A DNA stretch of 57,971 nucleotides, the filler included, from Porpidia crustulata (taxonomy: Eukaryota): assembly GCA_964255105.1 (NCBI GenBank). It is 5 parts of 5 records of this genome, joined end to end, with 100 filler letters (N's around TTAATTAATTAA, not from the genome) between each part and the next. Parts side by side here need not be neighbours in the genome. Positions count along the whole stretch, not along the records: positions 1 to 11,525 come from CAXUWE010000645.1; 4 more parts are not named here. One strand, written 5' to 3'. Of the stretch, positions 1 to 57,971 are shown piece by piece. The position numbers and the translations under genes were made by a program. The notes beneath the pieces were generated by a model, which was not told the origin of the DNA, made no database searches, and saw only the letters and a list, made by a program, of their open reading frames with translations. Within the stretch, counting starts at the first letter, position 1. Every line of letters begins with the position of its first letter.

Positions 1-516
1 GGGCGGGATTCAGAATATTATGAAGATGGCACGGATGTTCATCTAGGGTAGGATTATTGACGAGAGAGTAATGATAAGTCAAGGACCAAAAGGGTATGAT
101 TGAACCCCTCCTCTGCACGAGCGCCGTAAGTATTAATTGCTAACAAATCTAATGACTAGAAGAAAAGCCATTGGATTAAATGCGTCATTCCATCCCATTG
201 TTAATGGTCATGCTACAAATACTTGAGCAAGATGCCGTCGAAATATAAACTCCGGAAGAGGCGTACAGGTATGGGTACTATGGAGGATGTTCGTCTAATG
301 TACAAACATCTGGGATTGACAGCGAGATTTCAATCATCACTTTCAAATCCGGGCATGGTTTGCTGGTGCTGAACAAGTATTATGTGTCATTATTAAATAA
401 GCCACCCAATAAGCTGGTCATGGTATAGTACATTGATAAAAGCAGATCTATGTCCTGGGTATATCACAACTTTTCCATACATAAAATTACTAGACGAATG
501 CAAGAACTTTGAACCT

Positions 517-1837
517 TTAGTGCGCCATCCCGTTCCGTCTCCCAATTTTCCGAGCAGTGCCAATCGTTGCACGTTTTACTTCACTGGCGACGTCCCCGCT
601 CTCTTCGCCACTGGTCGATTTGTCCTCAACATCGCCATCTTCGGCATCAGAAGTTCCTAGCGCTCGATTTTTGACATTGACGTATGCCCAGAGTGGCAGA
701 CGGAATAACACCGTGTCTCGAAAGGTAGGCTTCATTACTTCTTCCGGATCTAAGAGATATTCTCCTTTTGTCCCATCATCGCCTTCCTGCTCAAGGAAAA
801 CGTTTCCCACGGAATCTACGATCAAAACCTTGCCGTTCTCCGCTTGTACTTTTTTCTTTGCACCTTGAGGACCAGCATCAGATTCAGATTCAAGGGCCAT
901 CCTAGTCCCTCTCTGACGTACCCCCCGAGTGATCTTTACATCCTTCTCTTTTTTGCTCTCCCTATCTTGTTGGCGCTTCTGCCTACGATTAAGCGAAAGG
1001 CCCACGTCTTCTTGGCTGGCAGCGGCAGACGTTGCAACCTCGGCCGCGTCAACACCCGGGATGCCTCTACCTAATGATTCGTCACCCCAAGCAGTTCGTC
1101 TCGCATGTCGAATATACCGCTCCACAAATTCTCTTTGCCTCATCCAGCTCACGTACATTGCACCATAGTGGGCCAAGCCTCCACCAAGTACAAAAAGGCC
1201 AATAAGCACTGATCCAAGTCCTGGACGGAACCGCGCATAGTAGTAACCAGTGCCCTTCCACTTGGGGAAGCCGTTGCTCAAGAAATGATCATATCTCTCC
1301 CGGCCCGATCCTTTCAGAATGGTTGTGATCACGGCTAATCGTGCAAATCTGTCACTAGCTTTCTTTATAGCATCACGAATATCTGTATCCGATGGAGGTT
1401 TGCTGACATGGACACCGGGATTCACTTTCCGTGAATCAAGCTTAGACTTCGAGGTTGGCTTCGCCCTTGACGCAATCAAAGATTGCTTGGCTTTATCAGG
1501 GTGTATGACACGGGATCGCTTCCTGTAGGCTCTGGCAATGTCATCTTGCGATGCGCTGGGCTTCACGCCCAAGAATTCTAATGAATGATCGTTGCTTAGC
1601 ATATCTGAGCTTAGCTCCGCGTTCAAGGATATTTACTTACCGTAAAAGGTCACACCAGGGCCTTCTGAAGCTTCTATCTCATCTCGCAATCGGAATATTT
1701 CATGATCTATGTAAGAGTAATCAGGAGAAGCCGCGACTGGCTCACAAGATCGGCGTTCGCTCACCCTCCTTTCCCCAGCCTACTACGACGGCTAACAACG
1801 ATCCCCAAAGCAACAACGAAAAGAGTGAGTATCTCAT
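517..1837 (-). CDS. ER membrane DnaJ (J-domain) protein, Erj5-like; 3 exons (1837-1765, 1706-1641, 1577-517)
   Basis: Signal peptide MRYSLFSLLLWGSLLAVVVG, then WGKEDHEIFRLRDE..TFYEFLGV across two GT-AG introns; HPD motif (VIHPDK); ERYDHFLSNGFPKWKGTGYYY followed by a TM helix. Confidence 0.88.
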
Positions 1838-2407
1838 AATAATTGAACAACATGCATGTACACCTAACCGCAACACTCCCGAGAGCTGGTGGGTATTTGG
1901 AGTTAAACGAAAACTTGCGCTCTCGAGGTTGCGGTTCACCAGGATGTTTTTAAGTTTAGGTGCGTAAGATATAAAATCGCACAAACGTGGACCAATCGGA
2001 GGAAACGCAGCGAACCCGAGGGCGGTGAGTGAAAAAGAGAAGTACGGCCTGCTTGAATATTGTTTATATCTATGTATCAATTATCGCAGGTCGAGGAATT
2101 GAGGCTTCCACTTCCGCTTGTCAAGGTTGGAAGCCGCAACCGGATGGCGTGCCTGATTGCAAGTCCAGATCGTGTAGGACCCTGTGTGGTAGGTAACTCG
2201 CAGAAAATTATTTATTAGGCTCCAAATTTGTTGAAAAAGTCACTTAGACGCGCAAGTCTTAACGGCAAAAACACAGACGAAACAGGCTCCAGTTTTGCTC
2301 AAATGATCGTCGAACACGAGTCCAGCTTGACTCCGAAAATTTAGCACACACTCCTACCCGTACACTCTCATAAGCCTTCGAAATTTCAGACCTTGTGCCC
2401 TACAATA

Positions 2408-2938
2408 ATGGCACGTATTCAGATTCCCCTGGACGCTTTGACATCCCGGCTCAACCTCGGGTCTCGTTTCGAAAGCGTCCGTTCTCAGTCCGTTGGAACC
2501 AGATTCGCCAACCTAAAGCCAATCTCCGAATTTCTAGACTTCAAACGCCTTTCCAAGCCTGCCGATTTTGGGGATGTTCAAAGTAGAATCAACTACAATC
2601 TCGGCTACTTCTCAAGCAATTACGCTGCAGTTGCAATCATGCTAGGAATCTACAGTCTACTGACAAATCTCACATTACTGTTCGACATTATCTTCGTTGG
2701 AGTTGGATGGTTTGGGATCAAGAAGCTGAATGGTCGAGATCTTGAGCTTGGCTTTGGGCGTGCGACCACCTCACAGCTTTACACTGGTCTGCTAGTAATA
2801 GCCGTGCCTCTTTTTATTTGGGCCTCACCGATCTCAACTGCACTTTGGCTAGTCGGAGCCAACGGCGTAAGCATCCTTGGTCACGCATCATTTATGGACA
2901 AACCAATCGATACAGCTTTTTCAGAGGAGGCGGTCTAG
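2408..2938 (+). CDS. YIP3: Prenylated Rab acceptor 1 (PRA1 family), Yip3; 176 aa, intronless
   Basis: LKPISEFLDFKRLSKP..SRINYNLGYFSSNY and ILGHASF motifs plus hydrophobic hairpins typical of PRA1. Confidence 0.93.
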   Translation: MARIQIPLDALTSRLNLGSRFESVRSQSVGTRFANLKPISEFLDFKRLSKPADFGDVQSRINYNLGYFSSNYAAVAIMLGIYSLLTNLTLLFDIIFVGVGWFGIKKLNGRDLELGFGRATTSQLYTGLLVIAVPLFIWASPISTALWLVGANGVSILGHASFMDKPIDTAFSEEAV

Positions 2939-2987
2939 GTGGTCGGCCGCGAACTCCAAAAGATATGCCCTCATGGGGAAGACCATC
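2917..2987 (+). other. Putative -1 ribosomal frameshift signal: slippery T_TTT_TCA, 6-nt spacer, H-type pseudoknot
   Basis: Heptamer 2917-2923 is in the YIP3 frame. Stem 1 is GCGGTC(2930-35)/GGCCGC(2945-50). Stem 2 is GGTGGTC(2938-44)/GACCATC(2981-87). Confidence 0.7.
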
Positions 2988-4245
2988 CGGGGCTCGAGAC
3001 GGAAAGAAGAGGAAGGGAGAATTAAGGCATACACGGCAAAGGGAGGAAGATCGACGTTTTGAAGAAATAGACAGTGATGACTTAGATGGACATAGCGTTA
3101 ATTGGAATGGGACATACTCTAGCGATGAACTGCATTTTACCGACATTGACTTAGGACTGGGAATTCGGCGTCGACAGCGACGTGATCACAATCATGTCTA
3201 TAGCTCCGGAGCTTCGGAAGTAGATGAATATGACCCAGAAGAGATAGTTGGGGGTACAATGCAGCTAGCTCTGAGAGACAAGGAAGAATTACTTGTGCAG
3301 AGGGCTCTGGATCGTATACGCCGTGCTCAGATGCTTGGGAGGACCAATGTCAAGTTAACCCAGCCTGAAATTGATGCCCTAGAACGCAGGAAGCGGAAAG
3401 ACCGAGCGAAGTCCAGAGGCACAGAAACGACATCAAAGGGCGTCGAACGACGGCGAAGTACCGAATACTCCAGTGCTACCCTCAAGCACGACAACTCGGC
3501 GAATAGAAGATCGAAAAATCTCATCCCGAGGTACACTAAGAGTGGCTCGTCGAGCCCTGCTCGAGCAACACCTCCACGCTTGGTCTCACCTGGCCCAGAC
3601 AGCACTCCGGCCTTCACGCCCTTTGCTTATTACCCACAGTCAGGCGCCGCTCTACAAAGCCGATCGTCGCGCTCTACGTCGGGATCAACAAGCTCTCATA
3701 GCCCTCGGCAATTGAATCTTCCTTTGTTGCCAAACCGACCGCATACTCAGATGAGACGTTATGTCTCGGTACCAGAATCCTTACAACCAGAGTCGTTGTC
3801 TCGTTCGCCGCCTCCGCCGCGGCGTTTACCTGATGATCCCAACTGGGCTCCACGACCTCGGTCAGCTTCTTCGAGTCAGCCCCATCCTACTGAGCCGTCT
3901 CAGCATCAAGCGCACTCTCCGCCACTCCCACAAGTGCCCATTCAATACAGCCAAGGCCGAAGACATGTTTCAGGTCCGTCGGATATCCAGTACTCCAATG
4001 CGCGAAGACTTCCTCTCCCACAAATGCCTTATGCCACCCCCTCCGATCCCTCGAGTTTACAACGAGAATACTTAGACGAGGCACCAGGCGAGGCTAGTCT
4101 TAGTGAAGACGACTCCGACTATGACAATGACACAGAAAATTCTGGTGTTAGGGTTGATGTTATCCCCTTCGTGGGGGAAGGCTATACTGTGGATGTGAGC
4201 TCTGGAACTCTTTCCGGGCGGAGGCAAAGACAAAGTTTACGATGA
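2920..4245 (+). CDS. Ser/Pro/Arg-rich ORF in the -1 frame overlapping the YIP3 3' end; probable trans-frame extension of Yip3 (alternative own ATG at 2965)
   Basis: -1 frame is open from 2746 to 4245. The first ATG lies only 26 nt after the YIP3 stop. Contains a helical block MQLALRDKEELLVQRALDRIRRAQMLG. Confidence 0.8.
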   Translation, partial: FRGGGLGGRPRTPKDMPSWGRPSGARDGKKRKGELRHTRQREEDRRFEEIDSDDLDGHSVNWNGTYSSDELHFTDIDLGLGIRRRQRRDHNHVYSSGASEVDEYDPEEIVGGTMQLALRDKEELLVQRALDRIRRAQMLGRTNVKLTQPEIDALERRKRKDRAKSRGTETTSKGVERRRSTEYSSATLKHDNSANRRSKNLIPRYTKSGSSSPARATPPRLVSPGPDSTPAFTPFAYYPQSGAALQSRSSRSTSGSTSSHSPRQLNLPLLPNRPHTQMRRYVSVPESLQPESLSRSPPPPRRLPDDPNWAPRPRSASSSQPHPTEPSQHQAHSPPLPQVPIQYSQGRRHVSGPSDIQYSNARRLPLPQMPYATPSDPSSLQREYLDEAPGEASLSEDDSDYDNDTENSGVRVDVIPFVGEGYTVDVSSGTLSGRRQRQSLR

Positions 4246-4429
4246 GTCATAAGCGTCTTGAGGTCTTTAGCTGTTACAAGTGCATTGGGCAGGCTATTAG
4301 ACCAGGAGCTATGGTCGTGCAGGGGCGAACTGCTTCTCATGTTTGAATACTAGATACCAAATCAATACCGGTCCCTAGTGCCCCAAGGGCGCCATGAGCG
4401 TAAGAATAATAACTACATGCTGTTCCACG

Positions 4430-5556
4430 TCATTGCGCCAGTATATTCTCCTTGAACTCTTCCTGCATGGCTTGGCCAACTCCAATACACTGCAGGTAGC
4501 CTTGCAAGCCGCCATATGTCTTGTCGATGTGCTCATGCATTTCTACTACAAAGGTCGGTGGACAGCCAGCAAACTCCTCGCCAAGGCCAACCTCTCTGAT
4601 CTCCACCATCCTTGCCTGCTTTTCCGGAAATAAGTAACGTTCGCTAGCAACGTAATCCTCCGTGATACATTGAAGCGGGATTTCTAAGAGAAGCAACGCG
4701 AGCAATACGACGAGGCCTGTCCGGTCTTTCCCTTGGGTACAATGAATCATAACAGGATAATTTGCCGAGTCAGCTAGGACTTCGAAGACCTGGCGAATCT
4801 CCGACTTGCTATGGTCGAGAGAGTCTTTACCGAGGCCGATGAGTCCGCGAGGTTGCATGACTTCTGTGCCGAGGATGCTGATGGCTTCGGTCCTGTAGCC
4901 AAGAATTATGAGGCTTATCGATCTTCTGGATCATGGTCAGGAAGGTTTGGCAAACATTGATCGACGGAACAGACATCAGGCTAGACCATCTAAGCTTACT
5001 CAACAACGCTCTTTCAAAAGCGCCACCATTAAGGTTGATCTCTTGGTACTGAATTCCAGGAATCCTCGGCGGCTCAGCAGCACTACTTTTAGATTGCGAT
5101 GCTGTTGCTGAGCTTGCCGTAGAAGTATCACGTTTCTTGGCTTGCTTTACGTGTTCAGTCCTTGAAAGATGGTCAGAAGACATTGGCATACCAGGGTAAT
5201 CAGACAGCTACAGACTTGGATCTCAAATCAATGATGGTAGCGATACCGAATGTATCTGTCAAACGCCTTTGATCTTGAGGGACTCCGTCATCGGGCTGTA
5301 TGTTGCAAATCAGCCCCGGTTTACGGGATTGGTACGACTCAACATGCTCTTGCACTTCTGAAAATCCGCCCTTCTCTCAATTCGCTGCCAAATCTCAGCC
5401 TCGCCTTTACAAATGATCTGTCCCCGCGAAGGCTTCCACAGGCGCGACCCACTGGCAGCCACACAGGCGGTTCACGGTCTGTCCAACATCACGGAAATTT
5501 AAAATGGACGGGAAGGGGCTTTCAGGGACGAGTCCACCGTTAGGCTTCCTGGACAT
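4430..5556 (-). CDS. Tyrosine/lipid phosphatase (Y_phosphatase3 / IphP-like), multi-exon
   Basis: N-terminal ILNFRDVG motif, catalytic P-loop HCTQGKDRTG and DY..SE motif; GT-AG introns link the ORF pieces. Confidence 0.88.
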
Positions 5557-5975
5557 CTCGAGCGAATGGGTGTTTAGACTCGATAGGCGTAATGCAAATA
5601 AGGACTAGGTGGCCATAGCAGCCAAAGTCAGTATAGCATTGACGAGCCAGCCCATCTAAACTCGAATTGTTCTCTACATCAGCGATATATTGTAATCGTG
5701 GACACCTACCTCCAGTAGTAATGATCGGAAGGCATTGGTCGAGGTAGTTAGCGCCTAGAAAGTGGATCTTGGTCGCCCGTCAAGCTTGGTAGCCTCCTAC
5801 GTCATCGGAGACGACTTGACAGCAACTTACTGAATATGTCAGTCTTCGGACTGCAACGCAAATCATCCATAGCGTTGTCCACCAAAAACTCGTACCTGCT
5901 CTGCTTACTCCTCTGATTGCGAAGTATCGCTGTGCTACGACAAGATTATCTTGTTTCATAACAGCTGTTGGCAGC

Positions 5976-8900
5976 ATGGCCGGCGCCAAATCGCAGAAAC
6001 TTGAGGATCAAGGTGAGCCGGTGCATGGAATCGTGGCAGAAATCTCTACTTACGCTCATACACCAAAGCTGCAAAGTCTGCCATGTACGACGTAAAGCCA
6101 AATGGAGGAAACAAGCACAAAAGTAGTTATCCCTTGGATGACGACAATAAACTGTCCTCCGCAGGTATAAACTCGATTACCTTCGTAATGAGAATTCAGC
6201 ATCTTACATTCTTACAGGAGCTGCTGCCTCGCTTAAGTATATCGACCCGCGTGACCTTCCATCGTTTCCTTCCGCGGGCTTCTCCAATAAAGATTCTTGG
6301 GCAGGCGCAGCCGCAAGCCTGGCAAATGCCAACCAAAAAGCCTTCGAATATTGGAAACCTGACCCCTCGGTATCTGCAAACAAAGCTGCGCTGCTGGCAA
6401 AGGACTACAAAGCTGCGCCACGATGGCATCCAGAAATGAGTTCGGCGGGCTCCAAGGCAGCGCTTCTGGCTGCGAAGGACGGAGGGCACGTCGATGTGTG
6501 GAGACCTGAACCAACCAACGCAGGTAGCTCCGCAGCTGGGCAGGCCATGCGCATGAAAGGATTAAGCCCTCAGGTATACCAAGGGGTTACTATCGACGAG
6601 AGCAAGAGAGCCTTACTCGCTGCAACGGGTGCAATGTCTGGAAGCAGAAAGCGCGCTGGCTCCATGCCAATCGTCAACCCTAGGTATCCAGGCTCCGCTA
6701 ATGCCGCAACCAATGCTCTCAGCGCCGCGACTTTGGCGAACAAACCTACAAACACTATACAAGCACACACGCGGGCGTCGACACCAATTGATGGAGCCCA
6801 GATTCATAATGCAGCAGTGACCAAATTATCCCGCGAGATGTATACATCGCATCCTCCTGTAGCACCAGAGATTGAAGAGAAGAATCGACAGGCCGGCCTG
6901 CGAGCTGCTGCAATCTCCATGGCGAAGCAAATGTATGATGTACAGGAAAAAGCAATAGAAGCGGCTTCTGCAGATGTGGAAAATGCTGAAAGCCGCTATG
7001 CTGCCACAAGTGTGCATAATCGCCAGGTATCTACAGTCATGCCCGCCGGGGCGCAACCGTCGGTCACCCAGTATACCAATTTACAGGGAGCTGCGCAGAA
7101 GCTGGCAGCAGAGCGCCTGGCCAAGCTTCACGACGAACACGCCGCATATCGCAACTACTATGGAGCAGCCCCTCCACCACAGTCTAGGTTATCAATCCGA
7201 GGACGCACTCGGAGACGAGCTTCCAGCGATGGACAAATCGACGATTCTGACGCTGCACGTTCGAAACAGATTCGGTCTGAGATGTCTTTGTTTAACGACA
7301 AGCTAGCACAAGTCGACGCCAAGAAGCGGCAGCAAGATCGAGACTCACTAATGGCAGCTGCGCAGAGAAATGTTAAGGCAAGTATGCACGGTATGGACGA
7401 AAAGGTCTTCAATGAGACTGGTAAAGCTTCACCAGCAATGATTGAGGAACGGGAGGCCAAAGCGAGCGCTCGTGCGAAGGCAGACAGTGAAGCCCGCATG
7501 GTCAACCATGGAAGGGTTGATATTGGTGGTGGGAAGTACCTCGATCAGTCTGAGATTGACGCCATTGCCGTGCGGCGAGTTCAGCCCACCCTTGACGAAA
7601 TCACGGAAAAGGTCCAGAAACATAGAGCCAGGGATGAGCAACTCAGGCAAGCACAGCTGGAGCGTGAACGGCTCGCGACAGAAAAATTTCAGGACCAGAA
7701 GGAGCGTGACCTCAGGACCAAGGAGGAATGGAAAAAATTTAGAGGTACTTTCCAGTGATGTTTCGATATTTTCGTAGCTGTACTGATTGCAAACAGAGGA
7801 CGAGAAGTTAGAAATCAAGGCCAAGAAAGAAGAAAAAAAGGCGAAGAAGGCTGAGCAGAAGCGGCTCCGAGAGGGAGAAAAGCGTAGGGGCAAAGAAATT
7901 CCTACGACCTTGACAAGTGCGACTCGAAACTCTGAAGAAAGGCCAGTGACCGCGACAGAGCCTCCAATCCTTGATCCGATACCAAATGTTGGGCCATTAT
8001 CCACAGAAGCACCAGGTATTGCAACGGCAGCCAATAAGGAAATCTCTCTAGTCAACCTACCCCTGAAACTAGCACCCAAGGGCGAGTCTGTTTCCGCCCG
8101 AGTGACAGGCTTTTCATCATTGCCTTCTGGGGAAATATCTCCAGTCGAGCTAGCTCCAATCACAAATTCGATACCTAGAGGGACGACAACTCCACCAATA
8201 ATAGATCCAGATCATGCCGAACATGTGGCTGCTCGCGTACTATCGGCACCAATTGTTAATGAAGAGCTTCCACCAATTACAGACATTAGCCCTTCCTTGA
8301 TGCCTGTCCAGACGACCGCTATGCCGCTATCTATTCCTAAGTCCTCGAGTATTTCTACGCCGGAGGAGCCCACTGAGCTATCTATCACAACGGCATCCAC
8401 CGCATTAACTAAGCCGATTGAGCATACCGACTCCGTTTCATCCCGAACTGATCCTGTTGCAACCACACAAACCACCATTACTGGCCCCGCAAAAGAACCA
8501 AAAAGCGAGTCCAAAGTTTCCTCCTGGCTAAAATCGAAATTCTCCTCTCGAACCAATAAACCCACCAAGGAGGTAGCTCCCGAAAGTAGCAGTAAAGAGA
8601 AAGCCTTTGTCGGCGGTGCAACTTTGACCGACCCAAACGTTGCCAGCCAAAATAGCCTCGGACCCACTAAGATCTCATCCGTGCGTGAGGCCGCGATGGC
8701 CGGCCGCCAACCTGCCGCTGTCCTTGATGGTCCAGTCGATGACCACGAGCTCTATGCCGCTTCCGAGCCACGGAGCCAAGCCCGACGTCGCGATCACCCC
8801 TCCTCACCATACATCAGCAGCATTTCAAGCGACGAGGACACGAGAGGTCGATCGACCATGAGAAGGGAAGAGACGGAGAGCACCCAGGGTGAGGAGTTTG

Positions 8901-9016
8901 AGGAGGCGCTAGATCATTTCGACAAAGAGGCGTTAGCGCCCCCGGCTACACTAGGGACGATTGAGCGAGTGGGTGGAAGTCCGGTTAGGGATTCGAAGTT
9001 TCAGGAGATCTTGTAG
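5976..9016 (+). CDS. Eisosome assembly protein (Eis1-like), about 4 exons
   Basis: Ala-rich SAGxAALLA repeats, LRAAAISMAKQMY, LMAAAQRNVKASMHGMDEKVF, G(R)VDIGGGKYLDQSEIDAIA..VQPTLDEI, C-terminal RDSKFQEIL. Confidence 0.78.
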
Positions 9017-9641
9017 CCATTGAGCTCGGATGTGGATCGCAAGCAAGGGGGATTCTACGCTTTGTGTGGTGACGCTTTCAAGATTATGGCAGGCTCACTT
9101 AAGAGGTCGAGATCAACAGAGTAATTCTATGTTTTATATAAACACGCTGTCCTTCAGAAAGCCGGGGCTATTGAGGCAATGTTGTTGTAATCCGTGGGCA
9201 TTATGTCTGCTTAGGAATTGGTATGACTTATTCGCCAGAGACAGCACCCTCTACTCGCTTCTCCGTAATATGATTGCCAGTAACTACCAGAAAGAAGACC
9301 CGCCTTGGGTGGTGTTCTGTCTAATGCGATGTTCAAAAATCAATATGCTAAACACGAAGTACTAATAGTTTATTACAACCTTGGGTCATGATGTTCGAGA
9401 GAGGGTTGCTAATGACAGGAAACGATTACAATGTTTAGTTGCTCATGATGATATAGCCTGGGCCGAATCGCTCATGTTCCGCGATCGCGGATTGTCCAAA
9501 TGCTACGCAAAAGTAAGGAGCTCCCCAGTCTTACAATTGTTAACACCAACTCGCGATGCTATGCTTGAGCTCCTGTGCTGAATGCACGCTGCATTTGTAC
9601 GAGCCGTAAGCTGCTTGATCGGTATATCAACGAATCCACTC

Positions 9642-10889
9642 TCAAAAATTCTGTGCGGCAATCGGTCTAACAAGACCATCTCCAACATCCACACCGGTCA
9701 CAGCAGACTCCGTGTATGCAATATCGCCATGGGCGGGATGCGCACCGTTGACTGCTGATCGTTCATGCTCACGGCCATTAGTATATCTGTAGCTAGAGCC
9801 ATTTCGTTGAAGCAGTTCATGGCCAACACCAAGTTTCTGGTTTCCTAGCTCTCCTTGCCCGTAATTGCTTTTGAATTGTTTGTCTTTCGCGGCAGGGAAT
9901 AGGTCAACAGAAAAGCTCAGGACGTAGAATGTGAAGACCAGCGAGATTATCCACTCTACATCCAACGTTAGTTTCGTTGCCAAGCGCAACTCGAGCATAT
10001 GGGAAGTTACCAAAAACAGCACCAATATTCTTTCTGGAAGTGAAGGTCATGGCAACAAATACAACCGCGAGTATTACTTATAAATCTTTTAGCAATAGAA
10101 AATTCGCCGAGTTAGTTTTGAGAAACTAACGTTCCACAATAATGAAGGCAAGTTTTATCCAGAACGAGGCCCTCAGAACGCGGTGTTGACGATACTGTAC
10201 CCCAAGGCGTTGATATTCGGCGCACACGAAGATAGCACTAATGACGTAGCCGGCACTAAGATGGTGTTAGCAGCTTCCCCATATTTAAGTATCAGTTAGA
10301 GACAAACATGAACAGTAAAAGAAATCCGTCATGCAATTTCGGATGGCGTAAGGTGTCGAAAATCGAAAGCAAGATAAGTCCAGCGGTGCCAGCGAGTGCA
10401 AAGACGACTCGAAACAGAAATTAGTACAGTCTCCATATCGTGATGCTCGCGACGATGCATACTGGAAAGCGCCGAAAGTGACTTGTCCACAACACCTGTG
10501 TTTTTGGCCAAGCGACCTGCATGTCGCAGATACCTTTCGGCTGCAAATGACAAGTCCAGAAAGATAGTGGTCACACAGCAACCAGCAACAAAGAGAGGCT
10601 TTAATCCCTCGGCACCAACATCTGATATGTAGCTAGAAATCACTCATCACGAGGCACCCCTTGGAAAAGATATGAGGGGACTTACGCGATCTTTTGGTTA
10701 GCATCCATCGAGGCGTAGTGCGGGTGCCCTTCAAGTTCCCATACAATGAACATTGTGAGTAGCATACCTATATCTATTAGTTTACGGAGGCTTCTGTTCT
10801 ACAGTCTCACGGAGTTTTGACCAACCAAGCCATGTGAAGGCACTAATAAGCGGTAGCAGCCCGAAGGCTAAATATTTGATAGTAAACAT
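9642..10889 (-). CDS. SFK1: Frag1/DRAM/Sfk1-family multi-pass plasma membrane protein, 7 exons
   Basis: Spliced product contains LPLISAFTWLGMLL, YISDVGAEGLKPLF, LILLSIFDTLRHPKLHDGF, SFWIKLAF and FEWIISLVFTFY. Confidence 0.85.
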
Positions 10890-11129
10890 ATCAAATTCAG
10901 AAAGGGCGTTTTGCCAGCCAAAAAAATTAGAAGAGCAAATAGGATAATTAGGTTGCTGGAGTGGGAGAGAAGGGTGCGCTGCAGTTCCTATCGGAATGTG
11001 GCACACGAGAGGTTTGTTGAAAGAATGTAATAGTGGCAGACACAGCGATGAGGACGCAAGGACTTCTTGGAGCATACAGATCGCAAAATCAATATGTTTA
11101 TTTATTCGTCAAGAAATTGGGTAGACCCA

Positions 11130-11137
11130 TGACGTCA
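11130..11137. promoter_or_regulatory. Perfect CRE/ATF palindrome TGACGTCA about 240 bp upstream of the SFK1-like start
   Basis: Exact 8-mer only; function untested. Confidence 0.3.
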
Positions 11138-11525
11138 GTGATGCCGGCAGTTCGAATGACGGCTGGATGTCCTTACTGAAGCGAGCGCTGAATAGCAACC
11201 CCTGATGATGCCGCCACCAGGTACCCGGCTGACCCGTAAACCCCTTAAAATGAGGTTTACTTCTAGGGTTATAAACCTATTCCTCACCAAATCGCTTTCC
11301 CACCATTTCAAATATGGAGCAATTATATATTATCTATCATTCTACATCCTTCATCATCATAGCTCTAGTATCGTCATCGATCAAGAGAAATAGAAAAAGA
11401 GCCATGAGCAAATAGCGGAACAACAGCAACAGCAACAGCAAATACGAGAGCGGAATAGAAACAGCAGAAGCAAAGTGTTACGATCAGACCTTCCCCAACA
11501 TCCCCAGCAGCCCACCGGATCAAGG

Positions 11526-11625
11526 NNNNNNNNNNNNNNNNNNNNNNNNNNNNNNNNNNNNNNNNNNNNTTAATTAATTAANNNNNNNNNNNNNNNNNNN
11601 NNNNNNNNNNNNNNNNNNNNNNNNN
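11526..11625. other. Artificial contig linker N44-TTAATTAATTAA-N44
   Basis: 12-mer with stops in all six frames flanked by N runs; identical at four places. Confidence 0.98.
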
Positions 11626-12226
11626 GGCTTTTTCTTCTCGTATAGGGGAAACGCGGTTGTTTCCGGGACATCGGGGGTTTGTGGTTTACAGACTCGGATT
11701 TTTTTTGTTTTCCTCCGTGTCCTAACCGTGGAAGAAAGGTTTTGTGGATTCGCAATCATCATGATAATGCGAAAGGTTTTTCCCACCAGGGTGGGTCGGT
11801 CAATCAATCAATCCAATACAAGCTCCAGAACCCCCGTTGGGCAAGTGTATGTAAGAGTAGAATCAAGCTCACATTGAAAATGTCTCTTAAAGCATAGAAA
11901 ATATCTTCAGAAACACCTCGATTCAACTAGAAAAACCGCGCCATTCCAATGGGGACCCAAAGAATATGCAAACGCCATGAGGATGATGGTTTTCTAATTT
12001 TCCCGAAAAAAAAAAGATTCTAATCTGGTCGTACACGGCCCGCTCCCTTCTAAAGTTTCCCAAAAGAGCCCCCCCACGAGCATCTTCAGATCCGTCAATT
12101 CTGCCGTCACTACTAGGTTAAAAGAAAAAATCTCCATCTCAGGAAACCTGTTCGGAAAGACAAGCCTAGAGATCCTGCATCAGAGGCCGCACGCGATGTG
12201 CATGCGCCAACAATGAATGCCCAGCC

Positions 12227-15141
12227 TCATCCGGTAAAGATATACGCCTTTCAGCAGAGATCAGCACTCGCGCGTTCAGACAGGAACGACATCTCCAAAC
12301 AGACTGACCTTTTGCTTGACTCGCTTCCGACAAATCGGACAAGTGTGCAGGCCCGCCGGCCTTGTTCTGTCCGCTTTGTGGCTCGGTACCGTCTGCTCCG
12401 CGCACCACTTGCACATCACGCAGTGCCCTAGAAATGAGATTCGTCAGTACCCCCCATAGGACTCCAAAAATCAGGTGCAGCAGCAACTGCTTACCACAAG
12501 GCAGTACCGCCACACTGGCCAGCTGGCTGAAACAGATCTTGCATTCCATGTTGACCATCATGTCCGCTTCCGACCGTGGCTCGGGCCTTCCGTCATTCCT
12601 ATCCAAGCCTCTGGGGCCTTGTTCTTCAGAGGCTTCATCATGGCCCGCTGCGGTTCCGGCTTGTCGGCGTGCCCGGAGGCTTGCGATTGATTGCTCCACG
12701 GCTGCGGATGGCCGGGCTGGGTACGTATGAGGAAGAGAGATAATGGATCCTGCGACGGCGTTACGGCGACGACGGATACGATCTACCAGGTTTGAGGTAT
12801 CGCCAGAGTCGGAGGTACTATCCCCACTTCGAGTATCGCGGGTGGTACGGTGATACCTAGATGATTCCAATCCAGTTACGCGTTGATCATGCTCAAAAGC
12901 GCCTGAGGTGGTAGGGTTGCTGTCTAGTAAACCCGGTAGAGTTGATGGCATTGGTGTGTAAATGCGTGGTGCAGGGTCTCCAACGATTCGACGCTGGGCT
13001 TGAGACGCTGCGATTTGCATGCGCTGCGCATCTGGAGCAATAGTGGAGAAATTTGGCGGGGCATTGGGAACGGGACGATGATGAGGGCTACCAAAATTAG
13101 TGTACGTGGTGGGGTGGTAAATACCGCCAATATGCTGTGGGAGAGAAGGAGTGAAATGATTAGCTGTGGAGGTATTGGTTGTGCTGGGATTGATCGTCGG
13201 CGCAACACCAGGATGCCCATCATTGTATCCATGGAAAGCCGGAGACCGAGTCCATTCCATAGGGTTTGTATCCTGAGCAACTTCTTCTGCCATTTGACGC
13301 TCCCTCCAGCTATTAAAATCCTCTGTAAAGTGCGACTGTTGGTAATTTGCTGGCCAAGACAAGTCTGGACGCCGAGCTTGCGCTGCAGTGTTTGCTTGAG
13401 GGCCAAGCTGTTGAGATGGATTGTTAAATAGCGGTGGACGCTGATCGTGCAGTACAGTTGCGTCCTGAGCCAAATGCTGGGGTAATCCAGAGGACGACCC
13501 TTGAGTCTGACGATGCCCAGCGGACCTTATATTCTGCGGCAAAGTTGTTGGCGGTGGCGTATACGCATGGACAGCAGGTCTGAAGGTAGGTACAGTAGGC
13601 GTGTATGACGGCGTTGTCGTTCCTTGGCTAGAATTGTGCATAATAGGATTCGCGCTTTGAGACAAGCTCGGTAACGTTGGACTCGACCAGCTCGATACAC
13701 TGGGTCGGTAAGAGTTCGCCGTTCCACTTGGATTCCTACTATGCGCAGTAGAAGCTGTACTCTGAGGAATGCTCAATGGTGATATGCTAGTTGAGGGCGA
13801 AACATGTCCTGGCGACCGATCTATTTGCCTAGCCTCTGCCACAACCCTATGCCTTCTCCCTACTTGTTGAGATCTCCGCTGCACCCTGTTATTGATGTGC
13901 GCCTGGTCTCCAGGTCTCTGTGTGATCTCTTCTTCACGTGCTGCCTCCGCAGCTCTGTAGCGAGCGTACGCACGCGTGAACAGGCCCCCGACCGGGCTTT
14001 CGTAGTTATCGCCTTGCCTCTCGACCTCTTCAGGGGTACCGAATACCCGAGCAACCGTTTCATGCCTATTCTCCGAGCGTGAAAGTGTTCGCCGAGCACG
14101 GGTTGCTGCTTGCACCTCGGAATCAAGGCGCTGAAATGCTAGAGCTGCGTTGTCTCGCTGGGCTCTTGCTATCGCTTCACGGCCATGTGCAGTCTCGATG
14201 GCCTCTCCAATATTTTCTGACTCTATTTGGCTGCTTTGTCGATCTAAAGAAGCAGTAGTAACCCTGTGATGAGTATTTGGAGGACCTCGCGGAGTGATTG
14301 CGCTATTCTGGGTATTCGGTCGTGGGGGACTGATTCTGGTTTGCTGTAGCCCATCAAGTTGATTGTTGATCTCTTCTATCCGATTGCCAAGGACACCTGC
14401 GAAGTCAACAGCCTCTCGTGGGTTTTCAGCTGTGTCTCCAAGCTCCTGCAGACCTGACATGACTTGCTCGATATCCGTACGTATACGCTGTAGCTCTTCT
14501 CGAAGGGAAATGACGGTAGCAAAGGACACCCAAATCGATCTTTCTTGATGAGGCAAGTCTAGTGTACTTAACGAGGAACCAACAAAATCTGTACCCGTAG
14601 ACCCACGATTCGGGCTTAGTTGTGCTGGTTCAGCGATATCATGATTTTCCAACGTGTCGGAATACTGAGTGTTATCGCGACTTGGAGAGTCGTTGCTTTG
14701 AGATGACGAATGAGAGCTGCGATCTGCATTCAATTCATCTGTAGTCCTTGGAAGGAAACCAGGTGGCACTTGGTCAAGTCTTTCACCTATCAGGCCACGC
14801 AATTCTTGATTTCCATATTCGTCGGTCACGTAGGTATAGCCTCGGTGCCACTCGAACCACTTCTCAATAAATGCGGTTTGGTCCGGTAGGCTAGGTATTT
14901 GAGCGTCAGATGGTCTTGCTAGATGTGATGCCACAATCCTCGCAGTCCAGAAGTCTGTTTTTAAATTTAATACTCTACTTTATACTGTAGGAAACAATTC
15001 CTTGGCCTTACCTGCACAATATGAACAATAATTTTGATGTCTGGAGCCTTGTGATACGAAGCCTATGCCGTCAATATATTTTGAATAAGTTAAAGAATGT
15101 GGCCTCTTGTCTGAGCATGCACAACATTGAGGTGAGCTCAT
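12227..15141 (-). CDS. Protein with C-terminal C3HC4 RING finger (putative E3 ligase) and N-terminal Cys motif; 4 exons
   Basis: Exon 1 (15141-15012, MSSPQCCAC..YCSYCA) splices to 14954. C-terminus reads CKICFSQLASVAVLPCG|HCVMCKWC..CPICRKRVKQK|AYIFTG*. Confidence 0.82.
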
Positions 15142-15688
15142 ACGACACGAGGTTGGTAATTTATGAAGACAATGTTGAGGCAGACGAGGGGTACGGGCGG
15201 TCAGAGTATTCATGGTTGAATTCTTAAAGTGCAGGAGCCTTGGAGAAAGGACTTGAAATTCAACTGGATGTGAACATCGAATAGGGATTATTCGCATTGC
15301 ATATGAAGTATTCACAGCTTTGAGCAATTAGAACACTCTGACCCATCGTAAAGCACAAGATGTTCGATATTCTGTGACTTATCAGGTCTAATGGTCTATG
15401 ATAATAAGGATGAGGTGCTTATAGAAGTCGAAACAGATGGAGAGCATGCCTCTGGTGTATCTATGTCAGCGTACCTTGGGTATCGTACCTCAAGTACCTT
15501 GCATCTTTATCTCCGGTCCAGTCCGCGGGGTCCGCTGCAGGGATCTTGTCGATCTCCCTCAGGACGTCATGCTGATGCAACATCTGCAAGTCGGATTCGA
15601 AGTATCAAACCGTAAGTTACCTTAATTACCTTATCACGGAGTTGGAAAAATCACTCACATACCATTACAATTCTGTGACCACATATTC

Positions 15689-16647
15689 ATGCTTTCAAGA
15701 TCACGGCTGATCGCTAAACACATCACATGCACAGTTAAAACCTTTCATTTAACAACATCAGTGGCTGCAATGTCAAGCTTCATCCTTCCCAATAGCAACC
15801 CCGAATGTCAAGTTCAGCTTACTTCTGATCTCTCCAAAGAGCAGCTTCTGAATTTTCCTGCTTTCAGGACCTGGACAACGACTCTCCAGCACTCTCTTTC
15901 CACTCAAGAAAGCAAGTCGCATGTGTTCTACGATGCCCCATACAAATTGCGCAAGATTGAGGTACAGAGTGTCGATTTCTTTGGCGGGGGGCGTGTGGGG
16001 TTCGTCAAATTGAAAGCAGAGGTATCGAATGATAACGGAGAAAAGCTTCCGGGCTCCGTGTTTCTTCGCGGTGGTTCTGTCGGGATATTGGTATGTATGT
16101 TGTGGGCTATCGGTCTTTAGGCTTATAATATGTACAGTTGATCCTTCAGCCTGATGATGTGCCTCTGAGTACCGAAAAAGACAAGCATGTGATTCTGACA
16201 TTGCAGCCTCGTATTCCAAGCGGCTCCTTGTCGCTGGCCGAGTTACCAGCTGGCATGTTGGACAACTCGGGCACATTCTCTGGCGGCGCGGCGAAGGAAA
16301 TTGAGGAAGAGACAGGGCTCAAGATACCTGCTGAAGATCTGATTGATCTTACTAAGCTAGCATTGTCAGAACCTTCCTCAGATGAAGAAGGATATCTTCA
16401 GCAGGGTGTATACCCAAGCCCTGGAGGGTGCGATGAATTTATTCCTCTCTTCCTTTACCAAAAGCGAATCCCTCGAGAGCAATTAAAGGACTGGTCAGGG
16501 AAGTTGACAGGGCTCAGAGAACACGGTGAAAAGATCACACTAAAGCTTTGTCCACTGGAGAAATTATGGAGAGACGGCGGCAGAGATGCAAAGGCTCTGG
16601 CTGCTTTGGCACTTTATACAGGATTAAGAAGCGAAGGAAAAATCTAA
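15689..16647 (+). CDS. Nudix hydrolase (ADP-sugar pyrophosphatase / NUDX14-like); one intron 16092-16137
   Basis: VDFFGGGRVGFVKLKA, LPGSVFLRGGSV, Nudix box ELPAGMLD..GGAAKEIEEETGL, PSPGGCDE. Confidence 0.9.
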
Positions 16648-16917
16648 GAGCCAATCAAGCACAAGCGTATTACCACATATTAATCCCAAATTCTTCGAAT
16701 AGACATTTGACGTAGTAGCGCGTTTGAAACGGAGGTAGCGCATTATCAATCTTATCAGATGGTGGATCTCTTGCATCTACGCGAGGTACGCACTTACTCT
16801 AGCACCTACCTAGGCACCTAGGTAAAGACCCCGCGCGGGCACGAGCCAGCTCTGCTGTCGCTTTGTACACCAAGCACCAACCATTGTACTTACACTCTCT
16901 GAGGTCAAGCTTTGATC

Positions 16918-17862
16918 ATGACAGGCTCAGATCCCAAGGCATCGGATGCTAAGGTCATAAGGACCGAGCCATTGGTCTTCCGCCCCAGCCCAGACCCCGA
17001 TTGCCCGCAGTTAATGAATTGCAGATGAGTAGAGATGCCCGCTGGACAAAGCTTGTGTCGTATGCTCGATGCTTCAACGGTTTTGTCTATGCAAACAATA
17101 TGCTTACACGGTACCAGGATCACCTACAATGATCCACTAGGTAGAGAGCGAAAATGGGAGTCCGCCGAGCGCTCAGTAAGCCCCACCCTGAATGCCATTC
17201 AGTGGCCATTTGCCAAGATCAAATAAGTGTAGTGCTGAAAGCATATTACGCAGACCCGCCCAAAGAATTCTCCAGTCGATGGCGTGGGAATTGTCGCGAT
17301 CCTTCAGAAATCGTCCGGGCCTGAGCTTCTTCTCCAGAAGCAATTCCGTCCTCCGATCAACAAGGTCACAATTGAAGTACCTGCAGGACTAGTCGATGAG
17401 GGGGAGACCGCAGCAGAGAGCGCGGTAAGGGAGCTGAGAGAAGAGACGGGGTATCATGGAACTGTGGCGGAAGTGAGCCCTATCATGTTCAATGGTAAGG
17501 GTGTCTTTCCTTTCGACGGATAGAGTCGTGGGGTAATCGGGACTGCGCTGCTGTATCATCCTCTCGTGCCGAGGAGTACATTTGCGGTGCTACAAACAAT
17601 ACTGATTGAAGCTTGGGATCCAGATCCTGGCTTCTGCAATACAAACCTTAATATGGTCCATGTCAATGTCGATATGAACCTTCCCGAGAACCAGACTTTG
17701 AAGCCTGAGCTAGAAGAGAACGAGTTTATTGAGTGCTTCTCAACACCTCTGAAGAACCTGTACTCTGATTGCAAGCGGCTCGAGGCCGAGGGATATGCGA
17801 TTGATGCCAGAGTAGGGACTTTGGCCGAGGGTATCGAAGTCGGTAGGAGATGGAAGCTCTAG
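16918..17862 (+). CDS. YSA1: ADP-ribose pyrophosphatase (Nudix; Ysa1/NUDT5-like), 5 exons
   Basis: TYNDPLGRERKWESAER, QFRPPINKVTIEVPAGLVDEGETAAESAVRELREETGY, DPGFCNTN, GYAIDARV. Confidence 0.88.
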
Positions 17863-19354
17863 CTAGATCTCTTTGCGAGTACGGGACTTGTAAATAATGG
17901 GCGGCGTGCGCCAAGAAGTGCCAAGTAAAGACAGGAGAATGCCTCTCTTCGCGATGTCGGAGTAGAATACTGAAATCACAGTTGTCGGCATCCTCATCCT
18001 ACGAAGAGCGCCTTCCCGCAGAGAAACAATTCATGTAGATCAAATGCAGTGAGTCGAGAGGACAAAGACAGAGTTTCAACGCATGAGCTTTACTCGCATC
18101 CCGAGACAGATTTTGGATCGGTTAGAGTACACCTAACCGAGACCATTTGAGAATTGAGATTGGGTTCAGAACCATCAGCCATGCAACTCTCACTTTTTCG
18201 GATCTAGACTTGCCTAAACAGTTAGCGGCTTGCATTGTGAGTTTTTCGCTTTTCGTCGAAGGTTTGTGATTTGTAAAAATTTGACGGCGAACTTGGCGTG
18301 CAAAACTTTGATCCTCAATGGGCCAATGGAAGACATTCATTATTACCTACAGAGCTGGATGAGTAAGCTAGTAGCCCCCTTATACCCCTGAGTGCGCTAA
18401 AGCTGCAAGGCTAAGCCTGTTCCTGTACATCTTCCCGTACTGCTGCGGCCCCTTTTCCATTCAGCGTCATGTGCAATCCCCGGGGTTGGATAGACTCTGA
18501 CCGGGCTCCGACCTACCACATCAAGAGGCTCAGTTACGTGTCTCCGCATGCAACAGCAGACTGTCAGACACGCACCAAACAATGGATTTGATGCGGACAT
18601 CATGTTTCACCAGAGCCAGACAGCTGCACCGTTTCTCTTGCAGTTTGCAGCCTGCAGCGGCCGCACAACCCAAAATTAGCCCAAACTGCATCAAGCGCTA
18701 GCCCCACAAAGATGGCGTTGATGGTGCATCCCATTCCTACTTGCGACTAAACTCTCCGTAACCCGCCGTGGTAGGGGCCAGGATGCTGGATGATCGACGT
18801 GTGTCTGGGAGATGAAGCACTGCTTAATTGCCTAGCACGGCCACCCAGGGGCAAATCCTCTGATGCCTGGTGGGGTCTCTTTGCCGCTGGCCGGCTGGGC
18901 AGCTCGCCTTAGCACTTGACGCTGTCGACCATGGCGTTAATCTCATCCAGCCCGTCAAGCCCGTGCTCTAGCTCCCAGTTTCCGCAGCTCATCTTTGTTG
19001 TATCTCTCCGTCTGCATCGCTGTCGTTACTTGGTCTTTTGTCATTCACTTTTCACTGCTGTCTTACACACGGGGCTTAGCCTGCCATTCACTCCTTTCCA
19101 TTTAAATCTGGTGACTTCCAACATTTCGCTGCCTACTCGCTCACTAGATCGGTCTACTACTTCCTATACCTTACGAACGGATTCTCCGATCTACCGCAGA
19201 GCGAGGACGGCGAAAATTCATGTCGCGATAACGTGTATCTCAGATCATCATAGCTTTCATTACCTGGAGTGTTGCAAGCTACTCTGAAGGTGTTATAAGG
19301 AGCCGGAGAAACCTCGGTCGGTGGTCTACGTTTCATCGACAGTCAACACTCATA

Positions 19355-21163
19355 ATGGGGTGGTTTGGAAGCCTGGACTTGGCATATAAATATGCGTAAG
19401 AATCTACGTTGCCAACTCAGTATATGAACTAATTGATCAGGATCGTACTTGGCATACTCTTTTTCTCGGTATTCATGGCAGGTTTTGCCAAGGTTATCTA
19501 TAATAGAAGAAAGTAAGTCGCGATAGTGCCAATCCCGCAGTTCATGCGCTGATTTTCGATTTAGGTTGAAACAGCATACCAAGAACGCAGATCCCGAGGT
19601 TGCGGGATCAAATGAAGAAAGGGTTGAGCTCAATAAAAGAGAACCTGATGAAGGAGACTTATTCGGTGTACGAGCGATAGAGTCAGGATACTTTGGAGGG
19701 GTGGCGCAATCACGACCCTCATCAGCTGCTGGATCCACACTGGACGGATCCGGCACCCTTCTTGGTCATCCTTCACCCAAACTGGCTACAGCTTCGCCGA
19801 TGAGCAGTATGGTGTCGCTGTCTTTGGATCAACGGCAGTCTTCGCCATTGGCAAAGAACGCCATCTCGGCGAACGGAACCAGTATAAATAACAGAAAGCC
19901 AACTCCTCTGAAATCCACGCTACAACCATCAGAAGCGGAGATAAATGGCAGAATCAACCATGACCCAGCCATCAACATGACATTAGAATACCCACCATCG
20001 CCTCTTGCTGCTCCCACGCGGCCCTCGAGCAGCCACTCGGACATCAGCGTTCAACAACCGCTTTCACCATCGTTCCCTTTTCCTGATCCGCCACGCAATG
20101 AGTATAATAACCAAACAGAGCCTCCGCAGCCTGCAATACCGCAAAGTGTGAGGTCGTCCGCTCGAATGTCGACGATTCAGCATGCAGACCATGAGGTACA
20201 TTCGCAGTCTGCTTCCATCGTCAGCAAGTCAACGGACAGAGACAGTGGTGACCATGAGAGAAGTCGAACGATGAACCAAGAAATCACGGAGCTCCCTGCA
20301 CCTCCTACTAGGATAGCTCGCTTTGAAAGGCCCATGTCAAATGGGATAGTTCATCCACCGAGATCCAGCAGCATTCCCCGAGGTGCACCTGAACATATGA
20401 TTGATCGGGTACGACACGAGGATGGTAAGTGGACTTTTCTTCACTTGGCGATTCCAAAGTATTGGCCCTAACCGTTTTTCAAGTTCCAATGCCTAAGCCG
20501 CCTAGAATATCCGCTGTGGGCGATTGGGGCCCAGCCATATTTGAAGAAATCAACAACTCTTTACAGGATTCAAAGTCGATTGCAGTTCCTCTCGAAGCCG
20601 ACGAGCCCAGGAAAAAATCACATGCGAACCCTCATCTGTCAGACTCAAGTTCGATATATAGCGATGTACATGTAGCGTCACGGCGCACCAGTAAAATGAC
20701 GCCTAGTGACGGGAGGCCAATACCACAAGTGTTGGGGCCCGAGATTGCAGATGCCAATGGTAAGTTTGCTCCTGCAGGAGATGGAAGACGAAGAGGAAGC
20801 GATACTAGCAGCAACCAGCCATTGTCTCAGCCTCCGTCTAGAGATGGGTCTAGGGCCGGCAGTGGTACAAACAGTCATCGCCATACGAAAGAAATAGGGG
20901 ATTTCTATGACTCGTATTGGCGGCAAAGCCGAGATGTTCCTGGCGCTGGAAATTCGCGGCAGAGCAGGGAGAACTCGCAGTTTCCTGGGCACTCGGACGA
21001 GATGGGCCGATCAGTCACGTATGGTCCTGTCAATGGCAGAGGCGAGATGGGCAAAGAGCGAAGACCTGGGCAACTAGAAGTTAAAGTGGCTACTATTGCT
21101 GAGGTGCCTACACCATTGACCAGCCCGATGCGAAGTCCGATGTCCATCGGCAAGGCTTTGTAA
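19355..21163 (+). CDS. Uncharacterised protein with a single N-terminal TM helix and long disordered tail; 4 exons
   Basis: Two short exons (MGWFGSLDLAYKYA|IVLGILFFSVFMAGFAKVIYNRR) with canonical GTAAG..AG introns lead into ORFs 19566-20471 and 20429-21163; motif EGDLFGVRAIESGYFGGVAQS. Confidence 0.75.
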
Positions 21164-21884
21164 ATACACACTTGATCTCCTTTTGGGCTGGGAGGCGGTA
21201 TTCTGCCGGACATGGGATACGCATGGAATTGGTCTCACTTAGCGGGTGTTTGCATTGGGGTGGCCTATTTGTTGACATGACCTGGGAACGGGGTTGAGCA
21301 GTGCAGCAGATGCATGGCTGCGACATATTTTCTCCTAACAGAGACATAGAGTTATAGAATAATGCGACAGAACATTATCATCACCGCTTCATCCATAGCA
21401 TCAATCAAGCACGGGCATGCCTGGTGTCCGGCAGCACAGTTCGATAATTTTCCAGATGGGTCAACTTAAGGTACGCTGCATGAGTGGGGTATCATGCAGC
21501 CATTCTTACTCGAAGTGAATAATCCCTTACATTTTGAGCATTTATGGCGTGTGGCGTGAGGCTTGGATGGTGTTGACGGATTCCCTTTTCAGCTGAATCG
21601 AAACGGGCCTGGACTGGCGATATGGTTGGTTAGCCCGGCTCGCTAATCGTAGATACGTCATGTGACATGCGTTGGACCAAGATAGCTATGTATAGCGTCA
21701 TTCGTTCCTGGGATCCCAATTAATATCGCTGTCAGTCACCGTTCGACGCTTACCATACCATCTCAAGGAACACAAAACTATGCTTAACCTTTGATTACCA
21801 CACACCTTCGTTACCCTCTCCACACATTACCGTATTCTCTTCAGTGTGCAGGAATTTTGTTACACGTAATTGGCACTCAAAGAA

Positions 21885-23082
21885 ATGCCCCTCATACTTG
21901 ATGATTCGCCTCCTAATTCGCCCAACGCCCAATCGAATATCGCAGAGACCCCGAATCCGTCAGCACTCCGTCGTCAACTCCACCGCGAATCTGACGTGGT
22001 AATTGTTGGTGCTGGCATATTTGGCTGCGCTTTAGCCATAACACTTGCCCGTCAAGGTCGTTCTGTGTTTCTACTGGAAAAATCGCTGAAAGAGCCTGAT
22101 CGTATTGTTGGCGAGCTACTCCAACCAGGCGGTGTAGCAGCCCTTGAAAAGCTGGGGATACGAGAGTGCTTGAAAGAAATCGATGCGATAGTGGTCAAAG
22201 GCTACGAGGTCATTTACTACAGCGAAGAGGTGAAAATACCATATCCGGCCAATATCGTTCAGGCGAATACAAGACCTGAAGGACGGAGTTTCCATCATGG
22301 CAGGTTCATACGACGTTTGCGGGAGGTGGCAATGCGTGAGCCCAACATAAGCGTCGTGGAAGCGGCTGTCACAGGTACCATCACGAACGGTTGGACAGGC
22401 CAAGTACTTGGCGTAGACGCCTTGACTAAGGGAGAGAAATCTGTATACTTTGGACAATTGACCGTTGGTGCGGATGGGTATGCGAGTCGTTTGAGAAAGG
22501 AATATATCACACATGCGCCAGTCAGCAAATCCAAGTTTTACGGCCTCGAGCTCATCGATGCCGACCTCCCGCTCCCATTAAATGGTCACGTAGTACTGGG
22601 AGATGTCGCTCAAGTTCTCCTATATCAAATTGGTACACGTGAAACCCGTATCCTAATAGATGTCCCCGAAGGCCTCCCAAGCGCCAGCACGCAAAATGGC
22701 GGGATCAAAGGCCACCTCCGCAACGTCATTCTCCCGAGCCTCCCCAAATCCGTCCGAAGCTCCTTCGAAATCGCCCTCGACAAAGGCAAGCTCCGCAGCA
22801 TGCCCAATTCCTTCCTACCGCCCAGCACCAACAAAACACCTGGCATGGTGATGCTCGGCGATGCGATGAACATGCGACATCCCCTGACTGGCGGCGGCAT
22901 GACGGTCGCCTTCAACGATGTGGTGCTGCTGAGGGATCTGCTGAGTCCGGAAAACGTACCGGATCTGGGGGACACGAAACTGGTGATCCAGCAGATGAAG
23001 AAGTTTCATTGGCAGCGAAAGGGACTGACGAGTGTGATCAACATCCTAGCTCAAGCCCTCTACGAGCTCTTCGCCGCCAACG
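21885..23082 (+). CDS. ERG1: Squalene epoxidase, 3' end lost at contig break
   Basis: FAD motif IVGAGIFG, EPDRIVGELLQPGG, GRSFHHGRF, LGDAMNMRHPLTGGGMTVA, INILAQALY; GTACGT donor follows just before the gap. Confidence 0.96.
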
Positions 23083-23144
23083 GTACGTCCCCCAACCCCG
23101 ATCCCGACCTACAAAAAAAACAAAAAGAACCAAACCCCCCACAC

Positions 23145-23244
23145 NNNNNNNNNNNNNNNNNNNNNNNNNNNNNNNNNNNNNNNNNNNNTTAATTAATTAA
23201 NNNNNNNNNNNNNNNNNNNNNNNNNNNNNNNNNNNNNNNNNNNN
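23145..23244. other. Artificial contig linker N44-TTAATTAATTAA-N44
   Basis: Same spacer as at 11526. Confidence 0.98.
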
Positions 23245-23472
23245 GTCCTCAGCCGTAGCTTGGAGCGCACCAGGACCGCGGTGCCGGATGTGTGCAGCCA
23301 GTGCTTCAACCGGTATTGCTGGAACGGCACGCTGAACAGCGCTAACCCGCCGCCTTATCAGCCGGGTTACGCGCTGAATTTGACGGTGAAGGCGGTGGCG
23401 TCGGGGCTAGGGGGGAGTAGATATCTGGTGGGGACGGCTGCGATCATTGCCGCAGTGGTTTTGGTATTGTGA
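23245..23472 (+). CDS. C-terminal fragment of lysophospholipase/phospholipase B with GPI-anchor signal
   Basis: VLSRSLERT..VPDVCSQCFNRYCWNGT is the typical fungal PLB C-terminal motif, followed by a hydrophobic tail. Confidence 0.8.
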   Translation, partial: VLSRSLERTRTAVPDVCSQCFNRYCWNGTLNSANPPPYQPGYALNLTVKAVASGLGGSRYLVGTAAIIAAVVLVL

Positions 23473-26400
23473 TCGTTTGTTTTAATGCAATGTGGGCGCA
23501 CCGGGTCTTTCTTTCACGTGTATTATTGTAAAATCATCAGTTCGGCGCTCTGCATTGAATCTTCGGACGGTTGGGGCAAAAATATATCAGCATGGCAGGG
23601 TTGGAAACGAAGGATTGTACATATGTAATTGTAACGTGGAGAGCCTTTGTATATCAGAATGAAGTACTTAAGCTGTCCCGACGGTTTTCTCACCGGAGAG
23701 CCGATGACTCATCTTTTTCCAGCAATCCGGATGAACCTGTTCGCATGACGACTATTCCCTGCGCTCCACATACCCCCTCCCCGGCCCCGCTCCGTTCTTA
23801 TGACTCCATTTCTATCCCAAATAACCAGCAGACACAGGACCGCACTTCCCTTTCCCTCGTCCCTCTCCTCGCCCCTGCTCAGGCAGCACCGCCACTGCTC
23901 CCGCTACTAATCCTCTTGCTCACCTTCTATTCCGGGTGCTACTCAAGAGCCTTAATCTCGCTTCACCCATACTCAGTCCCGCCTTTGAGCTATTGCTACT
24001 GTTGACGAACCATGCCTTGCCTGCATCTACCACTCCTTCAAATTTTTTGGTCAATCTAGGCGGAGGTCTGGTGACCTATTTTTGGGACCTCAGGAGGGGA
24101 AAGGGCTTGGCGCCTTGAATCCTGCTGCATGGTGCATATGGACTCGCGGGTTGTATCTCCCTTGTGAAATGGGGATTTTCAGTACTGTTAATGTCTCGGC
24201 TGCTTTGTCTCCTCTTGAGAACGTACGCCACCAACCTAAGTCTGAGCCTGCTCGATCGACCGTCTTGATGTGGGCGGATTTGACGCCATAGGCGGCCCTA
24301 TTTGATGGTTGGGTCTGAGATTACAGATGGTACATTAAAAGCGAGTCATGTAGAGGTAGCCGACAAAAAGGCCATCCCGACACTTTATCAAAAACGAGCA
24401 CTCCGGCGCATGCCGCAGGTGGCTAGCAAATGTTAGATGATTGAGTATGTAGGAACCATGGTCACTCTGGTCTCCGCGACAACCGTCCACTTCGTGTTTT
24501 CACATCTACATGATTACGCTGCAGCCGCTGCAGCCGCTGCGGAGACCACCGGCTATTGGATCGCGGATGGTGGCATTGTTGAAGCTCATCGGTGTTCGGA
24601 GACTCAGTAAATAAAGATCGCGGAAGCGATGACAATGCGACTATGCAATGCAGGATACGAGGCGTCGACGGAGTATTAAAAGTGAATGAAGAGCCGTGCG
24701 GACATATAGGAAATTTTAGACGAATTTAGATAGATAAACCTCTCAAGGCTTCATGGATCATAAAGCGGCGAGGGCGGCAACTTTTGAGACAGATTGAAGG
24801 GCAAGCGTACGTGAGTGACAAGGGACGAGATCTGGACCGCGGCAACCTGAATGACACGAAAAAGGGCATTCCAAGTTGGGAAAGTGGGCCAGAATCCGGG
24901 CCCATGGGGAGGCTCTGAGTGGAACTCAGTTGATGCTCAGGGCTGCTCAGGCTCGGAACAGCCTTGCACAGCCACAGGCGCTCAGGTCTCGAAACGAAAC
25001 TGGAATTTGGAGAGGTCAAGACCCGGGCGTGAGTATACTGTCATCGTCTGAATTCGGATTTCTGGAAGAATGGAGCCTCAAATCAGAACAGGTGAGCGTC
25101 CTGTTGGAGCATGCGTCGAACTGTATGGCTATGCGTTGATGAGAACTTCTGGCTGGTATTCCGGTGGCTCGTGATTTGGGAGGCCCACGTGCAGGTCAGG
25201 AAGTGTAGATTTTGGGATTAGGATTATCCTACTCGTGTAGGCTTTCTCTGGAGGATTTGAGCAGAGAGGTTGGTTATTCTCGAGGAAGTGGGGAAGATGG
25301 GCTGGCTGTTGGGCACAGCGGTCTCAAATACTTAAGAACTGGAAACCAGGAGCTATTGTCATAAGCATTTTGTGCTCACCCTCGGTTTGCTAGACGCAGA
25401 AGGAAGGAGCGAGTGTGGTGTAGGGGCTACGTGGTGTAAAGCTAGCATTCACGCTGTCTTGATGGCCGGCTTAGGAGTTGTGGAAGCAATGCGGGTGCTT
25501 GGTAGACATCTTCTGTCTACGGATTGCATGGGATCATCCGTAGATCGAACGGCACTCAGTAGATGAAGGTTTGAGTTAGTGAGAAAACTCGCTCATGGAG
25601 AGCTGCCTTTGGTTCGTGGATGATTGTCGATGAATTGGATGATACTTCGAGTGTGGAAATCGGCGAGTTTGCGTGACTTGGTCAGCGACTAACGGCGTCG
25701 TCATTGTCCAGCTCGAAGGTCAGATAGCTATTGGTCTCAGAGCAAGGCTGACTCGTTTAACCGTCTCGTTGGCTTTACGTAGCTCTGTAGTAGATTCCTA
25801 GGACATCCTATCAAACACTGCATTAGCGCTGCGGAAGATCCTTTGGATATGAGACAATAAGACGACAAAAACGCAACAGAGAAACATGAAAGAACGTTTG
25901 GAAAGATTTGGTGAAGTTGCTTAAACGTAGTACAGCTGTTAGTCGCTACATTCTGGGTGAAGCGCCTCATATCCGTGAAGCAAAGCTTATTTAGTCCATC
26001 CACCCATCCACGGATGCACTCTTCCACAAACTGGCTTCCCAAACGAGGACATCCATCCATGAATCAAGAACGGCCTGGTGTTTCTTGCAATACAGCGACC
26101 ACGGATCCTTTCACTACGCCGCGGAATGAATACCATTCGGGACGCATCTGCTTTGGGATTTGATGCATTGCAAGGAACAGGGTCGCCCTCTGCGAGTCTC
26201 ACGGTATATTTGCCGATGAATGGAAGACGCAATCCAAGGGGAGAACATGATCCCTGCGCTCGTTGGATCTTCCAAGGCGCTCATTGCCGTGTTCGTGCAC
26301 TCTTTCCGGTGCCACCAAGCAAGGCGATATTAAACCATCTCGGCTTTGTGGGAAGGACAGGACTCGTAACGCCAAGAATCGTACCATGGCGCAGAACGGC

Positions 26401-27633
26401 AGCGGGTTGACAAGAGAGGTGTTTAAAAGGCGGCTTGGGCAAACCAGACGATGCAACGGTCTCGGGTCCCACTCTGCTGCGAGTCTGGGCTCAAAATGTG
26501 TCCCTACTATAGGCGGTGCTTCACTACGATATTGTGAACGACAACAGGTTGTCGAACGAGATTCCCATCATCCCTATATATGGTGAATCTTGATGGTCGA
26601 GCAATTATTATGATCCTGATCTTAGGGGAGAACTGATGCCGGGGCCCCTTGTTGCATGACGAACAGAATCAAGCCGTTTGAAGTAGATGTTGGAAGGTGA
26701 CCTTTGGGAACGCGATGACAGTAACGTCAGCAGTGTTCAGATATGTCATGATCGTGGACGACTACCGTCATGCTGACACCTGTCGTTGTTGCGTTTTCAG
26801 CATTTTGAATCATTTCATGCAAGTTTGACAGCTGCAGCGTCGTAACACGGCTACTCTCGCCCGCTTCACCACGGGGCATCGCTTTCCGTGGTCCTTCTTC
26901 CGTCTCTGCCCAATCTTACCTAGCCTCTGAAGTGGTATCCATGGTGGAAGAACATACTCGTTCAGGCTGGTCTTGGGGGCGCCTCGGGCAATTTGACGAT
27001 CGGTGATTCCGGTTACAGGTTGATTTACCGATTGGGCACCGACACATACTTTGCTTAGTATCCCACCGGCTACACTACTAATTATCTACTCTACGAGTAC
27101 CACTTCCATGCCCATTGCGTGGGTTGATTCCTTGCTAACGGAGCTGCAAGTATCCGGCTCCCCTAGCTTTCCACAGGGACATGGTCCAGCATCCTTCCGG
27201 GCGGAAAGTTAGGATGCGCCGGTGGCGTCCGACGCAAATGAGTCGACAGGATCAGGGACTGTTTACGAAGACTACAAAGTATGGTTTATGTCAAATGCGG
27301 GTCATCGCACCAAAAAGTCAATTTCCACGTTGTTGGCGTCGTATCACATCTTCAGCTGTCCCCGTCCATCGATCCTGGCGCCACCCTGGCCGTTTAGCTC
27401 ACTCGGCAGCTATCATTGGCCCTTCCTCAATGAACATCAACAGCGACGAGAGTCAATATTGCGAAACACACGGGACATGCGAACTGAAAGACTGCAAAAA
27501 TGAAATGCACTAGTAAAGGTGCAATTCCGTACTGGTCAAGATTGTTTCGTCATACCCATCTTTCCACATTCTAATCTCCACAATTTTGTGTGAAAACAGC
27601 ATTTAAATCACAATAGTAATAGAAACAATAATA

Positions 27634-28743
27634 ATGTCGGAGGTCAAGAGATGGATTGTATCGGAGGTGCGTTTCGTCTTGCGGGCTAGACATCCGTAGA
27701 TAGAGATTTAGATTGTTGACAGGAGTCTGAACACATCATAGCCCTATCTACAGCTGGATTGTGGCCTTGGAGAAGCAGTCTTTTATGAGAAAATTTCGCA
27801 TAGCCTTCGATTTGTAGATATTATCAAAGAGAAATTGCATGTTCTCGATTTGAGCAAGGGCCCGTCCTCGCTAAAGACCTTTAACCTCGAGGCGCCTGTA
27901 AGGTTCGAGATTCCCACGAACATGGCGAGACAGGGTCCTAACATCTCCGCAGTACCACGGCGGATATTGACGATACGGACGAAGAAATCGTCGTGGGAGC
28001 AAAATTGGGTTACGCTCTTTTGAGTCGAGGGAACGGGAAAATCAGATACCTGAAAACATTATGGGATGAAGGTGACGAGCTTGACAAGGGAAGGAGGTAC
28101 AAGCACCCTTGTAGTTGGCAAACATCATCACTAATACAAACTTTGTAGAATGCGCCTCAACGACGGCGCGGTTGATAGCAGAGGGAGATATTGGGCTGGG
28201 GCGATGAATGATCCCGAGGTCGCCGACCTCAGTGACGAGGGAGTTCTGTTCCGCCTGGATCCAGACTTGCAGCTCCATCGGATGATAGAAAATGTGACTA
28301 TTCCTAATGGAATTGGCTGGACTCAAGACGACAAATCAATGTACTTTGTTGACACGCCATCGATGAACATCTTCAAACTCGATTATGACATTGCAACAGG
28401 TGCCATTTCAAATAAGAGGGTATTCTTCCACCATGACGGAGCAGGAGGCCCTGATGGGCTTGTGCTCGACTGCGAGGGCTGCCTCTGGACCGCGATCTGC
28501 GGAGGCGGTAAGGTGCTGAGGATCTCTCCCAACGGAAAGATTGTGGGCGAAGTCGTCTTACCGACGCGGATGATTACCTGCCCAGGATTCGCTGGTGAAG
28601 CCCTGTTCATCACCTCTGCAGCAGAGGAAGAGCCAGGCAAATACCCCGAGTCGGCCAGGTACGCTGGTAGCCTTTTCAGGATAAACGTCGGGGTAATTGG
28701 CGTGCAGCTGCATAAATTCAAACGGATTTCCAGTGCAGCTTGA
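27634..28743 (+). CDS. SMP-30/gluconolactonase/LRE (regucalcin-like) beta-propeller; 4 exons
   Basis: CGLGEA.FYE, RLNDGAVDSRGRYWAGAM, IPNGIGW, GPDGLVLD.EGCLW, LFITSA. Confidence 0.92.
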
Positions 28744-31659
28744 TGGGCGGTGTGCGCTGCACAGATGAGGCGCAGTAGAAAATAGTATTGCGGGTTGACA
28801 TGAATTAAAATTTACCTGCAAGCTATCGTGAGCATCAAGAGTGCTTGAATAGAGAGGAATTTACACACAGCAATGATGATAATAACGATACTGTGAAATT
28901 GACTGTCAACTAGAATAGAAAATCGCCATGTTCGTAGCTACCTAATTTGGCAACTTCTCAACGTAATGACAGGCTTGATCCAGACTCAAAATGCCTCACC
29001 GCCATTCCACCGACTGTGGTACGCTGTACGCAAGCCGTGTTGCAGGATCGCTGGTGTGTTGGAGAGTTTTTAGTTATGATTCCTATTGCTAACCCTGACG
29101 GCGGATGTGACTCTCTTGTCTGTTGCACAATTATTTTTGGATACCAAGGCTGTGGAGACGAGAGAAGGAGATTTCAAGCGAAGCTTTGCCCTCGTCAGAT
29201 CTTCATGATGCACCACGTCCTGCGGATGATCGCCCAATTTAAGACGTACAAGAAGTCGACCATTACTAGGCCAATGCTGCAATGAAACAAAACTCGCTTG
29301 CAAGAAGTTTCGAGTCCAGCCAATAGTCAACAGAGGGCGAATCAAGTCGTGTTGTTCAAGCAATTCTTTCATGAGGAGCCACGTGTACTTCATGAAGGAC
29401 GCGAACAACATTTGGAAAACTCAAGACAGGCTGGCTTATGTACTCATGCGCTGGCAGTTGACAATTCCTGCCATGACGGTCTAACCCCGTGACCGCCGAA
29501 CAATGCATCCTGCAGGTAGGCCTAAATGCACGTATGCATCGAGGCGAAACAACGACGCATGTGTGTATGTCAAGCAGCAAGTTTGGCGCCAGTGGGCCAC
29601 ACCTGGCTTACCCTCGAATCCCAAGTGATCTGTGCCAACAACTTCCCAGAGCTCAATTCTGTTAGCGTGTTCACTCATCGTCGTAAATGACTTCATGGAG
29701 GATACGACCTATGGGGTGCCGAACGGCTCATAAACTTGGACATTCAAGCATAGCTAATTCAGCTCGGACCCGAACATCAACCCTCGGACGGTAGCAGTAG
29801 GAGGGATAGGGGAGGTTCCTAGCGAACCAGTTTTACCTGTGGCCATGGCTTCATCATCTCAACAATAATAATATCACTCCAATCATGACCGGAAGAATAG
29901 TCCGGCATATTGTTTATTATCATCATTATTATCATTGTTCAAAGCAATGACAAGCTGACCATTGTGCGCTCGGATTAGTTTCGGCAAAGAGGATACGATT
30001 GGTGCGCAAACAATGGGAGGGATCGTCGGAGCCCAAGAGAAACCCGCGTTCCCCATCATCTAGAAGCGTTGCAGAACGATCCTACGGATGTACCAGATCT
30101 GATCCCGATTACATACCAGCGAAAGCCAACGAATAACTACAATACATACTACTCAGGTAGGGAAGCCACAAATATGATTGTTGGGGACCAATGAAGCTCT
30201 ACAAGCTACAGACAATTCCGGAAACGGATTGAAAGGATCCGAAAAGTTAGAACTCCTGCTATGGAAGCTCTTAGGCAGCTTGCGCCAGGGAAAGTAGTAT
30301 TGAGAGGAGTCCTCCGGGTTCTCGGAGCCCTGCTAGCTTTGGCCCGGGTGTTGTATGATCATAATTTCCCTCGTGGAAAACGCATGCTTATCTTTACGAA
30401 AACGAATGAGATGATGCGTGGTTGAGGAGGAGGAGGTGTCAGATCGACGTTAGGTTCGACTAACAAGTACCAAAGCTTGACGGCAAGAACCGAGAGGTCG
30501 GCCAGCAGGTTTCGCAATCAACTACCTATTGGTGTATCTTACGTGTCTGAACCTCGTGAGTATCCTCAACAACAAACTCCTTACCTATTGAATGTTTCGA
30601 ATTACTACCTAATTTCAACCACGTTAAATTGCACGATGACTGATGATGTCAACATGCTTAGACTCCAATCCGAAATAGGGCAGTTACTGTGGGCTTTACG
30701 GGTATTGACACTTGACGGGCACCTTCGACGTATTCTCCGTGCCTATGAGCTCTTCGTACTTGTTGGTCTGCCTAATTCAGTGTCCGACTAGGTGTATGTA
30801 TTTACCACTTGCTAGGTATCTTACCTTAGTTCTGCACAGCACACGAGTAAAACGTGGCACACGGCGCAGTGCAGCCTTAGGAGAAATTGGAATTTCGGGC
30901 ACACAGGCGACAAGATTCGACTCGCTAAATTGAGCCACAGTCAGCCCCGGGGCCCGTGTCTGTCTGTCTGTTGTTGTCGAGCTGCGACATGGGCGGCCAG
31001 GGGAACCATGTTCGTGTGTCATCATGTTTGCGACAATGCTCGTGCATATCTCCCTATCGTGTCTTGTTGATGTGATCGTCGCTCACGTGGGTCAATCTGG
31101 AGAGAACCTAATAAATCGCTCTCTCCTGGTTGTTACCTACTCATGATTGTCATTGTTATTGAAAGCCTAGTGACAATGCTACCCAGGTAAGATCACAAGG
31201 ATTGCAGCAGGGATTCCAGATCCAACCAAACGGTGTCATACGCCTTCCTAAAGCCGTGGCGTGGGAGTCCCACTGGCGACTAGCGTATGCCGATGGTTTG
31301 GTGATGGGAGATGCCCGAATGGTAAGCTTACCAGAACCACTGGAAATTTCAGGCCTTTGGGGTGAGCAGTGGCCCATCTCGATCCCCAATCAGGCCTGTC
31401 ATGATGAGGATCCGTGGACGGCCATGTAGCTAACACCGCGTCCCGTTTTCCCCGAGGCCGCCGCCCCGTCCCAAGAAAAGAACAAGTCTTTTTCCATGCA
31501 GGTGGCCTGCAAGTCGGTTTAGTTTTATGTCCCTGAATTCACGATCTCATGTGTGATGTGCAGCGCAGAAAAGAAGTGTCATCATCTTGCTTTTCTCACC
31601 GCTACATGGGTCGTTCGCGGCCCAAGCTAAATACATCACGGCCTGCACCTGTAGCTTTA

Positions 31660-33691
31660 ATGTCCTCAATGTACCTTATTTCCTACATATCGTGAGTTTT
31701 GTGCTACCTGACTTACCTTAGTTCTTCACCTTTATCATCTTCTACAACAGCATGGGGGATAGAGCTCGCGTCTTGGGTACGTCTGCTTGTATTTCGTCTC
31801 ACAGGATTTGAATTTCGAAAGTACCTCGTGTACAATACCTGTCATTGGTTCGTACTACGGGCCCCTCAACCCGTCAACAACATCAAATCCGCGGGACGTC
31901 ATTCGTCCTTGCATAACCGCCGCCCTGGCTGTTTCTCAAGTCAGCACATTTCCCTTCCCCACCTTTCTAGGACCTCACTCCCCATCGGCGCTCCAGGAGC
32001 GCAACACCGACTTCAAGACAAGCATCAAAACGTCCTACGAGCATTGGCGGCAGAGGCAAATCAGGGAAGAGAAAAACTATCAATGCAACGGCGCTCGAGA
32101 AGACCTCTGCTCCCAGGACGAGGTCCATATGTCACAGGGGCCGTCACCTTCGCGCCCCTCCAGCCCTCCGTCCGATGATACAACGCAGGCGTTGGCTTCG
32201 CGAGAATCCCGGACTTTACCCCCCATAACCGACAGCTATAGGCCTACTTCCGAGAGACCTGGCTTTTACAGTGCCACGTCAGTTCAGGATGTGTCAGGTA
32301 GACCACGTACACCTAGCGGCCCTGATCAGTGGCACTCGCGGCCGATTGGAGTGCAGAACCTTCTCAATCCTACAAACAGAGAACATGCGAAGAACCAAAG
32401 TCGACGACGGACCGCCGAGCACTTTGACTTCCGGTCGTCGTTGGGAGGGAGTTCTCCACGTATGACGTCGACTTCGTTGTCGCAGTCCCCATCGGATAGC
32501 TCCTTGCCCAGCATCACACCCCCTTCCACAAGCGCGTACCCTTCGCAGGCTGGCTTGGCTCCACATCGCACCCTTACGCCTCGGTCCTTGTCGGCATTTG
32601 CCATCAACCCTTTTACGGTGAATCCGCCCGTGGCAACAATAGACGCAAAAACGTCTCCCTTTGTCACCACCAACGATCGTGTGGGGCCGGATATGATGTA
32701 TCTGCCAGAAAGCACTCTCGGCCCTGCCTTACCAGGAGTACCTCATAGCTTCCCCGAAGTGCATCAGCCATCGTCGGGCCGTCGGACCAGCGGTAGTAAT
32801 CTGCAACATCAAAATTTCCTCACCCGCCGAGGCAGCGGAGGTGCAGGCCTTCAACCGACGGCAACCCACAGCGAAAGCCCAAGCACTTCGTATTCCTCCT
32901 ACAGCCGCCTCAGCCACACACCGCCAGCTACGCAGCCCAACGTATCTCTTAATCAACCAACATCGTCTTATTACGCCCCGTACAATGGCAATGGTACCGC
33001 ATCGGCAATCTCTCAGATGGGATATGATTCCAAGCATCCGTACACCACGGCAGCAAGCTCAATGGCTCAGGGCACGTATCACTTGATGACCCTCGACACG
33101 GAGCAAGGTCCCATTCAGGTACCTGTTGACGTGCAAGCTGCGTCGAAAGTAGCTGACGAGAAACGCAAGCGCAATGCTACCGCATCCCATCGATTTCGTC
33201 AACGTCGAAAGGAAAAGGAACGAGAAACTTCAAGCAACATTGCAAAATTAGAGCACCAAATCCGGGAAATGGCTGAAGAAAGAGACTACTACCGAAGTGA
33301 AAGAGACTTCTTTCGAAGTGTTAGTGCTGGCGGCGTCCCTTCCCATGCAGTCACCGCACCTCGGCCTCCATCTCCGAGGCACCTTCGACAAGCCCAGCTT
33401 GGGTCAAGCGGATCCTTCGTGGGTACACAATGGCAAGAAACCGAAGAAAGCAACCGTGAGGCAAGGAATACACGTAGACGGACCAGCGCTTATGTGCCAG
33501 TGCTCGGTCCACCTCCGCAAGCCCCAGTCCCTACAGTCACGAATCGCTACTCCCAAGTTCCATCGAACGTACCCGGGATTCTCGAACGGCCGTCTATGGA
33601 CAATAGAAGTCACGTGCAAGGTCAGAACCATTCTCCAGCGGGCCCTTTCAACCCTTCCACGGTCACACATGGCTGGAAGGCCAATCAATAA
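31660..33691 (+). CDS. bZIP transcription factor; start uncertain (spliced 31660/31752, or ATG 32129)
   Basis: IQVPVDVQAASKVADEKRKRNATASHRFRQRRKEKE basic region plus zipper; ORF 31787-33691; possible exons 31660-31691 and 31751-31776 splice in frame to 31971. Confidence 0.88.
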
Positions 33692-34761
33692 GCGACGCAG
33701 GTCTATATATACGTATCACAAACTATACGTTATGGCCCCCCCTATATACGGATGTGCATTTTATTTGAGCGTTACATTTGAGCGTCTGATTTAGCGACAC
33801 CGCTGTTCGTACTCTTTTCCTTCATCAAGATACCCGGGTCGGCATTCTGTCAGCGTTCCGAGCGTGTAGCGTTAGTACCAATTTCCAGAGCCAGGCGGAG
33901 GAATTTGGCACACAGTGCTCCTGGTGGTGGAATTTTGTTTTTGGAATACTCCAGGGCTTTTACACTTTTCGGAGTCATCATTGCATATACATGTCAGGCT
34001 TAGTCTTCTACAAGTACATGATCTTTACAGACTTCATTCCCTCAGAAACTCTACAACGGCATCGGCAGATTCATTGGCCCAAATTGCAACTATATGTAGA
34101 TAGACTACGGGGTTTTGGAATGGAGATGTATACTTGCAAGCAGAAAAACAAATGAACTCCCACATACATAATATTATTAGACAGAAACACGTAACAAACA
34201 GACAGGCGCTAGTGTAGTTTACCAACCACGCTCTGGCAGTAAACTCTTGAATTTACCACCTGGGGCCACCCAGTGCAGAAAGGACCCTTAAAGCGGTGCT
34301 AATCCATTCGAATCGCACGGCAACGAAGGAGAAGTTCAAAGAAAGAGATGGAGTGATCCATCAGCCACCAACAGTGACAGCGATGCAGTAAAATGCACAG
34401 TGACAACACACCTCCATCAACAATGGCAGGCTCGGCCCAATCGCTGCAATCGAAGGATATCTTTCGGCTCAATCATCTAACAACACGAATATATCCGAAT
34501 GTAATGGGAATAACACCACAAATTACTCTATCGTATCCATGTTGCCAGGACCACACCCTTGGCTACGAACGCACTGCCTCCCGACGAAACACTGACGGTC
34601 AACGAGCGGACACAATTTCCGGTTACACGAGCCTGACGAGCACGTGTGTCCGGCCATCAGGACCAGGGTGCACAAGTAATAATTCTGCAGGCGAAAGCAC
34701 GCAATGCTGTGCCTGCAACCTCCATCAAAGCACCGAAGATACACCGGGGGGTCCTGTGGGG

Positions 34762-34861
34762 NNNNNNNNNNNNNNNNNNNNNNNNNNNNNNNNNNNNNNN
34801 NNNNNTTAATTAATTAANNNNNNNNNNNNNNNNNNNNNNNNNNNNNNNNNNNNNNNNNNNN
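34762..34861. other. Artificial contig linker N44-TTAATTAATTAA-N44
   Basis: Same spacer. Confidence 0.98.
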
Positions 34862-35566
34862 CCTCCGGCCACTCCCAGGTGCGAACATGTGCGGGCGGCG
34901 GCGGCGGCGATTGCAACGGCAACAAGCCGGCGGGATACAGAGGCTAGAGGAGGTCGAGGGGAGAAAGTGGAGAGATGAGAGAGAAGGGGAGAAGAGCACG
35001 GGAAGATTGTTGGCTGGGTGGCGAGGAGGGTGAAAGGAGATGCGGGCGAGGTGACGACGGCGGAATGGAGGGGAGAGGACAGGACGGCCTAGCGGGCATG
35101 AGGGAGAGCGCCAGAGTTAATGGTGGCTTTGAAGATGGTCAGTCTCTTGTGCGGAAATCGTCTAAATCCGTTTACTGGGGAGCAGGATAACACATGCCCC
35201 GTTCACTGCTAACAATAGCAGCACGACGATTCGGACAACGGTAATTCTGGTGGTGAAGATTTGCATGATTGCCTCACACTAGTTGATATTGATGCTGATG
35301 AAGAGGTAGATGGGTAGAAGGGGGAGGTCTGTCTGGTCTAAAGAAAGGAGTGGGCTTGGCCACTTTTCCTTGTGCAATAGCTGCCCACAAGAATGCAATT
35401 CTTGCTTCAAGCTTAAGAAGCTTACACGACAATGGGGGGGGGAGGAAGAGGAAATGTATTCCTCACTTCTATTGGATAGCAATGATGGGAAGGTTGATTT
35501 CCGAATCATCTCAGGGACGGCAGGGCTGGTGTTGAAAGGAGTGACTGTCCAAGGCTTTCACTTCAT

Positions 35567-36581
35567 CTAGTCCTTGAATATCTGGGGTAGAGACTGCTGC
35601 CATTAGTATGCACCACTGTAAACGCCCATATCATCTCAATCACGTACCTTTGCGTATTTTGGCTCGACAAAGAGACCCTCGGCCTCAACAAGGACATCAC
35701 CCGGCTCTATGCCCTCACCGAGGAGGGAGATATTCCCTTTCACCCAAGCTTTTCTCCCCTCTACTTTCACCAGTTCTGCTCGCAGTACCAAGAACCTCCC
35801 CGCAGGCGCAGGTTTCCGATAATTCACCGTCAATTGCGCAGTCACGCCGATTCTGTTGGGTAAAGCTGTAAAACTACATCTTGCTAACCCTTCGTCCAAC
35901 AAAGTCGCCAGCATACCGCCATGCAGAATACCCACATGGCCGCAAAGATCGGTTCCCAGGTACGAGATTGAAATCAGTTCCTTGCCGTCGTGCGAGAACA
36001 CCAGCGGCGGTACAGGGATTTTGCCATGGCCCATTAGCGTCGCCGCCGTGAGGTTGTGTGATCTATGCGGCTCTATCATACGGAGATGCGGTCTCGATTC
36101 TTTAAAATTAGGATTCGCCCGTAGGGACTTGGTGAGAGGATGGTTCTGAATGTAGGCATCTACTTCGGCCGCATGCTCGTTGGCAGGCAAGAACAAAGTA
36201 AGTGAATCATGATCTGAAGGGGCTTTTGCTAGTGCCACGAAAGCAGCGATTGCGGGTGCGGTCGCTATGAGGAAACCAAAAGATGTGAAAGCTATCGACA
36301 AAGCGGAAAGCGTTACGATACGGCGGAGACGAGAGGTTGGAACTTGGGTTTGTGAAGCTGAAAAGCGTTGCAGGTCAGCATACGCGGTACGATCAAAAAG
36401 GACATCTTGGCGGGCGGGTTTGACCTGCTTGAGCACTGTACAACCGCCATTGTCGTCTATAAAGAAGTAACCGAGGGTCATTTATGAGGGGCTTCTGTAT
36501 CATCCGTTGTGAAAAGCGCAGCCCAGGACGAGTCAGCTGTTTCGCCGCAAAAGAACACAAATCAGGTCTAAGGAAAGACAT
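35567..36581 (-). CDS. Mitochondrial hotdog-fold (PaaI/4HBT) thioesterase, Fmp10-like; 3 exons
   Basis: Arg-rich presequence, YLGTDLCGHVGILHGGMLATLLDEGLARC, GVTAQLTVNYRKP, EGRKAWV, LFVEPK. Confidence 0.88.
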
Positions 36582-37200
36582 TGGAAGCTCTATCTTCTCT
36601 CTATAAGTGCATTTAAAACATTCAAAGACATCGCGGACAGGGAACTTCGACGTAGGACTTGACGTAGGATTAGAAATGGATTCCGGACAGGAATAATTAG
36701 ATACGGCGGGAAAACTGTGCCTCGGCTACACTACGCGCTTATCTCCGGAGCGTACTCCGTAAAACGGCCTTCCTATCATTCTGCCTTTCCATCCTTTTAT
36801 ACATAGAGTAGATCTTCAAAAGTCAGGCTTTCCATAGGATTTTGTTCAATATCATATGATACACTTTACTTCCGAATTTTGTTTCCCACCAATATCTTTC
36901 AATCAGCACAACATCCAATCCTCTAGATGGCCGTTCAACCACAAACATCATACTCCGAAATCTCATATCTATTCTGACTGTGAAGAAATCCGAAGGCGAT
37001 ACCGAATGGAATCAGCTTAGGCCTAACAGAATGGAGTATCGGTTTATTGTTCAACAGCTTTCTCTCTACGAATATACTTCAAGCCTCTTACGGGGATACC
37101 TACTTCGTTTGAGAGGTTGGTAGAGTATCAATGCTATCGAAATAATCATAAGCAAAGCTCATTGCGTCACATAATCGCTGGATTTATTTGTTTCTAGCCG

Positions 37201-40200
37201 TCATCTGAAAGCCAAATTCTCCTTGTCTTCATTGTCATCATCCAACATCATGGCATAATCGTCCGCCGAAGCGAATGTTGGCAGATTCTTGATCCTTCGC
37301 CGCTTTTTAGTCCTTTTTTCATCCGGTACATCTAGCGGAGTCTGCCCTGTACCAAATTGCACTTCATCGACAAACGCCTTATCGAGGTCACTCGGGGCAT
37401 CATCATCGCTGCCGAGAAGGGCTTCATCGTCGTCTCCTAGTTCCATTGCCTCGGGGTCTATATCGCCCTCACCATCACTCTCCTTCTCTTCTGATTCATC
37501 CTGGCTAATTACTGGGTCAGCATCTCCCTCATCGTCGTCATCACCCATAGCAGAGTCCAAGTCTTCCATTCCGCTATCGCTCTGGTCGCTTCCTTCCAGC
37601 TCAGGTCTCGAATCTACGAGAGCCTTCCATATCTCATCTTCGTCCTCTTCTGCCTCACTTTCATCACCAGCCCCGCTCTTGCGTTCTGCTTTCTTCTTGC
37701 TCGCTCTGTCCTTGCCTTTCCCCGTTGTACTGAAATATTTGTGGAAGAATACCTCGTCTGCGTCTACCTTAGCGCCTTCTTTCCTCCAAAATGACTCCGA
37801 GTTGACAGTGTCCTTGTGACCATTTTCAGACCGCGCGGATATCAGAATACCACTCGTATCGCCTCCAGCCATTGGTTGCATGATAGAATTTCCGCGAGGT
37901 CCTCCAGTTGATTTTGCGTTTTTGTATACAAAGCGGTCGAGGAAATGAATAAGGGTATGTGACGATAAGTCAGGTTTAGGCGGCATTTTTTCGTGCCTTA
38001 GAAGCTTTGAAGCAAATAAGGCTACGGAAGGATGGAAATGCATGAGGAAGGGCGTCTGTAAGACTTTTTAGCGAGCTCTGACCAGACATTCCATTACTTA
38101 TGTTACCAATTCCCAAAGACAACTATTCTCGGCATTACTGTACTCTGGATCCCGCTTTCTACCGTCGTAGGTTCTTGAGCTTGGCTTTTTGGCAGCATCC
38201 CCGTTGCTCGTCTCGACTTCAGCTGGTGCCCTATGATCGTCGCCATCCTCTTGCACGTCTCTGAAATGTTCTTCCTCATCACTATCACCCTCCTCGGCCT
38301 GATCTAAGAACGTTCGAAGATTCGAAAATACGCCCTCAAGTTCTCTTAGCAGATACAGAGCACCACACGCAAACGCCGGCTGATGCATTGTCACTACCTG
38401 GAGTAGTCGCTTGGCAAACGCTTTGACTCGTTTGACATGGAGATCAGCCCTCAAAGCTCGGAAAAGAAGATTTAGATACAGGGCCTGCTTTGAAGATGTT
38501 AATAATCTGGGGTCGAGCAATGACTCGTACAGTGTTCGATAGAATCTGTCGGCCGAACCTCGACTTGAGCCGCGGAGTTGTTGAATTAGCATTAGCGCGT
38601 GAATACTTGTATTGAAGTTGGACGAATGAGTCACTCTAAAGAGCGTGTCCAAGTGTTTCTCAAACCTGCGGAAGATTAGTGTTTCATCAGTCTAAATGCT
38701 GATAACTGCTCACGATTCATCATCGGTGGGAATAAATGGTATTGCACGATTAACTCCAGTCAGGACTGCCGAGAGCATCTTTTCTCGCAGATCTTCGCCC
38801 ACAGTCGAAGACTTTTGCAGCGAAGCCTGTTTCTTCAGGGCTTTCTTTCCTGGAGCACTTCCTCCCTTCTGAACCTCCCCTTTCCTATTAATAATTACAG
38901 AATTTGCCCCTGAAGTAGCAGGAGTTGCTGATTCTGGTTGTTCTAAAAGCATGATGAACAGGCTGAAATAGATATGAAGAAGCTTTCGTACGACAGCATT
39001 TTCTTTGGAACTCAGAACTGTCTGGTTGAGAGTAATGATTGCGTAATACTGCGCATGTAGATTCTGACCAGGGCGGAAAAGTAGGTCTGATTCAATGGCC
39101 GCAATAATTGTCGATTTCATCAAAGGATGGCTGTTTTCGAGTTGGAGGATACTGTACGATGTCCTTGATGCAATCTTCTTATCGGAGTCGCCAAGCTTAT
39201 TGACGAGCAGACGAAGGAGATTTGCTTCTTGTTCAGGTTTCTCCTTTAGAAGCTGGCATACATAATCTACGGCTTTGACTCTGGCAAACACAACTTCGTC
39301 GTTACACCAAGTCTCGATGATCTTGAGAATGTCCAAATACACTGATTTGAGCCAATCCTCATATGCCCAGGAAATCAAGTGATATTCTTTAAGTGGCGTT
39401 GGGAGTGGATCATCCGATTTCCAATTCTGATTTACATTACCAAAGGCTGCAAATAGTCCTGGCTGGCTGGCGAAAACTCTTAATTTTCGATCCGAGGGTA
39501 ATAGAGCTCCAGGACCAAAGAGATCTTTTAGTGCTCCAAGTACTTCAACGGCTTGGCCTCTGCTACGCTTCCGTGCTAAACCTACCAGATTCTCCAGGGC
39601 CTTGACATTATGCACGGGAGACTCCTGTACTGACAGAGTCAAAGCAGAAATCTTATCGGAAAGAGTGCCTGATGACATAATTGTAGAATAGAATTGTTGT
39701 GCCGACACTGTAGATCCTCCATTTCGAGAGCCATAAAGAGTGTTGTCTTTCTCAAGAAGTACTTTGGCAAACTGATGGATTCGACTTATTAGATCCTGTG
39801 ACAGCGCGACACGGTCACTTGATATCGCAGGTAGCTCAGGTAGCACAGCGGCGTGCCATTCTGATTGGGGTTCGAAATGCTGGAGAAATATTAGTTATAC
39901 AGATGCATGAACTGGAAATTACAAACAGTCGTATTGAAAGGGCAATACCAAATGGGACGAGCTTTTGGCGGCAGTCCTTGCCGGTAGACTCATTGATCGG
40001 CCATCATTGCCTGTGTTTGTCGTGGGAATTTCACGAGATGTAGTAATATGTTTGCCATTTGTAAAGCGCTCACTAAGCTCCAAGCTGAGATCTTTTTCCT
40101 CCGCTTCCGCTTGTGCCTTTGGTATACCAATCTCCCTCACGAGCCGGGCCAGGTTCTTCTGAAGATCGCTCCGCAAGGTCTTGGCCTCGCCAAAATCCGT

Positions 40201-40689
40201 AGCTTCTATCTCAGAGTCCGAAGGAGCTTCCGCAATCAATTCATAGTCATCCTTGGAACCCCCAAGCGCAAGAATTTCTTCTTCAATTTTAAAGCTCCCT
40301 TTACGTATTTTGTTCCCCTTCACCCCCAGGACAGTACTATTGCTCTCACTCTTGCTGTTGGAGGGCGCTTTGGTCGTGCTATCCCGAAATCTCTTCTCCC
40401 TCTGTTGTGGCTTCGGTAGATAAGAAGTGCGATCTTTGATCGACTCGGCCTTGCCATTCTTACGTTCCTCACGAGCTTTAGACACTTTGGCAGGAAGCTT
40501 TTCTGACTGTACGACATCCTTCTTTAGCTTTCGTTCCTTGCGGGGCCTGGTCGCCGAAAATTTGTGTGTCTTTTCAATTGAAGCTTTCTGGAGGTTGATT
40601 TGAATCTTTTCTGTCAAGCTGAGAAGAGCATCTGGTTTCAGATTTGACAGCTCATTCTCCAGGTGCACCCCGTTTACTACATCAGGCAT
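37201..40689 (-). CDS. MAK21: 60S ribosome biogenesis protein Mak21/Noc1 (CBF domain), 4 exons
   Basis: SGTLSDKISALTL, KPEQEANLLRLLVNKLGD, LFRVTHSSNFNTSI, YDGRKRDP, HFHPSV, LPTFASADDYA; start codon approximate. Confidence 0.94.
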
Positions 40690-41496
40690 AGCTCTCAAAG
40701 CTGTGGGTTAATGGCGCCAACAAGCCCGGAGAATAATTATCCAAGTCGCGAGCTATGTGTCGGAAGTGGATAGGCGAGACTGGGGATGATCCACAGCACC
40801 ATTACCCGGCTTTCGTCCACAGTATATTAAGCCAAGCATCTCCGCCTCTCTTTCGTCTTTAGCTCTCTTTGCCTTTTGGCTTAGGTACGTCCAGTTTTGT
40901 GCTGATCAGACGTCTTCACATTTGTGCTAATTGTTTTACAGATCAAGTGTAGTATCTGTTCTTTTCAGTTTAATCTCTGAAATTCTTCTACGGAAGATTC
41001 TTTTGATTAAATTTATTTTTGTACCTAGCTTTGGGTCCTCTGGGCTTGCTCATGATCCATCGCACCGTGTCATTGGCCTTACACTGCCGCCAATTGACGC
41101 GAACCTTTTCATCAACTGCCACAGCTTGTCTGCGGCATTGAAGAAGAGCGGATTATACTCTGCGGAAGACTGCTGGGCAAACAGTCGAGGTGCTGTGGTG
41201 TGGAGTGATCTTGATTAGATTCTCAAAATTTAACACATGAGAAAACAGGTAGCACTATACTTTGGTATCACGAGAGGCTGCCATGTCGCTACATACATGC
41301 AGATTATATTGGTGACGCCCACATTCGTCCTGTAGATCTAGTGCTTGTAGCTACCTGAAGTCGCAAAACGCTTTCAGGAACGAGCTATTAACAACAACGC
41401 CCGAGGTGGACAGACGGCTTAATCAGACAACCACAAGCTTTGAAGTCTCAAATAAGTTCCCGGCCTCCGTGATAACCTGTACAGCCGCTCTTCAGC

Positions 41497-42926
41497 ATGT
41501 CGAAAGTACCAAAATATCTACTGGTCTCCCTGCCCACGTCCATATCCCCTAGTCACCATGCCGATGAAGCCCTCACAACCCTCCGATCTGCGGTGGCAAC
41601 GGACAATGGCACGGTCTATCCTTTTCCCATACCTGAATTTAAAGTCGGAACTCTTGAAGCTCTAGTGCAGCAGGCAGATGAGTTGGGTAAGCTGGAAGCG
41701 GGGTGTGAGGCCGTGGTGGGGAAAGTTGGCGATTCATTGAGGACTATCTTGGAAAGAGACGATGAGAAAGTAGCCCAGCAGAAGACGGTCAACGACAGTG
41801 AGCCTATAATTCAGCTCTTGTTGAGAACTCAACGCTAATGTTTGCGTAGAGCCAGCGGAGCAGTACCTCAGAATGTTCCATTGGAACAAGGTCAAATACA
41901 GGGTGGACAAACCCTTAGCTGAGATGATTGGCACCCTACAAAAAGTAAACAATTTACTGGAAGCTCGTAGAGATATATTAATAGAGTCATGTCCAGGAGA
42001 TTTCGAGTATCGACAACGACGTCAAGAACAAGTACAACCAATACAATCAAATCAAAACCAATCTGACTACGCTCCAGCGGCGGCAAACGTACAGCTCCAT
42101 TCTCCAAATCGTTAAAATCGTACCAGCTAACCCTCCCATCACCACAGTGGGAACCTTTCCAACAAATCTCTTACGAGCATCGTGACCCCTTCTCTCCTAA
42201 TACGCGACTCCGACTACCTCGAGACCCATCTAATTGCCGTACCTAATGGTATCACCAAGGACTTTCTGAAAACTTACGAAACACTCTCGCCGATGACAGT
42301 TCCGCGCTCCGGCACCCAGATTGCTCAAGATGATGAGTTCACCCTATACGCCGTCACAACCTTCAAGAAGCATGGTCAGGAATTCATCTATAAGTGCAGA
42401 GAGTCGAAGTGGACGCCTAGAGATTTTAAATTTCAGGAGGGCGGGAAGGAGGAAGAGCAAAAAGAGTTAGAAAAAGTAGGAAAGGAGGAACAAAAAGTGT
42501 GGAACGAGGCTTTGAGGTTAGGAAGAACAGCTTGGGGAGAGGCTGTGATGGCTTGGATACATGTGCTAGCGCTCAGAGTGTTTGTGGAGACTGTATTACG
42601 ACATGGTTTGCCGCCGGATTTTGTTTGTGGGATTGTAATGGTATGTCTACTTCTCCGGATTTCCATCGAGTCGTTCATCTTTCGTTAATTGAGATCTTGC
42701 TGATGGATTTTGCAAACGACAGACTACGCCTAAGCTTATGAAGAGAGTCCGGAACTCTCTCGATGCGTCCTACTCATACCTTGCGGGGAACGCGTTTGGC
42801 CGAGACAAGAAGGGTAGAATTACCAAAGATGATTCTTCGACATCGGCAGATATGCAGGCAGCTGGACATATGGGAGACGGTGGGGATTACTCGGCATATG
42901 TGTGCTATGAATTCGAAATCAAGTAG
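41497..42926 (+). CDS. VMA5: V-type ATPase subunit C, 5 exons
   Basis: FPIPEFKVGTLEALVQQADEL, FHWNKVKY, SDYLETHLIAVP, WIHVLALRVFVETVLRHGLP. Confidence 0.95.
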
Positions 42927-43044
42927 GATAGATTGTAGTATAGTATCACGATCATCATTGACATGTGTAAATTCCTCCTTCGAACTTCTTTATCAATGCT
43001 ACGCTACTGCGATTACACCCAATCCCATCACCATCGACATTCCG

Positions 43045-43793
43045 CTATGCAGCCTTCGCTTTCCCTACCAATCCTCGCTCCTCAAGTACCGCAACAATCT
43101 GCCTCACTGCCTCCTCCACCCCGGTCTCCCCGCTCTTCACCACTATCTCTGCCTTGTCGGGTTCCTCATACGGTGCGCTCACTCCTGTAAATTCCTTGAT
43201 TTCCCCCGCTCGCGCCTTCTTATACAACCCTTTCGGATCTCGAGCTTCGGCGACTTCGAGTAGAACGTGGATATAGATTTCTATGAATGGGATGTTACGG
43301 TCCTCGTGTATTTTGCGGGCGAGCGCGCGATCGGACCGATACGGCGAGATGAACGAAGCCAAGGTGACGGCGCAGGAGTCGGAGAAGAGCAGCGCGACCT
43401 GTCGCGCGAAAGCGACTTTTAGCGTATAAGTTCAATATTGCGTCCAAGGCAAGAGCTACCACCCACTCACCTCTGCGATGCGCCTGATATTCTCCCCTCG
43501 ATCTTTCTCACTAAACCCCAAGTCCTTATTCAAGCCGAAGCGTACATTATCCCCATCGAGGCGGTACGCAGCAAGGCCGAGGTGAAGGAGATGCTGCTCA
43601 AGGGCTACGGCAATGGTGGATTTACCGCTGGCGGACAGGCCGGTGAACCAGAGGGTGAGGCCTTTTTGGCCGCGCAGGGCGCTGCGTTCGTCGTGGGTGA
43701 GGCCGTGGTGCCATGTTATGTTCCTGGAGGGGAGGGATTCAGTGGGGTGAAGATCGGAGGAGAGGAGGGGAAGAGGCGCACCTACGTGGCCAT
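43045..43793 (-). CDS. MET14: Adenylylsulfate (APS) kinase, 3 exons
   Basis: [65 protein letters not shown]. Confidence 0.96.
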
Positions 43794-45154
43794 TGCGATT
43801 CGGGATTCTGTGGTGTTTGGGAAGGATTTCAATGTCGGGACAAAACGGGAAGTGCAGGAGGCTTGATCGGCTATCAAATGTTCAGATTACCGAACCTAAG
43901 CCCCCTTCAACGTCAGGTCCTAACAGAATGATATCTGAGCAGCAACTTCCCAGATTAATTCGTTGGAATTAGCGAGAAACGATTACAAGATACTTCAGCT
44001 GTGTGACCCGACTAACTCCAGATCCGCAATCGAGCGTCACTGAACACAAGATTGATGACCCGGCGGCTGGCTGCGCCGATTTGATGTCTGACAGCATCCT
44101 AAGACTGATCTGGACTGAGCTTTGTTGAGCTGCGTCCGATACAGGTAATTGGATCCCGATGCAGTGGACTATGCTGTTCCAATTGAATGGCACTTCGACA
44201 TGAGTCTGAAACAGCAATGATATAACCTTTTGATATCGCTACTTACTCAACAGCGAGAACCCTAGAATGTGCTCCCCACCCTCTTCCATACTCCTGTTGC
44301 TATTCGTCTGTTTGCTGCATCTCGTTAAAATCGACGCCGAACGCTATGCAGTCGTTGAGAGTGGGTGGCTCGTTGCTGGTGCCCGTTGCCGTTGGAACAG
44401 TCGGTCACGCCTGGGAGATCAGTAATGCTTGACTGATCCATATCGTCTGCATGGAAGTCTTTCAGCTTTACAGCGTATGTCAGTATTTGAGAAGCACGAC
44501 AGGCAGATTCTGAAGAGCAAGTTGAGCGTGAGATCGTGTCACAGCTGGACAATGCTGATATATAAAGATGAATATTATTAATATGATGTGATTGCGATAA
44601 TCTTTGTGCTCGTCAGGAGCATTGGCTTATTTAATTCCGATTCATGTAATTCTGCTGCAATATCTCCTTCTCGACGTACAAGTCTCTCGGCGTTCTTGGT
44701 CAAAGACATTTAAATATCTTGTCATATCAAAGAGTCTACTTTCAGCATTGTAAGAAGTTCAAGCTGAAACCGCATACAACGTGTGGACGATGTGCTCTTC
44801 AGTAGAGCTACGGAGAAGAATATGTTCTGCAGTCCGTGTTTGAATATTATTCATTAGCATCTCCTACTACAGTGGCGGCTTCTGCTAAGAGAAGTGAGCG
44901 GTTTCCTCAAGATCTGCATTCGAAGGTCGCAATGCCATCAGGTTCTGGTGCGCACGCTTCTTGTTCAGATAAAGCTGTGACTGATATGATAACACAAATA
45001 GATAAAAGTGGTCTGAATATTCACTTTGTATTCCTAAGTCATCACGTTCACTCGGCACTGAGTCTGAAAGTGTTGAGCATGAGGCGTATTTGACGATCAA
45101 CATCATATACATTATGAGGTTTGCGTTATATATATATTCCTTGCTTTATTTCAG

Positions 45155-46366
45155 ACTATCCTACGCTCTTTATAAAGAGCAGTTCATCAAGGATAATTCT
45201 CGACTATGGCTTGGATTTCCTGGAACGAATGGCTGGTCGAGAAGATTGCAGGACAAGGTAAGGACCTCCTATGTTGATCAAGGCGCCTTGTACTGACTAT
45301 AATAAGGACTCTCTAACAGGTATAGAGAGAACGTTCTCAGTAGAGACTTCGAAAGGCAGATGAGACAGAAACTCTTGTCTGCGGAGCCATCCGAAGTCGC
45401 GATTGGGTCTCTAGGTCTGAAGCAAATAGCTTCAGCAGAGCATATATCAAGCGCTTCTACACAGCCCAAGAAGATATCAGGCTTCCAACGCCCTCATTAT
45501 CTGATGGTACTACCTAGCGGCAGGAGCTCGGAACAACCGAGCAAATCTCCTATCTCCAGCCCTGGATCTTCGAACCGTCTCAGCACATCTTCCGGTACCA
45601 AATCCATCGGATCATCGCAAACATCCCTAGATTCGCCTGCTGGGACATCTTTGGAGAATGCGGTATGTCGGCGGATTGGTTCCTGGGACACCTCGGTGTT
45701 ACCATTTCCAATATCGCGTCCGACGCAATGGATCCTTCGCCCAGCCAACTGTCAGCCGCGACTCTCATCTTACTGGCCTGAAGATCAACAAACTCGAGGT
45801 GCCAAAGAAAACAATCGAAGATGGCTGACTCACATTGGCACTCCATGGGAAGGCTACTGCTTCAACGAGACGACCTTCAAGTACGAAAAAGTACCCAAGG
45901 ACATGGCCTCTTGCCCTATGGATACTCGAAAGTCCAAAAACGGCGTTTCCTGGGATACTATCGGTGGCGACCGCTACAAATGTTACAAGCACTTGGACAA
46001 ATCGAGTAAAATGAAACACATTCTCGAGAAGATGAGTGACATAGCGGATATCTGCGGCTCAGTTGGACTAGATCTCGAACTCTACGGCTTCGACGGCATC
46101 ACCTACCATGATCTCCTTTGCATGAAATACACGGAGGCGACGAAGAAGATCTACCGGACGCCCTCGGTGGAGATCTCGCCTAACGGCATGCGCATTGTCC
46201 GTGGCTTCGGCGGCCCCTTGGACCTCAACAAGACCGAACAAGCCCACGGCTTACTCGTCGCCCACCCCTACTCCGCCATCGACTTACCCTTCCGCCCCAC
46301 CGTAACTGCCGTCCACGCTCACCATAGAATACCCGACGGCACGACCCCCACAATTATCCTCTCCGC
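45155..46366 (+). CDS. Uncharacterised protein; start uncertain, truncated at contig end
   Basis: Open frame of more than 330 codons; canonical intron GTAAGG..CTAACAG (45258-45319) joins an upstream exon in frame; C-ending codon bias in the 3' part. Confidence 0.6.
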
Positions 46367-46466
46367 NNNNNNNNNNNNNNNNNNNNNNNNNNNNNNNNNN
46401 NNNNNNNNNNTTAATTAATTAANNNNNNNNNNNNNNNNNNNNNNNNNNNNNNNNNNNNNNNNNNNN
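46367..46466. other. Artificial contig linker N44-TTAATTAATTAA-N44
   Basis: Same spacer. Confidence 0.98.
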
Positions 46467-49400
46467 GCGGTAGATGGTGAGGTTTTCGGTGGGAGGAAGG
46501 GGGTGAGCGGTAGAGCGGCTGGTGGGGAGAGGCTCGGGTTGGTGGGGATAGGTGGTGGGAAGCTGGCGATCGCTGCTGCGGGATTTATCGCGGGATTTGC
46601 TGCGGGCGAAGATTGAGGTTCTTGGCGTCTTGGGATCGGTTGTCGTGGAGGGTCTTTGGGGGATCCATGAGGATGCTCTTTTGGGGGGTGGCGTCGCTGC
46701 GACGGGGGATGTGGTTCGTTGGCGCAAAGTGGCGTCCTGGACGTACGCGGGAGGCTCTGGAGCCCGGGCTGGCGAATGTGCGGGAGGTATAGGTGGCATG
46801 GCTTGCGAGAGTCTCTGAGCGGGAGGGCTTTCCCTGGCTGCAAAATCTTGGAAGTCTCTGGGATCAACCCGGCCTGGGGCGTAGTAGCCTTCAAGAGATG
46901 GTTGCACATTGGTATGATTTGGTGAGTAGTATTCACGGGTTCGATTTGTTGGAGCTGCCGATTGGTTGTAGGACGTGGATGACTGAGGCTGGGCAGAGAA
47001 AGGGGCCTGCTGTGCAGAAATCCGTGGCTGGACAGATTTAATTGTTGACTGCCGTCTACCGTCATTGGAGGAGCGACCAAAGAGGCTCTGAGTGCTGTTA
47101 GCGTCGAACAAAAATATTTTTTACTCTTCAGCTTACCCCCATGGCGGAGAATCTCTTTTTCTTGCCGCCATCTTGCTCTTGATGTTGATGGCCAGATGTC
47201 GATGCTCTTTGAAGTTTATTACGGGCTTTGCTGGACTCATCTCTCGAAGGGAACCCGTTGTTATTCTCTCGCGGTGCAGCTGCGACATTTTGACGCGGTC
47301 GCTCATCGCGTGCTACTGGTAATAATGGAACTGAATGATCTCGACTTTGATCATGATCATGCCCCTTTTGCCCGGTCAAAGAGCGGAGGAGGCTGACCCT
47401 TTTGGTCTTCTCCTGACTCACGGTAGGCAAATCAATTGGCGAGGTGACGGACTGCCTTTTTGGTCCATTTGGCGGCGTCCGAAGCTCTTTTGTAGGGCTG
47501 CTAGATGTCTTGAAGAACGAAGTTCCCTTTGAGTTACTCCTCGACCTGGATTTGTTGTCAGCAGGCTGAGCAGGTGGTGGACCGACCCCTTCCAATTGAT
47601 ATTCTGTAGCTTGCTGGCGTGGTATGACGGCATCTCCTCGATTCAGCTGCTCGGGATAGTAGTCCAGAGGCATGTCTGCGCCCCGAGTAGGTAGAGCGTT
47701 TTGTCTGTACGCAGGATGATCATTGATATCGGGATTTTTGAATAGACGTGATATCGACCGAGAACGGCGTTTAGAAGTAGACTGTTCGTCTCTATTGGGG
47801 GATTCCGTATCTGATTTCTTAAAGAGTCTCGAGAAAGATCGAGAACGTCGCTTTGGTGTAGATTCCTGAGAATCCTCTGGAAGGAAATCATGATCAGTGC
47901 CATAATGTACAGGCCCAGTTCGGCCACGCTGATTCGCCACCTCCTGAACCACCGAGCGTTGTGGTGAGACTGGCGAGGGCGAACGGTCTGGGCGTGTTTG
48001 GCCTGGAAGACTATCAATACTGGGAGCTCTGTACGAATTATGCCTCGAATGCTGTTCGGATTCATTGGGCGTGTTGTCCATAAAAGAGAACGGTCTTGGA
48101 GCTCCCTGGTAGAGGGCATTCTCGACTGCGGGTAGAGACTTGGGTGCTGTGTCTGCATAAAGTGGCCCATCTGGACTACGCTTTATATCTGGGTGATTCA
48201 CAGAGTTCTGCTCGCCAGGTTGCGTGATCGGAGCCTCGATTTGGCTGGTGATGCTGGAGTCTTCGTAATCCTTTGGAGCATGTGAGTAATTATAAGGGAT
48301 TTGATCTGATTCATTATCGACGGGTTTCTGTACTAGGTCTCGATTCTGCAAGGGTAAACCAGGTTGAGATGACTCATATGGAAGTCTGTGTTCATTCTTG
48401 GGATTGACGGCCAAATCCGCCGCACTTACGGCAGATCTTGGTCGTACAGGAAATTCGGGCTGAAAATGAGAGTTCTGTGCTCGACTCGTAGTCGAAAGTC
48501 CTGTTTGGCTGTTCTGATCCACGCTTGTGAAGTCTGCTTGCGTAGGCGTTTTGTTGCTACTATGGACCGATTGGGGACTACCTAGGCCAGCTGGAGTATT
48601 GCTGTAGGACTCTCGCCTCTTTATATCATGGAAAGGTCTGGGCGGAAATATCGATTGTAAGACGACATCTTCATTTTTTAACGTAGAAGCCGTGGGTGGA
48701 GCTTGAATTTCCGAGGGCTCAATGGCAGGCTCGTGTTCCGCCCCATTATTCCTCTTTGCTCTATCTCTACTCCATTCATCGTGCTGAGGTGGTGCCTCAC
48801 TGATATGGGTTGGCGAGACAAGGACCCAAGCTGATTGTGGGGTGTCGTGCGGTGTTGAGACGTACGGATCAAGCGGATGAGAGACCGACAGCGGTCGCTG
48901 GGGAGCCACCAGGTTTCGTGACTGGTCCGCAGAATCCTGACTGTCTGAATCTGTTGGAGCTTGACGAGACGAGGTAATGGGATCGTATTTATATTGTGGC
49001 TGAGATTGTGGCTGCATTCCTTGGGACATTGGGTCGTGGCTAGCCTGGCACAACACAAATATCAATCATTTCAACTTGGGACTTGTACAATTGAAAGTGA
49101 TTATATAAAATGGCGATGAATCGGCACTTGGCAGAGATTCTGGCGTTTGCTCTCAATCGCCTCATACAAGTACACGGTGCTGATCGCTGCGTAATAACAC
49201 GCCATCCTCCACGTTGGGAATACAACACTGTCGTGGCAAATTGCAATCCTCATCATATCAAATATAGGAACGATGAAGAGAAGAGAATGAAACAAGCAGT
49301 TATACCTTATCCGCACCACCACTACCCTTAAGCCTGTTCTTCCCTTTTGAGAACAACCCTTTCGCTGCAACGTTTGCCTTTCCTCCAAAGACACCAGCAG

Positions 49401-52400
49401 TGTGTAAGAGATCTTTGCCTTTAGCCTGGACTTGCTGACTAGAAAGCTTTCCAGCACTACCTCCAGAAGGCGAGAAGCCTTGTGGTAAAGTACTATCTTG
49501 ATAAGTGGAGATAGGACTACTTTCAGAAGCCGCAGGTTGAGAAGTTGCATTAAGGTACTGCTGGTAGTAAGGCTGTTGGGTTGACGGAGATCCAGCTGCC
49601 CTCAAACCGAGAATTTTAGATCTTGATGGAGATGGTCCATGGCCTATAGGGCCAGCTGCGAATCGGCCCTGGTTTGACAGGAGATGAGCATGTTCGGGTA
49701 TTTCTTGAATCTTTACATCAAGCCATTGTGAAAGCCCAGTGTTCAAATGGGCGAATTGGTTTCGGGTTTCATTGAAAGTTCGGATCCGATCTGTGGGATT
49801 CTTCAAAGCTAGTATTTCGCGAAACGCAGGGAACTTGGGTGGATCACTGGGAGGTGGCGGCGGTGGCAGAATTTCGGGGTCTCTATCCGATCGTATATCA
49901 TTGGAATGACTTGGCAGCTCAGGCGTTTGTACATAGTCTTGGTGTGGACTGCTGAGCTCCCCAGGACCCATCCGGTCGTGATAGCCTACGGCGGTTGGGC
50001 TCGTTTGTTGTCGTCCTAGTCCTGGCTCCACTACTTCAAGTCCCCCAGGATAGCTCGGTAAATGGCTCGACTCGGTGGAGACAATATTGTCATTTCCAAA
50101 CATACGTTCAGAAGGCATATTCGAGGCATTTTTGGCACCAAGCATTAACGCATCAGGTGACTGATTTTCGATCAACCTATCAGAGCTGCGCTCGGCTGTA
50201 AGATCCTGGCCCTGGAAAGCCTCCTTACTTCCATTTAGGGTATCCTCACTATGCTCGAAGCTAATCGGGAGCTCGACCGGACTTCCGGCGTTTTGATGGC
50301 TGACCAGTGATGCTAGGTCTCTTGGAGTATTGGGTATCACGCTCTTCTGCGTTTTCATCCCTGGCGCAACCGCGGGGTCGTCCAAGGATCTTTCCCACGA
50401 GAACCTCTGTGGGATACTAGGTCGCTCCAACCTGCTATCTACTGGGCTATCATCTAGGGTGCGCTGATTTCGATGATCACTACCAACACTGAAGGGCGGT
50501 GCGATTCCAACTAGGGAGGCACCATCGTGCCGTTGTACTGCAACAGCGGCTCCGATATGATCGTGGGCACTATTGGTCCGACTCGAAGCATTGCTCGAGC
50601 CATTCCAATAGCTATCATATTCACTTGGAAGAACAGCGCTTTCATGCCCCTGGCGGAGGAGGCTGGGGTTCGCCGAGAGTCTTGAGTCATCTTGCCATGG
50701 AGAGTCAGATTCAGCGGTCGTTGGCTCGCTAGACTGTGCAGGATCAAGGTTCTTAACAATTTCCCTCCGCAGCCTGTCGCTCTCAAATTGTGAGCCAGTG
50801 TCTGTACTAAGAGATGGAGGCATTGGAGGACGCTGATAGACGGCTGCAGGCTCGTCAATGTTAATATAACTTCCAGGTCTTGGTTTCAAAGGAATGATCG
50901 GCGGAAAGTATTCTAGACCACCTGCTTGCTCGTTTAGCGCTTGCGGAGGATATTTGGAGAGTGGCGTCGGTGCTACACTGGAGACAGCATCGTCATCCAG
51001 CATCGGGATCAACGGTTTGGAGGCTTCTGGGCGGAAATCCGTATCATTGGTCGGACTACGACTATGGTCTCCAGTCTGAAAGTTCCTCGGAGTGTCTGTA
51101 GCTACCTCGCTGGCCGGAGTATTTTCTATAGTTGAATCTGGACGATCTTTGTTTTCCATACTCACAGCGGCAGTGAAAGCTCCGGCAAGAGCGGTACCGG
51201 CTGCGGCCATGGCGGAGAATGGATCAGTCAATGGATCAGGTTTACTTGACTCTGCTAGATTCTGTTTATCCCGTTCGGTAGTGGCACTCATGTCACTACT
51301 GGCAGTATCTTGTACAGTGCTCACGGTAGTGCTGTTGCCGTTAGGTACTCTAGAGAGGTCACGTTCGTATGACTCCGCTTGTTGCTCGGTCTTCGGAAAT
51401 ATTTCTTGTCTTTTTGGTGTCACCGAAGGTGCATTTGATGCAAACGACTCCCATCCACCTGGTAGACGAGGTCGGAAACTCTCTATATGATCAACAGCGG
51501 GCCGAGATTCAGCTATAGTATCATTTTGATTTGTCAAGGTATGAACATTTCCACGCTGATTAAATGACCGTTCTGACCCATGCGGACTGCTATTACCACT
51601 TTCAAACCTTCCGGCAAGGTCGCGCACTCTGCTGCTGCCCGGAGACTCTGGGCGGGAGCGCCGAGAGGTGTCTGGTTGCAATATCGGTGGTTCCATTACA
51701 CTGGACGTTGATTTGGTGAGATCAGTAACGATGTTTCGCGGACCAATCATTGTTGGATCTGCTGGCCCTTCGGGCTCGGTCTCAGTAGCCTGCAAGCTCT
51801 GAATTATTGGGAAATTTGATTCCACTGGGGTGACCATGGCCAATTCCGCCTCTTGTGGTTGTCTGAGATGTTGAGTTGAATCTAATGCTGGGGTTCTTGC
51901 GGGACTGTTATCAGGGCTTGGTGTACTCAAATCTCTTCGATGGCCGGGTATGAATGGGGTCGGTTTAGGCTCAGTAGGGCCAAATCTGGATCTCTGAGAT
52001 TGATGGGCCTTTCCCGCGATCTGTCTAGGTGTTCCAAGCGAGTCCGAAGATGATCCTTCCGGACGATCGTTCTTGAAGTGGGCCTCTGACGATGTTGGTG
52101 TCATAGGCCGCGCATTAGATTCCTTCGTATCCATATTCATTGCAGCCGCACTTGATTCTCGACTTATATTTATGGGACTTACTACACTTGTGCCTCCGCT
52201 GGCGCTACGATCGATGGCTGAGTCAGCTGTAGAAGATGGCGTAGGTGGTACTTGATCTTCGGGTGTGTCAAAGGCTTGATTTACAATAGATCTAAATCCG
52301 ACTGATGGTTGATGTTGTAATTCACCTCTGTGTTCGTCTGGTTTAGGTGTCTGTGGAGATAGTTGTGTTGGCGAGTCCCCAGCTCCGATCGGCTGCAGTT

Positions 52401-53880
52401 TCTGAGGACTTAGGGTTTCGAGGAACGACTCCCCAAAGCCAGACATCCGAGTAACATCTGGTAGTACTGGCTTTAACGTGCTTGGGTGCCCGGATTGCGA
52501 GGCTTGGGCCTCTGTTTCTGTGCTGGTAAAGTCCAGAGGCACATCTTGAGGACTCGTCGGAGGATTGTTCGCCGAGAATCCCTTTAGCCCATACTCACTT
52601 TTCCGCTCCTTGACTGGATCAAGCGTCAACCTCGAATGATGTGTGGTATCACGGTCATTCGAGGCCTCAAAGCTATTGCGCCGCATCGGTCCCTTCCCAA
52701 GATTGTTAGAGCTAGATATCTCAGCATCGGCAGATGTCGGAATTGCTTCGCGTCCCGTTATAGCGTCCATAGTCGGCCTCGGCGACTCTAGCGATAGCTT
52801 TTCTTTTTCCTTCTCCTCTTGCATCCGCTTATATATATCTGCTGGACGTACGAAAGGTAGCGGCTTTGCGGTGTTACTCCCAGCTCGAGCTCTCACAAGA
52901 GAACGTTCATCGATGGGGTCTATTGTATCATGTGTTGGAGCGGGTTGGCTCAGGTAGGGTGAACTTGTCGGACCATGCTGGCTCAAACTGTCTTTACGCG
53001 GAGGATGCCGAGCAGACGATTGAGAGTCACTGGCACTCTGGGGAGAAGGCGAACCTCGAGTCTGCAAGGGCGGAGGTACTGCCGAAGGTGTAAAATCACG
53101 TCTATTATGAAAATCCTGCGAGGAGATATTGCTAGTCATGGAAAGTGCCCTATTTCCCATACTTGCATGACGGGGTTGGTCTGAGTGCGAGATGCCCTTG
53201 TACTTTCCGCCAGCCGAATAAGCTTGGTCAGGGCTCTGGGATTGATCTCCCATACTGAGGCGGCCCTGAGCTTCGAAAGGCTGGTGGTGCGGATTTGGTT
53301 GATGTTGGACTTGTTGGTTCAGATGTTGCTGGCCATAAGGATAGTCAGCATGGGATGCCAGGCTGGGCTGTGATCGATTGATGCCTTCCATCTCCGAGAA
53401 CCTCGTTGGACCACTTTCCCCTTGGGGCGCTTGGGGTTGATATGATGACCCATTGCCTTGGGCCAGGATTCCTTGCTCTGGACCGCCAGCTGAGAAAGCA
53501 CGTCGTTCGTCTCCACGGCGGAAAGAATCTGATCGTTGCAGCCCTCCTTTATTGCCATGATGCGGCTGTACAAAGCTCGAGCCACTCACTTCTCGATATT
53601 CTGGTTGTCTTTTGTCGACGGGACTTTGGTAGACGTCAGGCCGGTTGGCATATGCTCCAGAAGGCGACTGAGTAGCAGATTGCCCTTGTTGCCTTAAACC
53701 TGTGGGTTTGGACGAAGGTGGAGGATCGTCATACCCTCCATACTCGTCGTAGTCATCCACCTCACCCCAATCATCACCATCGTAAGAGTATGACTTTGCC
53801 TCAACCCAGCGTTTGGTCTTGGCTCGATTAACGTTGGTCTTGAAGGACGGTGGTTGGCCACCAGTAGAGGGCGGGTTCAT
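46467..53880 (-). CDS. Very large disordered protein with Fyv8-like N-terminus; exons 53880-49306, 49044-47137, 47087-<46467 (more than 2,360 aa, truncated)
   Basis: N-terminal FKTNVNRAKTKRWVEAKSYSYDGDDWG, LPFVRPADIYKRM, ESDRLRREI, RIRTFNETR..GLSQWL; two phase-0 GT-AG introns link three long ORFs. Confidence 0.75.
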
Positions 53881-54701
53881 AGCGAATCGTTTCAACCAGT
53901 CTGGATATGGAATATTCCAAGGAGTGTGCGATGAACAAACGAAGAGTGACTTTCACGGTGGTGCTGCTGGATTCGATTCGAAACTGAGCGGCGCGAGGCC
54001 GCACCCAGTGGACAAGTACTGAGATAGGTCACCTTTTGCGCAGATATTTTTCGTTCGAGATTGTTTGTATCTATCATTCCGCAACAATCATCATAGGCAG
54101 GCTGTCATTGGCATTTCGTGCTGGTGCTCCGTCAGAGGGGGCCGATTCTTGTACGGCTCTCCCCAAGTCGCATGTGACTTTTGCGCGTCTGTCGAGACCA
54201 CTATGCGAGGAGCCGTGATTGAGTACTCGAACAGTAAAAACACTGCTTCACATCATGTTCTCCCGATATGAGCACAGACGACATTTGAAGACTCAGAGTA
54301 AACAATTCGTGTGTCACAAACAGTTACCCAGGACTTATGCTAGAGAAACCATGGCGCAGCGATAAATGCACACGCAGTTCACAAGCCACAGTCTAGCTCT
54401 ACTGGGCCCCAGCTGCATTACTTAAAGTGGCTGCATGTGGCTTGGTCTCAAAAGTCTAGTACTGCCTTTCGGTTGCTCCTTTAAGGACAACTAGGAACAT
54501 CAAAAGGCAAGGAATATCATACACGATTACTGGTCTTCCACCCGCACCCATCGATAATCTTACTGCACTCGGAATATTTCCAATCTCGAAAGCACCCAAA
54601 CTCGCACATAGACTCTGCCAGCAGCTTCAGCGAAACTTACCCAGTCTGACTACAACATATATCCACTCACGCCTGGGCACGCAGATACTGCCTAGCTCAC
54701 G

Positions 54702-56023
54702 ATGGCGATCACCTCAATACAAGATCGGACGGCAGAGTTCAGAGCTGTTCTGGCGCAAGCGCAGAAGAACAAGAACTCTATGAGAATTGGCGCACAGCGG
54801 CAGTCGCTCCTCACAGACACCCAACGACGAGCAGCAAATGGCTCTCCAAATGGTGAAGCCAAGGGTCCGAGAAGAGGAACGAGATCAGAGTTCGCGCGGA
54901 GAGCAGCTGATATTGGGCGCGGTATAACAGGGACCATGGAGAAGCTGGAGAGATTGGCGCAGTGTATGTTACATTGGCTCTTTGCGTCTACAGCGTTTAT
55001 GGCAGTGCCAAGCGTGACGAGAAAACCATGTAATGATTCTTGTTGACCTGGACGCATACTGACAGATTGGAGGACATAGTAGCTAAAAGAAAAACATTAT
55101 TTGACGATAGGCCTGTCGAGATTGCTGAGCTCACATATGTCATTAAACAGGATTTATCATCTCTCAACTCGCAAATATCTTCTCTACAATCACTTTCGAA
55201 GTCATACCAATCCCATACATCCCGAAACCCTGGTGCAGAGCAAGAAGGGGAACATAACAAAAATGTAGGGTCCCAATAGATGCTAGGGATCCTTGTTATT
55301 GACAATAGACCAGGTCGTTGTCTTACTTCAAGGCAAGCTTGCTGACGTGGGAGTAAATTTCAAAGAAGTCCTCGAAGTTCGCACCAAAAATATTCAGGCA
55401 TCACGGTCACGAACGGAGAACTTCGTTTCCTCTGTTTCATCCCATTCGCAGCCGTCTCTTGACGCCCAGCAATCTGCCTCACCTCTATACAATACACCAA
55501 CCAAGTCTCGGACACCACAGCCTGGTTATCAGAACCCAAATCCGGACATCCTCAATCTCGATCCTTCGTCTTCATCAGCACTCATCCAAGGGACGCAATC
55601 AGATCAGCAGCTCTTGATGATGGAAGAAGCCCAGCCAACAAATACTTATATCAACATGCGAGGAGAGGCAATAGACGTAATAGAGAGAACGATCAACGAA
55701 CTTGGCAGTGTCTTCGGCCAACTTGCGGCCATGGTGTCAGAGCAAGGGTTAGTTAGAGTGTTATTTCCACGATAATGATTCAAGCTGACAAGGATATAGC
55801 GAAATGGTTCAGAGAATAGACGCTAATACCGAGGACGTGGTCGACAATGTCGAAGGGGCGCAAAGAGAATTGATGAAGTACTGGTCGAGAGTATCTGGTA
55901 ATAGATGGCTTGTGGCCAAGATATTTGGCGTCCTGATGGTTAGAATTCCTATACGCTTGGTACTTCGTAATACTAAAGCTACTCTAGATCTTCTTCCTCC
56001 TTTGGGTTCTCATTGCCGGCTGA
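54702..56023 (+). CDS. SED5: cis-Golgi syntaxin Sed5, 5 exons
   Basis: IQDRTAEF N-peptide, RSEFARRA, KRKTLFDDRPVEI, SNARE motif IERTINELG..MVQRIDAN, C-terminal TM. Confidence 0.96.
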
Positions 56024-57971
56024 AGCCGGCTCGCAGGCTGTAAACGCATTTCCAGGACGTTAAGCAGGCTGTGTTCTTGCATATGCATCTGCCAGAAGTG
56101 GTTTGTACCATCACTGTATTCTTCATACCTTGAGATAGAAAATGGCATTGCATTGCCCCTGTAAGATAGATCTTCCAGATTTTAATTGGGCCTACTCATA
56201 GCGAGTCACCGTCACATAGTTGACTGGTTACCCAAGTGCTGCCTAAATCCGAGATTCTTGGCTTTGATGACATCTTAGGACGCTTGTTCTCTAGTATTAC
56301 TTGCACAGAATGTTTGATTTAAGTTATCGAGCTACTTTTTAGATCGTTTCTTATGTCAGGTGCAGCTTTTGAGCAAGATGTTTGCTCAGATTAGCAGAGA
56401 TTTGACATACTACCTTGTCTAACACATCCGAGGTACTCTGATGTGTCTATCGCTAAGCTCACTTCCCAATGTCTAGTTTCCAGTCCCGACACGCTTTTCA
56501 CACACACTCGGGCGGCCATTTAGATTCCTATATCTGACCCTAAGAATATAGATACATGGATCGTTTGCGCCATTTAACAAAGCTAATCGGGCCGCCAGAA
56601 GGACTTACTCGGTCTGTACTCTTTCTACATGATATTACGTCTCAATCGCCATCCGGCTTGGGGATTACAGCTGTGCCAAGGCAGTCGTCGCATACCCAGA
56701 AATATGCGCCCTGTTGATTGCCCCAGTCTATCGTGACCGGGCCATTATTTCTTGCGCTAAACAGCCACGACGTATCGTTCCGAACAAGGCAACCTCAACG
56801 AAAATCCTTCACGCTTGCCATACCAATTCTTGGGTTATCACTCCAATTTCATCTACATCCGTTGCCATCTACGGATCTCAATCATTCCTACTCCCTTCAT
56901 CGTTCAGGCTAACTCTTCGCCGTCCCAGACAGCAACCCGATTCAGTATCATTTAATCTATGGGATACTATAAGAGCCACAGTTCCCGTTCCAGACCTCTT
57001 GTTATCCCGATACATCCATCGCTACAATTTTAACTCCATATACTAAAGTTCTCCAAGTCCACTTAGGGATAAAAAGACTTTTCGTCCACAGCTCATGTAT
57101 ACAGATACTACGAACGCTTCTACCTCCTCTAATTCTTCGAAAGGGGGCACCCTTCTAATCCGAGAGCACTAATTCACTTTGGTTTTCCTTGACCACGGCC
57201 TTCTCCGCCTTGAAAGTATCTCCGAGGTTCGAGGGCTTGATCCAATTTCCCCTTCACACGGTATGGACTGCCGCAATCAAACCAACAAACCAATTCCACC
57301 AAAGAACGAAGAAAAAGTTCCCGCTCCCGTAGTGATATAAGCCATCAACACACCTCACCAAAACTGTCGGGAACAAAAAAGAGTCGAAGAATAATCAAAA
57401 CATTTTGACATTCCGGCGTGTGGAGCTCTAAACGAATCGGCCGTTTGATATTGCAACAAAAGAACAACCGTCTCGACACCCCGTCGTCTCCTGAGCGCAT
57501 GCAGCACCTACCGTAGAAACCAACAAAAAACGAAAAAGAGAAAACACATTGCAGGACATCCACCTACTTCTCATATCATCCCGGTCGATTCGATAGCCAT
57601 CATTAAAAATAAACCACCGATCCCAACCACCTCTACCCTACACTTCCATTCTCGAGGAAAAATTCCAATGTGATTTGTATAATCAACCCAAAAAGCCCAA
57701 GTCCTTTCTACAACCAACCCATCTACGTCCAAAAGAGCATTCATTACCCGAGAGCCAGCATTCGCGTGGCGTATACCGATAACGAAGTATTTCCCCTAAT
57801 AAAATAAACCCCGACCCTAACAATAGAAACCTCCCATAAATGGCCCATTCCCCCTTCTTCTTAAGTTAAAGAAAGACGAACCCAAAAACACTATTCATCA
57901 TAAAATCATCCCCCTCCGTCCAATCCCTTTCCACATCCCCACCACCTCATTATATCCAACCCATCTCAACA

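Follow-up and report, generated by a model that had tools for sequence, protein, structure and literature searches.

The window, i.e. the whole stretch of Porpidia crustulata DNA that was analysed (57,971 nucleotides, filler included), carries two overlapping open reading frames (ORFs), the features of which are collected in Table 1. The upstream ORF runs from an ATG at 2408 to a TAG at 2936-2938; its product matches the Pfam PRA1 family (PF03208) over residues 32-172 (E 1.2e-38), and it shares 65-94% identity, across the aligned region, with the upstream ORFs of 49 related loci (the alignments mostly cover all 176 codons, with six loci aligning from codon 4 and two being cut by the contig start). 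On the basis of these comparisons, the upstream ORF is assigned as a YIP3/PRA1-family orthologue. The -1 frame relative to YIP3 is open from stop to stop between 2746 and 4245, i.e. for 499 codons, a length that would be very improbable in random sequence and that lies far beyond chance expectation. The first ATG in this frame is at 2965, with 26 nt separating it from the YIP3 stop. On re-reading, the coordinates given in a preliminary description of the locus, in which YIP3 (2408-2938) is overlapped by the -1-frame ORF, were all correct, as was the position of the T_TTT_TCA heptamer (2917-2923) noted near the end of YIP3, where the zero frame reads GCT TTT TCA at 2915-2923.

Table 1. Positions of the YIP3 reading frames and of the candidate frameshift signal in the window.
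Feature	Positions	Strand	Description
YIP3/PRA1-family zero-frame ORF	2408..2938	+	176 codons + TAG; short isoform
Slippery heptamer T_TTT_TCA	2917..2923	+	Zero-frame codons Phe171 and Ser172; direct reading
-1-frame coding part of the predicted long isoform	2920..4245	+	441 codons + TGA; Pezizomycotina-specific C-terminal extension
Spacer, 2 nt	2924..2925	+	GA here, GG in the Podospora-like group (alignment A2)
Stem 1 (predicted)	2926..2957	+	2926-2935 pairs with 2945-2950 and 2954-2957
Downstream block conserved at the RNA level	2966..2987	+	Small hairpin CCCY NNN GGGG (2968-2978) and GACCAUC (2981-2987)
Predicted helix-turn-helix	3241..3417	+	Sole confidently folded part of the extension; AlphaFold2 (alignment A1)

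There is a published precedent for programmed -1 frameshifting in YIP3. Malagnac et al. (2013; PMC3777964) describe such an event at a U_UUU_UCC site at codon 170 of Podospora anserina YIP3 (PaYIP3, Pa_1_8470), with a pseudoknot located 2 nt downstream, in which stem 1 is GC-based and carries a 3-nt bulge that is conserved, and report the shift site to be conserved in all the Pezizomycotina that they examined, except two species. The same authors suggest that YIP3 would be the first case of a cellular gene without retroviral ancestry in which a -1 ribosomal frameshift lengthens the protein (PMC3777964). The case is listed in a 2016 review (PMC5009743), and no later experimental follow-up, beyond the 2013 paper and this review, was found in the literature searched. 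The precedent, which the preliminary description had named, is thus real, and its suggestion that the window may hold a lineage variant, rather than something wholly new, is borne out in that the window carries the published cassette, i.e. heptamer, 2-nt spacer and bulged GC-based stem. The YIP3 frameshift is already known, and the window contains the copy of a lichen fungus; the proposal that a programmed -1 frameshift yields a long Yip3 isoform is supported, at the level of sequence, by the precedent together with the matching cassette.

Like PaYIP3, the window has a PRA1/YIP3 5' ORF, orthologous to that of Podospora, and a long -1-frame 3' ORF without a known domain (no Pfam family matched the window 3' ORF at E <= 0.1), the latter being placed by relatives from other Pezizomycotina, with the Podospora protein not among the listed matches. 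Also shared are a U_UUU_UCN motif at codon ~170, the 2-nt spacer, a stem 1 that is GC-based and interrupted by a 3-nt bulge, and location of the zero-frame stop in the hairpin loop, which, by eye, is identical to that in the oligonucleotide of the Podospora paper. By contrast, the window heptamer ends in A (C in Podospora), the spacer is GA (GG in Podospora), the bulge is GAA (GAG in Podospora), and the stretch past stem 1 differs; within stem 1 the sole difference, by eye, is at pair 2931-2949, which is C-G in the window and U-A in Podospora, i.e. both sides have changed. The hosts also belong to different classes, Podospora being a Sordariomycete, whereas the nearest named relatives of the window are Lecanoromycetes, within the subphylum Pezizomycotina; the main text of PMC3777964 makes no mention of lichens or Lecanoromycetes.

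Fifty-one metagenome loci with the 3' ORF were fetched by a search seeded from lichen-type 3' ORFs; 49 of these hold both ORFs, L022 and L046 being cut by contig ends. The second ORF lies in the -1 frame, and overlaps the first as in the window, in every one of the 49. Variants in the +1 frame, as reported for Capnodiales and Ophiostomatales (PMC3777964), were not present among the 49 loci, an absence that carries little weight given the lichen-type seeding. Alignment of the relatives, as suggested in the preliminary description, revealed the T_TTT_TCN motif, the -1 overlap and synonymous-site conservation all to be present. Variation in the heptamer among the 50 sequences, i.e. the window plus the 49 loci, is confined to the seventh base, which is C in 47 (TTTTTCC), A in two (TTTTTCA, the window and L048) and T in one (TTTTTCT, L049); except at this base, the window site matches the PaYIP3-type U_UUU_UCC at codon ~170. 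The variable codon position in the alignment moves from that of the zero frame to that of the -1 frame past the cassette, and both ORFs are under purifying selection, each in its own frame. The -1 frame opens at most five codons upstream of the heptamer in 23 of the 50 sequences (one codon ahead in 13, two in two and five in eight), and the zero-frame stop is always four codons past the heptamer Ser codon. The sequences in which the frame opens one codon ahead, in combination with the fixed stop, place the change of frame within ~8 codons that hold the T5 run.

In the mechanism that we propose, most ribosomes would translate the 176-codon PRA1/YIP3 ORF and stop at the TAG at 2936, and a minority would slip back one base on the heptamer, aided by a bulged, GC-rich stem that starts 2 nt downstream and probably forms a pseudoknot; the slipped ribosomes would then read the -1 frame to 4245, so producing a long isoform of 612 residues, as compared with the 176 codons of YIP3 and in accord with the ~612 residues originally estimated. 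TTTTTCA does not conform to the X_XXY_YYZ rule, in that positions 4-6 are TTC rather than three identical bases, bearing out the initial view that the heptamer is non-canonical; P-site-only slippage, suggested in the preliminary description, is also favoured by the authors of PMC3777964 in their Discussion. Slippage in the P-site only would give 171 + 441 residues and the junction ..DTAFFRGGG.., i.e. the junction peptide DTAF-FRGGG first put forward is correct under this model; tandem slippage would give 172 + 440 residues and ..DTAFSRGGG... The codon UCA is probably read by a different tRNA-Ser than UCC. Were this the case, tandem re-pairing as put forward in the Podospora paper would suit the window less well.

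The 3' ORF might instead be translated alone from the ATG at 2965, via a separate transcript, reinitiation or leaky scanning, with no fusion protein being made. The position of this ATG, 26 nt past the YIP3 stop, the presence of its equivalent in 26 of the 50 sequences, and the finding that most database models are separate (105 of the 120 listed matches are without a PRA1 domain) are in line with this. However, the other 24 sequences lack the ATG, their first in-frame ATG coming 29 to 164 codons into the frame, beyond residues that are conserved, and conservation at both protein and nucleotide levels begins at the heptamer, not at the ATG, with FFRGGGLGGRPR being invariant or nearly so. We agree with the earlier argument that the 26-nt gap leaves no room for a separate promoter before the ATG. 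In Podospora, western blotting and microscopy of a GFP fusion revealed the long form, at 88 kDa, the size expected for both ORFs (PMC3777964). Translation of the 3' ORF on its own is considered very unlikely.

Slippage by RNA polymerase on the T5 run, such that one U is added to a fraction of the transcripts and the long protein is made from an edited mRNA, likewise appears highly improbable: with five bases the run is short for slippage of this kind, and the strictly conserved structure 2 nt past the run resembles a ribosomal stimulator. It is the case that lengthening the run by a single base would bring the 3' ORF into frame, that the corrected PaYIP3 allele has one base inserted just upstream of the run (PMC3777964), and that the PaYIP3 cDNAs without splicing or editing in the coding region (PMC3777964), 12 in number, are few enough that a variant at a level of a few per cent could have gone unnoticed. 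However, the frameshift efficiency of 1% observed for PaYIP3 in a yeast reporter fell to 0.3% when a slippery site was moved out of frame (PMC3777964), a drop that argues for a frame-dependent, translational event.

With respect to splicing between the frames, 15 of the 120 listed database relatives are models in which PRA1 and the extension are fused, implying that automatic annotators have proposed introns here. The six of these 15 that were inspected, however, each make the junction at a different place and lose conserved PRA1 or cassette residues; these six were apparently built through invented introns. The original statement that no obvious intron joins the frames is upheld, in that none of 229 phase-correct GT..AG pairs shows donor consensus, branch site and YAG acceptor all together, and the Podospora cDNAs are unspliced at the site (PMC3777964). 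With respect to assembly, the sole public run listed for 2300-4400 consists of DNA-like Logan contigs, no RNA run being listed, and shows 0 differences over this interval; this run is probably the window's own source, and so lends no independent support. An assembly indel is, however, ruled out by the identical frame arrangement in 49/49 loci, and the frame break in all of these, together with purifying selection on both ORFs, argues against either an assembly error or a pseudogene. It is extremely unlikely that splicing, misassembly or pseudogene formation accounts for the arrangement. By analogy with the Podospora experiments, a single unspliced mRNA would span both ORFs and the long protein would be made. 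Overall, 2408-4245 very likely represents a single gene that is orthologous to PaYIP3, its host being a Lecanoromycetes-like (lichen-forming) ascomycete, and its long isoform would be made by frameshifting.

The element predicted to stimulate the frameshift begins with a GC-based stem 1 of 10 bp that is interrupted by a 3-nt bulge (2951-2953) and closes a 9-nt loop (2936-2944), within which the zero-frame stop TAG (2936-2938) is located. Stem 1 is the minimum-energy fold of 2924-2960 (-14.2 kcal/mol), is given by the RNAalifold consensus of 26 distinct sequences, and is 100% paired in 26/26 of them, with the changes in it comprising one compensatory G-C to A-U (L033, pair 2932-2948) and two U.G to U-A. 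Taken alone, the fold of 2917-3000 is unexceptional (z = -0.76; 41 of 200 shuffles fold equally well or better), and there is no covariation support beyond invariance, e.g. 290 of 500 shuffles reach the observed pairing percentage, the single compensatory pair is reached by 20 of 500, and the RNAalifold covariation term is +0.09; covariation tests are uninformative on the cassette because it is nearly invariant. The 2-nt spacer falls short of the ~5-9 nt typical of viral-type tandem-slippage signals; the 2-nt spacing is also described as unusual for Podospora, relative to the usual 5-9 nt (PMC3777964). Two mutually exclusive second stems can be drawn, i.e. 2938-2941 with 2966-2969 and 2938-2944 with 2981-2987, which are 96.2% and 98.4% paired, respectively, and almost invariant; a nested alternative helix is 88% paired. 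With the cassette nearly invariant, covariation favours neither of the candidate second stems nor the nested alternative.

The GACCAUC at 2981-2987 is complementary to loop bases 2938-2944; within it the nearly invariant GACCA (2981-2985), complementary to 2940-2944, would with its neighbours form a 7-bp second stem, with a duplex energy of -8.8 kcal/mol as compared with -2.0 for the shorter candidate, which lies within the published fragment. In the PRA1 frame, conservation at third codon positions is 0.41-0.76 as far as 2905 and rises to 0.98-0.99 at 2921-2950; third-position conservation is 0.98 at 2966-2980. Synonymous constraint was analysed at invariant, degenerate amino-acid columns of 35 distinct ORFs. 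In codons 1-23 (2917-2985), 12 of 13 such columns keep one codon in at least 94% of the ORFs, including those of the invariant Pro18, Gly21, Arg22 and Pro23, which use a single codon in 34-35 of the 35; in codons 50-327, the majority codon of all 16 such columns accounts for just 29-66%. Since the synonymous conservation extends to ~2985, i.e. ~45 nt past the zero-frame stop, dual coding does not explain it. By eye, the 59-nt oligonucleotide of the yeast reporter in PMC3777964 ends at the equivalent of ~2974, before the GACCAUC block. That near-fixed synonymous sites reach ~2985, past the equivalent of this fragment, would be a modest addition to the known case, and it is tentatively possible that the frameshift stimulator exceeds the element described and tested in 2013.

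The protein encoded by the -1 frame has 177 database relatives at E <= 1e-3 (8000 candidates scored), and a profile search with the extension gave 389 at E <= 1e-5, with those named including proteins from Leotiomycetes, Penicillium and Lecanoromycetes. AlphaFold2 modelling of the extension (452 aa) gave a mean pLDDT of 49.8, with blocks in 131-170 at pLDDT 90-95 and helices at residues 119-149 and 159-177; the resulting helix-turn-helix covers the most conserved protein block (LALRDKEE..RIRRAQ..ALE), in which invariant columns are present. The extension is thus predicted to be largely disordered, with one conserved helical hairpin.

The mammalian genes PEG10/Edr and Ma3 are also cellular genes in which the protein is extended by a -1 frameshift, and the Edr pseudoknot has a 3-nt bulge in its stem 1; these genes are, however, derived from retroelements and use tandem slippage (PMC3777964). 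YIP3, by contrast, shows no retroelement signature, its heptamer is non-canonical, and its spacer is of 2 nt. The coronavirus IBV 1a/1b signal, with which PaYIP3 is compared in PMC3777964, combines U_UUA_AAC, which is canonical X_XXY_YYZ, unlike the window heptamer, with an H-type pseudoknot after a 6-nt spacer; its efficiency in yeast is 10-15%, and the structure from Podospora did not work in place of the IBV pseudoknot (PMC3777964). If the 2981-2987 block is part of the signal, its absence from the fragment used could explain both the 1% efficiency of the reporter and the failure to drive the IBV site.

The locus also illustrates that public gene models of YIP3 are inconsistent, the PRA1 part being absent from 105 of 120 listed relatives and fused in the other 15. 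Nearly every base of the cassette is retained across the window and the 49 loci, both among lichen-type fungi and in relatives that are far more distant, and each clear YIP3 orthologue helps to define the frameshift signal.

The preliminary description had proposed that a programmed −1 ribosomal frameshift at the YIP3 locus gives a long Yip3 isoform, and this proposal is supported. Direct re-reading of the window found all of its coordinates to be correct, as is the predicted 612-residue product; residues 32-172 of the 5′ ORF match Pfam PRA1 (PF03208, E 1.2e-38). Sequence comparison supports assignment of the feature to the YIP3 −1 frameshift already published for Pezizomycotina, the host in this case being a lichen-type fungus, and the Podospora anserina precedent is real (Malagnac et al. 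2013, PMC3777964). As described there, PaYIP3 combines a YIP3-like 5′ ORF with a 3′ ORF that is longer, lies in the −1 frame and is confined to Pezizomycotina; 12 cDNAs are identical to the gene sequence except for one 5′-UTR intron, the long form was detected as a GFP fusion, and the Podospora site gave 1% frameshifting in a yeast reporter. The same paper reports the extension in all Pezizomycotina examined apart from Ascosphaera apis and Arthrobotrys oligospora, notes that Capnodiales and Ophiostomatales have it in the +1 frame, and favours single P-site tRNA slippage as the mechanism (PMC3777964); the case is also listed in the review of Atkins et al. 2016 (PMC5009743).

Coordinates of the YIP3 frameshift features and neighbouring ORFs in the window
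Feature	Position	Strand	Details
DnaJ-domain ORF	520-1632	-	PF00226, E 1.8e-08; upstream neighbour
YIP3 5′ ORF	ATG 2408 to TAG 2936-2938	+	176 codons
-1-frame ORF	2746-4245	+	499 codons stop to stop; first ATG 2965
T_TTT_TCA heptamer	2917-2923	+	within zero-frame GCT TTT TCA at 2915-2923
Spacer	2924-2925	+	GA; two bases between heptamer and stem 1
Stem 1	2926-2935 with 2945-2950 and 2954-2957	+	10 bp
Stem 1 bulge	2951-2953	+	3 nt
Tyrosine-phosphatase-family ORF	4433-4930	-	PF13350, E 3.5e-27; downstream neighbour

Of 8000 database candidates scored, 177 are relatives of the 3′ ORF at E <= 1e-3, the nearest named ones being lichen-forming Lecanoromycetes, e.g. Schaereria dolodes (47% identity), and the best one without a species name having 72% identity. 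A profile built from ten diverse 3′ ORFs matches 389 proteins at E <= 1e-5, those with names coming from Leotiomycetes (Cadophora, Botrytis, Sclerotinia and others) and Penicillium. Scanning metagenome contigs yielded 51 related loci, 49 of which contain both ORFs (tblastn), the remaining two (L022 and L046) being interrupted by contig ends. In 49/49 loci a PRA1 ORF is followed by a −1-frame 3′ ORF, the overlap being unchanged, and this recurrence of the frame break contradicts an assembly error. No RNA run is listed for the stretch; the sole run containing it has 0 differences to the window, but is probably the window's own source. In one locus (L012) a TAG closes the 3′ ORF after 334 codons; in its relatives (L007-L009), whose 126-nt cassette segment is identical to that of L012, the ORF extends 425 codons to a TGA. 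Allelic truncation or an assembly error may account for the short form.

Among the 50 sequences (49 loci and the window), the 126-nt segment occurs in 27 distinct versions and the 105-nt segment of the cassette alignment in 26. The heptamer is TTTTTCC in 47/50, TTTTTCA in 2/50 (the window and L048) and TTTTTCT in 1/50 (L049), the window being a trivial variant in the seventh base; the zero-frame stop, which lies within the 9-nt loop of stem 1, is constant in position (TAG in 46/50, TAA in 4/50). Stem 1 is the minimum-energy fold of 2924-2960 (−14.2 kcal/mol), is recovered by RNAalifold on the 26 distinct sequences, and is paired in all 26. A single compensatory replacement of G-C by A-U occurs in L033, and U.G is replaced by U-A in two cases; the bulge of the stem is of constant length and varying sequence (GAA, GAT, GAG, GCG). 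By eye, the loop of stem 1 is identical to that in the Podospora 59-nt oligo, and the stem differs only at pair 2931-2949, where both sides are changed, C-G in the window versus U-A in Podospora (PMC3777964). Shuffle controls did not separate the stem structure from chance, and 2917-3000 folded alone is unremarkable (z = −0.76). In two loci (L047 and L051), 6 nt are inserted after stem 1, ahead of the downstream conserved block (alignment columns 56-61), and the small CCCC..GGGG hairpin has a longer loop; the block GGGGAAGACCACC is retained.

Third positions were compared in 37 distinct 850-nt segments (49/50 sequences, L031 being too short). Conservation in the PRA1 frame is 0.41-0.76 up to 2905 and rises to 0.98-0.99 at 2921-2950; beyond ~2996 the variable position is the third base of the −1 frame, a signature of protein coding there. 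Among invariant, degenerate amino-acid columns in 35 distinct complete 3′ ORFs, 12/13 in codons 1-23 (2917-2985) are encoded by one and the same codon in 94% or more of the sequences (Pro14, at 63%, is the remaining one), versus 16/16 in codons 50-327 with a majority codon in just 29-66%. The near-fixed codons imply RNA-level constraint from the heptamer to ~2985, well beyond the zero-frame stop and stem 1.

Separate initiation at ATG 2965 has an equivalent start codon in 26/50 sequences and is countered by the other 24/50, whose first in-frame ATG lies 29-164 codons inside the conserved ORF. The −1 frame opens only 1 codon before the heptamer in 13/50, limiting the frame change to ~8 codons around the T5 run, 2 codons in 2/50 and 5 codons in 8/50, so the 57-codon opening in the window is incidental. 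Its codons (2746-2916) are non-coding, variable positions tracking the PRA1 frame and stops occurring in other lineages; the TGA boundary recurs in 20/49 loci, apparently by descent. That no obvious intron joins the frames is borne out, as 0/229 phase-correct GT..AG pairs in the window combine donor consensus, branch site and YAG acceptor. Splicing is represented in public models, 15 of 120 listed relatives being PRA1-extension fusions and 105 the 3′ ORF alone, but is contradicted by the scan and by the six fusions examined, no two of which change frame at the same place. These (P0017, P0056, P0069, P0071, P0106 and P0112) are ad hoc joins, several 3′-ORF-only proteins are labelled 'Prenylated Rab acceptor 1' by UniRef yet have no PRA1 domain, and public models of the locus are inconsistent.

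No Pfam family matches the extension, and its AlphaFold2 model has a mean pLDDT of 49.8, the only confident part being a predicted helix-turn-helix over the most conserved block (3241-3417). The account of Malagnac et al. likewise gives no function, reporting that in Podospora the long form alone failed to complement the deletion and that the fruiting-body centrum is without it (PMC3777964). The DnaJ-domain ORF is divergent from YIP3 across a ~775 nt gap. The phosphatase ORF, which probably belongs to a larger gene as one of its exons, is convergent, and its stop codon and that of YIP3 (4430 and 4245) are just ~185 nt apart, which leaves room only for short or overlapping 3′ UTRs.

A candidate second stem, which would make a pseudoknot, pairs loop bases 2938-2941 with 2966-2969 (96.2% paired) or, in a longer form, 2938-2944 with 2981-2987 (98.4%); as a duplex in the window the longer form is much more stable (−8.8 versus −2.0 kcal/mol). 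For a nested alternative, pairing within its own helix is 88%. As both second-stem candidates are nearly invariant, covariation is silent on them. By eye, the published reporter oligo stops at the position corresponding to ~2974, just 5′ of the invariant block 2975-2985 (PMC3777964), and we therefore hypothesize that the stimulator may extend beyond the fragment tested in 2013 into this block. The YIP3 feature of the window is real and biologically unusual, yet already explained in the literature; the conserved block past the tested fragment is the one addition here that merits a bench test.

What the first reader, a model, noticed from the sequence alone, without database searches (positions are those of the whole stretch)
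2924..2987. H-type RNA pseudoknot positioned 6 nt downstream of the YIP3 slippery site
Folded by hand: stem 1 GCGGUC(2930-35) pairs with GGCCGC(2945-50), 6 bp with one G-U. The loop segment GGUGGUC(2938-44) pairs with GACCAUC(2981-87), 7 bp with one G-U. The 30-nt connecting loop holds a small CCC-UCAU-GGG hairpin and the ATG at 2965. The YIP3 UAG stop sits in the stem 1 loop. The 6-nt spacer and two-stem geometry match viral -1 frameshift stimulators, so this is independent support for recoding.
Basis: partly seen in the sequence, partly recalled or inferred. Interest (0 to 1): 0.8.

Follow-up and report, generated by a model that had tools for sequence, protein, structure and literature searches.

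The report
Known YIP3 frameshift signal, lichen fungus
This is the lichen-fungus copy of an already published ribosomal frameshift signal at the end of the YIP3 gene of filamentous ascomycetes; the proposed RNA knot fits the sequence and its relatives, but only its second stem would add anything new.

Summary
All 13 stated base pairs exist at the stated coordinates. Such a two-stem knot is rare by chance: 15 of 57,971 start positions, and 7 of 2,000 local shuffles.

The locus is the PRA1/YIP3 gene (2408-2938) of a Lecanoromycete. A 426-codon ORF follows in the -1 frame.

In 40 related metagenome loci the geometry is identical, and about 75 nt (2916-2993) are almost invariant. These loci include groups whose named relatives are Helotiales and Chaetothyriales. 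The ATG at 2965 is not conserved: ATG 12, GTG 17, TCG 9, TTG 3 of 41.

This is a known system. Malagnac et al. 2013 (PMC3777964) showed -1 frameshifting at U_UUU_UCC in Podospora YIP3, with a stem-loop or possible pseudoknot 2 nt downstream, conserved across Pezizomycotina.

- Stem 1 carries a conserved 4-bp extension (2926-29 with 2954-57), so the spacer is 2 nt, not 6.
- The heptamer is non-canonical.

Stem 1 has a compensatory change. Stem 2 shows only invariance and G-C/G-U switches.

One point may be new. The stem 2 3' arm (2981-87) lies beyond the 59-nt fragment used in the published reporter assay.

The parts
2408..2938 (+). YIP3/PRA1 5' ORF (176 codons plus TAG), the short form
   Evidence: Pfam PF03208 PRA1, E 1.2e-38, residues 32-172. 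ORF listing. tblastn finds it at 66-92% identity in 40 related loci.
2917..2923 (+). Shift site U_UUU_UCA (frame-0 codons 171 UUU and 172 UCA)
   Evidence: Read from the sequence. CTTTTTC is invariant in 26 of 26 aligned junctions. The last base is C in all but W and L033, which have A. In 12 loci a -1 frame TGA lies directly before GGC TTT TTC, so entry into the -1 frame must occur between window 2914 and 2938. The published site in Podospora is U_UUU_UCC at codon 170.
2926..2957 (+). Stem 1. Lower part GGAG 2926-29 pairs with CUCC 2954-57. Bulge GAA 2951-53. Upper part GCGGUC 2930-35 pairs with GGCCGC 2945-50. Loop 2936-44 contains the UAG stop 2936-38.
   Evidence: It is part of the RNAfold MFE and evaluates to -14.2 kcal/mol. 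100% of cells are paired in 22 distinct sequences. Pair 2932:2948 is G-C in 21 and A-U in 1 (L030). Pair 2934:2946 is U-G in 21 and U-A in 1 (L032). The printed Podospora fragment has U-A where the window has C-G at 2931:2949 (compared by eye).
2938..2944 (+). Proposed stem 2, 5' arm GGUGGUC (in the stem 1 loop)
   Evidence: Invariant in 26 of 26 aligned sequences, although it is Gly-Gly codons in the -1 frame and lies after the frame-0 stop.
2981..2987 (+). Proposed stem 2, 3' arm GACCAUC
   Evidence: 99.4% of cells are paired. Pair 2939:2986 is G-U in 11, G-C in 10 and other in 1 (L020). Pair 2938:2987 is G-C in 21 and G-U in 1 (L044). The overlapping codons GGA AGA CCA use a single codon each in 31 of 31 distinct 3' ORFs, whereas invariant Arg and Pro elsewhere use 4-6 codons. 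Stacking is about -11.4 kcal/mol, or -14.0 with C at 2986.
2968..2978 (+). Small hairpin in the connecting loop: CCCU 2968-71 pairs with GGGG 2975-78, loop CAU
Evidence: 98.9% of cells are paired and the loop bases vary. Energy -4.1 kcal/mol. The two registers cannot be told apart.
2920..4245 (+). 3' ORF in the -1 frame (441 codons from the UUC at 2920, plus the stop). It is joined to YIP3 by the shift and gives a predicted long form of 612 aa.
   Evidence: ORF 2818..4245. No Pfam family. 177 homologues at E up to 1e-3. Codon 2965 is ATG in only 12 of 41 loci. The length is arithmetic on the coordinates.
2916..2993 (+). Conserved nucleotide island that bounds the whole signal
   Evidence: The majority fraction at frame-0 third positions is 0.38-0.71 in the YIP3 body (2636-2890) and 0.98-1.00 at 2921-2950. 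At -1 frame third positions it is 1.00 at 2966-2980, 0.84 at 2981-2995 and 0.64 at 2996-3010 (28 distinct sequences).

Best explanation
The region is the programmed -1 ribosomal frameshift cassette of the YIP3 (PRA1 family, Rab-GDI displacement factor) gene of Pezizomycotina, here in a lichen-forming Lecanoromycete.

Most ribosomes stop at UAG 2936-38 and make the 176-aa short form. A minority slip back one base on U_UUU_UCA (2917-2923). They then read through the 'intergenic' 26 nt and the 426-codon downstream ORF, giving a long form of about 612 aa.

The slip is helped by a G-C-rich stem 1 that starts 2 nt after the heptamer (2926-2957, 10 bp with a 3-nt bulge). It is probably also helped by stem 2, in which the stem 1 loop (2938-44) pairs with 2981-87 to make an IBV-like H-type pseudoknot. 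L1 would be 2 nt, there would be no base between the stems, and the 23-nt connecting loop would hold a small hairpin.

Shown here: the anatomy, its conservation and the covariation in stem 1.
Taken from the literature on the orthologue: that the shift happens and that the long protein is made.
Inferred: that stem 2 forms and stimulates (my odds about 0.5), and whether both tRNAs or only the P-site tRNA slip.
For: 1. Identity of the gene pair. The 5' ORF is PRA1. The 3' ORF has no Pfam family and lies in the -1 frame.

2. Geometry. All 40 loci that hold both ORFs have the same layout. These are 40 of the 43 loci fetched; L034, L042 and L043 lack the YIP3 part. In each, TAG follows the last YIP3 codon and the codon equivalent to 2965 lies 30 nt after that codon's end, in the -1 frame.

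3. The start codon is not conserved: ATG 12, GTG 17, TCG 9, TTG 3 of 41. Upstream in-frame ATGs are absent in 30 of 41. Yet the N-terminal peptide (P.WGRP...) is conserved.

4. The shift window is bounded. A -1 frame TGA lies directly before GGC UUU UUC in 12 loci. Codon 2923-25 is always Arg in the -1 frame (AGA, CGA, CGG or AGG), while frame 0 changes E to G.

5. There is an ultra-conserved island at 2916-2993. The aligned groups have named relatives in Lecanoromycetes, Helotiales and Chaetothyriales.

6. Stem 1 is 100% paired, with one double compensatory change (L030) that alters two -1 frame residues, and one U-G to U-A change (L032).

7. Stem 2 is 99.4% paired. Its two variable positions switch only between G-C and G-U, with one exception. 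The same changes break the rival nested hairpin, which is 89.9% paired, with pair 2973:2986 lost in 11 of 22. There is no synonymous variation in its 3' arm.

8. Literature. PMC3777964 (sections 14, 15, 18, 21 and passages read) reports the following for Podospora:
- the shift site U_UUU_UCC;
- a structure 2 nt downstream;
- 12 unspliced cDNAs;
- an 88-kDa GFP fusion;
- 1% frameshifting in a yeast reporter against 0.3% for the control;
- conservation in all Pezizomycotina examined except two species.
The Atkins 2016 review repeats this (passage).
Against: - Nothing here measures frameshifting or RNA structure in this organism.
- Nested folding of the region is not better than shuffles (z -0.90 and -0.16).
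- Stem 2 has no double compensatory change, and L020 breaks one pair.
- In the window, a nested 3' hairpin (2967-2993, -13.2 kcal/mol) competes with stem 2. With a usual knot penalty it would be predicted to win.
- GGGGC at 2989-93 and AA at 2979-80 are conserved but not explained by the knot.
- In the published assay the Podospora structure did not raise frameshifting on the IBV heptamer to IBV levels. Its stimulatory role is therefore unproven even in the model species.
- The 2-nt spacer and the non-canonical heptamer differ from viral cassettes.
Confidence: 0.9

Rival explanations
1. The same known frameshift cassette, but the stimulator is only the extended stem-loop 2926-2957. Conservation of 2966-2993 has another cause: a separate nested hairpin (2967-2993), a bound factor, or constraint on the first residues of the extension.
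For: - The nested hairpin is in the MFE and evaluates to -13.2 kcal/mol.
- Its outer GCCCU with GGGGC helix is mostly kept, 20-22 of 22 per pair.
- GGGGC 2989-93 is conserved and unexplained by the knot.
- Stem 2 has no double compensatory change.
Against: - The loop bases 2936-44 are invariant in 26 of 26 sequences, which a plain hairpin loop does not require.
- The U/C switch at 2986 removes the nested pair 2973:2986 in 11 of 22 sequences but keeps stem 2.
- The nested hairpin is weak (-3.9 to -6.8 kcal/mol) in 4 of 21 sequences, while stem 2 stacking is kept in 20 of 21.
- L044 loses two nested pairs and keeps stem 2.
Confidence: 0.35
2. Two independent neighbouring genes. The downstream protein starts at ATG 2965, from its own transcript or by reinitiation after the YIP3 stop 26 nt upstream. 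The conserved RNA would then be a termination-reinitiation, 3' end or promoter element.
For: - The window has an ATG at 2965, and 12 of 41 loci do.
- Many database entries list the 3' ORF as a separate protein starting MPSWGRPSG.
- GTG and TTG (20 of 41) are near-cognate starts.
Against: - TCG occupies the position in 9 of 41 loci, with no upstream in-frame ATG in most of them. L007 has only 21 open codons upstream and no ATG, yet the following peptide is conserved.
- The -1 frame codon 2923-25 stays Arg upstream of the stop.
- In Podospora the GFP-tagged long form runs at 88 kDa, the size of both ORFs together, and 12 cDNAs span both ORFs.
Confidence: 0.04
3. The two ORFs are joined by splicing: a small intron or an alternative acceptor near 2923/2924 changes the frame. 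Many automatic gene models assume this.
For: - In the window UUUUUCAG|A resembles a 3' splice site.
- 15 of the 120 listed homologues are fused PRA1-plus-extension models.
Against: - The AG is absent in 24 of 26 aligned junctions, which read CCG.
- The fused models use different junctions in nearly every species examined, as expected of predictor artefacts.
- Podospora cDNAs are unspliced there.
Confidence: 0.01

Closest known systems
PaYIP3 -1 frameshift signal of Podospora anserina and other Pezizomycotina (Malagnac et al. 2013, PLoS One 8:e73772, PMC3777964). The site goes back to the Podospora genome paper, Espagne et al. 2008, PMC2441463. The passages I saw there only say that 14 genes may need a frame-shift or read-through and that four sites are conserved. 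YIP3 is not named in its main text.
   Same: - It is the same gene (YIP3/PRA1 5' ORF) with the same domain-less 3' ORF in the -1 frame.
- It has the same U-run shift site near codon 170 and the same G-C-rich stem starting 2 nt downstream.
- By eye, 38 of the first 43 bases of the printed 59-nt Podospora fragment equal window 2915-2957. Two of the five differences form a compensatory pair in stem 1.
   Different: - The host class: 'Lecanoromycetes' and 'lichen' occur 0 times in the paper's main text. Its species figure is not held.
- The heptamer ends in A, not C.
- An ATG is present at the codon that is TCG in the printed Podospora fragment.
- The stem 2 proposed here uses a 3' arm (2981-87) that lies beyond the 3' end of the published reporter fragment, which corresponds to about window 2973. 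The published knot must therefore use another partner. I could not see Figures 1C and 3B.
Coronavirus IBV 1a/1b H-type frameshift pseudoknot (named in PMC3777964 as the comparison; its dimensions are recalled, not from a call)
   Same: It has a long G-C-rich stem 1, a short L1 of 2 nt, stem 2 stacked directly on stem 1, and a long connecting loop. It acts on ribosomes paused over a U/A-rich heptamer.
   Different: - IBV has a canonical U_UUA_AAC heptamer and a 6-nt spacer. Here the heptamer is non-canonical and the spacer is 2 nt.
- The frame-0 stop lies inside the stem 1 loop.
- The published Podospora element did not substitute for the IBV knot.
Mammalian cellular -1 frameshift genes PEG10/edr and Ma3 (cited in the introduction of PMC3777964)
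   Same: They are cellular genes in which a -1 shift near the end of ORF1 gives an ORF1-ORF2 fusion, with a downstream structure.
   Different: Those genes derive from retroelements and use canonical heptamers. YIP3 is a housekeeping trafficking gene with no retroelement relation seen here.
Antizyme +1 frameshifting (recalled, not from a call)
   Same: It is a conserved recoding site in a fungal cellular gene, with the frame-0 stop close to the shift site and flanking RNA stimulators.
   Different: The direction is +1, it is polyamine-sensed, and the shift occurs at the stop codon itself.

Membership tests
YIP3 -1 frameshift cassette of Pezizomycotina (PMC3777964) | The 5' ORF is the YIP3/PRA1 orthologue | tested here: met
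   PF03208, E 1.2e-38, 132 bits against a cut-off of 30.1.
YIP3 -1 frameshift cassette of Pezizomycotina (PMC3777964) | A long 3' ORF without a known domain, overlapping the end of YIP3 in the -1 frame and found in Pezizomycotina | tested here: met
   ORF 2818..4245 in the -1 frame. 0 Pfam families. Named homologues are only in Lecanoromycetes, Helotiales, Chaetothyriales and one Aureobasidium. Direct comparison with the Podospora 3' ORF was not possible because no Podospora sequence is held.
YIP3 -1 frameshift cassette of Pezizomycotina (PMC3777964) | Shift site U_UUU_UCC near codon 170 | tested here: met
   U_UUU_UCA at codons 171-172 in the window. It is UCC in 24 of 26 aligned junctions.
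YIP3 -1 frameshift cassette of Pezizomycotina (PMC3777964) | A G-C-rich stem starting 2 nt 3' of the shift site | tested here: met
   GGAG-GCGGUC pairs with GGCCGC-GAA-CUCC from 2926. It is in the MFE, evaluates to -14.2 kcal/mol, and is 100% paired in 22 distinct sequences.
YIP3 -1 frameshift cassette of Pezizomycotina (PMC3777964) | Compensatory changes in the structure between taxa | tested here: met
   For stem 1 only. L030 has G-C to A-U at 2932:2948. Podospora has U-A against the window's C-G at 2931:2949 (by eye). Stem 2 shows only one-sided G-C/G-U changes.
YIP3 -1 frameshift cassette of Pezizomycotina (PMC3777964) | One unspliced mRNA spans both ORFs, and a long YIP3-extension protein is made | not testable with these tools
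   No RNA run is listed for this sequence and no proteomics are available. It is shown only for Podospora in the paper.
Canonical viral-type -1 PRF signal (X_XXY_YYZ heptamer, 5-9 nt spacer, H-type pseudoknot) | Heptamer X_XXY_YYZ | tested here: not met
   U_UUU_UCA/C. After the shift, A-site re-pairing needs a G-U pair at the middle codon position (read from the sequence; the same argument is made).
Canonical viral-type -1 PRF signal (X_XXY_YYZ heptamer, 5-9 nt spacer, H-type pseudoknot) | Spacer of 5-9 nt | tested here: not met
   The spacer is 6 nt only if stem 1 is cut to its upper 6 bp. The four further invariant pairs 2926-29 with 2954-57 leave 2 nt. These four pairs never vary, so they are supported by invariance and energy, not by covariation.
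Canonical viral-type -1 PRF signal (X_XXY_YYZ heptamer, 5-9 nt spacer, H-type pseudoknot) | Stem 2 forms between the stem 1 loop and downstream sequence | tested here: inconclusive
   7 of 7 pairs are possible and 99.4% of cells are kept. It is rare by chance. It has no double compensatory change, and a nested rival of similar energy exists.
Canonical viral-type -1 PRF signal (X_XXY_YYZ heptamer, 5-9 nt spacer, H-type pseudoknot) | The structure raises the frameshift rate | not testable with these tools
   It needs reporter assays. The only published assay used a shorter fragment and found 1%.

The most novel reading that the evidence does not exclude
The working stimulator may be a larger, IBV-like H-type pseudoknot whose stem 2 3' arm (window 2981-87, GACCAYC) lies about 8 nt beyond the 3' end of the 59-nt fragment used in the only published reporter assay.

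This arm is invariant in Lecanoromycete-, Helotiales- and Chaetothyriales-type loci. If it is the true partner, the published fragment lacked stem 2. That would explain the low 1% efficiency in yeast and the failure to stimulate the IBV heptamer. Any knot that can be drawn inside the published fragment has a much weaker stem 2. The candidate I could draw, 2938-42 with 2965-69, is paired in only 84.8% of cells, and its fifth pair fails in 16 of 21 sequences.

Caveats: I could not see the published figures, and I have no Podospora DNA downstream of the printed fragment.
Probability: 0.45. Interest if true: 0.45.

Novelty: already known. Interest (0 to 1): 0.27.

Why it matters
Conserved -1 frameshifting in a cellular, non-retroelement eukaryotic gene is rare, and YIP3 is the fungal example. 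This window adds no new phenomenon.

It does show three things:
- The cassette is present and almost base-for-base unchanged in lichen-forming fungi.
- Public gene models of these fungi handle it wrongly. They either split the gene or fuse the ORFs through invented introns.
- The conserved RNA extends about 20 nt further 3' than the fragment tested so far.

If the extended pseudoknot is the real stimulator, the unusual features reported for this site would need re-measuring with the full element. Those features are the low efficiency and the failure to act on a viral heptamer.

Tried and rejected
- Whole-genome look-up of the window: no genome is held.
- Earlier notes of this scan: none.
- Rfam: no family at the site. 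The only row was SNORD34 at 3114-3164, 14.8 bits against a gathering score of 38, E 7.8, taken as chance.
- Sequencing runs: no RNA holder listed. Read laying was therefore not used, and splicing and expression in this organism remain unchecked.
- Viral contigs: 0 matches to the core pattern.
- Protein Atlas: it only returned Ascomycota clusters auto-named 'Prenylated Rab acceptor 1' at scores 0.91-0.94, with no finer taxonomy.
- 3' splice site at 2923/24: rejected, because the AG is present only in W and L033 of 26 sequences.
- ATG 2965 as the general start: rejected.
- Short stem 2 inside the published fragment (2938-42 with 2965-69): a 4-bp core is kept, but the fifth pair fails in 16 of 21 sequences.
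- Nested 3' hairpin 2967-2993: not excluded, but less well kept than stem 2.
- First literature search ('ribosomal frameshifting' with 'prenylated Rab acceptor'): 0 papers. The paper was found with 'Pezizomycotina'.
- Searches 'PaYIP3' (2 papers) and 'Rab-GDI' with 'frameshifting' and 'Podospora' (3 papers) showed no later structural study in the library. Subscription journals are not covered.
- My first energy script gave a meaningless stacking value because of a length slip. This was corrected.

Full report
**Observation**

The region was read directly and every stated pair was checked by script.
- Stem 1: GCGGUC 2930-35 pairs with GGCCGC 2945-50, 6 of 6 pairs, one U-G.
- Stem 2: GGUGGUC 2938-44 pairs with GACCAUC 2981-87, 7 of 7 pairs, one G-U.
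- The U-rich heptamer TTTTTCA is at 2917-23.
- The frame-0 stop UAG 2936-38 lies in the stem 1 loop.
- An ATG lies at 2965 inside a 30-nt connecting loop.

Ordinary nested folding does not mark the region as special. The z-score is -0.90 for 2915-2995 and -0.16 for 2924-2987. The MFE keeps stem 1 but pairs 2983-86 in a local hairpin.

A direct count of H-type knots of this size shows they are rare. They occur at 15 of 57,971 start positions on the + strand of the window, and in 7 of 2,000 dinucleotide shuffles of 2924-3010.

**What the locus is**

- ORF 2408-2938 is a PRA1/YIP3 protein (PF03208, E 1.2e-38).
- The -1 frame is open from 2818 to 4245. From ATG 2965 it encodes 426 residues with no Pfam family.
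- A search with this protein found 177 homologues at E up to 1e-3. The named ones among the 120 listed are all lichen-forming Lecanoromycetes.
- 15 of those 120 are gene models that fuse a PRA1 domain to this protein. Their junctions differ from species to species.
- Many other entries extend upstream of the 'MPSWGRPSG' start in the same frame and read ...RYSFFRGGGLGGRPRTP.... In these the Met is replaced by Ser or Thr.

This was the first sign that the 26 nt between the stop and the ATG are translated, and that the ATG is not needed.

**Related DNA**

A metagenome scan with an alignment of 17 homologues returned 43 loci. Forty of them hold both ORFs; L034, L042 and L043 lack the YIP3 part.

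All 40 have exactly the window's geometry: TAG, then the codon equivalent to 2965 thirty bases after the last YIP3 codon, in the -1 frame. Identity ranges from 66-92% for YIP3 and 32-69% for the 3' ORF.

- The L024 group has its named relatives in Helotiales.
- The L037 group has its named relatives in Chaetothyriales.
- One more copy, L044, came from a pattern scan of genome contigs.

**Evidence for recoding in these data**

- The codon at 2965 is ATG in 12, GTG in 17, TCG in 9 and TTG in 3 of 41 loci.
- An upstream in-frame ATG exists in only 11 of 41.
- In 12 loci a -1 frame TGA sits immediately before GGC UUU UUC. Ribosomes can therefore enter the -1 frame only between window 2914 and the stop at 2936-38.
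- Codon 2923-25 is Arg in every sequence in the -1 frame, while frame 0 changes Glu to Gly.
- CTTTTTC is invariant in 26 of 26 sequences.

**Conservation**

Third codon positions of YIP3 vary freely up to about 2890, with majority fractions of 0.38-0.71. At 2921-2950 the fraction rises to 0.98-1.00. The -1 frame third positions are invariant at 2966-2980, then decay to 0.84 and 0.64.

A codon control shows this is a nucleotide constraint, not a protein constraint. Invariant Arg and Pro residues elsewhere in the 3' ORF use 4-6 codons. The Pro, Gly, Arg and Pro at codons 2, 5, 6 and 7 use one codon each in 31 of 31 distinct ORFs.

**Structure tests**

All counts are from the count of structure pairs on 22 distinct junctions.

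*Stem 1*
- It is 100% paired.
- L030 carries G-C to A-U at 2932:2948. This double change alters two residues of the -1 frame but keeps the pair.
- L032 turns U-G into U-A at 2934:2946.
- Stem 1 continues downward with four invariant pairs, GGAG 2926-29 with CUCC 2954-57, across a 3-nt bulge. The third bulge base (A, U or G) is the only variable base there.
- The structure therefore starts 2 nt, not 6 nt, after the heptamer.

*Stem 2*
- It is 99.4% paired.
- Pair 2939:2986 is G-U in 11, G-C in 10 and broken in 1 (L020).
- Pair 2938:2987 is G-C in 21 and G-U in 1 (L044).
- There is no double compensatory change, because both arms hardly vary.

*Rivals to stem 2*
- A short stem 2 that fits inside the published fragment (2938-42 with 2965-69) is 84.8% paired. 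Its fifth pair fails in 16 of 21 sequences.
- The nested hairpin 2967-2993 is 89.9% paired, with pair 2973:2986 lost in 11 of 22.

*Energies*

| Element | kcal/mol |
|---|---|
| Stem 1 with extension | -14.2 |
| Loop hairpin | -4.1 |
| Stem 2 stacking (U / C at 2986) | -11.4 / -14.0 |
| Nested rival hairpin, window | -13.2 |
| Nested rival hairpin, weakest 4 of 21 sequences | -3.9 to -6.8 |

With a usual knot penalty the nested fold would win in the window. Stem 2 is therefore favoured by comparison between species but not by simple thermodynamics. I put stem 2 at about even odds.

**Literature**

The first search found nothing. 'Ribosomal frameshifting' with 'Pezizomycotina' found Malagnac et al. 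2013 (PMC3777964). I read its outline, sections 14, 15, 18 and 21, and passages. It reports the following:
- The Podospora YIP3 mRNA covers two ORFs.
- Twelve cDNAs are unspliced at the site.
- A long form is made by a -1 shift proposed at U_UUU_UCC, codon 170.
- A GFP fusion of the expected 88 kDa is seen.
- A 59-nt fragment gives 1% frameshifting in yeast, against 0.3% out of frame.
- The structure does not raise the IBV heptamer to IBV levels.
- The arrangement, with compensatory changes, is conserved in all Pezizomycotina examined except two species. It is replaced by a +1 arrangement in Capnodiales and Ophiostomatales.

The Atkins 2016 review summarises this (passage). Espagne 2008 (passages) mentions only 14 candidate genes, four of them conserved.

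By eye, the printed Podospora fragment matches window 2915-2957 at 38 of 43 bases. Two of the five differences form a compensatory pair in stem 1 (2931:2949, C-G in the window, U-A in Podospora).

The figures that show the published knot are not held, so the difference between the two models is inferred from the fragment's end.

**Verdict**

It is the known YIP3 frameshift cassette, here in a lichen fungus.

The one point that may go beyond the literature is the choice of stem 2 partner. That partner is better conserved than the alternatives and was outside the tested reporter fragment.

Noticed in passing
window 2408-4245; proteins P0017, P0056, P0069, P0071, P0086, P0088, P0091, P0093, P0099, P0102, P0106, P0110, P0112, P0114, P0116: 15 of the 120 listed homologues are public gene models that fuse PRA1 to the 3' ORF through invented junctions. 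The junctions differ between species, for example ...TTSQ|FFFRGGG...GHAS|FFRGGG and ...FSEEA|RKSQ. Most other entries list the 3' ORF as a separate protein. None of the models I read (9 fetched whole, the rest seen only around the junction) reproduces the frameshift product. This recoded gene is systematically mis-annotated in lichen fungi.
   Followed up: partly
L044 553-700 (- strand): A complete fungal YIP3 frameshift cassette lies on a 226-kb contig of a genome record titled as a Cyclobacteriaceae bacterium MAG. The C-terminus reads ...FMDRPIENAFSEEAV*, and the conserved island follows it. This is probably a eukaryotic contig binned into a bacterial genome.
   Followed up: partly
window 2979-2980 and 2988-2993: AA 2979-80 is invariant in all 26 aligned sequences. 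GGGGC 2989-93 is nearly invariant: only 2990 never varies, and each of the other four positions is at least 90% identical. GGGGC could pair with GCCCU 2967-71, which is the nested rival, or the real fold may have a third element.
   Followed up: partly
window 2930-2935 and 2939-2944: GCGGUC and GUGGUC form a near-repeat 9 nt apart. Both can pair with GGCC (2945-48) or GACC (2981-84), so alternative conformers are conceivable.
   Followed up: no
window 2746-2964 (-1 frame) and loci: The -1 frame inside YIP3 stays open 73 codons upstream of codon 2965 in the window, and 115-164 codons in nine loci. In 12 Helotiales-type loci it is closed by a TGA right before the U-run. The long openings are thus not required by the mechanism and are unexplained. 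They may simply reflect codon usage.
   Followed up: partly
window 2965: The window's lineage has an ATG where most others have GTG, TCG or TTG. Whether this allows some independent initiation of the 3' ORF in this fungus is open.
   Followed up: no
window 517-1626 (-), 6436-7758 (+): The flanking genes are a DnaJ-domain protein (PF00226, E 1.7e-8) upstream on the opposite strand and an Eisosome1-domain protein (PF12757, E 3.9e-39) downstream. The window also contains 352 N.
   Followed up: no
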